Below, piece by piece: positions 1 to 64,000 of a stretch of DNA of 64,000 nucleotides (positions are counted from its first letter, which is position 1; each line of letters begins with the position of its first letter). Both the position numbers and the translations under genes were made by a program. The notes beneath the pieces were generated by a model. That model had not been told where the DNA came from. It worked only from the letters and a program-made list of their open reading frames with translations, and ran no database searches. Source of the stretch: a virus; IMG/VR virus record IMGVR_UViG_3300009514_000014, positions 19,956 through 83,955 of that record; one strand, written 5' to 3'.

Positions 1-2
1 TA

Positions 3-128
3 TCACCAGCCTCCATTCCAGCAGACAATACCCAGATTTTTGCTATCGAGTTGTGGGCAAGAGTTCCGACAGGGTTCGCTGGTGGTGTAGCTATTGAGTT
101 CTTAGAGATCAACTGGGTCTACAACTAG
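3..128 (+). CDS. 3' end of upstream gene (partial, probable tail protein)
   Basis: Open frame ...IFAIELWARVPTGFAGGVAIEFLEINWVYN-TAG ending just before the GGAG RBS of the next gene. Confidence 0.55.
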   Translation, partial: SPASIPADNTQIFAIELWARVPTGFAGGVAIEFLEINWVYN

Positions 129-139
129 GGAGCAACACG

Positions 140-2293
140 ATGGACGTTAGACGATACGGTGCCACTGGCGATGGTGTAACTGATGACACTGCAGCCATCC
201 AAGCCTGCTTGGATGGCCTTCCGCCAAATCGTACTGTGGGCGTGAATGGCAGCGAAACGGTCAGAGCGGTTGTCCCGCCTGGAACTTACATGATCAATGC
301 GGTCACCAAGCTTATACCGCCAGCTGGCGTTGTGATCGAGTTCCTCGACGGTGCGGTGTTTCAGGTCATCACCAACGATCAGGATGCGTACCGCTGCCTC
401 GAGTTGACGGCGAATGGCATCACCTTGATCAATCCGACGGTAGTTGGGGATCGCACCACCCATACGGGCGGCACAGGTGAGCACGGGCATGGAATTGTGC
501 TGTCCGGAAACAACTGCACGATCATCAACCCTACAGTCAGTGACTGCTGGGGGGACGGAATCGCTATTTACGGCGGCACCGGTAATACGCTTACGAATGT
601 CACCCTCAATAACAACCGCCGAAACAACCTAACGATCACATCGTCAATAGACTTGCTGATCGACGGGGCGCTGATAACAAACGCCAACGGGGTGAATCCA
701 CAGCTCGGAGTGGATATCGAGCCCAACACCACAGCCGACGATCTCTACAATGTTGTGCTTCGAAACATTCGCACGAGTGGCAACACCAATGGTGGAATGC
801 TTGTATCTTTGGCGACGCTCATCAACGTTGACAAGACGATCAAGATCGAAATCGATAACCACCACGATGATGCTGCTGGATCAATTGGGAGTTCACTATC
901 CCTGAGCCACGCGCTTACATCGGCTAGCTACCTCCTAGATGGCTCAATCACTGTGCGCTACCCGTACAGCGACACTCCCGGAGCGAACGGGATTGAGGTG
1001 CGCAATTGGCACGCGGTCGATACTCCTGCGATTTTGATCGATTATCCGTTTTGTCGTAATCCAAACGAGGTTGATCAGGCATCGGGGAAATACGGATCGG
1101 GCATCGCTTTCTATTCGGAGGCTGGTGATGGTGCAGGTACGCGCGGAAACTGTACAATCCGCAATCCGATCTGCATAGACGACCGCGAAACTCCACGAGT
1201 AGTTAATGCGTTTCATGTCGTAGGAACCGGCCTCCAGAACCTTCATCTGATCGATCCTATAAGGTGGGAGGGGATGGCCCCTGAGCTGATGATGGCTGGC
1301 CAAAACGGGGGCGTGAAGGTGAAGGACAGCTTTGGCGTGATGACTCGCGTTGTGCCGGGCGGGGCTACGACGATGTACGCGCCTCTTGTGACGAAGATTC
1401 ATAACGAGGGGGCAGCATCCCGTTCTGACATCTACCTCTATCGGCAGTGGCTGGAGCCGGTGCCGTTGACGCTGGAAAATCGAACGAGCTTCGGACTGCG
1501 GATTTACCCAGGAGACGCAGGATATGAAGCTGCTTGCTACCCGTTGCAGCCATCGGCGGGTACTTTCTTCGAGACCACCGAGATTGGCGCGTCGATCACA
1601 CTCGTGCAGACGGATGACACTGAGTACTACGTCGATAAAGTCATAGGCGTATGGACAGGTGGCGGGGCAGGCGGCGGGGATATCACCGCTATCCATGACG
1701 ACACCGCCAGCGAGATTAGTGCCATCACTGAAAAGACGGCGCCGGTTGGTGCCGATATGGCGTTGATCGAAGACAGCGCCGCAGCCAACGTCAAGAAGAT
1801 GGTGCAGCTGTCCAACCTCGGTTTGGCGATCAAGCTCGATGATCTCGCAGCACCTGATGATACCACCGACCTGGATGTGTCGACGTCGCTGCATGGACTC
1901 ACCCCCAAGGCGCCCAACGTCGCTCGACAGCGTCTTGATGGCACTGGCTCATGGGTCGTCCCTGGGGTCGACATTGGCGTCAAGGACACTAGCTACGGTG
2001 TCACTTCGGCGGACAACTTGGTCGTCTTCACCAATGAGGGCGCACTTGGATTGGTGACGTTCACGTTGCCGACGGCCGTCGCCGGATTGCAGTACTCGTT
2101 CGTCACGATCGATGGCGACGGCATCAGAATCGACGCCAACACCGGCGACACAATTCGTATTGATACTGCAGTCAGCGCCTCCGCTGGCTACATTCAAGGT
2201 ACAACAATCGGCGAGACAATCACTCTTGTCGCCGTCAATGCCACTGAGTGGGTTGCGTTGTCCTACGTTGGCACCTGGACGATCGACTCCTAA
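140..2293 (+). CDS. Tailspike/depolymerase: pectate-lyase-3-type N-terminus, right-handed beta-helix, C-terminal fibre domains
   Basis: DVRRYGATGDGVTDDTAAIQ motif; Asn/Gly-rich beta-helix repeats (GDGIAI, NNRRNNLTI, GVDIEPN). Confidence 0.85.
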   Translation: MDVRRYGATGDGVTDDTAAIQACLDGLPPNRTVGVNGSETVRAVVPPGTYMINAVTKLIPPAGVVIEFLDGAVFQVITNDQDAYRCLELTANGITLINPTVVGDRTTHTGGTGEHGHGIVLSGNNCTIINPTVSDCWGDGIAIYGGTGNTLTNVTLNNNRRNNLTITSSIDLLIDGALITNANGVNPQLGVDIEPNTTADDLYNVVLRNIRTSGNTNGGMLVSLATLINVDKTIKIEIDNHHDDAAGSIGSSLSLSHALTSASYLLDGSITVRYPYSDTPGANGIEVRNWHAVDTPAILIDYPFCRNPNEVDQASGKYGSGIAFYSEAGDGAGTRGNCTIRNPICIDDRETPRVVNAFHVVGTGLQNLHLIDPIRWEGMAPELMMAGQNGGVKVKDSFGVMTRVVPGGATTMYAPLVTKIHNEGAASRSDIYLYRQWLEPVPLTLENRTSFGLRIYPGDAGYEAACYPLQPSAGTFFETTEIGASITLVQTDDTEYYVDKVIGVWTGGGAGGGDITAIHDDTASEISAITEKTAPVGADMALIEDSAAANVKKMVQLSNLGLAIKLDDLAAPDDTTDLDVSTSLHGLTPKAPNVARQRLDGTGSWVVPGVDIGVKDTSYGVTSADNLVVFTNEGALGLVTFTLPTAVAGLQYSFVTIDGDGIRIDANTGDTIRIDTAVSASAGYIQGTTIGETITLVAVNATEWVALSYVGTWTIDS

Positions 2294-2310
2294 ACAACAA
2301 TCACATACCT

Positions 2311-2384
2311 CGGGATGAGGGCTTGATGGTAAGCCGCCTGGTTCGGGGCCAGGAGTTGTGCGAGTTCGACTCTCGCCATCCCGA
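2311..2384 (+). tRNA. tRNA-Pro(CGG)
   Basis: CGGGATG/CATCCCG acceptor; CCTGG-TT CGG GG-CCAGG; GTTCGAC T-loop. Confidence 0.9.
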
Positions 2385-2385
2385 T

Positions 2386-2520
2386 AGAGAGGACCGCAGA
2401 TTTGGATTATCTATTGGAACGGGAAGTCGCAGGTTCAAGTCCTGCTGCGGGCCTAGCCCGTATAGTTCAGTCGGCAGAACGCCCGTCTTGAAACTCCAAG
2501 TCGTTTCCTTTGTTCTCTCT
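2386..2520 (+). ncRNA. Y RNA, YrlA-like #1
   Basis: Terminal stem AGAGAGGAC/GTTCTCTCT with GGACCG..GGATTATC motif; T-arm precedes the loop-closed acceptor stem (GCGGGC-CTA-GCCCGT) and the D-arm. Confidence 0.8.
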
Positions 2521-2528
2521 CGCTTTTT

Positions 2529-2634
2529 GGATGGACCGCTTGTCTTGGGTTATCTGGTTAAGCAGCCGGCTAGTTCGCCGGTAAAGCTAGACGGGTTCAA
2601 ATCTCGTCATCCAAGCAAATTTCTTCGTTCATCC
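2529..2634 (+). ncRNA. Y RNA-like #2 (Ro stem and T-arm, no D-arm)
   Basis: GGATGGAC/GTTCATCC stem; GGACCG..GGGTTATC motif; ACGGG-TTCAAAT-CTCGT T-arm. Confidence 0.7.
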
Positions 2635-2639
2635 ATTTT

Positions 2640-2724
2640 GACCTTGTGGCGGAATAGGTAGACGCGCTAGATTCAGAATCTGGTCCTCGCAACGGGGGTG
2701 AGAGTTCGACTCTCTCCAAGGTCA
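2640..2724 (+). tRNA. tRNA-Leu(CAG)
   Basis: Cloverleaf with long variable arm; CTAGA-TT CAG AA-TCTGG. Confidence 0.92.
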
Positions 2725-2728
2725 CAAC

Positions 2729-3055
2729 ATGAAAAAGAAGAAGAAACCGAAGATGAATCCGGTTTTGACTCTGCGGAAAGCCTGGGTGTCGTTGGTCCGC
2801 ACGCGAATCAAAGCTGAAACTGAATTGCTGCAGGTGCTGGCCGAAATCGGCGAACCGGAGCTCGACGAAGATGGCTTCGACAACTTGCCACGGTTGGACG
2901 ACAACGTCGCAGTGCAGCAGGCTGTGACGTACTTCAGGACGGTGTTTCTGGCGTCACCGGATTCACAAGCAGCGACTGACTTGATCAATCGACTGAATCG
3001 GTCGCATTGGGCTCCTGTGCCGTACAGAGGGACAGGGCGCCTGGTTCAACGTTAG
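2729..3055 (+). CDS. Hypothetical protein
   Basis: Fills the gap between two tRNAs exactly; plausible composition. Confidence 0.6.
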   Translation: MKKKKKPKMNPVLTLRKAWVSLVRTRIKAETELLQVLAEIGEPELDEDGFDNLPRLDDNVAVQQAVTYFRTVFLASPDSQAATDLINRLNRSHWAPVPYRGTGRLVQR

Positions 3056-3056
3056 C

Positions 3057-3128
3057 GCCCGTAAAGCATTGACGGCGATGCGCCGGCCTCGTAAGTCGGG
3101 GAGTCGGGTTCAAGTCCTGATACGGGCT
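3057..3128 (+). tRNA. tRNA-Thr(CGT)
   Basis: GCCCGTA/TACGGGC; CCGGC-CT CGT AA-GTCGG. Confidence 0.88.
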
Positions 3129-3199
3129 CACTACGTTTACGTAGCTCGGCGGTGCTGAGCACGTGATCGTGAGGTGGGGTTTTTAGAGTAAGTTTGTTT

Positions 3200-3272
3200 G
3201 CCCTCGTAGCTCATACGGTAGAGCAGCTGCCTTGTAAGCAGCAGGCGACCAGTTCGAGTCTGGTCGAGGGCT
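3200..3272 (+). tRNA. tRNA-Thr(TGT)
   Basis: GCCCTCG/CGAGGGC; GCTGC-CT TGT AA-GCAGC. Confidence 0.92.
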
Positions 3273-3281
3273 TTTGTAGTA

Positions 3282-3411
3282 TCTCTGGAGAGCTCGGATG
3301 GTCGAGCGCCGTAAACATCCAGCGCGTCTTTTTGTTCATCTTGATGGACCGCTTGTGTTGGGTTATCGCTTTAGGGGCCGGAGGAGGGGGTTCGAATCCC
3401 CCGCCAGAGAA
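3282..3411 (+). ncRNA. Circularly permuted Y RNA #3 (tRNA body with Ro-binding stem replacing the anticodon arm)
   Basis: TCTCTGG/CCAGAGA acceptor; GCTC..GAGC D-arm; Ro-stem strands in reversed order joined by TT (GTTCATC-TT-GATGGACCG..GGGTTATC); GGGGG-TTCGAAT-CCCCC T-arm. Confidence 0.75.
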
Positions 3412-3413
3412 TT

Positions 3414-3546
3414 CGAGGACCGAAAGATTTTGGATTATCCCTGCTAAGGACGAGGCCGCAGGTTCGAATCCTGCACACTCCAAACTGGGGGGTGTTAGCT
3501 CAGCGGTAGAGCACGTAAAACTCCAGAGTCAACTCTCTTGTTCTCG
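3414..3546 (+). ncRNA. Y RNA, YrlA-like #4
   Basis: CGAGGAC/GTTCTCG stem; GGACCGAAAGATTTGGATTATC; T-arm, closed acceptor, then TAGCTCAGCGGTAGAGC D-arm. Confidence 0.8.
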
Positions 3547-3550
3547 ATTT

Positions 3551-3623
3551 GGGTTGCAAGCTCATGAGGAAGAGCGCCCGGCTGTTAACCGGATGGTTTT
3601 GGGTTCGAATCCCAAGCGACCCT
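3551..3623 (+). tRNA. tRNA-Asn(GTT)
   Basis: GGGTTGC/GCGACCC; CCGG-CT GTT AA-CCGG. Confidence 0.88.
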
Positions 3624-3629
3624 CACGTT

Positions 3630-3704
3630 GTCCCTGTCGTCTAGCGCGGCCAAGGATGTCGGCTTCTCACGCCGGAGACACGGGTTCAAATCCCGTCAGG
3701 GACG
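3630..3704 (+). tRNA. tRNA-Glu(CTC)
   Basis: GTCCCTG/CAGGGAC; TCGGC-TT CTC AC-GCCGG. Confidence 0.92.
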
Positions 3705-3708
3705 TACT

Positions 3709-3782
3709 GACCTAGAAGGCGAACTGGTAGAGCCGTCAGCCTTTCAAGCTGAAGATAGCGGGTTCAAGTCCCGTCTAGGTCA
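3709..3782 (+). tRNA. tRNA-Glu(TTC)
   Basis: GACCTAG/CTAGGTC; TCAGC-CT TTC AA-GCTGA. Confidence 0.9.
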
Positions 3783-3801
3783 CTTGCTGAAGGAATGCAC
3801 A

Positions 3802-4131
3802 ATGGCGAAGAAGCCAGTCGTTATCACCATGCGCGTCACCTTTGAGGTCAACCCGCCCGTCAAGGACGCGCTGCCGGAGCTCGTGACGTCTGTCGAGTTG
3901 ACGCCAAAAGATCTCAAGCGCAAGAACGTCGCCGAGCGCGCTGTTCTTAGGCTTCGCAGAGCACTTACCAATGGTGCTGCGGCCTTTGAGATGGTAGGGT
4001 CAGGACTCAACAAGGCGATCCGAGAAGCCATCGGAGCGCAAAAAGGGGAGAAGTCTAAATGCCACACCCAACACAAAGCCACGTCAGACGTCTCGTCAAA
4101 TCCAAAACTGTCGAGCCACCTGCTTGTGTAG
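3802..4131 (+). CDS. Hypothetical protein
   Basis: AAGGA RBS before ATG 3802; the longer ORF-track start overlaps tRNAs. Confidence 0.55.
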   Translation: MAKKPVVITMRVTFEVNPPVKDALPELVTSVELTPKDLKRKNVAERAVLRLRRALTNGAAAFEMVGSGLNKAIREAIGAQKGEKSKCHTQHKATSDVSSNPKLSSHLLV

Positions 4132-4943
4132 TCTCTGGCCTGCAGTTCGAGACGCTGATGGGCTCACATGCCTACGGGGTTTCCACCGACCAGAGCGACG
4201 CAGACATCTACGGATTCTGCACTCCGGAGAAGCAAGACGTCTTCACGCACCTCAAAGGTGTGATCCCCGGCTTTGACAAGCAAGTGGCCAACTTCAAGTT
4301 GTGGCAACAGCCGCATGTCACCTGGCGTCACAACCTTGAGCCGATGTCACCTGGCGTCGCCAAGTTCGATTTCAACATCTACTCGATTATCGAGTTCTTC
4401 AGTCACGCCATGCGTAACACGCCCAACGTGTTGGACTGCTTGTTCGTTCCTGTGGACGTGATCACCTTCCGCACGAAACTCGCCGACATGGTGCTTGAAC
4501 GTCGCAAGCTCTTCTTGCACAAAGGCGCCAAGCATCGCTACCTCGGATTTGCTCACAGTCAGTTGGACAAGATGCGAAAGCTGGCTGCAGAGAACGAAGC
4601 CGAAAAAGGCGAGATAGCGACGTTCAAGCAAAACGCGCGACAGGTCAAGGCACTGAAGCACGCGTACCATGCCGTACGGTTGTGCTTGCAGGTCCGCCAG
4701 TTGCTTGCCGACGGTGACATGCAATTCGTCTTCGCCCAGTACCTACGCGAGATTCGCTCCGCAAAGTACTCGTACGAAGTCATCGTCGAACGTTGCGCGG
4801 AGTTGGAAGTTGAAATCGAAGAACTCTACGCCACCTCCAATGCGGTGCCCTACAAGCCTGACGAGCCTGCGATCAAGGAGCTCCTGCTCAATTGCCTCGA
4901 AGAGGCCTACGGCAGCCTTGACGGCTGCGTGGCACGCAGCTGA
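4059..4943 (+). CDS. Pol-beta-like nucleotidyltransferase (RlaP/YcgL, RNA-repair associated)
   Basis: GSHAYGVSTDQSDADIYG motif; TPNVLDCLF; YLGFAHSQL; KHAYHAVRL. Confidence 0.85.
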   Translation: MPHPTQSHVRRLVKSKTVEPPACVVSGLQFETLMGSHAYGVSTDQSDADIYGFCTPEKQDVFTHLKGVIPGFDKQVANFKLWQQPHVTWRHNLEPMSPGVAKFDFNIYSIIEFFSHAMRNTPNVLDCLFVPVDVITFRTKLADMVLERRKLFLHKGAKHRYLGFAHSQLDKMRKLAAENEAEKGEIATFKQNARQVKALKHAYHAVRLCLQVRQLLADGDMQFVFAQYLREIRSAKYSYEVIVERCAELEVEIEELYATSNAVPYKPDEPAIKELLLNCLEEAYGSLDGCVARS

Positions 4944-5230
4944 TGGCGCCTCTACGACGCTTGATCATCGCCGAGACGGCGTCCAGCACGTGGAGCTACC
5001 ACCTGCGGATCCTTGAGCCCGGTGAAGAACCAAAGTATGGTGGAGGGGCTGGTTTCGCGCTGTGTGGCGCAAAGGTTGGCTGGGACACACAGATGCCAAT
5101 GAGCGCATGGGACAAAAAGGTCGCGCACATTCCAGAGTCTTTTTGCGTTAAGTGCGAGCTAGAAGCCGCAAAGCGAGGATTCACCGTCGCAGCGGCGGCG
5201 GACAGGGAGGAGTCCAGTGGACAAAAGTAG
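4943..5230 (+). CDS. Hypothetical protein with His/Cys metal-binding motif
   Basis: Coupled TGATG start; YH...ALCG...CVKC. Confidence 0.6.
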   Translation: MAPLRRLIIAETASSTWSYHLRILEPGEEPKYGGGAGFALCGAKVGWDTQMPMSAWDKKVAHIPESFCVKCELEAAKRGFTVAAAADREESSGQK

Positions 5231-5588
5231 ACGCGGATTCTTCAAACGGATAGGTCTCGGTGTCGGTGCGGCGGTTGTTGCCGGTTTGCCCGCCAAGGTT
5301 GCCGCAGAACAAGCTCCACGAGTCCTCAAAATCATCAACTGCGTCGAAGGCGCTAACGTAGGCGTGTTCGAACATACCGAAGGGCGCCAATTGTTTCTTG
5401 GCTCCACCGTCTCTGATGGCGTTGTGGATGGCATTGTTGAAGTACCGATGGATGAGCTCGCCGTCCAGACTGTCGTTGTGCGGGTGCGCAAGTGGGGCTA
5501 CGTGCCGTTCAGTCATACTTGTGAGCTGCGCGAGAGCGGGCTCACCATAGTCAGCGCTTACATGCGTCTGGACGAGTTGTTGACCTAA
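5217..5588 (+). CDS. Twin-arginine-signal protein resembling the C-terminal domain of the virion proteins at 35.2 and 38.5 kb
   Basis: GGAGGAG RBS; SRRGFFK plus hydrophobic stretch; VVVRVRKWGYVP..GL..MRLDE. Confidence 0.7.
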   Translation: MDKSRRGFFKRIGLGVGAAVVAGLPAKVAAEQAPRVLKIINCVEGANVGVFEHTEGRQLFLGSTVSDGVVDGIVEVPMDELAVQTVVVRVRKWGYVPFSHTCELRESGLTIVSAYMRLDELLT

Positions 5589-5594
5589 CGTGCT

Positions 5595-5927
5595 ATGCTG
5601 ACACCTAAAGACCAACATTGGTTGACGCTGGCCGGACAGAAAGTTGAGGTAGACCGTTTTGGGTTTCTCATCAGATCGACGGACTGGTCGTTTGCGATTG
5701 CTGAGGCCTTGGCAGTCCTCGAAGCGATCGAGCTCGAACATGCGCACTGGCGGCTCATCAGACTCGTCAGAAAATTCCATCGAGAACGCCATCGAGTGCC
5801 TAGTGTCCGGGAGATCTGTGACGCCGGAGACGTTACCCTCCGACAGCTCTACGATTTGTTTCCACCAACAGTGCTCAAATTGTTTCGCGTCTCGGGAATG
5901 TCAAAGCCGGGTTGCGGAGGTTACTAA
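5595..5927 (+). CDS. TusE/DsrC family sulfur-relay protein
   Basis: VDRFGFL..DW..IAEALA..IEL..HW.LI..VR.F..P..R..LYDLFP..G.SKPGC. Confidence 0.85.
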   Translation: MLTPKDQHWLTLAGQKVEVDRFGFLIRSTDWSFAIAEALAVLEAIELEHAHWRLIRLVRKFHRERHRVPSVREICDAGDVTLRQLYDLFPPTVLKLFRVSGMSKPGCGGY

Positions 5928-5936
5928 ATAGTTTTT

Positions 5937-6301
5937 GGGGATGAAAAGGTTTCGACAGGGATGATCGAAGTGAAAGAGTGCAAGCCGGGGAATGATTGGT
6001 CACCTCGTGAAAAAGACTGGTCAAGTTCAAACGCCAATGACAACGCTTACGCGGAGCCTATGGCTCAAGCTGCCTAGTGCAGCTTCGTCTCGCCACCCCT
6101 CCTGACTGTGACAGGTGGATGAGACGTCATTGAACGGTCTAGGAGCCGGCAGTCCTCGTCGGGTCGGTTCCGAGATGCAGACGAGAAACGAACCGTGTGG
6201 AGCCTGTCGCTGGGCGCTCTCGGGGGTTAAATCAGCGACTAAGCTTGTAGGATCTCTGCATGACGCGTTTCTGGACTCGGGTTCGATTCCCGACTTCTCC
6301 A
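5937..6301 (+). ncRNA. ssrA: tmRNA; tag peptide ANDNAYAEPMAQAA* (6033-6077)
   Basis: 5' GGGGATGAAAAGGTTTCGAC; 3' GACTCGGGTTCGATTCCCGACTTCTCCA; AND..AA tag ORF. Confidence 0.95.
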
Positions 6302-6359
6302 AACCATTGACAAATGCCCCCGATGATTTGGTCTATGAAAAAGGGTGGGCCGGGCGATG

Positions 6360-6815
6360 CTATTCGGCGGATGCGTCCTGAACGTCGGGCGCGTCTGGCT
6401 GCACTGACGTCGGCGGCTCTGAACGATCGTCCGACGAGTCATTCGATTGAGGCGATGATTCAGACGTCTCGGCCGGGATGGGGGATGCCTTGGTACCGTC
6501 TGCCACCTTCGCTAATTGTTCCAGCTGGTGCACCGAGTAAGTCAGGAAATCAGCGGCGATAATCCGCAACACCTCGATACTGACAGGGTTGTGTCCACCC
6601 TTGATGATTTGTGGTTTGCCATCCGGACTCAGTCGCCAGCCTCGTTGCAGCAAGCGACCCGTGAACAGGTCAAAGTTCTTGTCTGCTTCTACCTTCCGCA
6701 GTTGTCGCAGCTCTTGCAGCCATAACGACAGTTGTCGGTGTTCTCGTCCTCGTTCGTCGTCGCTCTCGCCGCCGATTTGTGCGGCGTGATTGATCGCATC
6801 GTTCAAGCTTTTCAT
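6360..6815 (-). CDS. Hypothetical protein
   Basis: GGAGG RBS; AINHA..EHRQLSLWLQELR motif seen in small phage proteins. Confidence 0.65.
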   Translation of the reverse strand: MKSLNDAINHAAQIGGESDDERGREHRQLSLWLQELRQLRKVEADKNFDLFTGRLLQRGWRLSPDGKPQIIKGGHNPVSIEVLRIIAADFLTYSVHQLEQLAKVADGTKASPIPAETSESSPQSNDSSDDRSEPPTSVQPDAPDVQDASAE

Positions 6816-6847
6816 TTTTGTCCTCCGTGGACACACTACTACAATCT

Positions 6848-6920
6848 GCCGGCGAAGCTCAATAGGCAGAGCGCCTGCTTGGTATGCAGGAGGTTATCGG
6901 TTCAATTCCGATCGTCGGCT
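6848..6920 (+). tRNA. tRNA-Thr(GGT)
   Basis: GCCGGCG/CGTCGGC; CCTGC-TT GGT AT-GCAGG. Confidence 0.92.
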
Positions 6921-6986
6921 CTCCGAATTAATGGGGTACTACAATAGGTAAACGAGGTACTTTCGCGATTCGAGTACCGCATTTGT

Positions 6987-7059
6987 AGGGTACGCGCTGG
7001 GTTACGCTCACTGGTCTCCAAAACCGGTTGGATGCGGGGTTCGATTCCCTGGTGCCCTG
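6987..7059 (+). tRNA. tRNA-Trp(CCA), atypical D-arm
   Basis: AGGGTAC/GTGCCCT; CTGGT-CT CCA AA-ACCGG. Confidence 0.75.
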
Positions 7060-7147
7060 TAGTCACCGCAGAGGTGGAGACTGCGAGTTCATGTCGCAGT
7101 GGGACCTCAATGTGCGACGGAGCACTCTGCGCTGTTGGTGGCTTTAT

Positions 7148-7327
7148 GGGCTTGTGGCCGAATGGAACGGCGGCTGTGCCCCTGCGAAGCGAGCGAACCA
7201 GTTGATCATGGGGAGTGGACTTTGCGGGCGGACACCGGGGGCGTCCAATACATTGTTGGACCCAGCAGTGTGGCGGAGATCGCGTCCCTCGCTAATGTGG
7301 TTGCAGGTTCGAATCCTGCCAAGTCCA
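7148..7327 (+). ncRNA. tRNA-shaped RNA with about 110-nt structured insertion at the anticodon
   Basis: GGGCTTG/CAAGTCC acceptor; GCC-GAATGGAAC-GGC D-arm; GCAGG-TTCGAAT-CCTGC T-arm; 180 nt in total. Confidence 0.7.
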
Positions 7328-7332
7328 CTTTT

Positions 7333-7405
7333 GAGTCCATAGCCAAGACGGTAAGGCAGCCGCCTGCAAAGCGGCCAATCCTCGGTTCGATTCCGAGTGG
7401 ACTCT
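7333..7405 (+). tRNA. tRNA-Cys(GCA)
   Basis: GAGTCCA/TGGACTC; GCCGC-CT GCA AA-GCGGC. Confidence 0.92.
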
Positions 7406-7410
7406 CTTTT

Positions 7411-7479
7411 GCTCTGCGGTAAGGATGCCAGGCAGGCCTTCTAAGCTAGCTGTGCCAGGTTCGATTCCTGGGCAGAGTG
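7411..7479 (+). tRNA. tRNA-Arg(TCT), shortened D-arm
   Basis: GCTCTGC/GCAGAGT; loop CT TCT AA; CCAGG-TTCGATT-CCTGG. Confidence 0.65.
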
Positions 7480-7501
7480 AATTCGTGCTACGCTGCGTGA
7501 C

Positions 7502-7723
7502 ATGCATGAGTGGCAAGAGGATTGGAAAGAGCAACCGGGTTGTCGCGGAGACGCCCGACGATGTAGCTGCATATACTGCCATGGCCGACCGTGGGGTTGT
7601 GCGCACTGCTACGTTTGTTCCAGCTGCAAACGCCCCGTCCTGCTGTACGCAGCAGGCCACCCGCAGGGGTTGACACCGATACCGTGCAAATGCGCTGATG
7701 AAAAAGCGCTGATGAGAAAGTGA
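7502..7723 (+). CDS. Small Cys-rich hypothetical protein
   Basis: Several CxxC/CxC motifs; ends 6 nt before the next gene. Confidence 0.45.
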   Translation: MHEWQEDWKEQPGCRGDARRCSCIYCHGRPWGCAHCYVCSSCKRPVLLYAAGHPQGLTPIPCKCADEKALMRK

Positions 7724-7729
7724 ACGTGG

Positions 7730-8011
7730 ATGGCCGACTTTTACACCGACGACGATCTGGACAAGCTCTACAACAGGATTGACACCTTGTTGCGCAGTGG
7801 GGACTTGGACGCCATCAACGAAGAGCTCAGGAAATGCGTTACGCGCATCGACAAGATGTGCGTCATGGAAATGATTGGCTACCTGACAATCACATTTGCT
7901 GCAGCTAAAAACCTCTCGTGTCGACCTCTACTAGTTAACGCCGTGCGCACCGAGATGGCACGACGCGGAATGTCGAACGCAGAGATTGCAGCGGAGCTCT
8001 ACGGATTGTAA
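7730..8011 (+). CDS. Hypothetical protein
   Basis: ORF ends immediately before tRNA-Arg. Confidence 0.65.
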   Translation: MADFYTDDDLDKLYNRIDTLLRSGDLDAINEELRKCVTRIDKMCVMEMIGYLTITFAAAKNLSCRPLLVNAVRTEMARRGMSNAEIAAELYGL

Positions 8012-8012
8012 T

Positions 8013-8086
8013 GGCCTCGTGCCCAAATGGAGAAGGGAACGGTTTCCTAAACCGTCAATGTGCAGGTTCGAGTCCTGCCGAGGTCG
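8013..8086 (+). tRNA. tRNA-Arg(CCT)
   Basis: GGCCTCG/CGAGGTC; ACGGT-TT CCT AA-ACCGT. Confidence 0.92.
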
Positions 8087-8178
8087 AGCGATAATGCCAG
8101 GGCAGCAGCAATGGCTGCGGCTGCCCTGGGCCTAACCGGAGGGCGTGCCTGACCGGCTCTAGGACGCAGAGACAGCCT

Positions 8179-8250
8179 GGGAGTGTAACTCAGTGGAAGA
8201 GTGTTTGCTTTACACGCAAGTGGCCGGAGGTTCGAATCCTCTCACTCCCA
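8179..8250 (+). tRNA. tRNA-Val(TAC)
   Basis: GGGAGTG/CACTCCC; loop TT TAC AC. Confidence 0.9.
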
Positions 8251-8254
8251 TCAT

Positions 8255-8327
8255 GCCGCCATCGTCTAACGGAAAAGGACGCAGGTCTTCGGAACCTGCC
8301 ATGAGGGTTCGAATCCTTCTGGCGGTG
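8255..8327 (+). tRNA. tRNA-Arg(TCG)
   Basis: GCCGCCA/TGGCGGT; CAGGT-CT TCG GA-ACCTG. Confidence 0.88.
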
Positions 8328-8431
8328 ATCAAGAAAAAACGCCCCCCGGTTCTTACCGGGAGGCGTCAGGGGCGATGTGCCCTCCACCATCCACTCGTTC
8401 GCATGAGGGGAACGCACAAGGTATCATCTTT

Positions 8432-8504
8432 GGGTGTGTAGCTCAACCGGAAGAGCGTCTGCGCGACATGCAGAAGGTAGGGGGTTCGACACCCTCCACG
8501 CCCA
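8432..8504 (+). tRNA. tRNA-Val(GAC), C33
   Basis: GGGTGTG/CACGCCC; TCTGC-GC GAC AT-GCAGA. Confidence 0.85.
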
Positions 8505-8517
8505 CTAGGAGCTCGAG

Positions 8518-9135
8518 ATGGCCGTCGACATCAAAGACCAGTACGAAGTAGTCCTAGAGCGGCGTGTAGTGCCCCAGCCGGTGCCAGCACTGTCTGAGGG
8601 TGGTGATTGCGCTGCCTGCGTCTTGGCGGGCGTGACGGGCCTCTCCTTGGAGCTGGTGGTGGCTGAGCTGCTCAACGACAAGGACAGTGTCGGCTACTTC
8701 GATACTCGGACGGCTCTCGAGATTGCGCACAACGAAGGGCTCCTTGATCGTGTCGTCACCGACATGCCCATGTGGGTAGAGCGCATCGGCAAGGCGGCGT
8801 GGGGGCACCCGAGTTGGGCCAACAGCATGGCCTGGTTCGAATATGTGCAGATGGCGATCGATGCAGGCTACTACGCCTTGGCGTCGATCAGCTTTGATGG
8901 CGGTGGCCCGCTCGTCGACACCGATCATGCAGTGCTTATCTGCGGTGTGAAGCAGTGGATAGAACCGCATCCGACAGTGGAAGGCGCCGGTCGCTACATG
9001 CACTCCATACTGGTGAGCTGCAGCGCGAAGAGCTCGCCTGCCGAGTACTGGATCGACGCTGAAAAGTTTCTGACAGAGTTTGGCGGATTCAACGTGATGC
9101 TTGCCCGTCCGGCTAAGCTCTTAAACGGTCGTTGA
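8518..9135 (+). CDS. Putative C39/papain-like cysteine peptidase
   Basis: Q....GGDCAACVLA and DHAVLICG fit Cys/His catalytic motifs; AGGAG RBS. Confidence 0.6.
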   Translation: MAVDIKDQYEVVLERRVVPQPVPALSEGGDCAACVLAGVTGLSLELVVAELLNDKDSVGYFDTRTALEIAHNEGLLDRVVTDMPMWVERIGKAAWGHPSWANSMAWFEYVQMAIDAGYYALASISFDGGGPLVDTDHAVLICGVKQWIEPHPTVEGAGRYMHSILVSCSAKSSPAEYWIDAEKFLTEFGGFNVMLARPAKLLNGR

Positions 9136-9718
9136 GTCGTACGCTCTTTCTGACTGACTGCACGATTCCGTAAGTCGTCAGGATGCCACCAAACACTGCA
9201 ACGGCGACTAAGATGAGCACGAGTTTGTCTTTGCCGTTGCTGTTGTCCCCGCTGAAGAAATCGCCTGTGCGGTCAAAGGCGCCGGGCAGGTGGCGTGCGG
9301 CGGACATCATGTTGTTGATTTGAGCGAAGGTGTTCCAGCCGGTGATCAGCATGTCGGTGCCTGAACGGCGTCTCGCCAGAGCGCGCCACGAGTGGATAGT
9401 GATCGCTAGGCCACTGCCAAGGATGGGGAGGATGATGACGATGTAGCCTAAGTCAGCGAAGGCTTGCAAGGTCTTCGGATCGAGCAGCACGGTTGTGGCT
9501 TTTGTCGCCTCGTCGGTTGTTGTGATGTTGATGCATATGAAACCAAGGATCACCATGTAGCACCAGGTGAATCCGCAAGCGCTCATCGTGCCGCCCATCC
9601 AGTTCATGAAATGAGCGAAGCCGCCCTTTGCCTTGGTGGAGTCCCAAGTATGGCCGACGCCCCAGGCGTTGAAGATTGAAATACTGAGATTGAGCACAAA
9701 GAAAATGAACAAGGTCAT
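9113..9718 (-). CDS. Multi-pass membrane protein
   Basis: Four hydrophobic segments; AGGAGG RBS before ATG 9718. Confidence 0.8.
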   Translation of the reverse strand: MTLFIFFVLNLSISIFNAWGVGHTWDSTKAKGGFAHFMNWMGGTMSACGFTWCYMVILGFICINITTTDEATKATTVLLDPKTLQAFADLGYIVIILPILGSGLAITIHSWRALARRRSGTDMLITGWNTFAQINNMMSAARHLPGAFDRTGDFFSGDNSNGKDKLVLILVAVAVFGGILTTYGIVQSVRKSVRLNDRLRA

Positions 9719-9843
9719 CCCGAAATTTCCTCCTACGGTACGAGGTTGCACTCCTCGTGCCGGTTGTTTTTCAAGTAATGTACACGAGTGCGACAAGAAG
9801 TAATAGGTGCGAATTGCCACTGCGTGGTGACTTACGCCGATAC

Positions 9844-9916
9844 GGCCCCGTGATCTAGATGGATGGGTGCCGCTCTACGAAAGCGGTCTACGCAGGTTCG
9901 AGTCCTGCCGGGGTCA
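9844..9916 (+). tRNA. tRNA-Arg(ACG)
   Basis: GGCCCCG/CGGGGTC; CCGCT-CT ACG AA-AGCGG. Confidence 0.9.
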
Positions 9917-9921
9917 TTTAT

Positions 9922-10005
9922 GCCGAGGTGGCGAAGTTGGTATACGCGCGAGGTTTAGGTTCTCGTGGTCGAAAGACCGTAGGGGTTCGACTCCCCTCCT
10001 CGGTA
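9922..10005 (+). tRNA. tRNA-Leu(TAG)
   Basis: Long variable arm; CGAGG-TT TAG GT-TCTCG. Confidence 0.92.
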
Positions 10006-10008
10006 CTT

Positions 10009-10080
10009 GGTGGTAGGGAGGAATAGGATCCTCATCGGTCTCATACGCCGTGAAAGCCAGTTCGATTCTGGATACCACCA
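10009..10080 (+). tRNA. tRNA-Met/Ile2(CAT)
   Basis: GGTGGTA/TACCACC; loop CT CAT AC. Confidence 0.8.
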
Positions 10081-10085
10081 CTCGT

Positions 10086-10160
10086 GTCGGAGTGACGGGA
10101 AGTGGCATACCTACTGGATTTAAAATCCGGTGAGTGGGGGTTCGACTCCCCCCTCCGATA
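10086..10160 (+). tRNA. tRNA-Leu(TAA), short variable loop
   Basis: GTCGGAG/CTCCGAT; CTGGA-TT TAA AA-TCCGG. Confidence 0.85.
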
Positions 10161-10162
10161 AA

Positions 10163-10236
10163 CGGGATGTGGCCCAATCTGGTAGGGCGTTCGGCTGGGG
10201 GCCGAAAGATTGCTGGTTCAAATCCAGTCGTCCCGA
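10163..10236 (+). tRNA. tRNA-Pro(GGG)
   Basis: CGGGATG/CGTCCCG; TTCGG-CT GGG GG-CCGAA. Confidence 0.92.
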
Positions 10237-10246
10237 TGATAGATTC

Positions 10247-10330
10247 GACCAGGTGGCGGAACTGGTAGACGCAGCAGTCTGAGAGGCTGCCGGCAGAAAT
10301 GCCGTGGGGGTTCGACTCCCCCTCTGGTCA
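10247..10330 (+). tRNA. tRNA-Leu(GAG)
   Basis: GCAGT-CT GAG AG-GCTGC; long variable arm. Confidence 0.9.
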
Positions 10331-10331
10331 A

Positions 10332-10535
10332 ATGAGAGTAACGAAACAAGATACGACAGAGATCTTGCGTCTCGTCAAACGTATCAGAAGAGATAGTGCA
10401 TCGGCACACCATATCCGTTATGATGACGACCGAGGTCATCTCTGGACGATCAAAAATGCCCAGGAAGAAGAGCTCGGCGTCGCGTGGTTCGGCGCCGATG
10501 GAGGCCCACACTTTAGTGTAACGAGAGCTCCATGA
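10332..10535 (+). CDS. Hypothetical protein
   Basis: ATG right after the tRNA; ATGA overlap with the next ORF. Confidence 0.5.
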   Translation: MRVTKQDTTEILRLVKRIRRDSASAHHIRYDDDRGHLWTIKNAQEEELGVAWFGADGGPHFSVTRAP

Positions 10536-10714
10536 ACAAGATAACCTTGGAAACCGTAGACGGTGACTTTGTCAGCTTGGCGCAAATTCCACCGTATAAA
10601 GAACTGCCGGGTGTCGTGATATGGGGCCAGCGCTATTTTGTGCTGCATTCTATCAACGAAGGACGACCCGCGTTCCGCGAGACATTTTTGGCTGTTGCGA
10701 CAACATTGGATTGA
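10532..10714 (+). CDS. Hypothetical protein
   Basis: Coupled start; ends at the next tRNA. Confidence 0.55.
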   Translation: MNKITLETVDGDFVSLAQIPPYKELPGVVIWGQRYFVLHSINEGRPAFRETFLAVATTLD

Positions 10715-10799
10715 GGCAAAGTGGCGGAATTGGCATACGCGCTGGGTTCAAAACCCGGTGGTCCTTGTGACCGTGGGGGTTCGAGTCCCCCCTTTGCTA
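10715..10799 (+). tRNA. tRNA-Leu(CAA)
   Basis: CTGGG-TT CAA AA-CCCGG; long variable arm. Confidence 0.92.
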
Positions 10800-10903
10800 T
10801 CGAAACGTGACCATGATCGACTAACCCATTGCCCGAGAACCGTCTCGGGCGAGGAGCCGCAACAATGAACTGGCCTCAACAGTAGAGGACCCCGAGGTGC
10901 ACC

Positions 10904-11407
10904 ATGCGAACACTAGTACTCACGAATGGCTATGAGCCCATCAACACTACCTCTTGGCGACGAGCATTGAAGATGCTCACGTTGGGGAAATGTGAAGTCG
11001 TGGAGACCTACGATCGCAAGATCCGCACATCGCATGTTGCGGTGAAGATGCCAGCCGTCATTCGCTTGGTCCACACCATCGTAAAGCGAAAGCAACGTAT
11101 CAAGTACGGCAAGCTCAGCATCTTCGCTCGAGACCGTTGGACTTGCCAGTACTGCGGTCAAGAGAAGAACATCAACGAGCTGACAAGAGATCATGTCCTC
11201 CCTAAGGCACAGGGTGGACGGAGCAACTGGGAAAACGTTGTCGCCGCTTGCCAAACTTGCAACGCGGACAAAGGCAACCGAACCCCGCAACAGGCGGGCA
11301 TGGCGCTTTTGACGAAGCCACGCAAGCCGACATGGATTCCGCTGTTGACGGTGCGCATCGGCCGTGCTGCAATGCCGCCACCGTGGAAGCCGTATTGCTA
11401 CTCATAA
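10904..11407 (+). CDS. HNH endonuclease (McrA-like)
   Basis: LVL..GYEP N-terminus; IFARD..CQYCG..TRDHV.P..GG..WEN.V.AC..CN..K. Confidence 0.92.
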   Translation: MRTLVLTNGYEPINTTSWRRALKMLTLGKCEVVETYDRKIRTSHVAVKMPAVIRLVHTIVKRKQRIKYGKLSIFARDRWTCQYCGQEKNINELTRDHVLPKAQGGRSNWENVVAACQTCNADKGNRTPQQAGMALLTKPRKPTWIPLLTVRIGRAAMPPPWKPYCYS

Positions 11408-11416
11408 GTCTCGCAC

Positions 11417-11451
11417 CCCCACCCGGAAATACCGGGTGGGGATTTCTTTTT
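11417..11451 (+). terminator. Intrinsic terminator
   Basis: CCCCACCCGG-AAATA-CCGGGTGGGG followed by ATTTCTTTTT. Confidence 0.75.
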
Positions 11452-11538
11452 GGAGAGGCTGGGAATTGGTGATCCTCACGGTCTTGAAAACCGCAGGCAG
11501 CGGAAGCCGCCTTGAGGGTTCAAATCCCTCTCTCTCCG
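11452..11538 (+). tRNA. tRNA-Ser(TGA)
   Basis: GGAGAGG/TCTCTCC; loop CT TGA AA; long variable arm. Confidence 0.9.
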
Positions 11539-11551
11539 TAGGAGCAATCGA

Positions 11552-12226
11552 ATGGCGATAGAACCCAAAGACCGGCTCATCTTTGCCCTCGACGTCCCGG
11601 ACGAACAGACGGCCAAGCGCTACGCTCGCATGCTCAAAGATCACGTCTGGGGCTTCAAGGTCGGACTCGAGCTCTACACAGCAGCTGGTCCCAACCTCGT
11701 CAGAGACCTGACCTTCATGGGGTATAACGTCTTCCTCGACTTGAAGCTCTACGACATCCCGACGACCGTCGTGCGCACGCTCAAGATCATCGACAAGATG
11801 GACGTGACCATGACGACCATTCATGCTCGCCGCGAGCAGATGATGGCAGCACGTGACGCCGACCTGAAGGTAGGAGTCATTGGCGTCACGGTGTTGACCA
11901 GTGTCAAAGAAGACTCGCTGCCACAGGGCTTGTCCACTGTCGTTCTCGCCGGTCAGCGTGCAAATCAGGCGAAGTTGGCCGACATTCGTGGCATCGTCTG
12001 TGCCGGCACCGAAGTCGCCGTCATACGCAACCAGCTCGGTCCAGATCAAATCATCATCACGCCAGGCACCAGATCGCGTGGCGAGGAAGTGCATGACCAG
12101 AAGCGCGTAGTGACGCCCGGTGAGGCCATCCGCGCCGGTTCCGACATGCTGGTCATTGGCCGGCAAGTTCGAGACGCTGACGACCCTGTAGCAGCCATGG
12201 AGGCCATCGCCGGAGAGATTGCGTAG
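11552..12226 (+). CDS. pyrF: Orotidine-5'-phosphate decarboxylase
   Basis: LIFALD, FKVG, FLDLKLYDIPTT, VTVLTS, TPG.R, DQKRV, VIGR. Confidence 0.95.
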   Translation: MAIEPKDRLIFALDVPDEQTAKRYARMLKDHVWGFKVGLELYTAAGPNLVRDLTFMGYNVFLDLKLYDIPTTVVRTLKIIDKMDVTMTTIHARREQMMAARDADLKVGVIGVTVLTSVKEDSLPQGLSTVVLAGQRANQAKLADIRGIVCAGTEVAVIRNQLGPDQIIITPGTRSRGEEVHDQKRVVTPGEAIRAGSDMLVIGRQVRDADDPVAAMEAIAGEIA

Positions 12227-12228
12227 GC

Positions 12229-12678
12229 ATGGCGCGTCTACTGCCGCTGCTTGTGCTCCTTTATGTGTCAGGCTGCAGTGAAGAGGAATTCTTCGCTTGT
12301 ATTGGAAAGCCAGCGACTGGTGACTTGATCTACTTCGGCAGTGCCATGAACGATGCAAGTGTCGGCTGTGTGAACTGCCATCGTGAACGCAGAGATGGTG
12401 GTCCTGACATCTCAGGCCCTGAAGCCAAGATAGGCGTCTCGCATTCAGCGATCACTCAACTCGGCGCGCATCCCGTCGGTTCGAACTATCAAGCAGCAAA
12501 AAACTTCAACCCGAAACTCAATCTTCGAGAGATTGCCGACCTCGACGAGCGCATCGTGCTCGTCGACGGAACTGTGCAATGCGCAACATGCCACACTGAT
12601 CACACTGCAGGTGAGACACACGACACGGCATTACCCATGAAGGCCAGTGAGTTGTGCTTCGCCTGCCATGCAATGTAA
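12229..12678 (+). CDS. Tri-haem cytochrome c lipoprotein
   Basis: Lipobox VSGC; CVNCH, CATCH, CFACH; HPVG. Confidence 0.85.
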   Translation: MARLLPLLVLLYVSGCSEEEFFACIGKPATGDLIYFGSAMNDASVGCVNCHRERRDGGPDISGPEAKIGVSHSAITQLGAHPVGSNYQAAKNFNPKLNLREIADLDERIVLVDGTVQCATCHTDHTAGETHDTALPMKASELCFACHAM

Positions 12679-12718
12679 CAAATCAGACGTCCAGCAAGGC
12701 GTCTGTAAGGGGGGCTAG

Positions 12719-13441
12719 ATGCCGAGACACACGGAAGAACCGAAAGTAACCAGAGACGAAACGGGTGCCCATAAGGGGCAGCGTAACGAGACACATCCTG
12801 CGTACGGAATGATTGGTGTACATCGCGTTACAGGTCGAACCAAGCTGTACGGGTCGGCCCTCGATCATCATGACAGCTTCTTGACTGTCTCGATTCGACG
12901 CTGTACACGCCACAGCGATACCGGTCGGGATTGGCATCACGGTGGTGAGGAATTGATCGAAGTCGCCATGAGCCACGCGCAGTTTGCGGAGATGATCACT
13001 ACACCCAACATGGGCTTCGGTGTACCGTGCACCCTGCAGCGTGTCGACGGTGCACACGTCCCCGGCATACCGGATACCGTCCGAACCGAAGCCGCTGAAG
13101 TCATCAGCGAGTTCAATGTACGCCAGCAGTCTTTCGTGGACCAATTGCACAAGCTCGCCGAAGAAGTTCACACGTTACTTGCGAAGCCACGCATCGGTGT
13201 GCGTGATAAGGAAGTGATCGGCGCCATAGTCACCGAAGTCGTGCAAGAGGTCGAAACCAACAGGCCCTTCGCCGTTCAGCAGTTCCAAGAAGCAGCAGAG
13301 AAAGTCGTGACACAGGCTAAAGCAGAAATCGACGCCACACTGGCCGGTATGCTGCGTCAAGCTGGCGTGCAGAAACTAAAGGAGCTGCGACAACTGCAAG
13401 AGGGGCTGGACGGCGACAAGAAACTTCCTGAAGGTTCTTGA
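12719..13441 (+). CDS. Conserved hypothetical phage protein
   Basis: ETHPAYGMI..LYGS..EVAMS.AQFA..G.GVPCTL; coiled-coil C-terminus. Confidence 0.8.
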   Translation: MPRHTEEPKVTRDETGAHKGQRNETHPAYGMIGVHRVTGRTKLYGSALDHHDSFLTVSIRRCTRHSDTGRDWHHGGEELIEVAMSHAQFAEMITTPNMGFGVPCTLQRVDGAHVPGIPDTVRTEAAEVISEFNVRQQSFVDQLHKLAEEVHTLLAKPRIGVRDKEVIGAIVTEVVQEVETNRPFAVQQFQEAAEKVVTQAKAEIDATLAGMLRQAGVQKLKELRQLQEGLDGDKKLPEGS

Positions 13442-13496
13442 CTCCTGAAAAAATGAGAGTAGGCTCGGTTGGTTTGCTTATGCGGAAATCAAGAAA

Positions 13497-13826
13497 ATGC
13501 CTACGACGAAACACGTGCCGGAAGACCGGCTTTTACACACGATCAAAGCCCTGCTAGCAGCCGACCTCGCCGACTCGGTTCGCGTCATCTCCTGCCCCGT
13601 CTTTGACTTACCAGAAGACCACCAGTGGCATCACAGCCACTACATCGAGGTGCACCCCGATGGCCTGGTAGAGCTCTGGCAGTTCGACGGCGGGCAGCAC
13701 GTCATGGTGACCGCTTGCCAGGACCCTCAGGGAGAGAAGGCAGTAGCGGCTGCTCCTCTTGCGCCAGAGATGGCGTCTGCATTTCTGCGTGGACCCGATC
13801 TGCAATATGCGAGCGCCACACCCTGA
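13497..13826 (+). CDS. Hypothetical protein
   Basis: Follows a TTGACT-16-TAGGCT promoter-like site; GC3-rich codons. Confidence 0.55.
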   Translation: MPTTKHVPEDRLLHTIKALLAADLADSVRVISCPVFDLPEDHQWHHSHYIEVHPDGLVELWQFDGGQHVMVTACQDPQGEKAVAAAPLAPEMASAFLRGPDLQYASATP

Positions 13827-13977
13827 GACATAGCGCAAGGGGTGCCACCCCTTTGCAGATCTCTCCACTGGCAGATTTGAACTCCTCGCGAGTCAGTAGA
13901 CCATCATTGTACAAGTCGACGAGCTCTCCGTACTTGTGCCCCGCCATCAGCATCTGATCTAGTTTCTTGCGACGCAT
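13702..13977 (-). CDS. Hypothetical protein (SHOCT-like LY.DGLLTREEF)
   Basis: Strong AGGAGGTG RBS; 3' end overlaps the convergent ORF. Confidence 0.55.
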   Translation of the reverse strand: MRRKKLDQMLMAGHKYGELVDLYNDGLLTREEFKSASGEICKGVAPLALCLRVWRSHIADRVHAEMQTPSLAQEEQPLLPSLPEGPGKRSP

Positions 13978-14008
13978 TCGTCACCTCCTACTAGCTATAC
14001 TTAGAAGC

Positions 14009-14037
14009 GTGACAAAATCGGCAGACGCTGCTAGATT
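14009..14037 (+). promoter_or_regulatory. sigma70-like promoter
   Basis: GTGACA-17-TAGATT. Confidence 0.5.
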
Positions 14038-14106
14038 GTTAGCTTCCGTGGCGGTCGAAGTCCTGACGTGGCGTCAGGCAGAAATTCCGTCCGAAGGAGA
14101 AAAATC

Positions 14107-14931
14107 ATGGAAGCGAACTTGTGCACCGTAGAGGTGCGCGTTCACGGACGTCCTGTTCGTGAATACCGACACAACGGCCAAACTTTCATCGAGGGACGCA
14201 AGGGGACAGACTTCGTCTTGCGTGTCCGCAACACGATCGGCTGCCGCATTCTGGCGGTGATCTCAATCGACGGTCTCAGCATCATGGACGGGAAGGTCGC
14301 CAGCGTGAATGACATCGGGTACATTATCGATCCGTACGAGTTCATCGACATTCCTGGCTGGCGCCTCAATGACCACGCTATCGCGAAATTCGTGTTCGAT
14401 GCGTCGGCAGGCAGCTACGCCGCACAGATGGATAAACCGCAAAACATCGGCGTTATTGGCTGCGCCATTTTCAAAGAAGAGCCACGTCCTCCAGTTATGC
14501 GTCATACGGTGCTCGACATGAACCGAGGTGGCGACCCCCGTGGTCAAACCAGGGGCGGGCATTCGGGCGTGGGTAACATGACCTACAACTCGGCGACTTG
14601 GACGGGCGGACCAACAAGCTCGACGACATCGCCATTCAAAGGTGGCGAGTCTGTTGCCACGGTCTATTGCAGCTCGACGCCACAAGTCCAACAAGAGGTC
14701 GGCACTGGATTCGGCGCAGAGCAGACACACGAAGTCACGTCGGTGGAGTTCAATCGCAACAACCTGACCCCCGACGAGACACTCGAGATCCGTTATGACT
14801 CGAAGAAGGCCCTCAAGAAGCGAGGCGTGCCGATGCGCAAACCAGTCACCGTGACACGCAAAGAGCCGACACCGTTTCCCGCAGACGAAAACTGCAAGCC
14901 ACCTCCAGGGTGGAAAGGAGCTAGGCGTTGA
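14107..14931 (+). CDS. Conserved hypothetical beta-sandwich protein
   Basis: AAGGAG RBS; LAVISIDGL..GY..IPGWR..SYA..NIGVIG.AIF.E..VGTGFG. Confidence 0.85.
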   Translation: MEANLCTVEVRVHGRPVREYRHNGQTFIEGRKGTDFVLRVRNTIGCRILAVISIDGLSIMDGKVASVNDIGYIIDPYEFIDIPGWRLNDHAIAKFVFDASAGSYAAQMDKPQNIGVIGCAIFKEEPRPPVMRHTVLDMNRGGDPRGQTRGGHSGVGNMTYNSATWTGGPTSSTTSPFKGGESVATVYCSSTPQVQQEVGTGFGAEQTHEVTSVEFNRNNLTPDETLEIRYDSKKALKKRGVPMRKPVTVTRKEPTPFPADENCKPPPGWKGARR

Positions 14932-15107
14932 AGAGCCAAATCAAGCTGTCAGAGTTGATAGAAGTCTGGGAAATACTACACGTCAAAGACACCGGCGACA
15001 TCGGCTTCTGCGACGTCGACAAAGCCCTCCAGGATGTCGGTGTGACGATCGTAAACGATTGTTCATCGGAGCAGCCGAAAGAGCTTGACCAGCACTCTGC
15101 ACGTTGA
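14928..15107 (+). CDS. Small hypothetical protein (59 aa)
   Basis: AGGAG RBS; TTG overlapping the upstream TGA; open frame. Confidence 0.5.
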   Translation: MKSQIKLSELIEVWEILHVKDTGDIGFCDVDKALQDVGVTIVNDCSSEQPKELDQHSAR

Positions 15108-15113
15108 TAGGGT
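15085..15113 (+). promoter_or_regulatory. sigma70-like promoter for the ncRNA block
   Basis: TTGACC-17-TAGGGT with TGn extension. Confidence 0.55.
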
Positions 15114-15119
15114 CAGCAA

Positions 15120-15405
15120 GTTCAAGTGAGAGACCGTTGGGTGGTAGGTCGTTAAACCGAGGGGGAAACTCCTCAGTGGCCAGCATCACCCTGAAGGGGG
15201 CTAGGATCGAGGGATAGGCGGCGGCGAGCATAGCTGGCGCACTAACCACGGTCTGAGGGATTTGCTTCCAGGCAAGATAAACCGGTCTGGCTGCGGTGTA
15301 AGAACCGGGTCGGGATTGGTGTAAGAGCCTGAGTAGCGGGGATGATGTAAGGAGGTCATCGGCAGGGAGCATCAGCTTTGATCTGTCGGAACCAGACCGC
15401 AGCAT
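15120..15405 (+). ncRNA. Unidentified structured RNA(s)
   Basis: AGACCGT/ACGGTCT and GCTGCGGT/ACCGCAGC closing helices; GAGGGG-GAAA-CTCCTC tetraloop; no convincing ORF. Confidence 0.5.
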
Positions 15406-15408
15406 TCA

Positions 15409-15510
15409 CTTAGGTCACAGTGCAACACTTGAGCCGCTAAGGCGCGCCAACTGCCAGGCCCGGAAGGGAGCAACAGTCGGCGCGCTTTTTTCGTTCAGGG
15501 TATTGACAAG
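15409..15510 (+). ncRNA. ffs: SRP RNA (4.5S-like)
   Basis: Helix-8 motif CAGGCCCGGAAGGGAGCA in a long hairpin (GCGCGCC/GGCGCGC, CTTGAGC/GTTCAGG, GTCA/TGAC). Confidence 0.8.
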
Positions 15511-15568
15511 TTGCCCGCCATGTCTCACAAAGAATGTAACAGATGTTACAACTTTGGCACCACGAGAC

Positions 15569-15778
15569 ATGTATCACCACTGCGACAGATGCCGCGAGCG
15601 CGCCTTACCGGCCCTTGCACACTTACACGGGCTAGGCGAGCTTCTATGCTGGTCTTGCACGCAAGGCATCCTTTTGTGCAGAAGAAAAGAAGAGGAACGG
15701 TTGACAGTAGAACGGCTGGCCCTAAGCTATGATCTGCTGCGGGGGATGAACCCCCGCCAACCGAAACTCGCAGCTTGA
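15569..15778 (+). CDS. Small Zn-finger protein ending in LAA
   Basis: CDRC...CWSC; C-terminus QPKLAA. Confidence 0.5.
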   Translation: MYHHCDRCRERALPALAHLHGLGELLCWSCTQGILLCRRKEEERLTVERLALSYDLLRGMNPRQPKLAA

Positions 15779-15789
15779 AGGTAAAGACC

Positions 15790-23488: not shown

Positions 23489-24412
23489 CTAGCGCTGCTT
23501 TCCGTGTTTTATTGGTCGAAGCTCATTAGCGGCCATCTTGAATGCGAGAGTCTCTTCTAGATCGACACCTAAGCTCGCTGTCAGATCGAGTAGACGAATT
23601 AACGTATCGGCGAGCTCTTCGACAAAGTTGACGTAGATGGTGCACTGATCTTCGCCAATTTGATCGGGGTCGCCTAGCTGCTCGGGCGACTCTTTGCACA
23701 CACGCATGCAATGTGCAAGCGTAGTTGGCGTCAAGTGACGGTAAGCTTCCATCGCTTCGCCACAAAGTTCGCCAACGATCAGTGCCATCTTCTCCGGTAC
23801 ATTCATCCAGTCCGTCGTGAACTGTTTGGACTCGCGATACTTGGCGATCTGGTCGGCAAGGTGAGAGAGAGAAGCCGGACCTTGAAGTAAGCGACTGTAA
23901 AGAATAGTGAGCGTTTCTGTCCGCGACGGTATCTTGTTTGGGTTGGAGTTGTCTTTTGCGATCCCTGCACGGACATTTTCGATTTGTTCTTGCGGCTTCA
24001 ACACGGGTACGATCGCGCGCTTCTGTGCTTTTTCTTCAAGATCGGCGACTAATTCGGTGAAGGCGATCTCGTCCGATTTAGATTGCATGCTGCAGTATCG
24101 GGCGTAGTGGAGGCATTTATGATGCTCCACCATGTCATGCAGGTAGCTTTTGGCCATTCGTAGGGTGTCACTGACACCTTTGCCACTACGTTTGGTCCAC
24201 AAAAACTCGGCAAAGAATTCGCAATGCGAGCATCCGGCGACTACTCTTCGCCAATCGTTAGCTTCGGTCTCGAATGTCGCCGGAGGAGCTGGGGGCCCAT
24301 CTTCACCCCAAAACTGTGGGGCGGGGTTTAGTACACCGAGTGATATGCCAGACGTGATGGCGAGCGCTTGCTGGTGCCACGTCAGACCGAGATGTTGGAT
24401 GCGGCTTTTCAT
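23489..24412 (-). CDS. Protein with C-terminal MazG-like NTP pyrophosphatase domain
   Basis: ALIVGE..EAMEAYR..EELADTLIRLLDL..KM..N..RP.KHGK. Confidence 0.85.
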   Translation of the reverse strand: MKSRIQHLGLTWHQQALAITSGISLGVLNPAPQFWGEDGPPAPPATFETEANDWRRVVAGCSHCEFFAEFLWTKRSGKGVSDTLRMAKSYLHDMVEHHKCLHYARYCSMQSKSDEIAFTELVADLEEKAQKRAIVPVLKPQEQIENVRAGIAKDNSNPNKIPSRTETLTILYSRLLQGPASLSHLADQIAKYRESKQFTTDWMNVPEKMALIVGELCGEAMEAYRHLTPTTLAHCMRVCKESPEQLGDPDQIGEDQCTIYVNFVEELADTLIRLLDLTASLGVDLEETLAFKMAANELRPIKHGKQR

Positions 24413-24900
24413 TTGTTTTTCTTCCTCCACAGCCAAGGCGCCATAGGTGTCTTGCCGGCCCACAGGCCAATGGATTCTTTCTTCGCTTTCTTTTCGGCGC
24501 GGGCAAGAAGCTTGCTTTTAGAGTACTTCTTGTAGTGCCACGCCCAACCCTTGCGCACGAGTTGATAGCTCAAGCAGCGATACTTATTCTTGCCTCGGCA
24601 CAGGTCACCAAGCCATCGCCCGTACTTTCCTTTGCCGTTGACGTTGACTGTGACGTCACGCCCGAAGACGAACGCGACGGCGAACTTGGTTGCGTCTTTG
24701 CCGAAGGCTTGTTTCTTCTCGGGTGCGTCGACGCCTTGAATACGGACACGTTGGATGGTCCAGCAGCCCTTAGCACCGGGACGTAGGACGTCGACCGTGT
24801 CGGCGTCAAGAACACGTACGACTTTGCCTTTCCAGGTTTTTGTTTCGGCCCAAGCTGTGGTTGAAATAAACAGGGCTAACAGAATTGTGATGAATCTCAT
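24409..24900 (-). CDS. Thermonuclease (SNase) with signal peptide
   Basis: V.D.DT, RVR..GVDAPE..Q.FG, KYGR.L, GWAW.Y, GLW. Confidence 0.92.
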   Translation of the reverse strand: MRFITILLALFISTTAWAETKTWKGKVVRVLDADTVDVLRPGAKGCWTIQRVRIQGVDAPEKKQAFGKDATKFAVAFVFGRDVTVNVNGKGKYGRWLGDLCRGKNKYRCLSYQLVRKGWAWHYKKYSKSKLLARAEKKAKKESIGLWAGKTPMAPWLWRKKNK

Positions 24901-25187
24901 TTGTCGTCTCCTTCTTTTAGCAAACCCAGCTCGTCCAGCATCTGCAAGCATTGGTCTGCGCGATACAGTGCGTTTTCTCGTTCAGCGCCCTTCAAACAAA
25001 CGAAGTGCGCGGCTTCTATTTTCCTCATCGCCATTGGGTTGATGTCGGCGGTCGAAGCAACCGACAGGAGCGTCTGGCGTTCGCAAACATGAAATTGCTC
25101 AGCGAGCTCCTCTCGCAGTTTCACCTTCCACGGCGGAAGCTCGGGTCGCTCTGCTTGCCAAACACTCACCAGTACTCCTTCCATCAA
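24897..25187 (-). CDS. Hypothetical protein
   Basis: Coupled to both neighbours. Confidence 0.6.
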   Translation of the reverse strand: MMEGVLVSVWQAERPELPPWKVKLREELAEQFHVCERQTLLSVASTADINPMAMRKIEAAHFVCLKGAERENALYRADQCLQMLDELGLLKEGDDK

Positions 25188-26185
25188 TACTGTACTTTCA
25201 AGCGCACCACAGAGCCGGGTTGCTCGCGTTCGAGTTTGTTGATGGCTTCGTTCTCGTTGATGTACTTCATGTTGACGTCACAGATGACTGAGCGACGTCC
25301 GTGTTTCAACGCAGCTTCGGCCACAACACCGGACCCGGCGAAGGGGTCCAGCACCCATTCACGTTCGACGGTGGAGTTCAGCACGAGACGTTCCACGACC
25401 TCCAACGGTTTTTGTGTTGGCGGGTCATTGCGACCGGCGCGTTTGCCGACGAGGACGTTGGGGTACGAGCGGTCGTTGAGTGCGCGTTTGCCCTTCTCTA
25501 AGAACAGGATGCGCTCGGTCGATGTGGCCCAGTGGTAGCCGGTGCCCTTGCGGATAATCTTGTATGCAATCTCCACAATCTTCTGGCGCGCGGTGAGCAA
25601 CGGGTTATTCACGATTGCCAACAGCGTTTCGAGAAAGGTCTTGTCGACAGTCTCGCGGACCTTCAACCAGGTCAGCGTCGGCCATGGATGCCACGATTTG
25701 CCTACGACCGCGTGTAGCGGAGCGAGCAGTCCACCGAATGTCGCGTTGGTGTACTCGACGAGCACCGCATCATTTTTGAGGTAGAACGGATTGCGTCCGC
25801 TGTAGATGACGTGTTCGGTCTCGCAGTCGCAGAAACAGTACAGATGTGTATTGGGTCGCTGGACCTCGTGAAGCCAGTACAGCAAGTCCCAGTAGCGCGT
25901 GTTGGCCAAGATCGAAAACCAGGGATTGGAGCTCGCCTTGGAGTCCTTGAGCCGCGTTGTGGTGCCTACAGCCCGATGGCGCTCCAAGGACTCGTAGGGC
26001 GGGTCGGTGATCGTCAGTGCAATCACCTCGGGCAGTAAAGGGAGAATATGATCCCAGCTGCCCTCGATGATGATGCACTTTGTGGGTTCGACGTCATTCA
26101 TCGCCAGACCAAGAGCGACGTACAGGTCGTTTCTGGTCGCGATCAGGTCGTCGCGGAGGTTTGCCTGTCTACCAAAAAAATTCAT
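25184..26185 (-). CDS. N4/N6 DNA methyltransferase (beta class)
   Basis: ITDPPY before PTQKP and VLDPFAGSG. Confidence 0.9.
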   Translation of the reverse strand: MNFFGRQANLRDDLIATRNDLYVALGLAMNDVEPTKCIIIEGSWDHILPLLPEVIALTITDPPYESLERHRAVGTTTRLKDSKASSNPWFSILANTRYWDLLYWLHEVQRPNTHLYCFCDCETEHVIYSGRNPFYLKNDAVLVEYTNATFGGLLAPLHAVVGKSWHPWPTLTWLKVRETVDKTFLETLLAIVNNPLLTARQKIVEIAYKIIRKGTGYHWATSTERILFLEKGKRALNDRSYPNVLVGKRAGRNDPPTQKPLEVVERLVLNSTVEREWVLDPFAGSGVVAEAALKHGRRSVICDVNMKYINENEAINKLEREQPGSVVRLKVQY

Positions 26186-26188
26186 AAA

Positions 26189-26977
26189 CTAGAGCATCCA
26201 GTCCATGTCTTCGAAGCAGCACGGAATCAGCTTGATGAACATCGCGAGTGCTTGCTTCATCGTGCTGCGAATTTCCCACTGCGCGTGTCCGTCGCAGCGC
26301 AGTGTGAAGACGTGCCGCCATTGGCGGATGTTGTACGTCGTGCAGACTTCCGTCTTGCAGGCGTTTGGCAAGACGAAACGCGCGTCCTCAGCCTTAACGC
26401 CGTTCGCCAGCAGATTGAGGTAGGTTTGATAGCTTGTCAGGCACTGATACAGGAACGCGTTTGTTCGTTCTGTTTCAGGTGAAGGTGGCATATTGGCGGA
26501 GATGAGCTTGTGACCTTGATTGAGTGGAGCAGCCTCGTTTCTGAAAACCATGACGTCGCGCGCTTGATTCAATCGATACACGGTACCTGCAGGTAAGTCG
26601 TCGATGGTTGATGGGCAGATGACCTTCAGCAACTTACCGTGTTTCTTTTTGCCATAGTTGCAAAAGCGCTGTGACTCTTGCGAGTATGCGGCGATGCGGT
26701 GCCGCACGAGCTGATGGGACGCTGTTCGCGAAAACGTAAAGCGACCTGTGATGGCGCCGTGCTCCAACACCGACTCGTGTTTCGAGACCTCGTCTTTGCC
26801 TTTGATGGCAACGCGTTTGATCAGTGTGTCGGCAGAATCTTCGGTGATCTTATCCTCCGATTTGTAGCAAACGCGGATGCAGCGCTCCAACAATTGTGGG
26901 ATGCGGGCGACCTCCTCGGGGTCACTGAGGAGCTCGAAGGAGGGTGTGACGATTTGAATTCCTGGATGATCGATCAT
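26189..26977 (-). CDS. thyX: FAD-dependent thymidylate synthase
   Basis: HESVLEH, HQLVRHR..SQESQR, EDARFVLP, AQWEIR. Confidence 0.95.
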   Translation of the reverse strand: MIDHPGIQIVTPSFELLSDPEEVARIPQLLERCIRVCYKSEDKITEDSADTLIKRVAIKGKDEVSKHESVLEHGAITGRFTFSRTASHQLVRHRIAAYSQESQRFCNYGKKKHGKLLKVICPSTIDDLPAGTVYRLNQARDVMVFRNEAAPLNQGHKLISANMPPSPETERTNAFLYQCLTSYQTYLNLLANGVKAEDARFVLPNACKTEVCTTYNIRQWRHVFTLRCDGHAQWEIRSTMKQALAMFIKLIPCCFEDMDWML

Positions 26978-26992
26978 GGCGGTTCCGTTCGG

Positions 26993-27154
26993 TTATTGGG
27001 TTAGACACAGCATGCCTAGCGCTGCCGCAAGCAACACGGCACATCCTGCGAAGTTGTATTTCCATGTCCTGACGCGATCGCGCAGCACGTCGTTGTCATG
27101 TTGAAGCGCGATGTACGCCTCTTTGATTGCAAACTCGTCCATGGCTTGGCTCAT
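26993..27154 (-). CDS. Small membrane protein
   Basis: Coupled ATGA start; coiled coil followed by hydrophobic tail. Confidence 0.5.
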   Translation of the reverse strand: MSQAMDEFAIKEAYIALQHDNDVLRDRVRTWKYNFAGCAVLLAAALGMLCLTQ

Positions 27155-27837
27155 TGGGCGTTTTCGCTCTCGTAGGCATTCAGGCCGTCGTTGATCATTT
27201 TGCATATTGCTTCCTCTGGCATTCGCCGAACTTTCTCGTGTCGACGCTTGCATGCCGAGTTCCAGGGGCGGGCCACTACCAGCACTTGCAAGCGGTTGGT
27301 GGTGTCTTGCTCCGCGATGTCGACGGCTTGGTTGTAGTCGTCTTCGATGAACACTGTCTTGCGTCGTGGATATTGCAAATAGTGTGTGTACAGCGCGGAG
27401 TACTTTGAAGCTTGCAAGCAGGAAAAATGCACTTGAGTGTCGGGTCCGAAGCCGTGACTGAACAGCCAACTGCTGGTGGCTTTCTCCAGACCGAAGTTGA
27501 CGCGTCTGGCAGTGATGAAATCTGTGCCAGGCCAGCGCTGGAGGACTTGCCACATGCGCATGTAGGAAGCCAAGCCGTAGTAGAAACCGGGATTGCTCCA
27601 CAGCTTAGCTGTAACCTCCGCGACGAACTTCGGGTAGTCCGGTACATCTTGCCCGTGTTGCAACAGAAAGTCATGAACTTGAGGCTCGGAGGGGAATTCG
27701 GTGCAAACAGAAATTGGCACTGCAACATCGAATCGTTGCCATAGCCAAGTGAGCATTGCTGAGTGGATGTTGACCAGCACGCCGTCGATGTCGGAGACGA
27801 GGTTGGTGTCTTCAGGGTTGAATTTGTGGTTGGCCAT
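27151..27837 (-). CDS. HAD-family 5'(3')-nucleotidase-like protein
   Basis: DIDGVL, FITAR, T..WL..HG, FIEDD, RPWN. Confidence 0.88.
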   Translation of the reverse strand: MANHKFNPEDTNLVSDIDGVLVNIHSAMLTWLWQRFDVAVPISVCTEFPSEPQVHDFLLQHGQDVPDYPKFVAEVTAKLWSNPGFYYGLASYMRMWQVLQRWPGTDFITARRVNFGLEKATSSWLFSHGFGPDTQVHFSCLQASKYSALYTHYLQYPRRKTVFIEDDYNQAVDIAEQDTTNRLQVLVVARPWNSACKRRHEKVRRMPEEAICKMINDGLNAYESENAQ

Positions 27838-27883
27838 TACCGGGTCTCCATGAGGTCAAAGTTGAGCGCGAATGGCGAGAACT

Positions 27884-28081
27884 CTATCCATTTTCCGTGT
27901 CCTTTTTCTCTGCGGCCTTCTTGGCGAGATAGCGTTTGCGTGCGCGTGCGGAGTCTCGAGCCTGCAAGCAGCGCTGTTCGTAGCACCACTTGGTGTCTCG
28001 CTTTTTGCCTTTGAAGGTCTCGCCGCAGTTAGTGCAAATGCAGGTGTAACGTGCTCGATGTTGTCCTGGCGGTTTTGCCAT
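27884..28081 (-). CDS. Small Zn-finger protein
   Basis: CTNCG.TF....KWC...C. Confidence 0.65.
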   Translation of the reverse strand: MAKPPGQHRARYTCICTNCGETFKGKKRDTKWCYEQRCLQARDSARARKRYLAKKAAEKKDTENG

Positions 28082-28084
28082 CGG

Positions 28085-28630
28085 TTACTCTTTTGCTGTT
28101 GGGTCGTCGAGGAGTGCCGCGAAGCGTCTCGAGTTAGGGTCTGTTTGCTTTTCACCGAGAGCCTCACCGATCACTTCTTGCTCGGTGAGCTCCGGAACGA
28201 TGGGCGCTGTTCCTACTTTTGATTCGATGCCGCCACGACTGACGTACACTGGACGTTTCGCTTTTAGAATACGAGCATCGCCGTCGGAGAATAGAATGAC
28301 GTATGCGGCGCGACGAACTGCCTCTTGGCTGCGCACGTGCTGCAAAGTGGCTTCTCTGAATGTGACGCCTCTTTGCATGTCTCTCATGTTCAGTTCAAGC
28401 AGACCATTGGCCGTGATGCGACCGATCATGACCTGTAGCTCTCGACGTTCCGCTCGCACGAAGTCTTTGTCGCGTACTGGAGCTACACCACGTCGGTCGA
28501 GTCCACTTGGCATTCGCACCCACGGTTTGGTCGCCCCACGCTCGCGCTCGCCACTGGCTGCATCTGGGACGGCTGGAGCGACTGCGTTGATGAAATCCAA
28601 GAAAGGACTACTTGGCTTTCTGTTTTTCAT
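28085..28630 (-). CDS. Hypothetical protein
   Basis: Part of the contiguous minus-strand operon. Confidence 0.7.
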   Translation of the reverse strand: MKNRKPSSPFLDFINAVAPAVPDAASGERERGATKPWVRMPSGLDRRGVAPVRDKDFVRAERRELQVMIGRITANGLLELNMRDMQRGVTFREATLQHVRSQEAVRRAAYVILFSDGDARILKAKRPVYVSRGGIESKVGTAPIVPELTEQEVIGEALGEKQTDPNSRRFAALLDDPTAKE

Positions 28631-28769
28631 CCTGCTTGTCCAAGAAGTCCACGCACAGGTCATCAACAAACTGTGCGATGGTGATGTCTTTCTTCACGCA
28701 ATGCGCGACGACTTTAGCATGTGTATCACCCTTGATGGAGACTTGCGTTTTCTTTGTTTTTCTTTTCAT
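28608..28769 (-). CDS. Small ribbon-helix-helix-like protein (53 aa, not in the ORF track)
   Basis: MKRKTKKTQVSIKGDTHAKVVAHCVKKDITIAQFVDDL..; GGAGG RBS; ATGA coupling. Confidence 0.65.
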   Translation of the reverse strand: MKRKTKKTQVSIKGDTHAKVVAHCVKKDITIAQFVDDLCVDFLDKQDEKQKAK

Positions 28770-29137
28770 GTCGGTTGGCCTCCCCCTTGTGACAATTCAT
28801 GCAAGATAGCAGGCGTCAGTCCTGCACGTTTCATCTCGATGAACATGGCGCCAGTCTTGATGCCGAGGTAGTTTGCGACCTCACGTCGATTGCCGCAGAA
28901 ACGAAACCAGGCTTGAGTGAACAGCGAGCGTGCTGCAGTGACAGCCGCCAGTCGTTTTCGGAAAGCCAGGTAGGTCTCGCCTTCGCGCTGTCCTAGCATG
29001 TTTAGCTTCTCTAAGTAACCCAAAGATGGAACGTCCTCTTCAGGCCGTCTTGGCGGTCTAGGGGCTCCTCGCTTCTTCTTTGGCTTAGCTGGCTCGGTTG
29101 CTCCGGGTGTAGGAATTGTAGGTGGTGCGTCGCTCAT
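28766..29137 (-). CDS. Fis-type HTH regulator
   Basis: GNRREVANYLGI.......MKRAGL. Confidence 0.7.
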   Translation of the reverse strand: MSDAPPTIPTPGATEPAKPKKKRGAPRPPRRPEEDVPSLGYLEKLNMLGQREGETYLAFRKRLAAVTAARSLFTQAWFRFCGNRREVANYLGIKTGAMFIEMKRAGLTPAILHELSQGGGQPT

Positions 29138-29139
29138 GC

Positions 29140-29236
29140 ATACAACTGTAATCGAAACAGGCATAGAGTCAAGCATATTTTTTTACCAATTTTTTATCAT
29201 TTATTACTTGCGGTACAGATCTACTATTGGTAATCT
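29140..29236. promoter_or_regulatory. Divergent promoters in an AT-rich spacer
   Basis: Minus strand TTGACT-16-TACAGT; plus strand TTGCGG-17-TAATCT; T-rich tract between them. Confidence 0.55.
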
Positions 29237-29261
29237 GCCCTTGAGAAGTGAAGGTGAATCG

Positions 29262-29576
29262 ATGGCTAAAGTTAGGCCTAAGACTAAAAAGAAGACCACC
29301 AAGAAGGCGCGCACTCCGGTGTCGCCCAGCAAGGCTGCTGTGCCTGAGAAGACACGTCAGACCTACGTATTCGATCATGAAACGCTCGGTGATGCTGCAT
29401 TCATTCAGCGGGTGTTACGCGCTTCCACTGCGACGCACGCAGCGAAGTACGCCATTCGTCGTGTCGCTGAGATGTTGCGCTACGTTGACGAGGGTGGACA
29501 GATTCAAGTTGGATTCAAGGGTAACCGAAAGACGGTCATACTCGACTTCCCACGAAGTGACGGCAAGACTGTCTGA
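29262..29576 (+). CDS. Putative small DNA-binding regulator
   Basis: AAGGTG RBS; basic N-terminus; RHH-like pattern. Confidence 0.6.
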   Translation: MAKVRPKTKKKTTKKARTPVSPSKAAVPEKTRQTYVFDHETLGDAAFIQRVLRASTATHAAKYAIRRVAEMLRYVDEGGQIQVGFKGNRKTVILDFPRSDGKTV

Positions 29577-30148
29577 TGTTTCGCCCTCCGGTTCGCGACA
29601 AACAAGCCAACTTCAATCTGTGGACATCAGGAGCGTACGGCAATCGTTTGCATGCCTGGCCCACTGTCGCTGCCTATCGGGCCTCAGGTTTTCCTGGTCG
29701 AATAGTGTTGCGGTACCTTGGTGCCACTGGTTGCGGGTTGTGTGAGTACAATCTGTATGACAGTGAGATTGACGCCATTGTCGAGGAGTGGCGAAAGCAA
29801 GGCGCCGATCCTGACCTGGTGATGGTTAACGAAGCGGCTCCGGACTACGCTGTGACGCTACAGGGTGAGCTGTTCACAGGCGTCACACCTGACAATCGAC
29901 CTGACTACTTCCTCTACTCGACAGTGGTTGCGCATATGCGACCTGCACTTGCCGCACGCTCGCGAGTCGTCACAGGATTGACGACTCGCATGTTGTTGCG
30001 CCAGCACATGACGCCTTCAAGCCTCGCAGATTTAGATCTGTTAATCGACAACTACCCTGATCACGTGCTAGAGATTAGCGTGTTTCGAATTTGTCTCGGC
30101 GACATTCCAGGTCGTAACTCTCTAGTCTGGGAGGTTCGTCGATACTGA
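29576..30148 (+). CDS. Hypothetical protein
   Basis: Coupled start; 190 aa ending WEVRRY. Confidence 0.75.
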   Translation: MFRPPVRDKQANFNLWTSGAYGNRLHAWPTVAAYRASGFPGRIVLRYLGATGCGLCEYNLYDSEIDAIVEEWRKQGADPDLVMVNEAAPDYAVTLQGELFTGVTPDNRPDYFLYSTVVAHMRPALAARSRVVTGLTTRMLLRQHMTPSSLADLDLLIDNYPDHVLEISVFRICLGDIPGRNSLVWEVRRY

Positions 30149-30160
30149 AAGGACCAGTCG

Positions 30161-30679
30161 ATGTACCTCGCCTTATTGCTTGCACTAGCCAACGGCCATG
30201 CACCCCCAGCGATTTCCGCCACTATCAAAGCTCAGGCTGTAGAAGTCGTCTCCGGCCGGCTGTCCGTCTACCACCCGCATGACGGTTTCAATCGGGGCAT
30301 CTTGAGCTGCTCGGGTGCCGCCCCCATCAAGTTCACGTGGGAGCAAAATCACATTGCCTTCAGACAGTGGCGGCGCATGGGCTGCGGGCGTCAAGTTCTT
30401 GTCTGCGCCAAAACGACTGGTCGATGCGCCGTATCCAAAGTACGTGATGCAGGTCCTTACGGCATCTACACCGGCAAGCTTCATGGAGCCGTGAAAGACG
30501 GTCGTTGGAAGGTGTGGGTCAAACGGCGTCCACCTAAGGGCTGGAAGTGGCGCGCTGCCGTCGATTTGTCGTATGGATTGTGGAAGCGACTAGGAAAGCC
30601 TGGCGGCCTGACAAACGTGTCGATGCACTTCCTGCCTAAGGAATCGAACGGCGGCTACGGTAGGGTGCCTTCCGCTTAG
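30161..30679 (+). CDS. RlpA/DPBB-like lytic transglycosylase, candidate endolysin
   Basis: Signal anchor; IA.R..CG..V.V..V.DAGP..VDLS. Confidence 0.65.
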   Translation: MYLALLLALANGHAPPAISATIKAQAVEVVSGRLSVYHPHDGFNRGILSCSGAAPIKFTWEQNHIAFRQWRRMGCGRQVLVCAKTTGRCAVSKVRDAGPYGIYTGKLHGAVKDGRWKVWVKRRPPKGWKWRAAVDLSYGLWKRLGKPGGLTNVSMHFLPKESNGGYGRVPSA

Positions 30680-31178
30680 GCGGAAGTTTGACGGGCTGCT
30701 GCTTGACGTAGATGATCTTTGTCTTCTGAGCTGACAGTTTCTTCAAGGCTTCCGCCATGTTTGCCTGGCGTTTTTTGTCCGTCTCTGCGGCGATCTTGAA
30801 GCGCTCCATCTTTTGCCCGACCGTCACGACTCCCCATAGCAGTGAGCCAAGGAAGCCCAGGACTGTAGCTACTCCGACGGCGACACCCACCCAGTACTTC
30901 AAACCCTTGGGCGTAGCGACTGGTGTCATGTCGGAGAGTATTTTGGCGTGCTGCTCCGCGTTTTCTGCGATGGTTTGGTCAAGTGCATCGCGGATGCCAT
31001 CGCGGAGTGCGGCACATTCAGTTTGGCGGACGGCCGAACCATTTAGTCGACTGAGATGCGCATTGACATCCGACAGGCCACCTTCGAGGTCTCTTTGCCC
31101 TTGCTCCAGATTCTTGATGCCTTTTCTGGATTCTCCGACGTGGATGAGTATTTGTGTGAGGGGGTCGGTCTCGCTCAT
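30636..31178 (-). CDS. Coiled-coil plus TM protein (lysis-associated?)
   Basis: NGS motif; TM segment; basic tail. Confidence 0.7.
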   Translation of the reverse strand: MSETDPLTQILIHVGESRKGIKNLEQGQRDLEGGLSDVNAHLSRLNGSAVRQTECAALRDGIRDALDQTIAENAEQHAKILSDMTPVATPKGLKYWVGVAVGVATVLGFLGSLLWGVVTVGQKMERFKIAAETDKKRQANMAEALKKLSAQKTKIIYVKQQPVKLPPKRKAPYRSRRSIP

Positions 31179-31615
31179 TGCACTGTTCCAGTTTTCTTCA
31201 CAGCAACTGCAATCCCAACCGTTGCTCCTGCCCCTACCACGAATCCGACGGTCATCCATAAGTATGGAGATCGCCACCAGGCGTCTTTGCTGGCAAATGC
31301 CTTGGCTTGTGCTTCGGCAGTATCTTTCCAGGCCTTGGTGATGGCCTGATTAGTCTTTTCGTTGAGCTCAAGAATGCGCACACGATCGATGTTATTGCTG
31401 AGACGCGCCTCGGTCTTCTTCAACGTCGCCCTGACCTTCGGCAGCTGCTTGGCGTCCTTCAACCTTCGACGTGCGACTGGCATAGGGAACCAGACGCCCT
31501 TCACACCTTTGTGCAGCATGCCGACGGCGTCGGTCTTACTGGGCTGGGACGTAGGCTGTCCGTAGGCAGAGGAGCTCACCAGCAGACTCACGATCACGAT
31601 GCAGCATCTCAGCAT
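31175..31615 (-). CDS. Signal peptide, coiled coil and C-terminal TM (spanin-like)
   Basis: Topology and position in the lysis block. Confidence 0.6.
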   Translation of the reverse strand: MLRCCIVIVSLLVSSSAYGQPTSQPSKTDAVGMLHKGVKGVWFPMPVARRRLKDAKQLPKVRATLKKTEARLSNNIDRVRILELNEKTNQAITKAWKDTAEAQAKAFASKDAWWRSPYLWMTVGFVVGAGATVGIAVAVKKTGTVQ

Positions 31616-31617
31616 GG

Positions 31618-31953
31618 CTATTTCTCCAGCTCGTTGAACTCGGCGATGACGTCGGCGTCTGAGAGCCCGTCAACCTCTTTGACGACAGCAACTGTGGCGC
31701 GTTTGGCCTCGATTATCTTCTTGTCGAGCTCGAGGCCCTTTTCGCGATTGGTGATCAATTCAATCTTACGGGCCTCCTTGTCCGCTTCAAGTCCGGCAAC
31801 TTTGGCGGTTGTCTTCATCATGGCCAACTCGCCTCGAAGCTGCTCCGCCACTTTCTTTTGGCGGAGCAGCAATAGGACGAAGAGGAGAATGACGCCTGCG
31901 CCACCTGCAATGAGTGCGATGCCGAGGCGCCAATGTGTTCTCCACCAGCTCAT
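31618..31953 (-). CDS. N-anchored coiled-coil protein (Rz-like)
   Basis: N-terminal TM followed by coiled coil. Confidence 0.65.
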   Translation of the reverse strand: MSWWRTHWRLGIALIAGGAGVILLFVLLLLRQKKVAEQLRGELAMMKTTAKVAGLEADKEARKIELITNREKGLELDKKIIEAKRATVAVVKEVDGLSDADVIAEFNELEK

Positions 31954-31956
31954 GGC

Positions 31957-32562
31957 CTACTCCGCGTCCGCCTTCTTGGGTGCCGGTGACGGTTCGTCCG
32001 TCTTCTTTTTGCTGCCGAGGAAGGGCACATACTTGAATGCTGCCGAGTACATGCCTGCAGCCGACGTACCCATGGTTATGCCACCGACAATGGCGTCGAG
32101 CCACCCGCTGCCGGCTGCAATGGCAAACGCTCCTTGACCGATAACACCGAGACCGATGGCGACCCAGGGTAGTACCTTTGGTGGAATCTTTTTGCCGACT
32201 AAAGTGTTCAGCAGCCATGTCAGCAGCATGAGCAGAATACCGACGAACAGCGCCCACTTTCCTGACTTGGCTGCCGCAATCATGCTGGTGATCATGTTGA
32301 GCGGACTGTCCTTGTCGACATCCTTTGGCGCGTTGGTCGGTGTCGGTGCCGGAACTTGCTCGATCTTCGTGATGGCGGGCTGTGATGTCGGAGCCTTGGT
32401 TGCCGCTGCTGCGACTTTTGTTGCCGTCTTTGCAGGCGCTTTAGTGGTGGTCTTCGCGACTGCGGGTTTGACTGCGCCGTCGGCGGCGAGTGCTGTGGAG
32501 CCGATCGTGGCGACGCTGAACAGCAGCGTCAGCATAATTGCTGTCTTCTTCTGGGTTCTCAT
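31957..32562 (-). CDS. Holin-like membrane protein
   Basis: Signal peptide, Ala/Thr/Pro linker, three TM segments ending SAAGMYS. Confidence 0.65.
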   Translation of the reverse strand: MRTQKKTAIMLTLLFSVATIGSTALAADGAVKPAVAKTTTKAPAKTATKVAAAATKAPTSQPAITKIEQVPAPTPTNAPKDVDKDSPLNMITSMIAAAKSGKWALFVGILLMLLTWLLNTLVGKKIPPKVLPWVAIGLGVIGQGAFAIAAGSGWLDAIVGGITMGTSAAGMYSAAFKYVPFLGSKKKTDEPSPAPKKADAE

Positions 32563-32579
32563 TATGTTCCTCCATGCGC

Positions 32580-32978
32580 TTATGCGCTAGCCTGCGTGAT
32601 GTTTGGCAGGAATTCAATGATGCCTCGTGCTAATCGCACCCGCTCAGGGGTCGCGAGTAGCGCCTTGATATCGTAGTTCCAGGTGCCAGCCAAGTCGGCC
32701 GTATCGTCGTGCTTGAAGGTCACCTTGAATATGCCTGAAGCGGGCGTGACGATCGCCATCTCCGTCGCCTCGGCAGTGCTGTAGGCCAGCAAGGCTTCAG
32801 AGTCCGCATCGGTGTTGTCCCGCTTGATGGTGAACCACAGTTTGGCGCCAGTCAGATCGAGTGGCGTGTCTGCCGGACGTTCCACCGTAAAGGTGTGGGT
32901 GTAGTCGTCACCGGCATGAATCGGTCGAAAGTTGTTACGTTCTAGTGCTGCAGCGGTGATGTTGTATTCTTGACTCAT
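32580..32978 (-). CDS. Virion Ig-like (BppU-like) protein
   Basis: GD...F..PLDLTGA..FTIK..G...V..DT..L..YDI. Confidence 0.75.
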   Translation of the reverse strand: MSQEYNITAAALERNNFRPIHAGDDYTHTFTVERPADTPLDLTGAKLWFTIKRDNTDADSEALLAYSTAEATEMAIVTPASGIFKVTFKHDDTADLAGTWNYDIKALLATPERVRLARGIIEFLPNITQASA

Positions 32979-33508
32979 TAGCCGACTTCCACTTCTAGGG
33001 GTGCAGACGCATCGTCCTCCACCACCAGTTTTGCACTCGCATCGGATGCCACAGTCAGATTGCTGCTGGCACCTGTAGCGACTAATGCCTTTACAGCTTC
33101 CACGCGCACAGAAATCGTCTGTGTGGCAGCAGGCGCTGCCCTCAAGATTTTGCTCGCCGGATTGTTGACGACCAATGTAGCGGCCGCATACACGCCTTCG
33201 GTTGCGAGTTGCAGTAGAGTTTGTGCATCTGACTCAACGATCAGTGACAATGAAGCTTGAGGGTGCACAATCACCTTGGTTGTCGGGTCTAAAGCCAGGG
33301 TCAATGCCATAGCACTGTCGGAGTCTACCACCAATAGTCGGTCTGCGTCAGCAGATGTCGGCGTCGGCAGTAAGTTGACGTACAAAACCTGAAGCGGCAT
33401 TCCCGGTTGCGGGATCAAGTACGCCCTTCCCGACAAGAATTGCGAAGACAGTCGCAGCATTTGCGCGCTGGCGCCGTTTTGTGAGTGCATGCTAGGCAAT
33501 GGCTGCAA
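32978..33508 (-). CDS. Hypothetical virion-associated protein
   Basis: Operon position. Confidence 0.6.
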   Translation of the reverse strand: MQPLPSMHSQNGASAQMLRLSSQFLSGRAYLIPQPGMPLQVLYVNLLPTPTSADADRLLVVDSDSAMALTLALDPTTKVIVHPQASLSLIVESDAQTLLQLATEGVYAAATLVVNNPASKILRAAPAATQTISVRVEAVKALVATGASSNLTVASDASAKLVVEDDASAPLEVEVG

Positions 33509-35180
33509 GTCCGATCGTGGAGTATTGAACTCCGAATCCTGGCACGGTGGCGGTTGCGATCGTGTAATAAGGTGCTGTAGTTAGTGGAATGCCCGCTGTT
33601 GTTTTTGTTAGCTGAAAGACTCCCTGAGTGTCGACTGAGCCGGCCTGGCTAAAAACAGTATTACCTGCCTCGTCGTACAACGTGACGGTCACCGCAGAAG
33701 GCACGACCAACGTGCTACCTTGTTGACACCAGATGTGGCCTTTGAAAATATCATTTGCAAAATCTAGCACGAAACTCTGATTGACCTTGATGGCGTTGGT
33801 CAAACTTTCAAGCGTTGACTGCCTAGCCAATTGATAGTTTTTAACGACTACGCAGGTGTCGGCGCTTTCATCGGTAAGGTCGAAGTTGCCCATCAAATGG
33901 ATGAAACCGGCTGTGTTTGTGTCCTCAAGCTGTATGTGCGCTCCTGTCGTATGGATCGCCACGATCCCGAAGTCGGTCATGCCTCGGACTTTCAGGTGCC
34001 CGTGGAAGTCAACGATCGAGCAATTCCTGCCGCCTCCGTTGACATTAATGATAGCCGGGTCGAGCGCGCCCCTTCGGCCCGAATAGCATTTCCAAAGCTC
34101 CAGACCAGCAGCACCGCCAAGCACCATCTCGCCTTCGATTTCTGAGCGATGGATATCGCCTTCGACAAACCCAAGGTCCAAAACAACACACTCATTAATA
34201 TACGAGTTGTCGTCCAGCGAACCGGACAGTGTGAGATCTCTAAAGTTGCAACCGGTAACATCAGCCCCCGCTTCAACCGTTAACGTAACCGTCAACTTAT
34301 TTGCCCCCGTTACTTGAAAGCCGGGGATAGACACGCCGGCCGCCAGTGTTGCACTGCTGATAAATCTTAACGAGCGAAACCCGCGTCCGACTTGTGCGTC
34401 AATCAGTAGAGCATCAGCGACGTTGCTTGACGGGGCATGAGGGGCGCCGGCAGGATAGGACGTGCCGGATACTGCATTGCCGGTGACGTTTTCAACATCG
34501 ATGGAGATTCGGCCGCCAAAGGTTCCCGCCTCTAGCTGCGTTTGGTTCGCCGTCGATGCCGCCGTTGATTCTGTTGTCTCGAGATACACCCCAAACGTAG
34601 GCAGCGCTTTCGGGATATTTGCGCCCGCATAGCTTCTGGCGACTAAGTTGCCCCCAGAGATCGAACACCTGACTATTTCATTGATCTTGTAGCTATCCCC
34701 TAAACCCCATTCGTTGTCGACTCCTCCAGACAGCGCAGTGCAGTAAAGAAGTGTATCGCTGATGGTAGTCAAGACTTCACAAGTTGACCCGTCAGTCAGG
34801 TTTCGAATCAGCATCCCTTGCGTCACGCCGTTGGCGAGGAAGAGCGCAGATGCATCGTATAGATCAGTGCCAGCAGGATGGCCGGTGGTGACTGTCCCAA
34901 CTTGTTTGATGTTGTGTCGCGCCTCGAATGCGACAGCCATGTTATTGGCGGTGACTGTGAGTCCAACGAAGTCGCCGCTACTCAGTTCTTCCTCACCTCC
35001 TGAACGCAAAATCAGTTTGCGTTTGTCTATATTTGCAACGTCGTCGGAGATGGCGCGACAGGTGTCTAGGATATCTTGAATCGTAACTTCTGTGATTGGT
35101 GCAGGAACCCAAAGAATCCTCAGATCATTGCTGTCTGGATTCCTGCCCCAATCGACAAATGCTCCGGCAATTTCGGACAT
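33492..35180 (-). CDS. Virion structural protein
   Basis: 562 aa, beta-rich; operon position. Confidence 0.75.
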   Translation of the reverse strand: MSEIAGAFVDWGRNPDSNDLRILWVPAPITEVTIQDILDTCRAISDDVANIDKRKLILRSGGEEELSSGDFVGLTVTANNMAVAFEARHNIKQVGTVTTGHPAGTDLYDASALFLANGVTQGMLIRNLTDGSTCEVLTTISDTLLYCTALSGGVDNEWGLGDSYKINEIVRCSISGGNLVARSYAGANIPKALPTFGVYLETTESTAASTANQTQLEAGTFGGRISIDVENVTGNAVSGTSYPAGAPHAPSSNVADALLIDAQVGRGFRSLRFISSATLAAGVSIPGFQVTGANKLTVTLTVEAGADVTGCNFRDLTLSGSLDDNSYINECVVLDLGFVEGDIHRSEIEGEMVLGGAAGLELWKCYSGRRGALDPAIINVNGGGRNCSIVDFHGHLKVRGMTDFGIVAIHTTGAHIQLEDTNTAGFIHLMGNFDLTDESADTCVVVKNYQLARQSTLESLTNAIKVNQSFVLDFANDIFKGHIWCQQGSTLVVPSAVTVTLYDEAGNTVFSQAGSVDTQGVFQLTKTTAGIPLTTAPYYTIATATVPGFGVQYSTIGLAAIA

Positions 35181-35183
35181 ACG

Positions 35184-38100
35184 CTACGGCAGGTCAACGT
35201 TTTCGTCGGCCTGCAAGTTGGCCGCGATGTTGGCTCCAGTTGAACCGAACGTCGCTGTACCATCAGCGGGCAACCAACCTTTGAGACGACCAACCCAGTA
35301 GATCGGGAAGTCGCCGATGTACTGGAGAGTATTTGACGCCGATGCTGCAGACGCTTCACCTTCGATGAGGGCCACATGGGCGTTGTACGTTGCGACCAAG
35401 TCCGCCGCGCCCGTCACATCACCGATGGTGTTCTGGCCGATGCCTTGCTGAAGGTGGAAACGACCGTTAGTCCGGTCGACAGTATCGTACACAAAGCTCA
35501 GGTACGTGCCTGTGCCGTTGGGGTCCAAGATGCGGAGCACGCCCGTATCTGGAACATCCAATGGCATCGGCACTGCTCGCGTTTGCGCATCAAGCTCTAT
35601 ATCGCTATCGCTGGCGCCATTGTAGATACCTCCAACTGTGCCTACCTGGAACTCGGTGCGAAGAATCGTCTTCAGACCGGCACCCGTCGATCGATAGGCC
35701 GCAACGCGTACTCCAGTGAGGCCCGGGAGCGCCGTGTTTGCGTCGGTCATGACCAACGACTGCAAGTTTGGCGGTGTTCGAGGGCTGCCTGCTGCGGTGA
35801 TCACCGTGAAGTTTTGGATGTCCGCTGCGAGCAGATCTTCCTTGATAATGAACCAACCTTGGCTAAACGCTGCCTTGCCGCCAGAGAAGCTGGCAATAGG
35901 GCAACCCTGCGTGTTGATCGGATACGTGCTCACCAGTGAAGGGAAGATATTACCGGCAAGGCCGGCATCTGCGGTGCCTGGCCCGCCAATCAACGTTGTG
36001 ATCTCGGAGGAGGTGCGGTACTTGGCATATTCGTAGACGTTCAAGACCGTGACCAGTGGTGTCGCATCGTCCTGAATGTTGGGGGCGACCAGCGCGTTAT
36101 AATTCTCGGCACCACTACCATCTCCCAGGTTGTAAGGCACGGTTGTCGAATCTGCATTGGAGGCAGGCGTGAATGTCGATCCCGAGGTGGCTCCGGTGAT
36201 CTGATTGGTGTCCAACGTGCCCGAAATCTCTTCGACGTACATGTCCCCTGCCGCGTCTAGCCCCATGAAATAGCCGGACCATGCTGAGACGGCTTGGTTC
36301 AAAACTTCGCCGTAAACAAAAGCGGCTGAAGCTGCCACTGACTCCACCAACTTGCGGCCAACCGTGAGCAGTTTGATGTCGTCAGCATAGCCGGCCACCA
36401 GGTTTGCAACCGAACTGAAGGTCGCCGTTGCCGCGCTGATCTGTCCCGTGATCGTTTCGGCGCTGCCGAATTGAGTGGCCGGCGTTTTCAAGATGTAGTC
36501 GAGCGTGTCCCCGGTTGTGTCTTCAGCGGTCACGATGCCGATCGCGCCCGTGGTCCCGCCGATGATCTCTTCACCGACAGTAAAGGCGCCCACACCCGTG
36601 TACGTGATTCGATGCGTACCAGTCAGGTTGTTAGGATCGACGATGGTGTTGAATGCGACACCGGCTAGACCACCGACCTGACCGGTAGTCACCCAGAAAT
36701 AGGTGGTACCATACTCTTTGGCGTGGACAGTGACGTTGCCGCCATCGATAAGCTGGCCCAGGGTGGCAACTGCAGGTTGAATGTACCGCACGTCGGTGGA
36801 GGTCTTGTTTTTGACCAAGACATCGATGTGGCCTGCGATCCACCAGTTGTCCAGCACTCGACCGTCCTGCTCCACGTAGAGGTTGGGTTGAGGAGTCGGA
36901 TTGGTGCTGTCGTAGAAGAAGCCGTGATCTCCAACGCGGGCAAGAGTCGAACCAGACTGGATACCGGTCCAGATGTTATTCTTACTCGAATCCTGCCACG
37001 CGCCTTTCTCAAGGAAGCGAAACGACAGGTCGGGGATTTTCCAGCCGTTGATGATCGTGTACAACTGGTCTTTAACGTTGGCGCGAAGCGGAGCAAAATC
37101 GTCCAAGTAGCCCTGCTCATCAACCACGTCCTGCACCAAACCGTAGAATTGGCTGGAGCTGCGGACGATGTTGAGACTGCCAGCGGGGTAAATACCGCCT
37201 TGGCTGACGCGTTGCTCATCGAGTACACCACCGAGAGCCGCCGGAACGTTGATCGTAGCAGCATCCAGATAGGCGTTTTGAGCATTCTCAACTTCAGCGT
37301 ATTTCACCCAAGTCTTGTCGCTCTGTTCGACGTGCAACTCGTCAGCGTCTGCGAATGCTCCGGCGATCTTATCCGCCAAGATCAACTTGCCAGTTGAATC
37401 CCCGTCGTCGATGACTGCAACCACGCGACCGGCAACTCCCGTGAGACCGGCATTGTAGCCCTGCACATGATCGCCAACCGAGAAGACCTTACCGGCGACC
37501 AGAGTGTCGTAGTACACGCAATCCAAGATGCGTAGGTTGTTGTTATCCGTCCACGCGCCTCCTGTGGTATCGGAGTCCACCAAGCGCAACGATCCTGCCG
37601 TGGCAGTACCGTAGACTTTCTGTACGCGACCTTCCGCTCCGGACACATTGTCCGTAACCCGTGCATCGGCAGGGATCAACTGGCCGCCAGCATCGTAGTG
37701 AATGATGACGCTGTTGTTGGTGTTAGTCGTTCCTGGAACAACTAGATCAGTATCGAGTGCGGCGCCTGTCCACACTCCACTGTTATCAGTGCCGACGCCG
37801 TTTGTGTCGCAAACGTCGGATTGAATTCGTGCGGTGGGAAGCAAAATGTTGAGCACCTCAGGATTCGTGAACGGCTCGCCCGTCATAGGCTCGCCGTAGA
37901 TGATCCCCTCACCTGACGTTTCCTGGTTGTACTCGATTGCATACACCACGATGGTCGCTGAAGATGTCGCACCCTGCAACGTGTCACCAACCTGGAAACC
38001 GCCGTTCCCCGCTGTGACGGAATCAAAGGCGAGCGTCGACAACTGAAGAACAGACTCGCCACTCACCCATCTGCCAACCACGTTGGTCAGCGTCAGCGTC

Positions 38101-38279
38101 CCTGTGGCCGCTGAGCCAGTCCGCGCGATGACTTTGCCGACTGCTCCGGATGTTTGACCTCGGACGTACTGGCCGACAGCAGGTTGAGTGCCTGTACCCG
38201 TGGTGTACGAGATGATTCCATCCACGTGGTAAATCCACTGATTTACGTCGTCGAACAGCCAGTCATTAGCGATACTCAT
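35184..38279 (-). CDS. Large virion structural protein with F.VGE.I.G.TSGA repeats
   Basis: 1031 aa, Gly/Thr-rich, about eight internal repeats. Confidence 0.85.
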   Translation of the reverse strand: MSIANDWLFDDVNQWIYHVDGIISYTTGTGTQPAVGQYVRGQTSGAVGKVIARTGSAATGTLTLTNVVGRWVSGESVLQLSTLAFDSVTAGNGGFQVGDTLQGATSSATIVVYAIEYNQETSGEGIIYGEPMTGEPFTNPEVLNILLPTARIQSDVCDTNGVGTDNSGVWTGAALDTDLVVPGTTNTNNSVIIHYDAGGQLIPADARVTDNVSGAEGRVQKVYGTATAGSLRLVDSDTTGGAWTDNNNLRILDCVYYDTLVAGKVFSVGDHVQGYNAGLTGVAGRVVAVIDDGDSTGKLILADKIAGAFADADELHVEQSDKTWVKYAEVENAQNAYLDAATINVPAALGGVLDEQRVSQGGIYPAGSLNIVRSSSQFYGLVQDVVDEQGYLDDFAPLRANVKDQLYTIINGWKIPDLSFRFLEKGAWQDSSKNNIWTGIQSGSTLARVGDHGFFYDSTNPTPQPNLYVEQDGRVLDNWWIAGHIDVLVKNKTSTDVRYIQPAVATLGQLIDGGNVTVHAKEYGTTYFWVTTGQVGGLAGVAFNTIVDPNNLTGTHRITYTGVGAFTVGEEIIGGTTGAIGIVTAEDTTGDTLDYILKTPATQFGSAETITGQISAATATFSSVANLVAGYADDIKLLTVGRKLVESVAASAAFVYGEVLNQAVSAWSGYFMGLDAAGDMYVEEISGTLDTNQITGATSGSTFTPASNADSTTVPYNLGDGSGAENYNALVAPNIQDDATPLVTVLNVYEYAKYRTSSEITTLIGGPGTADAGLAGNIFPSLVSTYPINTQGCPIASFSGGKAAFSQGWFIIKEDLLAADIQNFTVITAAGSPRTPPNLQSLVMTDANTALPGLTGVRVAAYRSTGAGLKTILRTEFQVGTVGGIYNGASDSDIELDAQTRAVPMPLDVPDTGVLRILDPNGTGTYLSFVYDTVDRTNGRFHLQQGIGQNTIGDVTGAADLVATYNAHVALIEGEASAASASNTLQYIGDFPIYWVGRLKGWLPADGTATFGSTGANIAANLQADENVDLP

Positions 38280-38282
38280 GAT

Positions 38283-38510
38283 CTACTCCTTGTACTCGTC
38301 AGGCCAGTCCGCAACAGGTATTCCCTGTTGCTCAGCCATTTTGATAAAAGCAAGGCGCCCGTCTTCGGGCATTGACAGGATTTCCCCGTCACGCACCCAC
38401 ATTAGATTTCCGGAAACCTGGTTAATCTTTCGTGTTGCCCCACACAACCGACACTGATCTTCTTTTATGCAATCTTCTTTACTGCAAATGGGGCAATCTC
38501 TAGCACTCAT
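38283..38510 (-). CDS. Small Zn-ribbon protein
   Basis: CPIC..CRLCG; coupled start. Confidence 0.65.
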   Translation of the reverse strand: MSARDCPICSKEDCIKEDQCRLCGATRKINQVSGNLMWVRDGEILSMPEDGRLAFIKMAEQQGIPVADWPDEYKE

Positions 38511-40669
38511 GGCAGATCCACATTTTCGTCAACACGCATCGCTGCGGCATGCGACAACCCGTCTGTGGTTATCGTGTCGGAGGCTCGATAGTTAGACCAG
38601 CCCTTCAATCTGACTACCACAGTGACTGCGAGGTCGCCCGTGTAGTTGTAGGTGGCATCGGTCACGACGCCGGAGCCGTTAGTGGTCCCCGTCATAATTG
38701 CAGCGCCAGTGCTAGTGTTCTCCACACGAACGCGCAAACCTGCGACCGCCGCCGCGCCAAGTTTGCAAGTCACGGTTAGCGTTTTTGTGTTTACTACAGT
38801 GGTAGAGGCGCCTGTGCCGTTACGTACACTAGGAGAGTCACCGCTACCCGACACGTTGATTGTGACGGCGCCGGCAGTATCGTTAAAAACAGCTGCCTTG
38901 GACGAGTAGAAACTATGTATTTCTCCGCCCGAGCCGTCAGCCAGTGTGATCGCGCTGGAACCGGCTACGCCTGCAGCTCTCGTCAGGTGCACTGTGAACG
39001 TCGTGCCGGACGCAACGTTGACGTAGTATTTGGTTGCATCAGTCAAGTTGATCGAATCGGTTCCGCCTTCTTTGTTGTAGAAGACAGCATCTCCCGATGT
39101 GAATCCATGCGCGGCGTTTGTAGTGATAACGTTGGAAGCCACACCCGTCTGGGTGTGAAAATTCCAGCCAAGGTCTGCAGGCGCCCAGTAGTTGGTGAAC
39201 TTATTGCCTACTGAATTCGTTGACCCTGTGGCGGTGATCTCCATTGCATGACCAAAGTCGTGACCCCCACCCCCATCGAAAGAGCAGTAGGTAATCCCAT
39301 TCATTGCAGCCAAAGGAGTGAATAGCGACTCGCCCTCCCCCAATGTGAAGTCGGAAAGCAAAACGGTAGTCAAAGCAGCGGTGGAAGCTACGACATTTCC
39401 GATGCTCTGCACGAAACCTTTGGAGATGGTGCACTTCGATGTCAAGGTCATGACCCTGATACCTTCGAAGATGCACGCCGTGGCGACCAATCCTGCCGTG
39501 GAGGTCGTACCCGTCACCGTGAAGTCGGCGCGGTTATCTGGATCTCGTATGATGCTCTGGTTCTCGCCGGGTGCAGATGGAACCGTCAGTGCTTCGATGG
39601 TGCCAGCGAAGGCATTGGTCCGAGAGGTGCTCAGACCAAAAGTGTCGGCGTCGTTGACGAACACCCAAAACGATCCCGGTTCTGGACCGATGTCATGAGA
39701 GCCACCCTCCCTGGAGTAAGTGACGTAGTCGCCGGTGTTCAGGCCGTGCCCTGGAATCGTGATGTGATCGCTGGTCGCGTTGGTCTGCAGTGCCGTGTCG
39801 AACCATTTTTTGGTGACGCTGTGGCCATTGCCGGTGAACGAACAAACGTCCAAGGTCACCGCTGTGGAGGCGTTTTGGAGATCGACCTTTATGCCGAGAG
39901 CGCCTTCACCTACGCGAGCCCAAGGAAAGACGAGCTTCGTGTTGCTGGCAGTGAACGTTGTAGCGGTAGCAGAACCTATGGCCAGCATTGCCCCTACGAA
40001 GATGACGTCGTCCTTCGTCGTGGCGATGCCGTAGCGATTGCCGGTTGTCCCTTCGTCAAACGTCACAAAGTCAGCGAAGCTGCCGCCTGTGCCCACCCAG
40101 AGCAGGCCCTGCCCTGTGGTTACAAAGTCGATGGCATCCATCGCCAAGTTCTCGGACTTTGCCGACGAGACCGACATGGTGGCAACATGCGCCCAATAAT
40201 TGACCGCACTCAACGTGACCGCACCTCCCGGTGATGCATCAACGTAAGCGGCCTCATTGAGGTCGATCGGCGGAAACAACCAACCACCTGGAGCTGGGTA
40301 GGTGGACTTAGTGTAAAGGTAGTACTGATTGTAAAGCGTGGGTTGACCACTTCCGGCTGTGGCACCACTGCCGATTTCAATCTTATTGCCGGCCGCCCTG
40401 GTAGTCTGCAAAACACCGGGCGTTGTGGCCAGAGCCTTGAAGATGAAGGTGTCGCCTGCGACGTTGTAGGTGACCGAGTTAGGGATGAAGCAGACCCCAG
40501 TCTCGCTTGTCTTGACCTTTTCCGAGACAGACTGCGCACCCTCGTAGAAGAACTCGCCCTCTAGAACAGCCGCACCCCCTGCGGTATCTTCCCAGACGCC
40601 AGCTACGGGAGTGGAAGGAGACAACGCCTCTGCGTCAGTAATGCGAGTTCCTTGAAAGGTCACGGCCAT
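38507..40669 (-). CDS. Virion structural protein with two HG..TGD.V.Y repeats
   Basis: 720 aa, Gly/Thr-rich. Confidence 0.85.
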   Translation of the reverse strand: MAVTFQGTRITDAEALSPSTPVAGVWEDTAGGAAVLEGEFFYEGAQSVSEKVKTSETGVCFIPNSVTYNVAGDTFIFKALATTPGVLQTTRAAGNKIEIGSGATAGSGQPTLYNQYYLYTKSTYPAPGGWLFPPIDLNEAAYVDASPGGAVTLSAVNYWAHVATMSVSSAKSENLAMDAIDFVTTGQGLLWVGTGGSFADFVTFDEGTTGNRYGIATTKDDVIFVGAMLAIGSATATTFTASNTKLVFPWARVGEGALGIKVDLQNASTAVTLDVCSFTGNGHSVTKKWFDTALQTNATSDHITIPGHGLNTGDYVTYSREGGSHDIGPEPGSFWVFVNDADTFGLSTSRTNAFAGTIEALTVPSAPGENQSIIRDPDNRADFTVTGTTSTAGLVATACIFEGIRVMTLTSKCTISKGFVQSIGNVVASTAALTTVLLSDFTLGEGESLFTPLAAMNGITYCSFDGGGGHDFGHAMEITATGSTNSVGNKFTNYWAPADLGWNFHTQTGVASNVITTNAAHGFTSGDAVFYNKEGGTDSINLTDATKYYVNVASGTTFTVHLTRAAGVAGSSAITLADGSGGEIHSFYSSKAAVFNDTAGAVTINVSGSGDSPSVRNGTGASTTVVNTKTLTVTCKLGAAAVAGLRVRVENTSTGAAIMTGTTNGSGVVTDATYNYTGDLAVTVVVRLKGWSNYRASDTITTDGLSHAAAMRVDENVDLP

Positions 40670-40673
40670 GCTA

Positions 40674-41213
40674 TCAACCCACCACCAGCTCATAGACGCC
40701 CATGCTGTGTTCTGCGTCTAAGTAGCCCAAAAATGCGCCCATAAGGCGTTCGGCACGTTTCTCCAACTCGGGTTTGATCACTACCCTGTCACCTGTGTCA
40801 TTCGGTGGGACTGAGTCGTAGTCCACGACGATCACGGGCACTCCATTGAGGGCGACCAGCCGTTCGATCATGTCTCGGCCGGTTGTTGTGACGGCGTCAG
40901 CGCGCACTTCGATCACGAAGGCCCAGTGGCCGCCATTGAGCTCGTTAGCGGAGCACATCACGCCCGACAGGTCTGGACGATCCTTCGGGAGACCCACACC
41001 CCGCAACCAAGAACATTGGAAGTCGCAGCATGTGGGCGGACGCTCAGCGTTCCCAAATATTTGACAGCCATCAGATCCCTGATGCGGGCAGCCGGTGTGG
41101 GCCGCCTTGGTCAGCTCGGGGACGCCCCCGATATAGCAACAAACCGTACATGCGCCACACGCCCTTTCGTCGGCGGCAGAGGGGTTGCTGGTTCTGTGGG
41201 CTGTGTCAGGCAA
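40674..41213 (-). CDS. YkgJ-like CxxCxxCC metal-cluster protein
   Basis: CGACTVCC..CPH..GC.I..RP..C..F.C.WL. Confidence 0.75.
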   Translation of the reverse strand: MPDTAHRTSNPSAADERACGACTVCCYIGGVPELTKAAHTGCPHQGSDGCQIFGNAERPPTCCDFQCSWLRGVGLPKDRPDLSGVMCSANELNGGHWAFVIEVRADAVTTTGRDMIERLVALNGVPVIVVDYDSVPPNDTGDRVVIKPELEKRAERLMGAFLGYLDAEHSMGVYELVVG

Positions 41214-41240
41214 GTTAGCACCCTGCTACTGCACCGTGAC

Positions 41241-41708
41241 CTAGTGGCCGATAACGTGCGGCTCGAATTTGAGCTTCGCCGTCATTGCGTCGACGCCACC
41301 GGTTGTTGTCACCAAAATCTTCGATCCCCACAGTATGGGCAAATGAATCTGCGTCGTGTCGGAGGTGACAAACGACACTTCGGTAGTCCCGGAGAACAAT
41401 TCTACCAGATTGTCGTTGATGTCCTTTAGCTCAACCTTCCAGGTAGATTGATTACCGCCGAGTGCCAATTCTATCGCCACGACGCGAAGTGCGTCTTTCG
41501 GCTCGAATGCGTACAGCGTGTCGTCGGTCGGATCGAAGAGGCCGCCTTCTAGTCCGGGAGCAAACTCAAAGATATCATCGGCGAACGTCGGCACAAGAGC
41601 GACAAGGGGGCCACCATCCTTCGGTGTCAGGCCAGCAAAGTCGCTGCCGGCCTTTATGGCCTGGTGAATTGCGCACAAGCGCTCAACCTTCGCAAGAACT
41701 GTGGCCAT
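41241..41708 (-). CDS. Hypothetical virion protein
   Basis: GGAGGT RBS; first gene of the minus-strand operon. Confidence 0.75.
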   Translation of the reverse strand: MATVLAKVERLCAIHQAIKAGSDFAGLTPKDGGPLVALVPTFADDIFEFAPGLEGGLFDPTDDTLYAFEPKDALRVVAIELALGGNQSTWKVELKDINDNLVELFSGTTEVSFVTSDTTQIHLPILWGSKILVTTTGGVDAMTAKLKFEPHVIGH

Positions 41709-41774
41709 AACTTACCTCCGGGTATTTGGCAACTTATCATAGGACTTTACGCCACACAATGCCACTTCTTTGGT

Positions 41775-41803
41775 TTGACCTCGGAGGCTATGCCATCTAT
41801 GAT
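41775..41803 (+). promoter_or_regulatory. sigma70-like promoter of the head operon
   Basis: TTGACC-17-TATGAT. Confidence 0.6.
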
Positions 41804-41850
41804 AGCCGGAAATACTAGCAGCTCGCGAGAGTACTAGAAGGTTGCGACAT

Positions 41851-43611
41851 ATGAGCCAAGACACTAGCGTGGAAGAAACCGAATCCGTAGCACTCGTCAA
41901 GGCTGAAATAATGGGTGGAGGCGGAGCTCGATCAAACCTGATCGAGCTCTTGACGCAATCTCAGGACGCCATGCCTACAGGGGCGATGACCCCTCCGTAC
42001 GACTTCCAGATGCTGTACAATTTGTTTGAGTCATCTTCGCTACTTAGACCAAACATCGATGCCTACAAGACGAACATCGACTCGTTCGGCCACCATTTCG
42101 TTCCGATTGTCGACCTGACGGCTAAGGAATCTACCCAACAGATTTCAGACGCCATGCTCTACGAGAGCATGATGGCGGTGCAATCCGGTGCCACGTCGCT
42201 GGCCGACGTCGAGGAACCGACTCCTGAGGAGGTTAAAGAGCGCAAAGACCACCTCCAGAAGGTGGCGCGTCTCGAGCACGCACGCCTGCGGGCATTCTTC
42301 TCGTTCGTGTGTCCGGATTTGAGCTTCACCGAGCTACGCCGTAGAACGCGGCAGGACTACGAGGTCACCGGCAACGCCTGGTGGGAGGTGATCCGCAACG
42401 CACTCGACGACGTTGCCCACGTCTACTATGCGCCACCAATCAACATCCGCCTACTTGCCAAAGATGATGAAGCAATTCAGGTTGAGGAGCGGGTGCAGGT
42501 CACCGATATCACATGGACGACAGTCAAGCGCTGGCGCCGATTCCGCCGATTTGTGCAGGTCGACACGAGCCGCGACCCAATTTTCTTCAAGGAATACGGC
42601 GATCCACGCACCGTCTCGCGCGCGACCGGTGCCTACTACCGCGATGTCGCCGCCTTGATGGCCGAGGAGCCGGACGCCAAGCCTGCATCAGAACTTCTGC
42701 ACTTCGCGCTGTTCACGCCGAACTCTCCTTATGGGATTCCGCGCTGGATCTCCAACCTGCCAGGCGTGCTTGGCACCCGTGAGCTCGAGGAGGTCAACTA
42801 CGACTACTTTCGCAATAACGTCGTGCCCCCTCTTGCACTCCTGTGCAGTGGCGGTCGCTTCGGGAAAGGCGTCGCCACCAAGATCGAGGAGTACATCGAA
42901 GAGCACCTCAAGGGGCGCAAGGGCACCCATCGCATCCTCGTGTTGGAAGCTGAGGGCCAAAAGGGCGCCGGAGAGTCAGGTCCGAGGTCAGTGCCGAAGG
43001 TGCAGTTCGTGCCACTGCGAGACGCGCAGCAGTCAGACTCCCTCTTTCAAAACTACGATTTGCGCAACTCCGAGAAGGTCGCGCACTCCTTCCGCCTGCC
43101 TCGAATCCTCAGGGGTGATGACACCAAGATCAATCGAGCTACGGCTTTCATCGCATTACGCTTCGCCGAGGAACAGGTATTCGAGCCTGAGCGCGAGACC
43201 TTCGACGATGTGATCAATCGGCAACTATTTCCGGTGCTCGGCGTCACCTTCTGGCGCTATAGGTCCAATGCGCCTGTCGTGCGCGATCCAGACAAGCTCG
43301 CTGAGATGTTGGAGCGCCTGGTCAAGGCTGGAATCTTGTTGCCACGAGAAGCTCGAGAGATTGCCGCCGACATCTTCAACCGCAACTTCGTCGACATCTC
43401 TGAAGAGTGGACCGGTAAACCGCTACCCTTCACCTTGGCGCAACTCCGCTCCAACCCAGATGCACCAGTGGACGATCCACCGAAGGACGACGATGACGCG
43501 GATGAAGACGAACCAGCGCCGACCCCCACTGTCGCCGCACAAAGACCGCCGACCAGAGACGACTCGACGTTTCTGCGCGCCGGCAGGCCATACAAAGCGT
43601 TGGGCGAGTAA
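41851..43611 (+). CDS. Portal protein (PBSX/XkdE-like)
   Basis: PPYD, DYEVTGNAWWEVIRN, FKEYGDPR, YGIPRW, YF.N..VP, AHSFRLP, VFEPE. Confidence 0.92.
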   Translation: MSQDTSVEETESVALVKAEIMGGGGARSNLIELLTQSQDAMPTGAMTPPYDFQMLYNLFESSSLLRPNIDAYKTNIDSFGHHFVPIVDLTAKESTQQISDAMLYESMMAVQSGATSLADVEEPTPEEVKERKDHLQKVARLEHARLRAFFSFVCPDLSFTELRRRTRQDYEVTGNAWWEVIRNALDDVAHVYYAPPINIRLLAKDDEAIQVEERVQVTDITWTTVKRWRRFRRFVQVDTSRDPIFFKEYGDPRTVSRATGAYYRDVAALMAEEPDAKPASELLHFALFTPNSPYGIPRWISNLPGVLGTRELEEVNYDYFRNNVVPPLALLCSGGRFGKGVATKIEEYIEEHLKGRKGTHRILVLEAEGQKGAGESGPRSVPKVQFVPLRDAQQSDSLFQNYDLRNSEKVAHSFRLPRILRGDDTKINRATAFIALRFAEEQVFEPERETFDDVINRQLFPVLGVTFWRYRSNAPVVRDPDKLAEMLERLVKAGILLPREAREIAADIFNRNFVDISEEWTGKPLPFTLAQLRSNPDAPVDDPPKDDDDADEDEPAPTPTVAAQRPPTRDDSTFLRAGRPYKALGE

Positions 43612-43640
43612 CCTAAAACCAACCACCACAGGTACAGAAA

Positions 43641-44045
43641 ATGAGCGACAAGAACGACAAGACAGACCCGAAGACCGAAAAGGCGATCGCCAATGTGTTG
43701 GCCGACGCCAAGTTGGATATCGATCCCACGCCTTTCCGTTCGTTTATTCGAAATGAGCGGGACTTGGTTGTAGTTTACAAGGCGCTTGAGAAGGCGATCA
43801 TGCGCAGTTTCGCCGAGGACCTCCGTCGCAACCCATTCGGCAGGTTGGCGCAGAGTGGGGTCAAGGAGTCTGACCTTCAGGAGCGCTTCAAGATGTGCGA
43901 GACATGGATCAGACGAGCTCGGGGTGACCTGGGCTTCTCTCTCGACAAGACTCTCGACCTGATGCCGCATGCCTTGCGCTGCGAGATAGACGGTCAGACC
44001 TTCGATCCTGCCACCATGAGAACCAGTATTTGGACTCCGACATAA
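43641..44045 (+). CDS. Hypothetical protein
   Basis: Between portal and protease genes. Confidence 0.75.
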   Translation: MSDKNDKTDPKTEKAIANVLADAKLDIDPTPFRSFIRNERDLVVVYKALEKAIMRSFAEDLRRNPFGRLAQSGVKESDLQERFKMCETWIRRARGDLGFSLDKTLDLMPHALRCEIDGQTFDPATMRTSIWTPT

Positions 44046-44062
44046 GGAATGGATGCATAGCT

Positions 44063-47000
44063 ATGCCCACAAATAAGTCTGAGCTGACTGCCGCCATCAA
44101 GCGGCTTAGCAGTCTTGTCTCGAGCCTCAGCGATCTGCCAGCTTCGGCGCCGGCTCCAGCCGTCGTGGTCCCGCAGGGATCCATCATTACGTTCGAGAAG
44201 AAGTACGTCGACTTAATCTGCGCCGGCAAGAAAACGCTGGTCGTCAATCCTGATAGATTGGCGCTGGATGCATCCGCCCTGCTGCTGTCGGACGGCACCA
44301 GTTTGTTCGGCAAGCTCACGTTGGCCAAAGGGCGGCCAATGCCCGTCGCCGAGTTCAGGCGGCGCAAGGCAGAGCATGGCATCCCCGATGACGAACGCAA
44401 GAAAGCTTGGCCGCAGAAGCGTCGGTTGTTCTCGCACAAGATCGAAGCGCTGGAAGTGTTCGACACACCGATCGCCAAGGACGCCACCAAGCCTCCAGAA
44501 CCGGTGCCGCGCGTGCTCGACACCTACTACAAGCGCAGCCTCCGCAAGGCGGAACTCGCCGACCTGGCCGCGAATGAAGAGGCTGTCGAGGCCTTTGATC
44601 GAATCCAAGAGCTAGCGCTGTTGCTCTCGAAGCGCGTCAAGCCTCTGGTCGAGCACACCATCGAGTTCATGCAACCACCTAAAGAGGACGAGAATCTGCT
44701 CATCGAGTTGTCGCCGATCGGTCGCCAGGTCCATGACGCCTACTCGCAGGTCATCGGAATGACCGGCACCGTGAAACGCCCCAAACAGCCGGAGACTTAC
44801 AACTCGTTCGTCGTCGCCGAGGAGCTGCTGCGCCAGATGGATATGGCGCAGAAAGTTCTGCCACCGCGCTCCTACCTGGCTGACCTCGCCCGACTGGCCT
44901 CGAAAAGGTTGGCAGCCTTTTTGAAGCTCGAGCCGCGCTTCCAAGAGGGCTCACGCCCCTTCGAGTTGCCGGAGGCGGCCAGTACCAAGAAGGCGGACTC
45001 TAAACCTGTGTTCGCCGACAGCCCAGTTGTCGACCTTGATCTTATATCACCGCACGACATCATAAAAAGCGCCGGTCGACCCTGGTTGGGTGAGCGGTCA
45101 CTGGTAGCGACAGAACTCGACCAGCTCGACAACCAACACTTGGCCGCCATGCACATTGCAATGAGTCGCACTATTGCATCGCCGTCAGTATCGGTGTCAA
45201 AGGACGAACGCGAGCTCGCCAGAAATGTGCAAAAGGCGTCACGGACTCTTCTCCTAAAACGTGGCGCCACGTTTGGAGATGAAGAACCGGAGCTACAGTG
45301 GGCGCCCCTACCAGACTTGACGGCTATCGCTGCTGCACTGCCAGATCTGCCACCGGAGCTTGATGGGAACCCTGAAGCGTCGGCGCTGGCAAAGGCCTTC
45401 GTGGATGCGTTGCCGAAGCTGAGCGAGGCCGGCATCCCGGTCGCTGCAGTGTATGACCTTGTCGCCAATAGAAGCGAGGAAGTCGAAGCAGCCGTCGACA
45501 TGGCAGCCACAGGTGAGCACTTCTTATGCGGTATCGACAAGGCAGCAACGCAACCGCACTTGAAGTTCGTCGGCACTGAGAAAGCCACACAGGGCGTACT
45601 GCAGATTCATTTCCGAGGCAAGACTGCGCACGCTGACTTCCGTTTCAAATCGGACGGGCACCTGATCGGCTACACGATGGCCGTCCAGTCCGCCGGAAAG
45701 GTACCGGAGCTGAGCAGTAAATCTGAGGCGTTCGCCTTGGCACGCAAGTTCGACGCTAAAGGCAGCGGGTGGAACAAGTCGTTCTTCGCGCCGCATAAGA
45801 TTTTCACCACGCTCAAGCCTGCGCATCCCAACCCGTGGCTAAAAGCGCACAACGTGGAGTTCGAACCAGGTGAAGTCGGTGCGACGCACAACAAGCCCGG
45901 CTACATGTTCGTGGTCGCGAAGCCAATGGTGACTCGCGGCACCGCGCATCCGCTGTTTCACGAGTACTTCTTGGAAGGCGACGCCAAATTCCGTGGTCGC
46001 CTTGTATTCCGCAAGGTCATGCAAAAGGACGTCGAAGGTGGAGACCCCCGTTTAGAGTCCGGACGACGACCGGCCAGTGGCTTCTGGGTGGCCTTGATGG
46101 CCGAGGACCTGATGCCGTACGTCTTGACGACAAAGGCAGTACGTCGCGGCAAGATCCCACCCAAGGGCTGGTCTGCACTACCGCCAGGATTGAAGGCCGT
46201 CGTGCCCAAGCAACTGCGGTACTGGCTCGCTGATAGCGAGAAGGAGCGCAAGCGGGTTCGACAAGAGCTCGTCAAGTCCAAATTCTTCACCCGTGACAAC
46301 ATCAAGATCGTTGACGGTGCTTTTCGGCGCGTCGTCGCGAAGTACTTCCTCTATCAGCCAGAGGTGGAGGTCGAAACGGAGAAGAGCGCGGAGGTCGCAG
46401 TCGAGAAGCGTGTCGGAGCTCAGCTGTGGGGCTCCACGGCAGGCAAGTCGAACATCGCCAAGCCGCTATCCACGCTATTCCCACTGCACAAGCGCTACGT
46501 GGAGCCCTTCGCTGGGGGTGCTGCACTGTTTTACGCCAAGGAGCCCGGCGCTGAGGAAGTCCTCAACGACATGGACGCCGAGGTCGCGCACGCCTTCCAG
46601 TTCGTCCGCGACATGACACCTCAGCAGCATGCAGCCCTGAAGCGCATGAACTGGGTGGGGAGCAAGGAGCAGTACAAAAAACTGGCCGAGCTCGATCCGG
46701 CCAACCCCATCGACCGCGTCTACAAGTTCATGTACATGACGACCTTCGGCTTCATGCGCAATCGACATCGCAAGACAGCTGTCGACCCGTCACGCATGGG
46801 TTCGAAGTCGACGATACCCGATCGTATCGACAAAACTCAAGCACGCCTGCAGGGCGTACACATCAGCTCGACCGACTACGCGGCTGTGATCGACAAGTAC
46901 GACGGGCCAGACACCCTGTTCTTCTTGGACCCGCCGTATGCCAAGGCGAATCAAGAAGTAGGTGAGAGTGCCTTCGACATCGATCGATTCTGGGGCACAC

Positions 47001-48469
47001 TCAAGACCATCAAGGGCAAGTTCTTGGCCACCTGCGACGTGCCGTCGCCGGACAGCTCTGGATTTCAGGTGCGAAAGTTCACCCATGCAGCCGGTGCAGG
47101 CCACCATGGTGGCACCAAGCAGTACGTGACGTACTTGATCTCCAACTACACCCTACCGGCCAAGCTCGGCAAGAACGCCCACGGTTTTCTCGAGAAGAGC
47201 GACCAGCGGCGGGACTGCTGCATGCAATGCCAAAGCGCACCAGAGATCGAATGCGTTTGGGCTGACGGTCGAGGACGTGCGTGGTTCTGCAAGACGCACT
47301 GGGATGCCTGGCGCAAGGAGTACGGCTTCGATATCAACAAGCACCGCCGAGTCATCGGCGGGGCAGTCGGCGTGCGCTATGGCGAGACGGCAGTGAACAA
47401 GAAGCTGAGCGAGAAACAAAACAAGGAGTACGAAGCCGAGACCGCCAAGATCCGCGAAAACAAGAAGCTCCCCGCAGCAGCCAAACGACACAAGTTCAAG
47501 GCTGCCGAATTCACACACAAGAACGGCCATCCGCGATGTTTGATCTGCGGCGACGAGCCCGACATGGATGGAATGTGCGAGGGGATTGAGAAGAGCGATA
47601 CCAGTAGTAGGCACCAACGCCCACCCACCGACCTTGAGGATATAGACACAGATATAGTCGGTCAAGACAAAAATTCAGAAATCCGCAAGATGGTGGGCAT
47701 CGTTTGTTCTTGCGACAAGCTGGCGGAAGATTCCTACGCTGTCGGCTACGCCGTGGGGCCAGTGGAAGCCGACTCTGGCTGGTCAGATACCGTGGAGGTT
47801 GGCAACCATCTATATGTACCCGTAGGCAAAGCGCACGTCTCGGAAGTGCCGGACATGCACGCGGTGGCCACCGGTACGGCTACGATCGAGGTACCCATTC
47901 ACGAACTTCTATACGACATATCTAAGAGTGACAGCCGACGTCTGCTGTCCTTGGCGAAAGCCGGAAGCGAGTTCGTAGATCGAGTGCCCTTCGCTGCCAG
48001 TGAGCTTACCGCCATGCTACGTGATGGTGAGACAGTGACCAGCGAGGCTGAAGTTCGCGACAGTTTGCTGAAACGGTTCGGTAGGCCAGGCGGCACGTGC
48101 TTGTCGTCGATCGTTAAGAGCTCGGATGATGAACGTTACGTGCTTGGTGTGGTACTTATTCCGGACGTTGAGGACTCTCAAGGTGATTTCTACAGTGCCG
48201 AGGAAGTCCGCAAAGCGTCTGAATACTTCATGGAATTCGCTCGCACTCTTGGGTTGATGCACGAGAGTTCGCTTGACGACACCAAGATCAAAATCCTCGA
48301 GAACTACATCGTCAAGGTCGACCAGACCATCAACGGTGTCGCAATCAAGCAGGGCACATGGATGCTAGCTGCTAGAATTATTGACGATGACTTGTGGCTC
48401 GCAGTAAAGACTGGTAGGCTCACGGGGTGGAGCATAGAGGGATCAGCTATCGCACAGCGTCTTCGCTGA
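44063..48469 (+). CDS. Polyprotein: ASCH-like, LigD-phosphoesterase-like, Dam-like adenine MTase, Zn fingers, C-terminal XkdF-like prohead protease
   Basis: YVEPFAGGAA, VLND, FFLDPPY; QIHFRG..HADFR; ERYVLGVVL.PD..DSQGD..MH..G.W..GWSIEG. Confidence 0.85.
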   Translation: MPTNKSELTAAIKRLSSLVSSLSDLPASAPAPAVVVPQGSIITFEKKYVDLICAGKKTLVVNPDRLALDASALLLSDGTSLFGKLTLAKGRPMPVAEFRRRKAEHGIPDDERKKAWPQKRRLFSHKIEALEVFDTPIAKDATKPPEPVPRVLDTYYKRSLRKAELADLAANEEAVEAFDRIQELALLLSKRVKPLVEHTIEFMQPPKEDENLLIELSPIGRQVHDAYSQVIGMTGTVKRPKQPETYNSFVVAEELLRQMDMAQKVLPPRSYLADLARLASKRLAAFLKLEPRFQEGSRPFELPEAASTKKADSKPVFADSPVVDLDLISPHDIIKSAGRPWLGERSLVATELDQLDNQHLAAMHIAMSRTIASPSVSVSKDERELARNVQKASRTLLLKRGATFGDEEPELQWAPLPDLTAIAAALPDLPPELDGNPEASALAKAFVDALPKLSEAGIPVAAVYDLVANRSEEVEAAVDMAATGEHFLCGIDKAATQPHLKFVGTEKATQGVLQIHFRGKTAHADFRFKSDGHLIGYTMAVQSAGKVPELSSKSEAFALARKFDAKGSGWNKSFFAPHKIFTTLKPAHPNPWLKAHNVEFEPGEVGATHNKPGYMFVVAKPMVTRGTAHPLFHEYFLEGDAKFRGRLVFRKVMQKDVEGGDPRLESGRRPASGFWVALMAEDLMPYVLTTKAVRRGKIPPKGWSALPPGLKAVVPKQLRYWLADSEKERKRVRQELVKSKFFTRDNIKIVDGAFRRVVAKYFLYQPEVEVETEKSAEVAVEKRVGAQLWGSTAGKSNIAKPLSTLFPLHKRYVEPFAGGAALFYAKEPGAEEVLNDMDAEVAHAFQFVRDMTPQQHAALKRMNWVGSKEQYKKLAELDPANPIDRVYKFMYMTTFGFMRNRHRKTAVDPSRMGSKSTIPDRIDKTQARLQGVHISSTDYAAVIDKYDGPDTLFFLDPPYAKANQEVGESAFDIDRFWGTLKTIKGKFLATCDVPSPDSSGFQVRKFTHAAGAGHHGGTKQYVTYLISNYTLPAKLGKNAHGFLEKSDQRRDCCMQCQSAPEIECVWADGRGRAWFCKTHWDAWRKEYGFDINKHRRVIGGAVGVRYGETAVNKKLSEKQNKEYEAETAKIRENKKLPAAAKRHKFKAAEFTHKNGHPRCLICGDEPDMDGMCEGIEKSDTSSRHQRPPTDLEDIDTDIVGQDKNSEIRKMVGIVCSCDKLAEDSYAVGYAVGPVEADSGWSDTVEVGNHLYVPVGKAHVSEVPDMHAVATGTATIEVPIHELLYDISKSDSRRLLSLAKAGSEFVDRVPFAASELTAMLRDGETVTSEAEVRDSLLKRFGRPGGTCLSSIVKSSDDERYVLGVVLIPDVEDSQGDFYSAEEVRKASEYFMEFARTLGLMHESSLDDTKIKILENYIVKVDQTINGVAIKQGTWMLAARIIDDDLWLAVKTGRLTGWSIEGSAIAQRLR

Positions 48470-48542
48470 GTTTGTTTCCGGGGAATCCCCAAAGAACTAT
48501 CTTGACTTCCAGCCCTCAGGGCTGCCAAATTAGCAATTGACT

Positions 48543-50075
48543 ATGCCACGCGAGTTCGATAGATTAGCTCCGCACCGTCAAAAGCGACGTCTAAGTGACA
48601 TCGAGCCTGAAAAGGTAGATCTTGTCGATAGAGCGGCCAACCAAACCCGTTGGGTCGTTGTCAAGCAGGAGGATAGAATGCCAGGACCAACGCTCACGCC
48701 AGCAGCTGGAGGCGGATTCAATACTCCCGCAGCTGCCAACCTCATTCAAGCCGAAGAGGCTTTGGCGAAACTGACAACGGCTGTCACCGCGTTTCGCGAC
48801 AAGCTCGCCAAGGGCGAGGAAGCCGATGCCAGTGAAGCTCTGGCCGCGACGCAAGCCGCTGCCGCCGAGTTGGCCGAGAAGGCCGAAGGGGGCATCAAGG
48901 CCGCGTTGACGCAAGTCGCCGAGTTGGCCGCTGAGTTGGCCGCCGTCGAAGACATGCCAGCAGAAGAGATGGCCGTCAAGATCAAAGAGTTGATGACCAT
49001 GCTCGAGACCGCCGTCAATGGCGGCGAAGCCGACGATCCGGCAAAGAACGCCGCGCCGCCCCCCGCAGCAGCACCTCCCGTCGATCCAACAGCAACCCCA
49101 GCACCGGCCGCCACCGACAAAAACGCGGATGGCGCCCTGGCCGCAGCCCTTCGGACCGTGTCTGACAGCTGCGTCGAGTTGGCCGGACGGTTGAACGACC
49201 AAGACGGTATCGCCAAGGCGGAAGTCACGAGTGCAAAGGGCATCGCCGATCAGCTCGACGCGATGGTGACCAAGATGGCCATCGTCAAGAGCGAAACTGC
49301 ACCGCGTCTGCCCGACGTGTTCGGGACCGAGTCGCCGCTGCACGCCGAAATCGCCAAGGGCGCTATCGAAGTGCTCCGTGACATCGCCGGTCGCGCGGCC
49401 ACGGTCGCCAAGATGGTCGACGGTGTCGATCCTTCAGACGCAAGCAAAAAAGAAATCGGTGTTCTGGCTCAGTTGGCAACCGCTCTTCAGGAGCGAATGC
49501 CCACGTTCACCGCGAAAGCCGCTACGACGTTGCAGGAGAGCATCTCCAACACCGCGATGCGTATCCTCAACCTCTCCGATCGCGTGGCCAAGTCGACCTT
49601 CGCCGATGCAGTCGCCTTGCGCGAGTTCGCCAACACCCGCACGCTCATCGACGCCGTGATCGCCAAGCAAGTCGATGGCGGAACGCCCTCGATGACCGAT
49701 CTCGGTCAGGTCCTTCAGGCCGACAAGTGGCTCGGAGACTTCGAGCGCCGTGTCGCCGCCCACGAGACGGCTTCGGCCGCGCCGGCACCTGCTCCGGCCG
49801 CACCTGCGGTCCCGGCTACTCCACCGGCCACCGTCGCCAAGTCCGCCGATCCCGCAAGCGATGCGTTCAAAACCAAGTTCGAAGCGCTCAAAACGCAGAT
49901 GAATGAGATGCAGACGGCTATCTCTAAAGCCGCCGGCATCACACCGCCACCGGCAGCCGGTGGAGGCGAAGGCGACAAGGGCGGCCAGTCGGAGTACGAG
50001 TTGTTCCCCGATAATTTCAACGATCCCGCTTTCAAAGCGGAAGTCGCGAAACGTGAACAGGCCCCAAACGGCTAG
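48543..50075 (+). CDS. Scaffolding protein
   Basis: RL.D....VDLVDRAAN N-terminus; Ala-rich helical body; directly upstream of the capsid gene. Confidence 0.75.
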   Translation: MPREFDRLAPHRQKRRLSDIEPEKVDLVDRAANQTRWVVVKQEDRMPGPTLTPAAGGGFNTPAAANLIQAEEALAKLTTAVTAFRDKLAKGEEADASEALAATQAAAAELAEKAEGGIKAALTQVAELAAELAAVEDMPAEEMAVKIKELMTMLETAVNGGEADDPAKNAAPPPAAAPPVDPTATPAPAATDKNADGALAAALRTVSDSCVELAGRLNDQDGIAKAEVTSAKGIADQLDAMVTKMAIVKSETAPRLPDVFGTESPLHAEIAKGAIEVLRDIAGRAATVAKMVDGVDPSDASKKEIGVLAQLATALQERMPTFTAKAATTLQESISNTAMRILNLSDRVAKSTFADAVALREFANTRTLIDAVIAKQVDGGTPSMTDLGQVLQADKWLGDFERRVAAHETASAAPAPAPAAPAVPATPPATVAKSADPASDAFKTKFEALKTQMNEMQTAISKAAGITPPPAAGGGEGDKGGQSEYELFPDNFNDPAFKAEVAKREQAPNG

Positions 50076-50142
50076 TTAACACTAGGCCGTTGTTGCCTGC
50101 CGGAAACTCCGGTACTGCACGCAGGCCTTTAGGAGGAATCTG

Positions 50143-51066
50143 ATGCCACAAGATAACCGAACCCTCCTCCGCAAAGCGGAGCTGGAAGTCGCAGACTTCA
50201 CCAATAAGGGTCTGCTCAACAGCGAGCAAGCCAGCAAGTTCATCCAGCTGGCGATCAAGGAGCCCGTGCTGTTGCAAGACGTCACGGTCACCTCGATGAA
50301 GGCGTTCAAAGAGGAACGCGACAAGATGCGTTTCGCGAATCGCGTGTTGCGTGGCGGCCAAGAATCGACGCCGCTACCCAATGCTTCCTGGGCTACACCG
50401 ACGCTCGGCATGTTCGAGCTCGACGCCCAACTCTTCAAGGCCGAAGTTCGCATGTCGGACGAAGTCCTCGAAGACCAGATCGAGCGTGGCACCTTCCAGA
50501 CCACACTGATGAAATCTTTGGCGAAAGCCATCGGTCGCGACATGGAGTACGTCGCGATTCAAGGCGACACCGCCTCCGCCGATCCGACCCTCGCAAAACT
50601 GGATGGCATCCTAAAGCAGGTCGCCACCCATGTCGTCAACGCGGCTTCGGCCAAGTTGACCAAAACTATCCTGCGCGACATGATGCGCACCATGCCCGAC
50701 GAGTTCGCCAACAACCCGAACTTGAAGTACTACACCAATCGGGCGGCGCGCATCGACTACCGCGATTCACTCGGCGACCGCGCCACTGGCCTGGGCGATC
50801 TCATGATCCAAACCCAGGGCAAGACGCAGTACTCCGACTACCCCGTCGAGCAAGTTCCGGAATTCCCGGTGGACGGCTCGGACAACACGCAGGCGCTCTT
50901 CATCGACCCCGAGAGCATCTACTTGGGCATCCTGCGCGACATCAAAGTCAAGGTCGCCGAAGACATTTCGGCGGGCACCGTCATCATCGTGGTGACAACC
51001 CGTTTCGACGTCAAAGTCGCCGAGACCGCAGCGGTCGTGAAGGCCATCAACCTCAAGGGCGCGTAA
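50143..51066 (+). CDS. Major capsid protein (HK97 fold, XkdG-like)
   Basis: GLLN.EQA.KFI, EVLED.IE, DME..I.GD, DG.LK; AGGAGG RBS. Confidence 0.92.
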   Translation: MPQDNRTLLRKAELEVADFTNKGLLNSEQASKFIQLAIKEPVLLQDVTVTSMKAFKEERDKMRFANRVLRGGQESTPLPNASWATPTLGMFELDAQLFKAEVRMSDEVLEDQIERGTFQTTLMKSLAKAIGRDMEYVAIQGDTASADPTLAKLDGILKQVATHVVNAASAKLTKTILRDMMRTMPDEFANNPNLKYYTNRAARIDYRDSLGDRATGLGDLMIQTQGKTQYSDYPVEQVPEFPVDGSDNTQALFIDPESIYLGILRDIKVKVAEDISAGTVIIVVTTRFDVKVAETAAVVKAINLKGA

Positions 51067-51102
51067 GCATTCTAAGGTTGCAACGTTAATCTGTGTCTGC
51101 AG

Positions 51103-51133
51103 CATGGCCTGAGGGGATGCCCCTCAGGCCGTG
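51103..51133 (+). terminator. Strong hairpin after the capsid gene (terminator or stabiliser)
   Basis: CATGGCCTGAGGGG-ATG-CCCCTCAGGCCGTG. Confidence 0.55.
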
Positions 51134-51165
51134 ACCGCAGATAGCGAAATACTCGGAGGAACCAA

Positions 51166-51492
51166 ATGGCACTCGGAACAATGACCCTCACCAATGACGA
51201 GCGCAAGGGTGCATCGGCACCTCTGGCTGCCGCAGAGATCAGCTTTCTCGGCGACACGGCGTATCCGACAGGCGGATCGACGGGTTTCCAAGCTCTCGTT
51301 CGAACCTTGTTGCAGCGCAACGTGACGATCTTGGCCGTCGTTCCGGTCGGCTTGTCGATCTACACGCCGATCTACGACAAGGCCAATGACACCTTGATCA
51401 TGGTCGAAGGCACGGCCGGCGCCAACGCTGAAGTCGGCGCAGCGACGGCGATGGACGGCATCACCTTCAAACTACTGGTGCTTTACTTCTAA
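51166..51492 (+). CDS. Capsid decoration-like protein
   Basis: YPTGG..YD..EV motifs; position after capsid. Confidence 0.7.
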   Translation: MALGTMTLTNDERKGASAPLAAAEISFLGDTAYPTGGSTGFQALVRTLLQRNVTILAVVPVGLSIYTPIYDKANDTLIMVEGTAGANAEVGAATAMDGITFKLLVLYF

Positions 51493-51582
51493 GTGAGCGA
51501 CTGTAGTTGCCAATAACACACGATAAGGCTGGCGCCATGACGGTGATCAGCCTTATCGGCGTATTACACGCGAGGTACAGAA

Positions 51583-52047
51583 ATGGCACAAGAATTTTGC
51601 GCGCGCCTCTTTCCAGTGGCACACAATCTCGGCTACTTCGTCGAGACTTACTCCCTTCGTGGTCAAAAGTTCACCGGCGGCAGACGTCCGACGTGGTACA
51701 CGATCACGGCAGCACAAAAAGCCGAGCTCGAGGTGCTGAAGCAAGACCAGTACGACGTTCGGTCGCGAATGCTGTTCGAGATCGTCACCCCTGAAGAAAA
51801 AGCCGTCATCGAGCAGCAAGACCGCGAGAAGTACATGGCCATGCTCGGCGTCACCACTTCGACTGTCGCCCTGCCGCAATCTTCATCGTTGGCGCAGACT
51901 CGTGACATTCGACCAGCTGACGCGCAAGCAGATCCGCCACCAGCCGGTCGGGCAGCAGCTCTGCCACCATCGAATGTCGGTGAAGGTGGCGCCCTCACGA
52001 CGGAGTCTCTGCCGTCCATTCCGACGCCGAATGCAACAGAGGGGTAA
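51583..52047 (+). CDS. Hypothetical protein
   Basis: GAGGT RBS. Confidence 0.7.
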   Translation: MAQEFCARLFPVAHNLGYFVETYSLRGQKFTGGRRPTWYTITAAQKAELEVLKQDQYDVRSRMLFEIVTPEEKAVIEQQDREKYMAMLGVTTSTVALPQSSSLAQTRDIRPADAQADPPPAGRAAALPPSNVGEGGALTTESLPSIPTPNATEG

Positions 52048-52060
52048 CGGCCACGGACGT

Positions 52061-52375
52061 GTGAGCGCAGGCCAGTCCGAGTCGCGACGTTCGTTAAGCA
52101 AAACATTGGCCTATAAGGCCCTCCCTGGGGGCCTTGTTGAAGTCTACGACTTGGACTTCGCCGCATTTTGCTTGCTCAAAGAATTGGCGATTGCCGACAT
52201 GATCAAAGAGGGGGGTCATCGCGGCCCTCCTCGTTTTCGCTTCGTGTTCAAAACCGAGGATGCGGCCGTAGATAAATGCGCTGTGGAGTACATCAACTCC
52301 GACTGCGCGCGCTTCGCTGACTGCGTTCGGCGGCTGAAGAAGACCACTCGACAGACGGGGACACGTGAGCGGTAA
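52061..52375 (+). CDS. DUF5659-like protein
   Basis: DL.FAAFC..F.F.F..Y.N..F...R.LK. Confidence 0.65.
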   Translation: MSAGQSESRRSLSKTLAYKALPGGLVEVYDLDFAAFCLLKELAIADMIKEGGHRGPPRFRFVFKTEDAAVDKCAVEYINSDCARFADCVRRLKKTTRQTGTRER

Positions 52376-53421
52376 TGAACGGCGTCGTCAAAGGCATCAC
52401 GACCTCCTGCGATATTCCACTTTTGCCTTTCTTCTACCAGGTTGAGGGCATTCTCACCGACGTCTTCGCACTGCGCTATGAGGTCTACAAGGTAGGAGTA
52501 GTTGCTGAGGTCGACTCGGGCACGTCGACGATGACGCTCTGCTCCGCTGGCGGTCACAAGGTAAGCGATGGTTACTACATCGCGCCGGTGGATACGTCGG
52601 CTTTCGATCTTGGCGCCCACGAGATGGTCTGGTTTTACACTCCAACCGATGGCGGTACCGAGTACACGGCGTCATATCGTTTCGAGGTTCTTGACCCTGC
52701 GTACTTTCGTGTCAGTGCAAGTTACAAGAGTTATGTCGGGTCTGACGTCGAATCGCTCACGGCGTACCCCATTCACACGCGCCAGCAGGCCCTTCACGCA
52801 GCTTCGCGCGAGGTAGACCGGTTGACGGGGCGTTTCTTCTCGCCAATCCACATGGACGTCCTGCACAGCGTGAGACCCGATTCCTCGATGATCTGGATCG
52901 ACCAGCCCATCATCGGTGTCAGCGCATTGACTATCGAATCGGCAGGTGTCGTCGTCGGTGAACTCCAGTCCTACGACTTGAGCACCGAAAGCGTCAAAGT
53001 GTTCAACCGGCATCTAGCCAATTTGCTCACGCCGGACGATCGCGACAACCCAAAAATCCAGTTCTCTCAGGTAGGAAATCCAGCAGAAGGTATTGCGCCG
53101 TCAAGGTTCCCCTCAGGGGTGAAGAACATCCGCATCACGGGGGCCTTCGGTTACACCGATCCCGATGGCGGCCCATTCGGTATGACGCCGTTGCCCATCG
53201 TCGACGTGGTGACAGTGCTTGCCTATCGTCAACTGGTCGACCCCTTAGGCTCCGACCCGTTCCTACAGAATCCTGGCCGCGTGAAAATGGCCAAGACTCG
53301 CGATCAACAGATCGCATTTGATACGTCAGCGTCGAGCTCCGCGACGATGACAGGTGACGCACGCCTCGATAACATCCTCTTGGATTACTTCAGGCCTACG
53401 CACGTAGGGTCAGCGGGGTGA
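52375..53421 (+). CDS. Head-tail adaptor
   Basis: AS..VD..TGRFF, FP.G..NI.I.G.FGY, TGD..D.IL..Y. Confidence 0.85.
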   Translation: MNGVVKGITTSCDIPLLPFFYQVEGILTDVFALRYEVYKVGVVAEVDSGTSTMTLCSAGGHKVSDGYYIAPVDTSAFDLGAHEMVWFYTPTDGGTEYTASYRFEVLDPAYFRVSASYKSYVGSDVESLTAYPIHTRQQALHAASREVDRLTGRFFSPIHMDVLHSVRPDSSMIWIDQPIIGVSALTIESAGVVVGELQSYDLSTESVKVFNRHLANLLTPDDRDNPKIQFSQVGNPAEGIAPSRFPSGVKNIRITGAFGYTDPDGGPFGMTPLPIVDVVTVLAYRQLVDPLGSDPFLQNPGRVKMAKTRDQQIAFDTSASSSATMTGDARLDNILLDYFRPTHVGSAG

Positions 53422-53425
53422 TAAA

Positions 53426-53959
53426 ATGTTCAGCGTCCCATTGCTGCTCAACGTCTCTTTGGCAGTCATTCATCGACTGAGTCCGGCATCCACCGACGAT
53501 GCTGCGCCCTTCGCAGGCCAGACGACAGGCTACGACGACGACTTTCAGGAACCGGTAGTCTACGCCGACGATCGTGCGGGCGGCGTTACGGTTCGCGAGA
53601 CAGCACGCATCGAGCTGCCGCCCATCAGGGTGCCTTGCCAATTTGAGCCAGTGAAGCTCGAGGAGTTGCGCCAGCGTTTTTCAGGCGACATGCCGAGTTC
53701 ACACATTCAGCTAGTGCTGCATCGGCAAGACCTGACGCTCATGAAACTTATCGACACTTACACCGGTGCACCCCTGTTGAAGGTAAATGATCGCGTGGAG
53801 CGTCTCGAGGCACGCAGCAACCCTGGCAAGTCGACGATTCCATTCAAGGCACCGGGGCTCTACATCTTCGAGATCAGTCCGGCCTCGGCCGGCTTCGGCG
53901 ACGCGGGGCACGACCTTTACCTGGCGTTTTTGCACGAGCGAGAGCGTGTTCTTGCATGA
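53426..53959 (+). CDS. Head-closure protein
   Basis: GYD.DF.EP motif; position. Confidence 0.75.
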   Translation: MFSVPLLLNVSLAVIHRLSPASTDDAAPFAGQTTGYDDDFQEPVVYADDRAGGVTVRETARIELPPIRVPCQFEPVKLEELRQRFSGDMPSSHIQLVLHRQDLTLMKLIDTYTGAPLLKVNDRVERLEARSNPGKSTIPFKAPGLYIFEISPASAGFGDAGHDLYLAFLHERERVLA

Positions 53960-54621
53960 TGGTGGTTACGCTCAGTGGGGACTTGCAGAAGGCGACTAAC
54001 GTCTTGAAGGAGATTCAAGCGCGCAATAAGCAAGCTGTCGATTTTGCTCTGCGAGAGCTCGCCAAGAGGATGATGACGAACCTGAAGACGAGCATTCGAG
54101 GGGGCAAGCTCACAGGGAAAAATCTAGCTTCGGCCACGCTGCTCAAGCGCAAGTTTGGTAAGCAGGCCGGCGGGCCAGGAAGTTCGACGCCCTTCGGTGT
54201 CCCCACCTACCAGGGCGCAATGCCGTTGCATCAATCCGGCGCACTCGCCAACGCTATCTGGTGGCGAAATGAGGGACCGACGAGGAAGAAAGTAGAGATT
54301 CGTTCTGGCGCTCTCGGTCCGCAAGGACAAAGTCTGCAAGACATCGCAATCGCGCAAGAGTTCGGATTCACAGCTTCCATACCGATGAGCAAGCGCATGC
54401 TATCGTATTTATTGCTGCTATACGGTAGAATCACACCAAAGAGAAGTAGCGGCAAGCGCAACGACGACCCTGACAAGCTGACTGGCAGGGTGATCCACGT
54501 AGTAGTCCCACCAAGACCGGTCTGGGCTACCACGTGGAATTTGTCGCTGACGTTCATGCCGATGTGGTTCACCAAAAGTTGGGTGAAACATCTACGCCTC
54601 AGTGACGGAGTGTGGTCCTAA
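53956..54621 (+). CDS. Neck/tail completion protein
   Basis: PL..SG.L..I, IA..QEFG, PPRP. Confidence 0.8.
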   Translation: MMVVTLSGDLQKATNVLKEIQARNKQAVDFALRELAKRMMTNLKTSIRGGKLTGKNLASATLLKRKFGKQAGGPGSSTPFGVPTYQGAMPLHQSGALANAIWWRNEGPTRKKVEIRSGALGPQGQSLQDIAIAQEFGFTASIPMSKRMLSYLLLLYGRITPKRSSGKRNDDPDKLTGRVIHVVVPPRPVWATTWNLSLTFMPMWFTKSWVKHLRLSDGVWS

Positions 54622-55587
54622 ATGGCTGTACCTACTCTAGATTCTGTTACACCGTCCAGTGGCGATGCTGGCGGTGAAGGTGTCGTTCAATTGGCCGGCA
54701 CCAACTTTCGATTGTACGCAGTGCCGGTGTCAGGATACGTCGGAGGTGACGATCCGCAACTCGTCCGTGTCACATTCGATGGAGTGGAAGCGACCAATGT
54801 CGACGTGATCAGCGCCACTACGTTGGAGGTCACTCCCCCAATGTACACCGGAGACCTGCAACCTACGACGTTTCCACCAGTGGACGTCACGGTCACCAAT
54901 CTAGACGACAATGGCGACCCTATCGCAGGCGAGACAGCCACACTAGCGGCTAGCTACACTTACGTCCGTCAGCCATTGCTGCCGCCGACGAAGACGCATG
55001 ATTCCCCATTCGAGCGCATAGCACGAATGGTCATACAGATGTTCAAGAGAGAAATGCTCTTGAAATCAGGGGTTAACACGCACACTGATTACTCGTCTGA
55101 CGGCATAGTGATCGCCCAAGCCGATGTGCCCACGTTGCATCTGGTGGGTCCGGTGGTGCGCGAGGACGACTACGGTTGGGAGAATGAGGAAGTTGAGGAG
55201 GACTTGGTCGACGATGAGGCCGACATTTGGCCTCACCCGATCATGCACACCGTGACATTCACCCTGATAGGTTCGTCTGACAACTACAGCGAATTCTTGA
55301 CTATGATGGCCGCAACCCGCAAGATATTACGTAGTAATTCGCGGTTGATAATTGCTGGCGATGTGCCGGCCGGTTCGACGTTGAGACTGCCGATCGTTGT
55401 GACATCCGACCCATCGAAAACCAGAACCGCCGGCAACTCGAACTCTCATGGGTTCTCGGCGACGTTCGAATTGATCCGTGTCCCTGTGCTCTACTTGCCG
55501 CCATATTTGCGAACTAAAAAAGCGGCGGCACTAGAGCTACAAGCGCAAAATACTACAGGGAGTCTGGTGGAAGTAATTGCCCTGTGA
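54622..55587 (+). CDS. Tail terminator with N-terminal IPT/TIG domain
   Basis: PT..V.P..G...G...V.L.GTNF; precedes the sheath gene. Confidence 0.75.
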   Translation: MAVPTLDSVTPSSGDAGGEGVVQLAGTNFRLYAVPVSGYVGGDDPQLVRVTFDGVEATNVDVISATTLEVTPPMYTGDLQPTTFPPVDVTVTNLDDNGDPIAGETATLAASYTYVRQPLLPPTKTHDSPFERIARMVIQMFKREMLLKSGVNTHTDYSSDGIVIAQADVPTLHLVGPVVREDDYGWENEEVEEDLVDDEADIWPHPIMHTVTFTLIGSSDNYSEFLTMMAATRKILRSNSRLIIAGDVPAGSTLRLPIVVTSDPSKTRTAGNSNSHGFSATFELIRVPVLYLPPYLRTKKAAALELQAQNTTGSLVEVIAL

Positions 55588-55628
55588 TAGTGTAGTGCGA
55601 GTTTGCCCTACCAGGCCTGGAGGCGAAA

Positions 55629-57833
55629 ATGGCTGAGCTTCTTTCTTCCAAAATCACCGTCGGCGAAGAAGACCCGACTATCCGCTCGTTTCCATCCCTG
55701 GCCAGCGCCGTTCTGGCGATTCAGGGCATAGCAGAAATGGGCCCTATCGGCACGTGGACGCTGTTGACTTCCTTCGAGGAGTACCAGGAAATCTACGGAG
55801 GATACCTGGCATCCTACCAGCTAGCACAGGCTGTCCGAGCGTTTTTCCTGAACGGCGGCAACCAGTGTTACGTCTCTCGCACGGCACACTACTCGAGTGT
55901 CTCCGCCGGTACATTGGCCACAGCGGCCAAGGGCGCTGTCACCCTTCAAACTACCGGCGGTGCAGCAACAGCGGCCGAGGTCACGGGCGCCGTAGCTGGT
56001 CCTTGGGCCTTCGCTCCCGGCGATACGTTGGGCGTCAAGATCGATCAGGGTGGTGTGCTCACCGCGACCTTCGACGCAGCGGCAGGCTACCAGGACGACA
56101 CCACGACCTACCCGGTGGCTGATCAAAACGGCAACAACATCACCGTCCAGTTCGACGGTGGAGCCGTACAGACCGTAACGTTTTCTGGGGTCACGACGAC
56201 GTTGGTCTCCGTCATCAACCAGATCAACGCGCAGATCTACGGCGGTTTTGTTGTCGATCAAGGCGGACAGGTTCGAGTCACCTCAGACACCAAAGGCACC
56301 AACAGCACCGTGCTTTGCGGAGTCGGCACTTCCGGTCTGACGTTCGGTTCAGCCACGGCAGGCACCGGCGACGTCGCCGATATCCTCTCCGTCACCGCTG
56401 CTGAAATCGAGACCGTGGTCGAGGCGGATGTCGCCGGCACGGTTGTCACTGAAGAAGCCGGCGGCTTCATCAAGCTCGCAACGACAGACACTGGCTCGAC
56501 GGCGTACATTCAGGTGGACGCTGCCGGTTCTACGGTGGAGGCAGTTCTCGGTCTCGCGACAACGGAGTTCCAAGGTTCCGATTCTGCACCGCAGGACACG
56601 TTGACGATGACGGCCAAGTACTACGGCGCATACGCCAACGCTCTCAAGATCAAAGTCACGGCGGCCAGTAGCGCCGTTGCTTCCGAGTTCAACCTGCAGG
56701 TCTTGCTCGGCACGGCCGTTCTCGAGTCGTTTGCCAACGTCACGATGGATGACACGGCAGATCGTTACGTTCTCACAGTCGTCAACAACGCGGACGTCGG
56801 ATCGTTGCGCTTCGTAGCCAGTGATGATGCGGCCACCGGCTCACCGACAGTCATTCGACCGGCGGACACTTCTGGTGCCACCGTGGTCGGTGGCGATGAC
56901 GGCCTAACGAGTCTTGACGACAACGACTTCATCGGAGATCCGGCCGGCTCCACAGGCCTCTACGCCTTCGATACGGCCGACGATGCGACATTGCTCGCCT
57001 CGCCCGACAGAATCACTGCAGCAGTGCAGAACGCCATGATGACGTACTGCGGCGACGACCGCAAAGGTTTCATGTTCGCGCTGCTCGATCCCCCTCTCGG
57101 GCAGACGGCGGCTCAGATGCTCACGTATCGGTCCACCCTCACGTCAACAGCGTACCCCGAGTTCGGTGCGTTGTATTGGCCGCAGGTCAAAATCGTCAAT
57201 CCGTCGGTTTCGATTTTCGGTACCGGTGCGGACATCACCGTCGCACCGTGCGGCTACGTTGCCGGTATCATGGCCCGCAACGATGCCAATGAGCAAGCAG
57301 GTCCATTCGTGCAACCTGCCGGTGTCGAGGAAGGCAAGCCTTCTGGTCTCATCGGCGTAGGCATGGATGAAGTCAAATTGGAGGCGAAGCGCGACTTGGT
57401 GTTTCCGCAACGCATCAACCCCATCTCCTATCTCAAGCGCTACGGCTACTTCGTGGACGGTGCGCGCACGCTGAAAGGTGACGGCAACTTCCCAAGTGTC
57501 GGCGAACGTCGTGGCGTCTCGCATATCGAGCGGCTCTTGAGTGACGGCCTGCAGTGGGTGCGGCACAAAAACAATACGGAGCAGTTGCGCGAGGATGTGG
57601 AGACGACGGTTTACGCCGAGCTCCGAAGTTGGATGGATAAAGGTGCGTTTGCGTCCAACGACCCCGCCACTGCGTTCTTCGTGGACGTGTCCGACGCTTT
57701 GAATCCGCCATCCGTCATTCGGGCAGGAAAGCTGGTGCTACGTGTAGGTATGGCAACCAACACACCGGCAGAGTTCGTCATCATCAAGGTAACCAAAGAC
57801 ACTCGCGCGCTCAACGAAGAGCTCTTGGGCTAG
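55629..57833 (+). CDS. Tail sheath protein
   Basis: FFLNGG..YV.R, GLYAFD, FALLD.P, ALYWP, AGI.ARND, RINPI, DGARTL, PAEFV. Confidence 0.95.
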   Translation: MAELLSSKITVGEEDPTIRSFPSLASAVLAIQGIAEMGPIGTWTLLTSFEEYQEIYGGYLASYQLAQAVRAFFLNGGNQCYVSRTAHYSSVSAGTLATAAKGAVTLQTTGGAATAAEVTGAVAGPWAFAPGDTLGVKIDQGGVLTATFDAAAGYQDDTTTYPVADQNGNNITVQFDGGAVQTVTFSGVTTTLVSVINQINAQIYGGFVVDQGGQVRVTSDTKGTNSTVLCGVGTSGLTFGSATAGTGDVADILSVTAAEIETVVEADVAGTVVTEEAGGFIKLATTDTGSTAYIQVDAAGSTVEAVLGLATTEFQGSDSAPQDTLTMTAKYYGAYANALKIKVTAASSAVASEFNLQVLLGTAVLESFANVTMDDTADRYVLTVVNNADVGSLRFVASDDAATGSPTVIRPADTSGATVVGGDDGLTSLDDNDFIGDPAGSTGLYAFDTADDATLLASPDRITAAVQNAMMTYCGDDRKGFMFALLDPPLGQTAAQMLTYRSTLTSTAYPEFGALYWPQVKIVNPSVSIFGTGADITVAPCGYVAGIMARNDANEQAGPFVQPAGVEEGKPSGLIGVGMDEVKLEAKRDLVFPQRINPISYLKRYGYFVDGARTLKGDGNFPSVGERRGVSHIERLLSDGLQWVRHKNNTEQLREDVETTVYAELRSWMDKGAFASNDPATAFFVDVSDALNPPSVIRAGKLVLRVGMATNTPAEFVIIKVTKDTRALNEELLG

Positions 57834-57886
57834 ACAGGTAACCTCGCAGTCGACGTAAGTAAGTCGATCATTTAGGGAGGATCAAA

Positions 57887-58384
57887 ATGGCAGATGTCAA
57901 ACTCTTGGGCGGCCAGCGCGAGTTGCACCCCAAGCACCAGTTTCTGGTGCAAATTCCCGGTGGCTGGAGCGCCGGCTTTCAGAAATGCTCTGAGCTCTCC
58001 ACCGAGATAGCAAAGATCGAGTACTACGAGGGCGGCTCCATGATCCCCTGGAAAGTACCAGGGCGAGTGTCCTTCGCCGACGTGACGCTGGAACGTGGTA
58101 CATCCAGCTCGTTGAAGTTCTACGAGTGGATGTTGCAAGTCGCCAACGCAACAGTCGGCACATTTCCCACACGAGGTTTCGGCCTACAAACTCCGACGTA
58201 CATGAAGGATGTAAAAATCATTCAACTCGATCGAGATGGTCTAGTCGCCGGTTCGCCGCGCATTTGGCGCGTCACCAATGCATGGGTGCAGAAGTACATG
58301 GCGGGTGACTGGGACAATACGGCAGACGAGGTGGTTATCGAATCGCTCACACTGACGTTCGACCACTTCTCCAAAGTAAAGTAG
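57887..58384 (+). CDS. Tail tube protein (T4 gp19-like)
   Basis: GFQ.CS.L, YYEGG, PGR..F.DVTLERG, W..NAW, IE.L.L. Confidence 0.95.
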   Translation: MADVKLLGGQRELHPKHQFLVQIPGGWSAGFQKCSELSTEIAKIEYYEGGSMIPWKVPGRVSFADVTLERGTSSSLKFYEWMLQVANATVGTFPTRGFGLQTPTYMKDVKIIQLDRDGLVAGSPRIWRVTNAWVQKYMAGDWDNTADEVVIESLTLTFDHFSKVK

Positions 58385-58443
58385 ACGCATGACGCGTCGG
58401 GTGGGAGCACAGCTCCGCCCCAACAGGTATAGTGAGGAAAAAT

Positions 58444-59202
58444 ATGTCTCTCGAGGTCAAATGCCCGTCCGGGCTGCACGGTGTTCTCCGTGGAATGAAG
58501 GTCAAAGACGAGGAGCTGTTCGCCGACCGCAAGCTTGCGCGGTCTGGAGGATTGATCACTAAGCTTTTGACGTCATGTTGGGAGCAAACGCTCGACGCCG
58601 GTCCGTACTCTTTCATCAATTCAGACACCCCCATCGACTGGGACAGGATCGCGTCAGCAGACCGCAACTACCTTCTCATCAAGCTGCGCGTCAGCACCTT
58701 CGGTTCGGATTACGAGTTCAAGGTCACATGCAACAAGTGCGCAAAGCACTTCGCTTGGGGTGTCGACCTGAACTCTCTCGACGTATTCGAGATGAGCGAA
58801 GAGGGTATCAGCTCACTGCGCACCGGCGACGCTGTGCCAATGCAAGTCGACGGCATGGAAGTGCTGTGCCGCGTGCTGCGCGGAGAGGACGAGCGCTTCT
58901 TTGCAACCTTGGATGGCGCTGAGTCCAACAAGGTCCTCACGTACACACTCACGCGTCGTATCGTGCAGATGCAAGGGCAGACAGAGTGGGAGCTCTTGCT
59001 GCCGTTGGTCGAAGACCTCGAGCGCCTCACGGCCGATAAGCTGTGGGACCTCACTGATAACTTGGAGGGCGGCATCGAGATGCTCTTCGATATCGACTGC
59101 CCGAGCTGTCAGACTGTGATGAACATAATGCTCCCTTTCGAAGAGGGCTTCTTTTCGAGCCGAAAGCGCTTTGCGAAGTCGAAAAGGAAGAGGATTGGTT
59201 AG
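58444..59202 (+). CDS. Tail assembly chaperone / baseplate hub (T4 gp26-like)
   Basis: PSG, DR.YLLI.LR..FG..Y, two CxxC, C-terminal FF. Confidence 0.8.
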   Translation: MSLEVKCPSGLHGVLRGMKVKDEELFADRKLARSGGLITKLLTSCWEQTLDAGPYSFINSDTPIDWDRIASADRNYLLIKLRVSTFGSDYEFKVTCNKCAKHFAWGVDLNSLDVFEMSEEGISSLRTGDAVPMQVDGMEVLCRVLRGEDERFFATLDGAESNKVLTYTLTRRIVQMQGQTEWELLLPLVEDLERLTADKLWDLTDNLEGGIEMLFDIDCPSCQTVMNIMLPFEEGFFSSRKRFAKSKRKRIG

Positions 59203-59207
59203 ACTTG

Positions 59208-59354
59208 ATGTTTGCGATGTGCGTGCAGTCGCCTAATCTGTCGTCGTTGAACATCAGTTGGGGAGACGTGCTCGAGATGCCGGTAGGTCGGCGGAACGCA
59301 CTTGCCGACAAACTGGAAGATCTGAAAAGCCGAGAGGCCGATCAACACAGATAA
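59208..59354 (+). CDS. Downstream chaperone ORF (possible -1 frameshift extension)
   Basis: ISW.DVLEMP..RR pattern; frame is open from at least 59148. Confidence 0.6.
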   Translation: MFAMCVQSPNLSSLNISWGDVLEMPVGRRNALADKLEDLKSREADQHR

Positions 59355-59368
59355 CGTAGAGGTGCCCT

Positions 59369-62071
59369 GTGCCCCGCAATGTTGGCTACTCCATGACCTT
59401 CACCTTTACGGGGTTGGACAAGTACACGCCAGTTGCGGCTCAAGTCAACAACGCCAATAAAAGCATTGGTGATAGCACTCAACGCATGGCCGACCGTTCG
59501 AAGTCGGCTATCTCCCAACTCGCTGGCGCCTACAACGCACTGATCGTCGCCAAGCATGCCGCTCGAGCGGTGGGTACTCTGCTCGGCCCTGCCGTCGACA
59601 TGCAACAAGCCATGGCCAACTTGGAAGCAGCCACTGGTGCAAGTGGAGATGCCATCGACAAATTCAAGGCAGCCGCAAACGAGGCTGCCGGCATCACCCC
59701 ATTTACGCCGGTAGAAGCAGTGCAGGCGTTGCAAGGGTTGAACCTAGCGATACGTGATACCAAGGCAGCCAGCGAATCGTTGATTCCTACATTATCTTTT
59801 GCCCACACCTTTATGAAAGGTGATGTCGCCGGTTCGACTAAATTGCTGTCGCGGCTTGTAAAAGGCTTCGGCATTAGCGCCGAAGAGGCTGCCGGCAAGT
59901 TGGATAAGCTTGTCGCCATTCAGCGTGTAACAGGTGTTCAGGCTGCAGATCTGGCCGAGGGTTTCAAAAAGCTAGGTGTTGTCTCCGGTATCTCTAAAAG
60001 CAATTTCGAAGACATTGCGCCTGTGTTCGCCCTGGTCACACGCGGTTTCGACAGTGCTTCTGCTACCACCACTGGTTTAATCCGTGGTGTGCAGCGTCTT
60101 GCAAACCCTGAAGTAGCTGGAAGGTTGCGAGAGCAATTCGGCATCATAGTGTCCAGCGAGGGCGGTTTCAAGTCAATGCAGAGAGTCATGATTGACTTGG
60201 CTAACGCCGCAAAGCTCAACGCAAATAATTGGCCCGCCTTTGTCGCACAAGTGACACAAGTGTTTGGCGCACGCGCAGCAAAAACATTTATCTCAGGTGT
60301 GCAGCAACTGAACAAAGGCTTCAAAGGCATGGGGACCGGCGTCCTACGCGGTGCTGACGCATTCAAGGTAATAAACGAGGCTATGGCGAAGTCTGGTGGA
60401 CTGCTGCATCAAATAACACAAGACGTGATGAAAACCACGCAAGGGCAACTGCTGTTGCTGAATGACGCCTGGATCAAAGTTCGAGGTAGCATGTTTGATG
60501 CGGCCGTGGCTGGTCTTGGTCCGCTAGTCACGCATTTGTTGCACGCTGTAGACGCCGTAACTTATCTGTTCACGGAGCTCGGCCCGCTGTCGTGGATCTT
60601 GCGTGGCCTGGTCAGAGTTTTGGTTATCGGCGGTGGCATACTTGGCGCATTCTACGCAGCGAAGCTGGTGTGGATTGGTGTGACGGCGATTGCGTCAAAT
60701 GCCATTGGCATGTTACGCAATCAGGTTTTGTTGACCAATGGAGCCATGGCAGGCACTATAACTAGCGCCAAGTCGGCGGTGGTTGGCTACGTGGCGTTGA
60801 TCAGATCGGCAGGCATAGCACGAGGCACACTACAGGCCTTGGGTTTGACTGCCAAAGCGATGTGGCGATCAGTGCTAGGCCCTATTGGTTTGATTTGGCT
60901 ACTAGTTGACGGTCTTAGTTGGTTGTACAAAGGTGCCAAAAAGTTGTTAGGCATATCGTCTGACACAGCAAAGAGCGACACAAAGAAATTGCAATCTGCG
61001 GCGGCTAAGCACAAGCAAGCCATCATGGACCAAATGCGGGTTACTTCGAAACTGGGTAACACCATTTCAGGTTTCGAAGGGGCCGTGAAGAACTGGAAGC
61101 AAGTCATTCAGTCCAAGTTGCCGATGCTGCCGCATAAAGCGCTTCAGTTCTTCTCGAAAGAGGTGGAAAAGTTGATCAGTTCCGGCGCAGTAAATGCTAA
61201 GGGCGCCGCACTGATGCGTGAACGTGTTGCTGATGTTAGGCAGGTGTTTACTGCTCGCGACGCGGCGACGCCTGAAGAGGTCAAGAAGAGCCAAAACGCT
61301 ATAACGTTTTTAGGCGAGTTGACGAAGGCCACTTCGCATGACACCAAGAAGGCAGCCGAAGCGACAAAGATGGCAGCGACTGAGGTCGATCGTTTTCGCA
61401 CGAAGTCAGATCGCATGGCGCGCACATTGATCGCTCTCGGTATCGGCACAGACGGCTTCAAAAAAGCACTGGACAAACAGCTTGTCGTCTCTACAAAGCA
61501 GGTTTACAAGACCGAGGAAGAGCTGCGAGCTCGCATTGCATTGGCGGAGCACGGTCATATCGGCATCGGCGCTGATATGAAGTCGAACAAAGAACTGCAA
61601 CGCAGCTACGCCAAGAATCGCGAGTTGGCGCTTGCCAGTGCCAAGGCGCTCGATAAACAAACGTTGGCACAAAGCAACCTGCAAAAAAGCACAGACATGG
61701 TGCGCAAGACGGAGGCGGGGGGTTACGGCGCTCTGCTAGACACTTACGCGCGTAAAGAACTAAAGCAGTCGCAAATCGACGCAAAGCTACGCAAGGCAGG
61801 ACCTGCTTTGGTGAAGCCTGGCGGTGCCACTACTAAGCCCGGTAAAGGCGGTGCAGGCGGAAAGAGTGGAAACGAATTGTCATCAATGGCTGCAGACACG
61901 CAGACACACGTGGCCTTGACTAAACAGCTATTGAAGGTCAACAAAGCTGTCGCAGAGCGGCTGAGAAATGTGCTTGGTACTGGCTCCTCGGATGACGGTT
62001 CAGGCTTGCGAGGTCCCGCCGCTGACGCTTTGTCCTCTGAATTGATGGAACTCGCCACGCGAGACCGCTAG
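59369..62071 (+). CDS. Tape measure protein
   Basis: TPFTP.EA, FGA.A; Ala-rich helical with hydrophobic segments; position. Confidence 0.92.
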   Translation: MPRNVGYSMTFTFTGLDKYTPVAAQVNNANKSIGDSTQRMADRSKSAISQLAGAYNALIVAKHAARAVGTLLGPAVDMQQAMANLEAATGASGDAIDKFKAAANEAAGITPFTPVEAVQALQGLNLAIRDTKAASESLIPTLSFAHTFMKGDVAGSTKLLSRLVKGFGISAEEAAGKLDKLVAIQRVTGVQAADLAEGFKKLGVVSGISKSNFEDIAPVFALVTRGFDSASATTTGLIRGVQRLANPEVAGRLREQFGIIVSSEGGFKSMQRVMIDLANAAKLNANNWPAFVAQVTQVFGARAAKTFISGVQQLNKGFKGMGTGVLRGADAFKVINEAMAKSGGLLHQITQDVMKTTQGQLLLLNDAWIKVRGSMFDAAVAGLGPLVTHLLHAVDAVTYLFTELGPLSWILRGLVRVLVIGGGILGAFYAAKLVWIGVTAIASNAIGMLRNQVLLTNGAMAGTITSAKSAVVGYVALIRSAGIARGTLQALGLTAKAMWRSVLGPIGLIWLLVDGLSWLYKGAKKLLGISSDTAKSDTKKLQSAAAKHKQAIMDQMRVTSKLGNTISGFEGAVKNWKQVIQSKLPMLPHKALQFFSKEVEKLISSGAVNAKGAALMRERVADVRQVFTARDAATPEEVKKSQNAITFLGELTKATSHDTKKAAEATKMAATEVDRFRTKSDRMARTLIALGIGTDGFKKALDKQLVVSTKQVYKTEEELRARIALAEHGHIGIGADMKSNKELQRSYAKNRELALASAKALDKQTLAQSNLQKSTDMVRKTEAGGYGALLDTYARKELKQSQIDAKLRKAGPALVKPGGATTKPGKGGAGGKSGNELSSMAADTQTHVALTKQLLKVNKAVAERLRNVLGTGSSDDGSGLRGPAADALSSELMELATRDR

Positions 62072-62084
62072 GACCAGTCGACTG

Positions 62085-62429
62085 ATGATCTTTGAAGATA
62101 GCCGATATGTCCTCTCCGACTTGTTTGTCGACTCGCAGAGTCGCGTCTACCTCGGTCCTCGCGAGCGTTTCTTCTTTGAAGATTTGGACGACGTGATACC
62201 CCACACAGTTAGAGAAGGGGACACATGGCACAGCCTTGCGCACCAGTACTATGGTCGCGCGCTAAGTGCTGAAGTCAATTTATGGTGGGCGCTGGCTGAC
62301 TTTCAACCTGAACCAGTTCTTGATCCGACACTAGTGTTAGCAGCCGGCACGATTGTGCTCATACCTCCCATTCGTGTTATGCAGGAAGAATTGGAAGGTC
62401 TTCCTGATGAATCACTGGCGACACTGTAA
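62085..62429 (+). CDS. LysM/tail-X baseplate protein
   Basis: HTV.EGDT..LA..YYG..WW.LAD..L.AG....IP. Confidence 0.88.
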   Translation: MIFEDSRYVLSDLFVDSQSRVYLGPRERFFFEDLDDVIPHTVREGDTWHSLAHQYYGRALSAEVNLWWALADFQPEPVLDPTLVLAAGTIVLIPPIRVMQEELEGLPDESLATL

Positions 62430-63715
62430 TGAGTCTTGAAGGCTACGACACTCTCAACCCTCGCGTGCACTTTAAAATATTGCAGGCGCCGGCCGGCATG
62501 ACTGCTGCGCAACTAGCTTTGCGTCTGATGAAGTTTGAGTACATCGATGAGCCTAGAAAGCGTCCGCATGCCATCATGGACTTCGACAACACCGACGGTC
62601 GCATTGTGAATGTTGCAGTACTCCTTCTCGGCCTGAAAGTTCGCGTCACCTTCGGCTATGACGGATTGCGTTCGAGGGCTTTTGATGTCGTCATCCGTAA
62701 AATAAAAGGCGGTATGGTTCGCAGTCCGCAAACGCGTTCACCGGCACCAAACGCCACGGGCGTGGTGCAGATGGAGGGCGTCGTACATAACACCAAATTG
62801 CACTGGCGGACCGAAGGCGACATCGGCGTTTGGCGTAACACAACCATGTCAAAGGTGGTCGCGCAGATCGCCAGGAGTGCAGGGTACAAAGAGGACAAAA
62901 TATTCGTGGAGTACGACGTTGACGCACATGGGCAACGAGAGCGCAACATTGACGAAATCAGTATCTCGGAGGATGACACCCTCGAGCACTTCCTACGCGA
63001 TGCTGCCCACGAACGAGGCTTTGTGACTTATCGACGCAATGGTGAGTTTCACTGGCACAGCCCGGGTTGGAAGGGCGCACACACGGAAGAAATAGAGTAC
63101 TTCAAAGGGCCAGACTTGCTGGACTTCGCTGTTGAAGGTGACTACCGAATAAACATGAGTAAAGTGCAGGGGCGGGCGCATAACGCCAGGTTGCGGCGCG
63201 TGTTCACATACGACGCCGAGAACAACAGATTCGGTGTCGCTCGACCTTCCTTGGCCGAAGCTCTGGCTCGGCCCTCTGTAAACCCGACAGACGTCGTGGC
63301 CGCTATTTCGGATAAAGCTAAAGAGAGAGCAGGAGCCCGGCTAGCCGTTCAAATTCGAAATCGGTGGAAGTTGAACCTGACGTTGGTGGGTAATCCAAAG
63401 GTGCTTCGTGGCGTGTCATTGCAGCTCGGCAACTTTGGGCCATTCATTGACGGCCGGTGGTACTGCAGAGGCTGCAGGCACATATTCGACACTTCCGGAT
63501 ACACCACTAAGATGTCACTCCGAGCCAAAACAACTGGTGGAGGGGGCGGCCAACGGCGGTTTAAGTTCACCGTCGATCCGGAAACTGGAAAGTTCGGGGT
63601 AGCTGTGAGCTACTACGGCTCACTGAAAAAGAAAAAGAAGAGCAAACGAAAGAACAAAAGCAAATTGGGGCCTAACACCTTTAGTGCATCATCTCGTCGA
63701 CGAACAAGGAAGTAG
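62429..63715 (+). CDS. Late control D-like baseplate hub protein
   Basis: FGY, IA...G, FL...A, GNP....G, G.WY....H.FD.SGY.T. Confidence 0.85.
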   Translation: MSLEGYDTLNPRVHFKILQAPAGMTAAQLALRLMKFEYIDEPRKRPHAIMDFDNTDGRIVNVAVLLLGLKVRVTFGYDGLRSRAFDVVIRKIKGGMVRSPQTRSPAPNATGVVQMEGVVHNTKLHWRTEGDIGVWRNTTMSKVVAQIARSAGYKEDKIFVEYDVDAHGQRERNIDEISISEDDTLEHFLRDAAHERGFVTYRRNGEFHWHSPGWKGAHTEEIEYFKGPDLLDFAVEGDYRINMSKVQGRAHNARLRRVFTYDAENNRFGVARPSLAEALARPSVNPTDVVAAISDKAKERAGARLAVQIRNRWKLNLTLVGNPKVLRGVSLQLGNFGPFIDGRWYCRGCRHIFDTSGYTTKMSLRAKTTGGGGGQRRFKFTVDPETGKFGVAVSYYGSLKKKKKSKRKNKSKLGPNTFSASSRRRTRK

Positions 63716-63716
63716 T

Positions 63717-63830
63717 GTGGCCTTTCCAGAAGACCAAACAGCAGCGGGAACCAAAGGCCGTCGGATCTATGGTCTCATGTGGGGCATCGTGCTGAATAAC
63801 AACGACCCCGAAGTGCGCGGACGTGTACGC
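63717..63830 (+). CDS. Baseplate spike gpV/gp5, 5' fragment (truncated)
   Basis: YG...GIV..NNDPE.RGRVR OB-fold start. Confidence 0.75.
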
Positions 63831-64000
63831 ACTAATGTGCCACGATTACTGATCAACATAATCTCATCATCTGAAAATACTTGCTTCGCGCCAATAACTG
63901 CACCATTACGCTCGCTTGTTTGAATAGCAATAACCCCTTGACCGCCACGACCAATAGTACGGTATTCACTAACCGGCGTACGTTTACCGTAACCATTTTC
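63821..64000 (-). other. gyrA: Fragment of bacterial DNA gyrase subunit A C-terminal domain
   Basis: [60 protein letters not shown]; AT-richer than the phage DNA. Confidence 0.88.

Follow-up and report, generated by a model that had tools for sequence, protein, structure and literature searches.

A candidate tRNA-shaped Y RNA in a phage tRNA array, with a Ro60-module hairpin in place of the anticodon arm

YrlA, a bacterial Y RNA (Chen et al. 2014, PMC4201824; structure: Wang et al. 2018, 10.1101/312249), is described as a tRNA in circularly permuted form whose acceptor is closed. Y RNAs carry the motif GNCGAA(N)G in the 5' strand of their Ro module (PMC4201824). In M. smegmatis, RNase P cleaves YrlA, which has a 7-bp acceptor, and CCA is added in vivo (PMC4201824). 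Matches overlapping annotated tRNA genes were dropped from the YrlA survey of 2014 (PMC4201824). Wang et al. 2018 speculated that some YrlAs might be processed into a canonical-tRNA-like form, and a dimeric-tRNA model for the origin of Y RNAs is cited in the same work (10.1101/312249).

Key reviews and the original b7a-tRNA description aside, the literature search returned no description of a form encoded as such in a genome, with normal order and closed Ro stem, and Rfam 15 holds no family for tRNA-shaped, hairpin-closed Y RNAs. The literature search agrees with the initial annotation of the DNA analysed here, which knew of no described example, with the processing speculation of Wang et al. 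2018 (10.1101/312249) as a qualification.

The window, meaning the whole stretch that was analysed, comprises the final 64 kb of the 83,955-bp IMG/VR virus record IMGVR_UViG_3300009514_000014, which is approximately 50% complete. At a probability of about 0.7, positions 3282-3411 are considered to be the gene for a tRNA-shaped Y RNA in which a Ro60-module hairpin of approximately 77 nt takes the place of the anticodon arm, with processing and Ro60 binding as predicted properties.

The element and its setting in the tRNA array

The array that contains the element spans 2300-11540 and is made up of + strand genes for 21 tRNAs and a tmRNA. Across the phage, at least five wirings are represented among eight Y-like RNAs; an RlaP gene, the tmRNA and approximately 40 tRNAs are also present. 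The neighbours of the element referred to below are as follows.

2386..2520, + strand: Y1, in canonical YrlA order (weak RF02553 match)
2528..2637, + strand: Y2, a Ro stem with an anticodon-arm-like hairpin and a T arm (fold)
3200..3272, + strand: complete tRNA-Thr(UGU), 9 nt upstream of the element
~3413..3546, + strand: Y3, a paralogue in canonical YrlA order (partial match to the Rfam YrlA model, 31.3 bits, and fold)
4059..4943, + strand: RlaP-family nucleotidyltransferase, associated with RNA repair (Pfam PF10127, E 1.4e-17)

Y3 begins 2 nt downstream of the element and has a Ro 5' strand of its own. No promoter-like or terminator-like sites separating the array genes were found; given this and a spacing of 1-9 nt, the array is most likely one transcript cut by tRNA-processing enzymes. 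The Y RNAs sit 0-9 nt from the flanking tRNAs (window 2310-2640 and 3200-3624), with Y1 abutting the end of a tRNA-Pro and Y2 stopping 2-3 nt short of a tRNA-Leu. Their ends may be set by processing of the neighbouring tRNAs, in the manner of tRNA punctuation.

Read from 3282 to 3411, the element runs from the acceptor 5' strand through the D arm, Ro 3' strand, loop, Ro 5' strand and T arm to the acceptor 3' strand. The parts were assigned as listed here; the class, and the covariance models R1 (whole element) and R2 (module only), are described further below.

3282..3288, + strand: acceptor stem 5' strand TCTCTGG (7/7 Watson-Crick pairs with CCAGAGA at 3404-3410)
3289..3291, + strand: linker AGA, of 3 nt and not 2, at the position of U8-A9 in tRNAs and in the class consensus (GUAGCUC)
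3292..3307, + strand: D arm, GCTC / GGATGGTC / GAGC (sequence and fold)
3309..3339, + strand: Y module 3' strand, aligning to the 3' halves of Y3 and Y1 and lying inside the R2 match at 3309-3385
3340..3343, + strand: closing loop CUUG (minimum-free-energy fold; class loops are mostly 3-6 nt)
3344..3367, + strand: Y module 5' strand, 24/25 identical to the strand at 2530-2554, bearing out the near-identity with the RNA at 2530 that was first noted
3368..3385, + strand: connector or variable region, 18 nt between GGGUUAUC and the T arm (17-18 nt in Y1 and Y3)
3386..3402, + strand: T arm, GGGGG / TTCGAAT / CCCCC (sequence and fold; the only native part matched by Rfam models)
3403..3411, + strand: extra G3403, acceptor 3' strand CCAGAGA at 3404-3410 and discriminator-like A3411 (sequence and fold)

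The acceptor can also be drawn in a second register, 3283-3289 with 3403-3409, which contains one A.G mismatch (R1 alignment) and in which T3282 becomes position -1. The ends that had been placed at 3282 and 3411 are ambiguous by 1 nt, being 3282 or 3283 and 3410 or 3411. No CCA is encoded in the element. The D loop GGAUGGUC includes GG, and an alternative drawing of the arm has a 6-bp stem and a 4-nt loop; its stem, GCUC/GAGC, is the most frequent D stem of the class. A single G separates the D arm from the Y module 3' strand. The T loop, UUCGAAU, is canonical. In other respects the tRNA core is atypical: its linker has 3 nt, U8 is missing, as are the A14 and A21 of normal tRNAs, and a surplus G precedes the acceptor 3' strand.

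The hairpin that replaces the anticodon arm is bulged, approximately 77 nt long, and contains both strands of a Y-RNA helix. Its 3' strand comprises the CCGUAAAC motif, the upper-stem strand AUCCAG, a pyrimidine-rich internal-loop strand and the Ro-type helix strand GUUCAU. The 5' strand comprises AUGGAC, the bulged C3350, G3351 (in a G.U pair), then CUUGUGUU and GGGUUAUC. In the hairpin, GGAC, the bulged C and G pair with UUGUUC, with GGGUUAUC in addition. The 3' strand of the helix ends in ...CATCCAGCGCGTCTTTTTGTTCATC, alternatively written ...TTTTTGTTCATC, and is followed by TT and then by GATGGACCGCTTGTGTTGGGTTATC. The strand order given in the initial annotation (3' before 5') was retained; the TT loop given there was replaced by an effective loop of CUUG, with one extra unpaired base on each side. 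Candidates for pairing in the connector are CCG 3309-3311 with CGG 3379-3381, or UAAA with UUUA.

The minimum-free-energy fold of the element is a cloverleaf with a long bulged hairpin, in which the helices are intact (acceptor 7/7, T 5/5, D 4-6 and Ro 6 pairs). The energy z-score of this fold is -0.42, which is ordinary for the composition, so thermodynamics alone provides no evidence. Sequence and fold agree in placing the hairpin between a D arm and a T arm within an open acceptor stem (TCTCTGG/CCAGAGA), as had been proposed.

The tRNA-like acceptor, D and T arms would also be accounted for if an intron-like insertion in a tRNA gene were excised to leave a decoding tRNA, and phage tRNAs with insertions exist (L140:16825-16946). 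This is extremely improbable here. The element has no anticodon loop and no intron-type junction, it is called neither by ARAGORN nor by the Rfam tRNA model, and what is inserted is a conserved Y module, unlike the variable sequence of an intron.

The element is a circular-permutation relative of the phage's own canonical YrlA-type RNAs

The helix GGAC-(bulged C)-G / YGUUC is present in eight elements of the record, each of them on the + strand and within the tRNA array. The terminal pairs of this helix vary yet stay complementary (GAGGAC/GUUCUC, GAUGGAC/GUUCAUC and GACGGAC/GUUCGUC). Y1 and Y3 follow the published YrlA order of Ro 5' strand, T arm, loop-closed acceptor, D arm and Ro 3' strand; their RF02553 scores are 33.6 and 31.3 bits, under the gathering score of 69. 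The remaining Y-like elements have wirings other than that of Y1 and Y3.

Permutation was assessed by alignment and folding in Python. Positions 3343-3410 were joined to 3282-3340 and scores were compared with 1000 shuffles. The re-permuted sequence aligned with Y3 from end to end (score 91 vs 39.7 +/- 5.4 shuffled, z 9.5) and was colinear with Y1 (z 6.4). The native order gave z 1.9 (Y3) and 0.1 (Y1). With a 4-nt linker the re-permuted RNA measures 131 nt, compared with 131 nt for Y3 and 129 nt for Y1. It folds as a canonical YrlA, with a terminal Ro stem, upper stem, T arm, acceptor hairpin and D arm. Native 3260-3430 gave no match to the YrlA (RF02553) or tRNA (RF00005) models even at E <= 10; for the YrlA model a full-length match had not been expected.

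A canonical reading of the native DNA is impossible, because a complete tRNA-Thr lies upstream and Y3, with its own Ro 5' strand, lies downstream. Two candidates of this kind were rejected. The end of an upstream canonical Y RNA as the first half of the element was ruled out by the complete tRNA-Thr at 3200-3272, and a junction of two tandem canonical YrlAs is impossible with that tRNA on one side and the Y3 5' strand on the other. The element is a circular-permutation relative of the phage's own canonical YrlA-type RNAs. The reciprocal permutation of a YrlA-type Y RNA proposed in the initial annotation is upheld by the colinearity of the re-permuted sequence with Y1 and Y3, by the impossibility of a canonical reading, and by the recurrence of the design with covariation, described below.

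The Ro strands of the element are closest to those of its own paralogues Y2 and Ya (near-identical). The element may therefore stem from local permutation or gene conversion, not from Ro60-adjacent descent. Another reading is an evolutionary by-product without a function of its own, in which a canonical Y RNA was duplicated in tandem and the outer halves were lost, so that a 3' half came to be followed directly by a 5' half. Circular permutations usually arise by tandem duplication, the near-identity to Y2 and Ya points to a possibly recent event, and the tRNA core shows degeneracy; in Gordonia phage Cashline the design is mimicked by canonical YrlAs in tandem. Such an origin is nevertheless judged very unlikely. 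Every helix is intact in the fold, both deletion end points must hit the ends of the acceptor stem exactly, and the design is kept with compensatory changes in many Ro60 loci, singletons included.

Further wirings were seen elsewhere in the phage. A complete tRNA in normal order, called by ARAGORN with an 8-nt anticodon loop and the anticodon 'tagc', lies within a Ro-type terminal stem (GACGGACC.../...CUUGUUCGUC) at L129:1535-1663 (genome 13369-13497, before the window); the Ro stem is at the acceptor end, as in Yrn1. A further Ro-type stem, at L128:1287-1435 (genome 17481-17629, also before the window), surrounds a body resembling tRNA-Trp(CCA). In this RNA the acceptor 5' strand, GGGGGAG, forms a perfect, loop-closed pairing with CUCCCCC upstream of it, which would add a point of permutation, located between T arm and acceptor 3' strand. 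Window positions 7148-7326 (+ strand) comprise a 179-nt tRNA-shaped RNA with intact acceptor, D and T arms (R1 37 bits) and a branched insert of approximately 110 nt replacing the anticodon arm, with no Ro motif.

A recurrent, covarying RNA class beside Ro60 genes

The neighbouring RlaP gene served as the starting point for a survey that reached 80 phage loci. Ro60 is encoded in 9/50 phage records bearing an RlaP homologue, often tens of kb from RlaP. Just upstream of these Ro60 genes, the Rfam tRNA model gave full-length matches spanning 118-131 nt (41-46 bits). These are tRNAs with a Y module in place of the anticodon arm.

A set of 80 phage Ro60 loci was then scanned with a simple script selecting acceptor, D and T pairing, and model R1 was built from 24 Ro60-adjacent elements, with the element of the window left out. 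R1 gave 36 matches of at least 51 bits in 26/80 phage Ro60 loci, mostly 20-1300 nt upstream of the gene, and matches in 14/41 bacterial Ro60 loci; in both sets all were on the Ro60 strand. Bacterial carriers include an Isosphaeraceae chromosome, Polyangiaceae, an Anaeromyxobacter MAG and Myxococcota MAGs. The modules closest to that of the window element belong to Myxococcota MAGs (L431, L432), and examples of class members that have Ro60 as a neighbour are L368:2727-2848 and L349:2650-2774. In a control of 1.47 Mb of phage DNA without a nearby Ro60, R1 gave one match longer than 100 nt (L140:16825-16946), which was identified as a tRNA with an anticodon-loop insertion of approximately 55 nt and no Ro motif.

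At seven class loci a single T loop is present within 400 nt on either side, so those elements cannot be tandem-YrlA junctions. The R1 match in Gordonia phage Cashline is the junction of tandem canonical YrlAs. Canonical YrlA was also found in Mycobacteriophage Bxz1. Cashline carries two tandem canonical YrlAs (L405:2820-3100) and Bxz1 three Y RNAs (L404:2569-2925), in both cases upstream of genes for a 'Ro-like RNA binding protein', and none of these RNAs has a GenBank feature.

In the covariation analysis 97.2% of cells were paired and the score was 0.825, vs 0.232 for shuffled alignments and at most 0.153 for slid partners; the alignment was model-fitted, acceptor, D and T pairing had been pre-selected by the script, and the values refer to the Ro60-adjacent class, not to orthologues of the window locus. 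The Ro helix, which had no part in the selection, is 84.8% paired with compensatory changes. It has a conserved U.G beside the bulged C, with compensatory changes in the pairs that follow. Compensatory change is strong in all four helices of the class. N-CCA is encoded after the acceptor in 4/34 class members, vs approximately 0.5 expected. Next to the Ro60 genes of phages and bacteria, and on their strand, the design recurs as an RNA class with covarying helices.

When R1 was applied to the 64-kb window, 3283-3409 was the top match (51.4 bits, E ~1e-9, model positions 1-124). Divergent members outside the training set score 51-86 bits under this model, and ordinary tRNAs together with a tRNA carrying an unrelated insert score 37-52 bits (ordinary tRNAs up to approximately 45). 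Because R1 includes the tRNA body, ordinary tRNAs reach 37-45 bits, and the module-only model R2 was built for this reason; the margin of the element over tRNAs under R1 rests on a weak module score. With R2, 3309-3385 was the sole match in 76 kb of the genome (18.5 bits, E 0.04, weak), and the 1.47-Mb control gave no match at E <= 10. Members outside the training set score 15-47 bits with R2, which places the element, at the low end of this range, as a divergent member. A chance origin of the element was ruled out by the E-values and controls. R2 matches outside tRNA-shaped elements were also recorded in Ro60 loci (L385:514-586, L362:2590-2668, L340:2733-2908 and L444:2600-2676); these may be stand-alone hairpin Y RNAs or canonical junctions.

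The class hairpin features present in the element are the U.G, the bulged C, a 4-6-bp short-loop helix, and the GGUUAUC and AAAC motifs. It differs from the class consensus in having GGAC/GUUC for GGGC/GCCC and CCGCUUG for CCGAA. Class members reach 41-46 bits with the Rfam tRNA model; the element is unmatched at E <= 10. The 5' strand of its module reads GGACCGCUUG and not the GNCGAA(N)G motif, and Y3 has CCGAAAG; some Ro60-adjacent class members likewise read CCGCUUGG. The class, as defined from Ro60 loci, lies on the Ro60 strand within approximately 2 kb of Ro60, and no Ro60 gene is present in the approximately 50%-complete record of the element. The element is a divergent member of an apparently undescribed, widespread YrlA-type Y RNA variant.

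Genes for Ro60 (TROVE), DUF2828 and RtcB were searched for across the 83,955 bp of the approximately 50%-complete record and none was found. The co-occurrence of RlaP and Ro60 in 9/50 records makes a Ro60 gene in the missing half of the genome plausible.

Close relatives of the locus were searched for in several collections. Comparison of 2300-3800 with GenBank phages (megablast and blastn) gave tRNA-level matches only. Closed-hairpin DNA patterns gave at least 119 chance matches in viral contigs, none of which passed the filters, and a second pattern gave 3 chance matches. The 5'-strand pattern gave 4 chance matches and no homologue in metagenome contigs. Y motifs were absent within 10 kb in RlaP-homologue loci, single-protein searches (tail-fibre, RlaP and OMP-decarboxylase genes) gave no useful related loci, and in 50 portal relatives the Y 5'-strand pattern was no commoner than its control. 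No close homologue of the element was found in the phage, viral and metagenome collections searched.

The closest relative with a syntenic tRNA array has 58% portal identity. At the syntenic place this relative (record G004) has four tRNA-like RNAs with other variable-region inserts of approximately 65 nt; its RF02553 matches were dimeric-tRNA artefacts. The four RNAs (L304:225-1101, minus strand) lie downstream of tRNA-Thr(UGU) and have AGCCUACAAGU in common before the T arm, and one insert forms a perfect GGGUCCGA/UCGGACCC hairpin.

A function that does not depend on Ro60 was also considered. The helix shared by the eight Y-like RNAs could bind another protein or aid processing or stability, with the tRNA shell acting mainly as a source of RNase P and RNase Z sites, by which the array would be punctuated and the ends of the adjacent Y RNAs set. 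No Ro60 gene was found in the record (approximately 50% complete) or in the closest relatives, packing is very tight (Y1 directly after tRNA-Pro, Y3 2 nt past the element), and no promoter-like or terminator-like site lies between the genes. A second tRNA shell with unrelated cargo is present at 7148-7326, and the syntenic tRNA-like RNAs of the closest relative carry other inserts. A Ro60-independent function is nevertheless considered unlikely: the motifs of the hairpin (the helix with U.G and bulged C, GGGUUAUC and AAAC) match those of RNAs beside Ro60 in dozens of loci, and the record is no more than about 50% complete.

Proposed maturation and origin, and comparison with known systems

The preferred reading remains that of a tRNA-shaped Y RNA, for which the following maturation is proposed. 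Like the tRNAs around it, the element would be excised from a polycistronic transcript of the array. Its 5' end, at 3282 or 3283, would be produced by RNase P, and a 3' cut following 3410 or 3411 would at the same time release the start of Y3. Addition of CCA to the 3' end may follow, and the processed element would fold into an L shape. Indirect support for such processing comes from the RNase P cleavage and CCA extension of M. smegmatis YrlA (PMC4201824) and from the N-CCA encoded by 4/34 class members. The hairpin of the element is predicted, from the identity of its motifs with those of Ro60-adjacent RNAs, to bind Ro60/Rsr, which would be encoded either by the host or in the half of the phage genome absent from the record. 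The tRNA-like head, with a free acceptor end, may engage a tRNA-recognising effector (RNA repair or decay enzymes), as has been proposed for YrlA.

The element is a plausible candidate for an intermediate between tRNA and Y RNA. In a tandem of tRNA-shaped units, the YrlA order is obtained by starting at the Ro 5' strand of the first unit and stopping after the Ro 3' strand of the second, and both topologies are found side by side in the window phage. Normal-order, hairpin-closed Y RNAs might tentatively be regarded as a distinct and widespread form of Ro60 partner, perhaps ancestral, in which a tRNA acquired a hairpin and tandem duplication then led to YrlA; this wider proposal is possible and is put forward with some doubt.

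Were the preferred reading correct, the Ro60-binding module would work as an internal hairpin, independent of the 5' and 3' ends of the RNA itself. A concrete route from tRNA to Y RNA would also be available, with a hairpin grafted on the anticodon arm followed by tandem-duplication permutation, which would refine the dimeric-tRNA model cited in 10.1101/312249. The presence of tRNA termini on Y RNAs raises the questions of CCA addition, of aminoacylation and of which tRNA-binding effector reaches Ro60. For annotation, RNAs of this class are missed or are matched by the tRNA model only. The Y-like RNAs of the phage, together with RlaP, the tmRNA and the tRNAs, point to an RNA-repair or counter-defence kit that may use host Ro60.

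Engineered tRNA scaffolds are laboratory constructs in which cargo in the anticodon arm is tolerated and which are matured by tRNA enzymes. The element, by comparison, would be a natural non-decoding RNA with a protein-binding hairpin. The permuted tRNA genes of algae and archaea likewise interconvert tRNA and permuted forms and, unlike the element, yield decoding tRNAs (10.1101/312249). The Band-7-associated b7a-tRNA predicted by Burroughs and Aravind 2016 is, like the element, a normal-order tRNA-like RNA of RNA-repair loci and is occasionally found beside Rsr; in the parts of that account consulted it is described as strongly resembling an authentic tRNA, and a Ro module is not mentioned (10.1101/312249).

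D. radiodurans Yrn1 shares tRNA-like elements with the D arm before the T arm; in Yrn1 the Ro stem replaces the acceptor and an anticodon-like arm is present, whereas in the element the Ro module replaces the anticodon arm (PMC4201824). YrlA (RF02553) shares the Ro60-binding stem at the position of the anticodon stem and a tRNA-like domain with T, D and acceptor-like stems. It differs in that the element has its ends at the acceptor, D before T and a loop-closed Ro stem, and is not matched natively by RF02553. YrlA and other Y RNAs lie within a few kb of Ro60/Rsr, whereas no Ro60 gene is near the element in the record. A cleaved YrlA resembles the element in its open 7-bp acceptor stem and tRNA-type ends. 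It is a two-piece RNA in which the Ro stem is also open, whereas the element is one piece, has a closed Ro stem, and is encoded in that form.

Follow-up and report, generated by a model that had tools for sequence, protein, structure and literature searches.

SRP RNA is a universal housekeeping RNA, and the closest described counterpart of the element reported here is the bacterial small SRP RNA (4.5S RNA, ffs, RF00169), which is approximately 100-115 nt long. 4.5S RNAs that consist of domain IV only can bind Ffh tightly and are reported to support growth when overexpressed, and the crystal structure of the Ffh M domain with 4.5S RNA indicates that the asymmetric loop contributes to M-domain binding, so a reduction of this loop should lower the affinity for Ffh. 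According to the literature, the tetraloop of SRP RNA supports early contact between SRP and its receptor. A distal site of the RNA, which lies at nt 10-15/96-101 in E. coli (10.1101/378745), is required for GTPase activation and cargo transfer according to PMC5454536 and 10.1101/378745 (citing Ataide 2011), and when the distal stem was shortened by more than 14 bp, docking was impaired, GTPase activity was lowered and cargo transport was abolished (10.1101/378745, citing Ataide 2011). A full-text literature search, the coverage of which was incomplete, returned no paper describing a phage-encoded SRP RNA or a stripped-down tip of it.

The 64,000-nt stretch of DNA analyzed here (the window) represents bases 19956-83955 of an 83,955-base IMG/VR virus record, the completeness of which was estimated as approximately 50%. 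The window encodes a portal protein (PF04860) and a tape-measure-type tail protein (PF10145), and the record contains 42 tRNAs and one tmRNA, which are all co-oriented on the plus strand. The record is a genuine phage fragment, and the initial annotation was thus right to call the element phage-encoded. Domain searches of the record found no integrase (PF00589), no Ffh M domain and no SRP54-type GTPase domain (Ffh/FtsY). The element resembles phage tRNAs and tmRNA as a host-type stable RNA on a phage genome, located in one co-oriented island together with PTH2-like and RlaP-like genes, but those RNAs are full-length and score above the Rfam cut-offs, whereas the SRP copy is cut down to its protein-binding tip.

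The hairpin proper occupies 15439-15488 on the plus strand and is composed of a lower stem, an A/C mismatch, an ACUG/CAGU helix and the SRP tip. Positions 15439-48 pair with 15479-88 in the lower stem (10 bp: 7 G-C, 2 A-U and 1 G-U), ACUG at 15450-53 pairs with CAGU at 15474-77, and the inner 54 nt (15439-15492) folded alone with an MFE of -28.3 kcal/mol (z -3.67). Read from the sequence, the helix-8 tip at 15454-15473 (plus strand) consists in RNA letters of CCAGG (15454-58), CCC (15459-61), GGAA (15462-65), GGG (15466-68) and AGCAA (15469-73), which is the Ffh-binding signature exactly where the initial annotation had placed it. GGAA is a GNRA tetraloop that closes helix 8 on the 3-bp CCC/GGG helix, and CCAGG and AGCAA form the symmetric internal loop with the conserved AGG/AGCA, i.e., the Ffh M-domain site. 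The tetraloop, the 3-bp closing helix and the CAGG/AGCA strands of the symmetric loop are all shared with 4.5S RNA, and the C/A variant adjoining the symmetric loop is found in many bacterial 4.5S RNAs. The phage hairpin differs from 4.5S RNA in that it is only about 50 nt long, is phage-encoded and has its own U-run end. In 4.5S RNA, the asymmetric internal loop leaves three to four 5' nucleotides unpaired across from one nucleotide or none; in the hairpin it has been reduced to one 1x1 mismatch (A15449/C15478), and the helix-5 extension that carries the distal GTPase-docking site is absent; by our own count, the distance from stem base to tetraloop is 23 nt in the hairpin versus approximately 38 or more in E. 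coli.

The Rfam model RF00169 (Bacteria_small_SRP) matched 15426-15504 on the plus strand with 38.3 bits, with an E-value of 1.1e-6 over 551 bases and 4e-8 for the 84-kb record, but this score is 1.7 bits below the curated gathering cut-off of 40, so the match is unlisted at the gathering threshold. The tetraloop, the 3-bp helix, the symmetric loop and the adjoining helix were aligned at the top posterior probability (“*”). At the asymmetric loop, where the model has three unpaired 5' positions, two were deleted and one base was inserted on the 3' side, and in the outer stems sixteen positions were deleted and the remaining outer pairs had low posterior probability. The match is therefore significant yet partial, it concerns helix 8 only, and chance is excluded. 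The initial annotation had offered a sub-threshold model score as a ground for giving up its own reading, and formally the score is sub-threshold, but an E-value of 4e-8 is far from chance. Of the “core of 4.5S RNA” that it had proposed, a look-alike of the Ffh-binding tip remained (38.3 bits, E-value 4e-8) and a full 4.5S RNA did not (less than 40 bits). The hairpin mimics 4.5S RNA in both sequence and structure, and judged from these features the element is probably a phage-encoded truncated SRP RNA helix-8 mimic (4.5S domain IV), putatively bound by host Ffh.

The position of the element was compared among relatives of the phage. One relative of 82,418 bases (G001) was colinear with the record over most of its length, with 62% amino acid identity in the portal. 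The site of G001 syntenic to 15439-15488, the interval flanked by the 287-aa gene and the PTH2-like gene, contained only a promoter-like site and a small CxxC ORF, and the SRP hairpin was absent from it. The SRP-tip hairpin of G001, 53 nt long, was located instead between tRNA-Gly(ccc) and tRNA-Ser(gct) and took up most of the 59 nt that separate them; no SRP-tip motif was found in the corresponding spacer of the record. The metagenome contig L171 had the order tRNA-Leu(caa)-HNH-tRNA-Ser(tga) as in the window, with 51% amino acid identity in HNH, and an SRP tip followed by a T-run right after tRNA-Ser(tga); because HNH genes are mobile, we call it only a probable relative. The 20-mer tip was identical in the record, G001 and L171, while the stems were unrelated and the positions in the RNA island differed. 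No SRP match was obtained in G004, G005 and G006, which are complete but more distant relatives, and the wider lineage therefore does not require the element. In BLAST searches (near and distant) against INPHARED phages, neither the region nor the hairpin nor the 5' domain had a meaningful match, a search seeded with the neighboring phrog_6452 gave one distant locus without an SRP match, and a search of metagenomes seeded with the 287-aa neighbor gave no relatives.

The same tip recurred beyond this lineage. Scanning IMG/VR with an 18-mer core (16 specified bases) returned 44 loci, which fell into three groups. Part of them were chance matches, several of which lay in coding-looking DNA without a paired stem; many were ordinary full-size 4.5S genes at contig ends; and the third group consisted of short hairpins that large viral contigs carry near tRNAs (L007/L008, L015 of 436 kb with terminal repeats, L018, L028, L036, and L041), most of them inside tRNA arrays and some with tmRNA at less than 2 kb. 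A metagenome scan, which required a T-run, returned mostly ordinary bacterial 4.5S genes with an internal T-run, and approximately nine loci were mini hairpins. Among the latter were, beyond L171, the eight loci L115, L116, L155, L163, L170, L193, L202, and L134. In most of the eight, tRNA-Leu(caa) lay directly 3' of the hairpin and T-run (about 0.4 kb farther on in L155 and L170), and tmRNA lay just past tRNA-Leu(caa) in five of the eight, the other three ending too early to tell. The tmRNA tags of these loci (ANDNAVAKAA and similar) resembled the tag of the window, ANDNAYAEPMAQAA. Overall, most of the mini hairpins were located inside or adjacent to phage tRNA arrays, and for several of them a tmRNA was close by. 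As a side observation, sub-threshold matches to YrlA (Y RNA-like, RF02553) were seen amid tRNAs in L041 (2329-2482, 3860-4007, and 6208-6357, minus strand) and L012 (402-458, plus strand), which are contigs that also have mini SRP hairpins.

For 13 mini hairpins from independent viral and metagenome contigs, a gapless alignment was scored at five pairs below and three pairs above the symmetric loop. We found that 94% of these cells were paired versus 63% in shuffles, and the covariation score was 0.744 versus 0.166 in shuffles (0 of 500 shuffles reached 0.744); the core was constant by construction of the search pattern, and the members were chosen after folding was seen. The alignment contained 28 double-sided changes, i.e., the stems had undergone compensatory change, and slid registers gave at most 46% pairing. 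A covariance model built from these hairpins (R1) placed the window hairpin at the top with 52.9 bits, but this hairpin was itself in the training alignment; core-only matches without a paired stem, mostly in coding-looking DNA, reached 17-18 bits on R1 or were unreported. The window hairpin has the variable but paired stem and the location in a phage RNA-gene island by which we provisionally define a class of mini SRP tips. Stem lengths vary from 5 to 16 bp across the class, which indicates that selection acts on the tip only. No Ffh/FtsY domain was found in five large viral records that carry SRP-like RNAs, four of these records being at least 90% complete. The window copy is like the mini hairpins of these large uncultured phages in its tip, its generic stem of 5-16 bp, its tRNA/tmRNA island and the lack of an Ffh gene. 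It is, however, not placed in a spacer between tRNAs: approximately 320 nt of non-coding orphan sequence and a promoter-like site lie 5' of it, and it carries a T-run, an arrangement that resembles L171 and the L115/L116/L155 group.

The first alternative is that the element does not depend on Ffh, but is mainly a terminator or 3' stabilizer, the tip serving some other partner or being a neutral leftover of a captured host ffs; the partner could be another RNA-binding protein, or the tip could act as an RNase-resistant cap. Six T at 15486-15491 (plus strand) directly follow the GC-rich 10-bp lower stem, the last three pairs of which use the first three U of U6, so the hairpin has the GC-rich stem and U-run of a Rho-independent terminator and an intrinsic-terminator-like 3' end. 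The element also ends a non-coding stretch ahead of the next gene, and the complete, more distant relatives do without it. A simple terminator scan did not call the hairpin because its “loop” exceeds 8 nt, and indeed its apical part is far larger than a usual terminator loop. Hairpin and T-run were also found together in L171, L115, L116, L155, and L202, where the search pattern itself demanded the T-run. We infer that a non-coding transcript of the phage is terminated, and thus acquires its 3' end, at the hairpin and U-run. But termination does not call for 20 apical nucleotides that are identical to the best-conserved segment of SRP RNA. By our own arithmetic, the search pattern with its 16 specified bases is expected approximately 3e-5 times in a sequence of the size of the window. 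The same tip sits on unrelated stems at three sites in the lineage and on other large viral and metagenome contigs, and several of these copies have no T-run, the hairpin lying between tRNAs. An element independent of Ffh is for these reasons unlikely, and a helix-8 mimic that may double as a terminator is the reading we prefer.

Two repeats were noticed around the hairpin. A 15-nt inverted repeat (14/15), 15433-15447 versus 15598-15612, has the SRP tip and the beginning of the downstream small ORF between its arms; it is partly accounted for by the palindromic GGCGCGCC, and it could provide an alternative pairing upon terminator read-through. A 16-nt direct repeat (15360-75 versus 15461-76, 14/16) was near chance by arithmetic and was set aside.

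The initial annotation had described a rod of approximately 100 nt with the signature at its tip, and the second alternative is that this rod (15409-15510) is a full functional SRP RNA, which replaces or tops up 4.5S RNA and takes phage membrane proteins through the whole targeting cycle. RF00169 was aligned globally (model positions 1-97), and 15409-15510 indeed folded into a single rod with an MFE of -42.2 kcal/mol (z -3.6), which was equaled by 0 of 200 shuffles. Spare parts for translation surround the element (42 tRNAs, tmRNA, and a PTH2-like gene), and SRP RNAs above the RF00169 cut-off exist in the tRNA arrays of other viral contigs, namely L012:520-612 on a 372-kb contig (57.7 bits) and L022:849-931 on a 194-kb contig (42.1 bits); the L012 record had no Ffh/FtsY domain. 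The SRP RNA of L014 was also above the cut-off, but it is possibly host DNA because that record is classed as a provirus. What speaks against the full rod is its outer stem, CUUGAGC at 15428-34 with GUUCAGG at 15495-15501 (plus strand), the 3' partner of which lies 3' of the T-run and is doubtful as a part of the RNA. This stem would demand read-through of T6, it falls where model positions were deleted and posterior probability was low, and it competes with a better 9-bp pairing of 15426-34 with GUUCAAGUG at 15120-28. The rod is an MFE fold with a doubtful outer third. The copies in relatives measure just about 45-53 nt and are flanked by tRNAs or terminate in a T-run, which again points to selection on the tip only. 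The “many membrane proteins and lipoproteins” that had been adduced for the window were not borne out: in a crude count of 69 putative genes, 13 had a TM-like segment and 2 had a lipobox, an ordinary share in which we saw no excess, as judged without a comparison set. We consider a full functional SRP RNA to be quite unlikely here, and return to the truncated mimic.

The last alternative, that the hairpin is a host ffs fragment retained as attP by a temperate phage integrating into the 4.5S gene, would share with phiEf11, which integrates into host ffs, a link between phage and 4.5S sequence (ffs serves phages as an integration site; PMC12540744) and agrees with the many full-size 4.5S genes at contig ends among the 44 viral-contig matches, but it is very improbable because, unlike phiEf11, the record has no integrase domain (PF00589), and the element is an internal, self-contained hairpin that has both tip arms and a stem different from the flanks common in 4.5S RNA, located in an RNA-gene island far away from either contig end and, in relatives, at other internal sites.

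Upstream of the hairpin, a coding-like 59-aa ORF on the plus strand ends at 15107, and the following 15108-15440 (about 330 nt) contained no coding-like frame among the six frames. A minus-strand ORF at 14983-15405 (140 aa) was rejected, having a non-coding-like codon score and overlapping the 59-aa ORF. A promoter-like site, TTGACC-N17-TAGGGT at 15085-15113 (plus strand), would start an RNA near 15120; the pattern TTGACM-N16-18-TANNNT had 5 matches in the window versus 1.17 expected, and a stricter sigma-70 scan did not call the site. The 5' region at 15120-15434 (plus strand) is folded: 15119-15494 had an MFE of -153.7 kcal/mol (z -3.45), in which 15120-28 closes with 15426-34, so that GUUCAAGUG/CACUUGAGC close a domain of approximately 315 nt and the SRP hairpin stands separately 3' of it. 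This region may share a transcript with the hairpin and may make up the main part of an RNA that has the hairpin at its end, and we infer a non-coding transcript of approximately 370 nt (from about 15120 to about 15490) with the SRP tip as its terminator hairpin. No Rfam family other than RF00169 matched in the 5' region, which ruled out a reading of it as a large SRP or Alu domain, and no homolog of it was found in the examined loci or in INPHARED. The motif GGTGTAAGA occurs twice within 15108-15440.

On the 3' side the non-coding unit is limited by a small ORF at 15569-15778 (plus strand), the translation of which has a zinc-ribbon-like CxxC...CWxC pattern that was also seen by eye, without an aligner, in the syntenic ORF of G001. 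Because its codon score is not coding-like, this ORF is only a tentative gene. A PTH2-like (peptidyl-tRNA hydrolase) frame follows the CxxC ORF (15569-16135, plus strand; PF01981, 28 bits from 15800), with no in-frame start codon for its conserved N-terminal part. The same layout, in which the small ORF runs into the PTH2 frame, was found in G001 (L108:10050-10360, minus strand), so recoding or an unusual start is possible for the PTH2-like frame. Farther on, a 272-aa ORF at 16141-16959 (plus strand) had a non-coding score and overlaps tRNA-Arg at 16431-16509, and the stretch 3' of the PTH2-like gene more likely consists of RNA genes than of a protein gene.

Several protein genes were also noticed within the RNA island, all on the plus strand: an RlaP-type nucleotidyltransferase (PF10127, 4059-4943), a protein with the twin-arginine-like signal RRGFFKR (5217-5588), an OMP decarboxylase (PF00215, 11552-12226) and a lipobox protein with a doubled CXXCH haem motif (PF09699, 12229-12678). 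A PyrF-seeded search of genome contigs for a clue to the host gave no match. An HNH endonuclease gene (PF14279/PF01844, 10886-11404, plus strand) lies between tRNA-Leu(caa) and tRNA-Ser(tga), as does its homolog between the same tRNA pair in L171, and other HNH homologs adjoin the tmRNA genes on the mini-SRP-hairpin metagenome contigs L115, L134, L163, and L170. The product of this HNH gene may act in homing and thereby reshuffle the modules of the RNA island.

As to how the element would work, we propose that a non-coding transcript with a probable start near 15120 would end at the hairpin terminator, and that the resulting hairpin of approximately 50 nt would display the GGAA tetraloop and the symmetric loop recognized by Ffh. 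The record has no Ffh/FtsY gene, so the RNA would act via host Ffh; the tip would bind the M domain, and the tetraloop could still support early contact with FtsY. The hairpin has no asymmetric loop and falls short of the distal site by approximately 15 nt per strand, so the resulting SRP would be defective in GTPase activation and cargo hand-over. The initial annotation had suggested that the RNA replaces or supplements host SRP RNA; replacement is doubtful, since the hairpin is too short for the distal GTPase-activating site and its asymmetric loop is reduced, and it would be no simple full replacement for host 4.5S RNA. A role as competitor or modulator of host 4.5S RNA is slightly favored over that of a reduced-function spare part that would keep Ffh loaded upon failure of the host RNAs, and the latter reading stays alive because RNAs of domain IV only are reported to support growth when overexpressed. 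A further reading, which we consider speculative and rather improbable, takes the SRP tip as a portable Ffh handle of large phages, attached here to the 3' end of an orphan RNA of approximately 320 nt with its own promoter; such a chimera would trap Ffh without GTP hydrolysis or tether it to a new phage ribonucleoprotein. If this were true, trapping of Ffh by the chimeric RNA would shut down membrane-protein targeting of the host.

The Rfam gathering cut-off hides mini SRP hairpins in routine phage annotation. The presence of a tip-only copy next to tRNAs and tmRNA in several lineages of large phages suggests that these phages manipulate or maintain co-translational membrane targeting, and membrane targeting would thereby join the list of host functions that are manipulated by phages.
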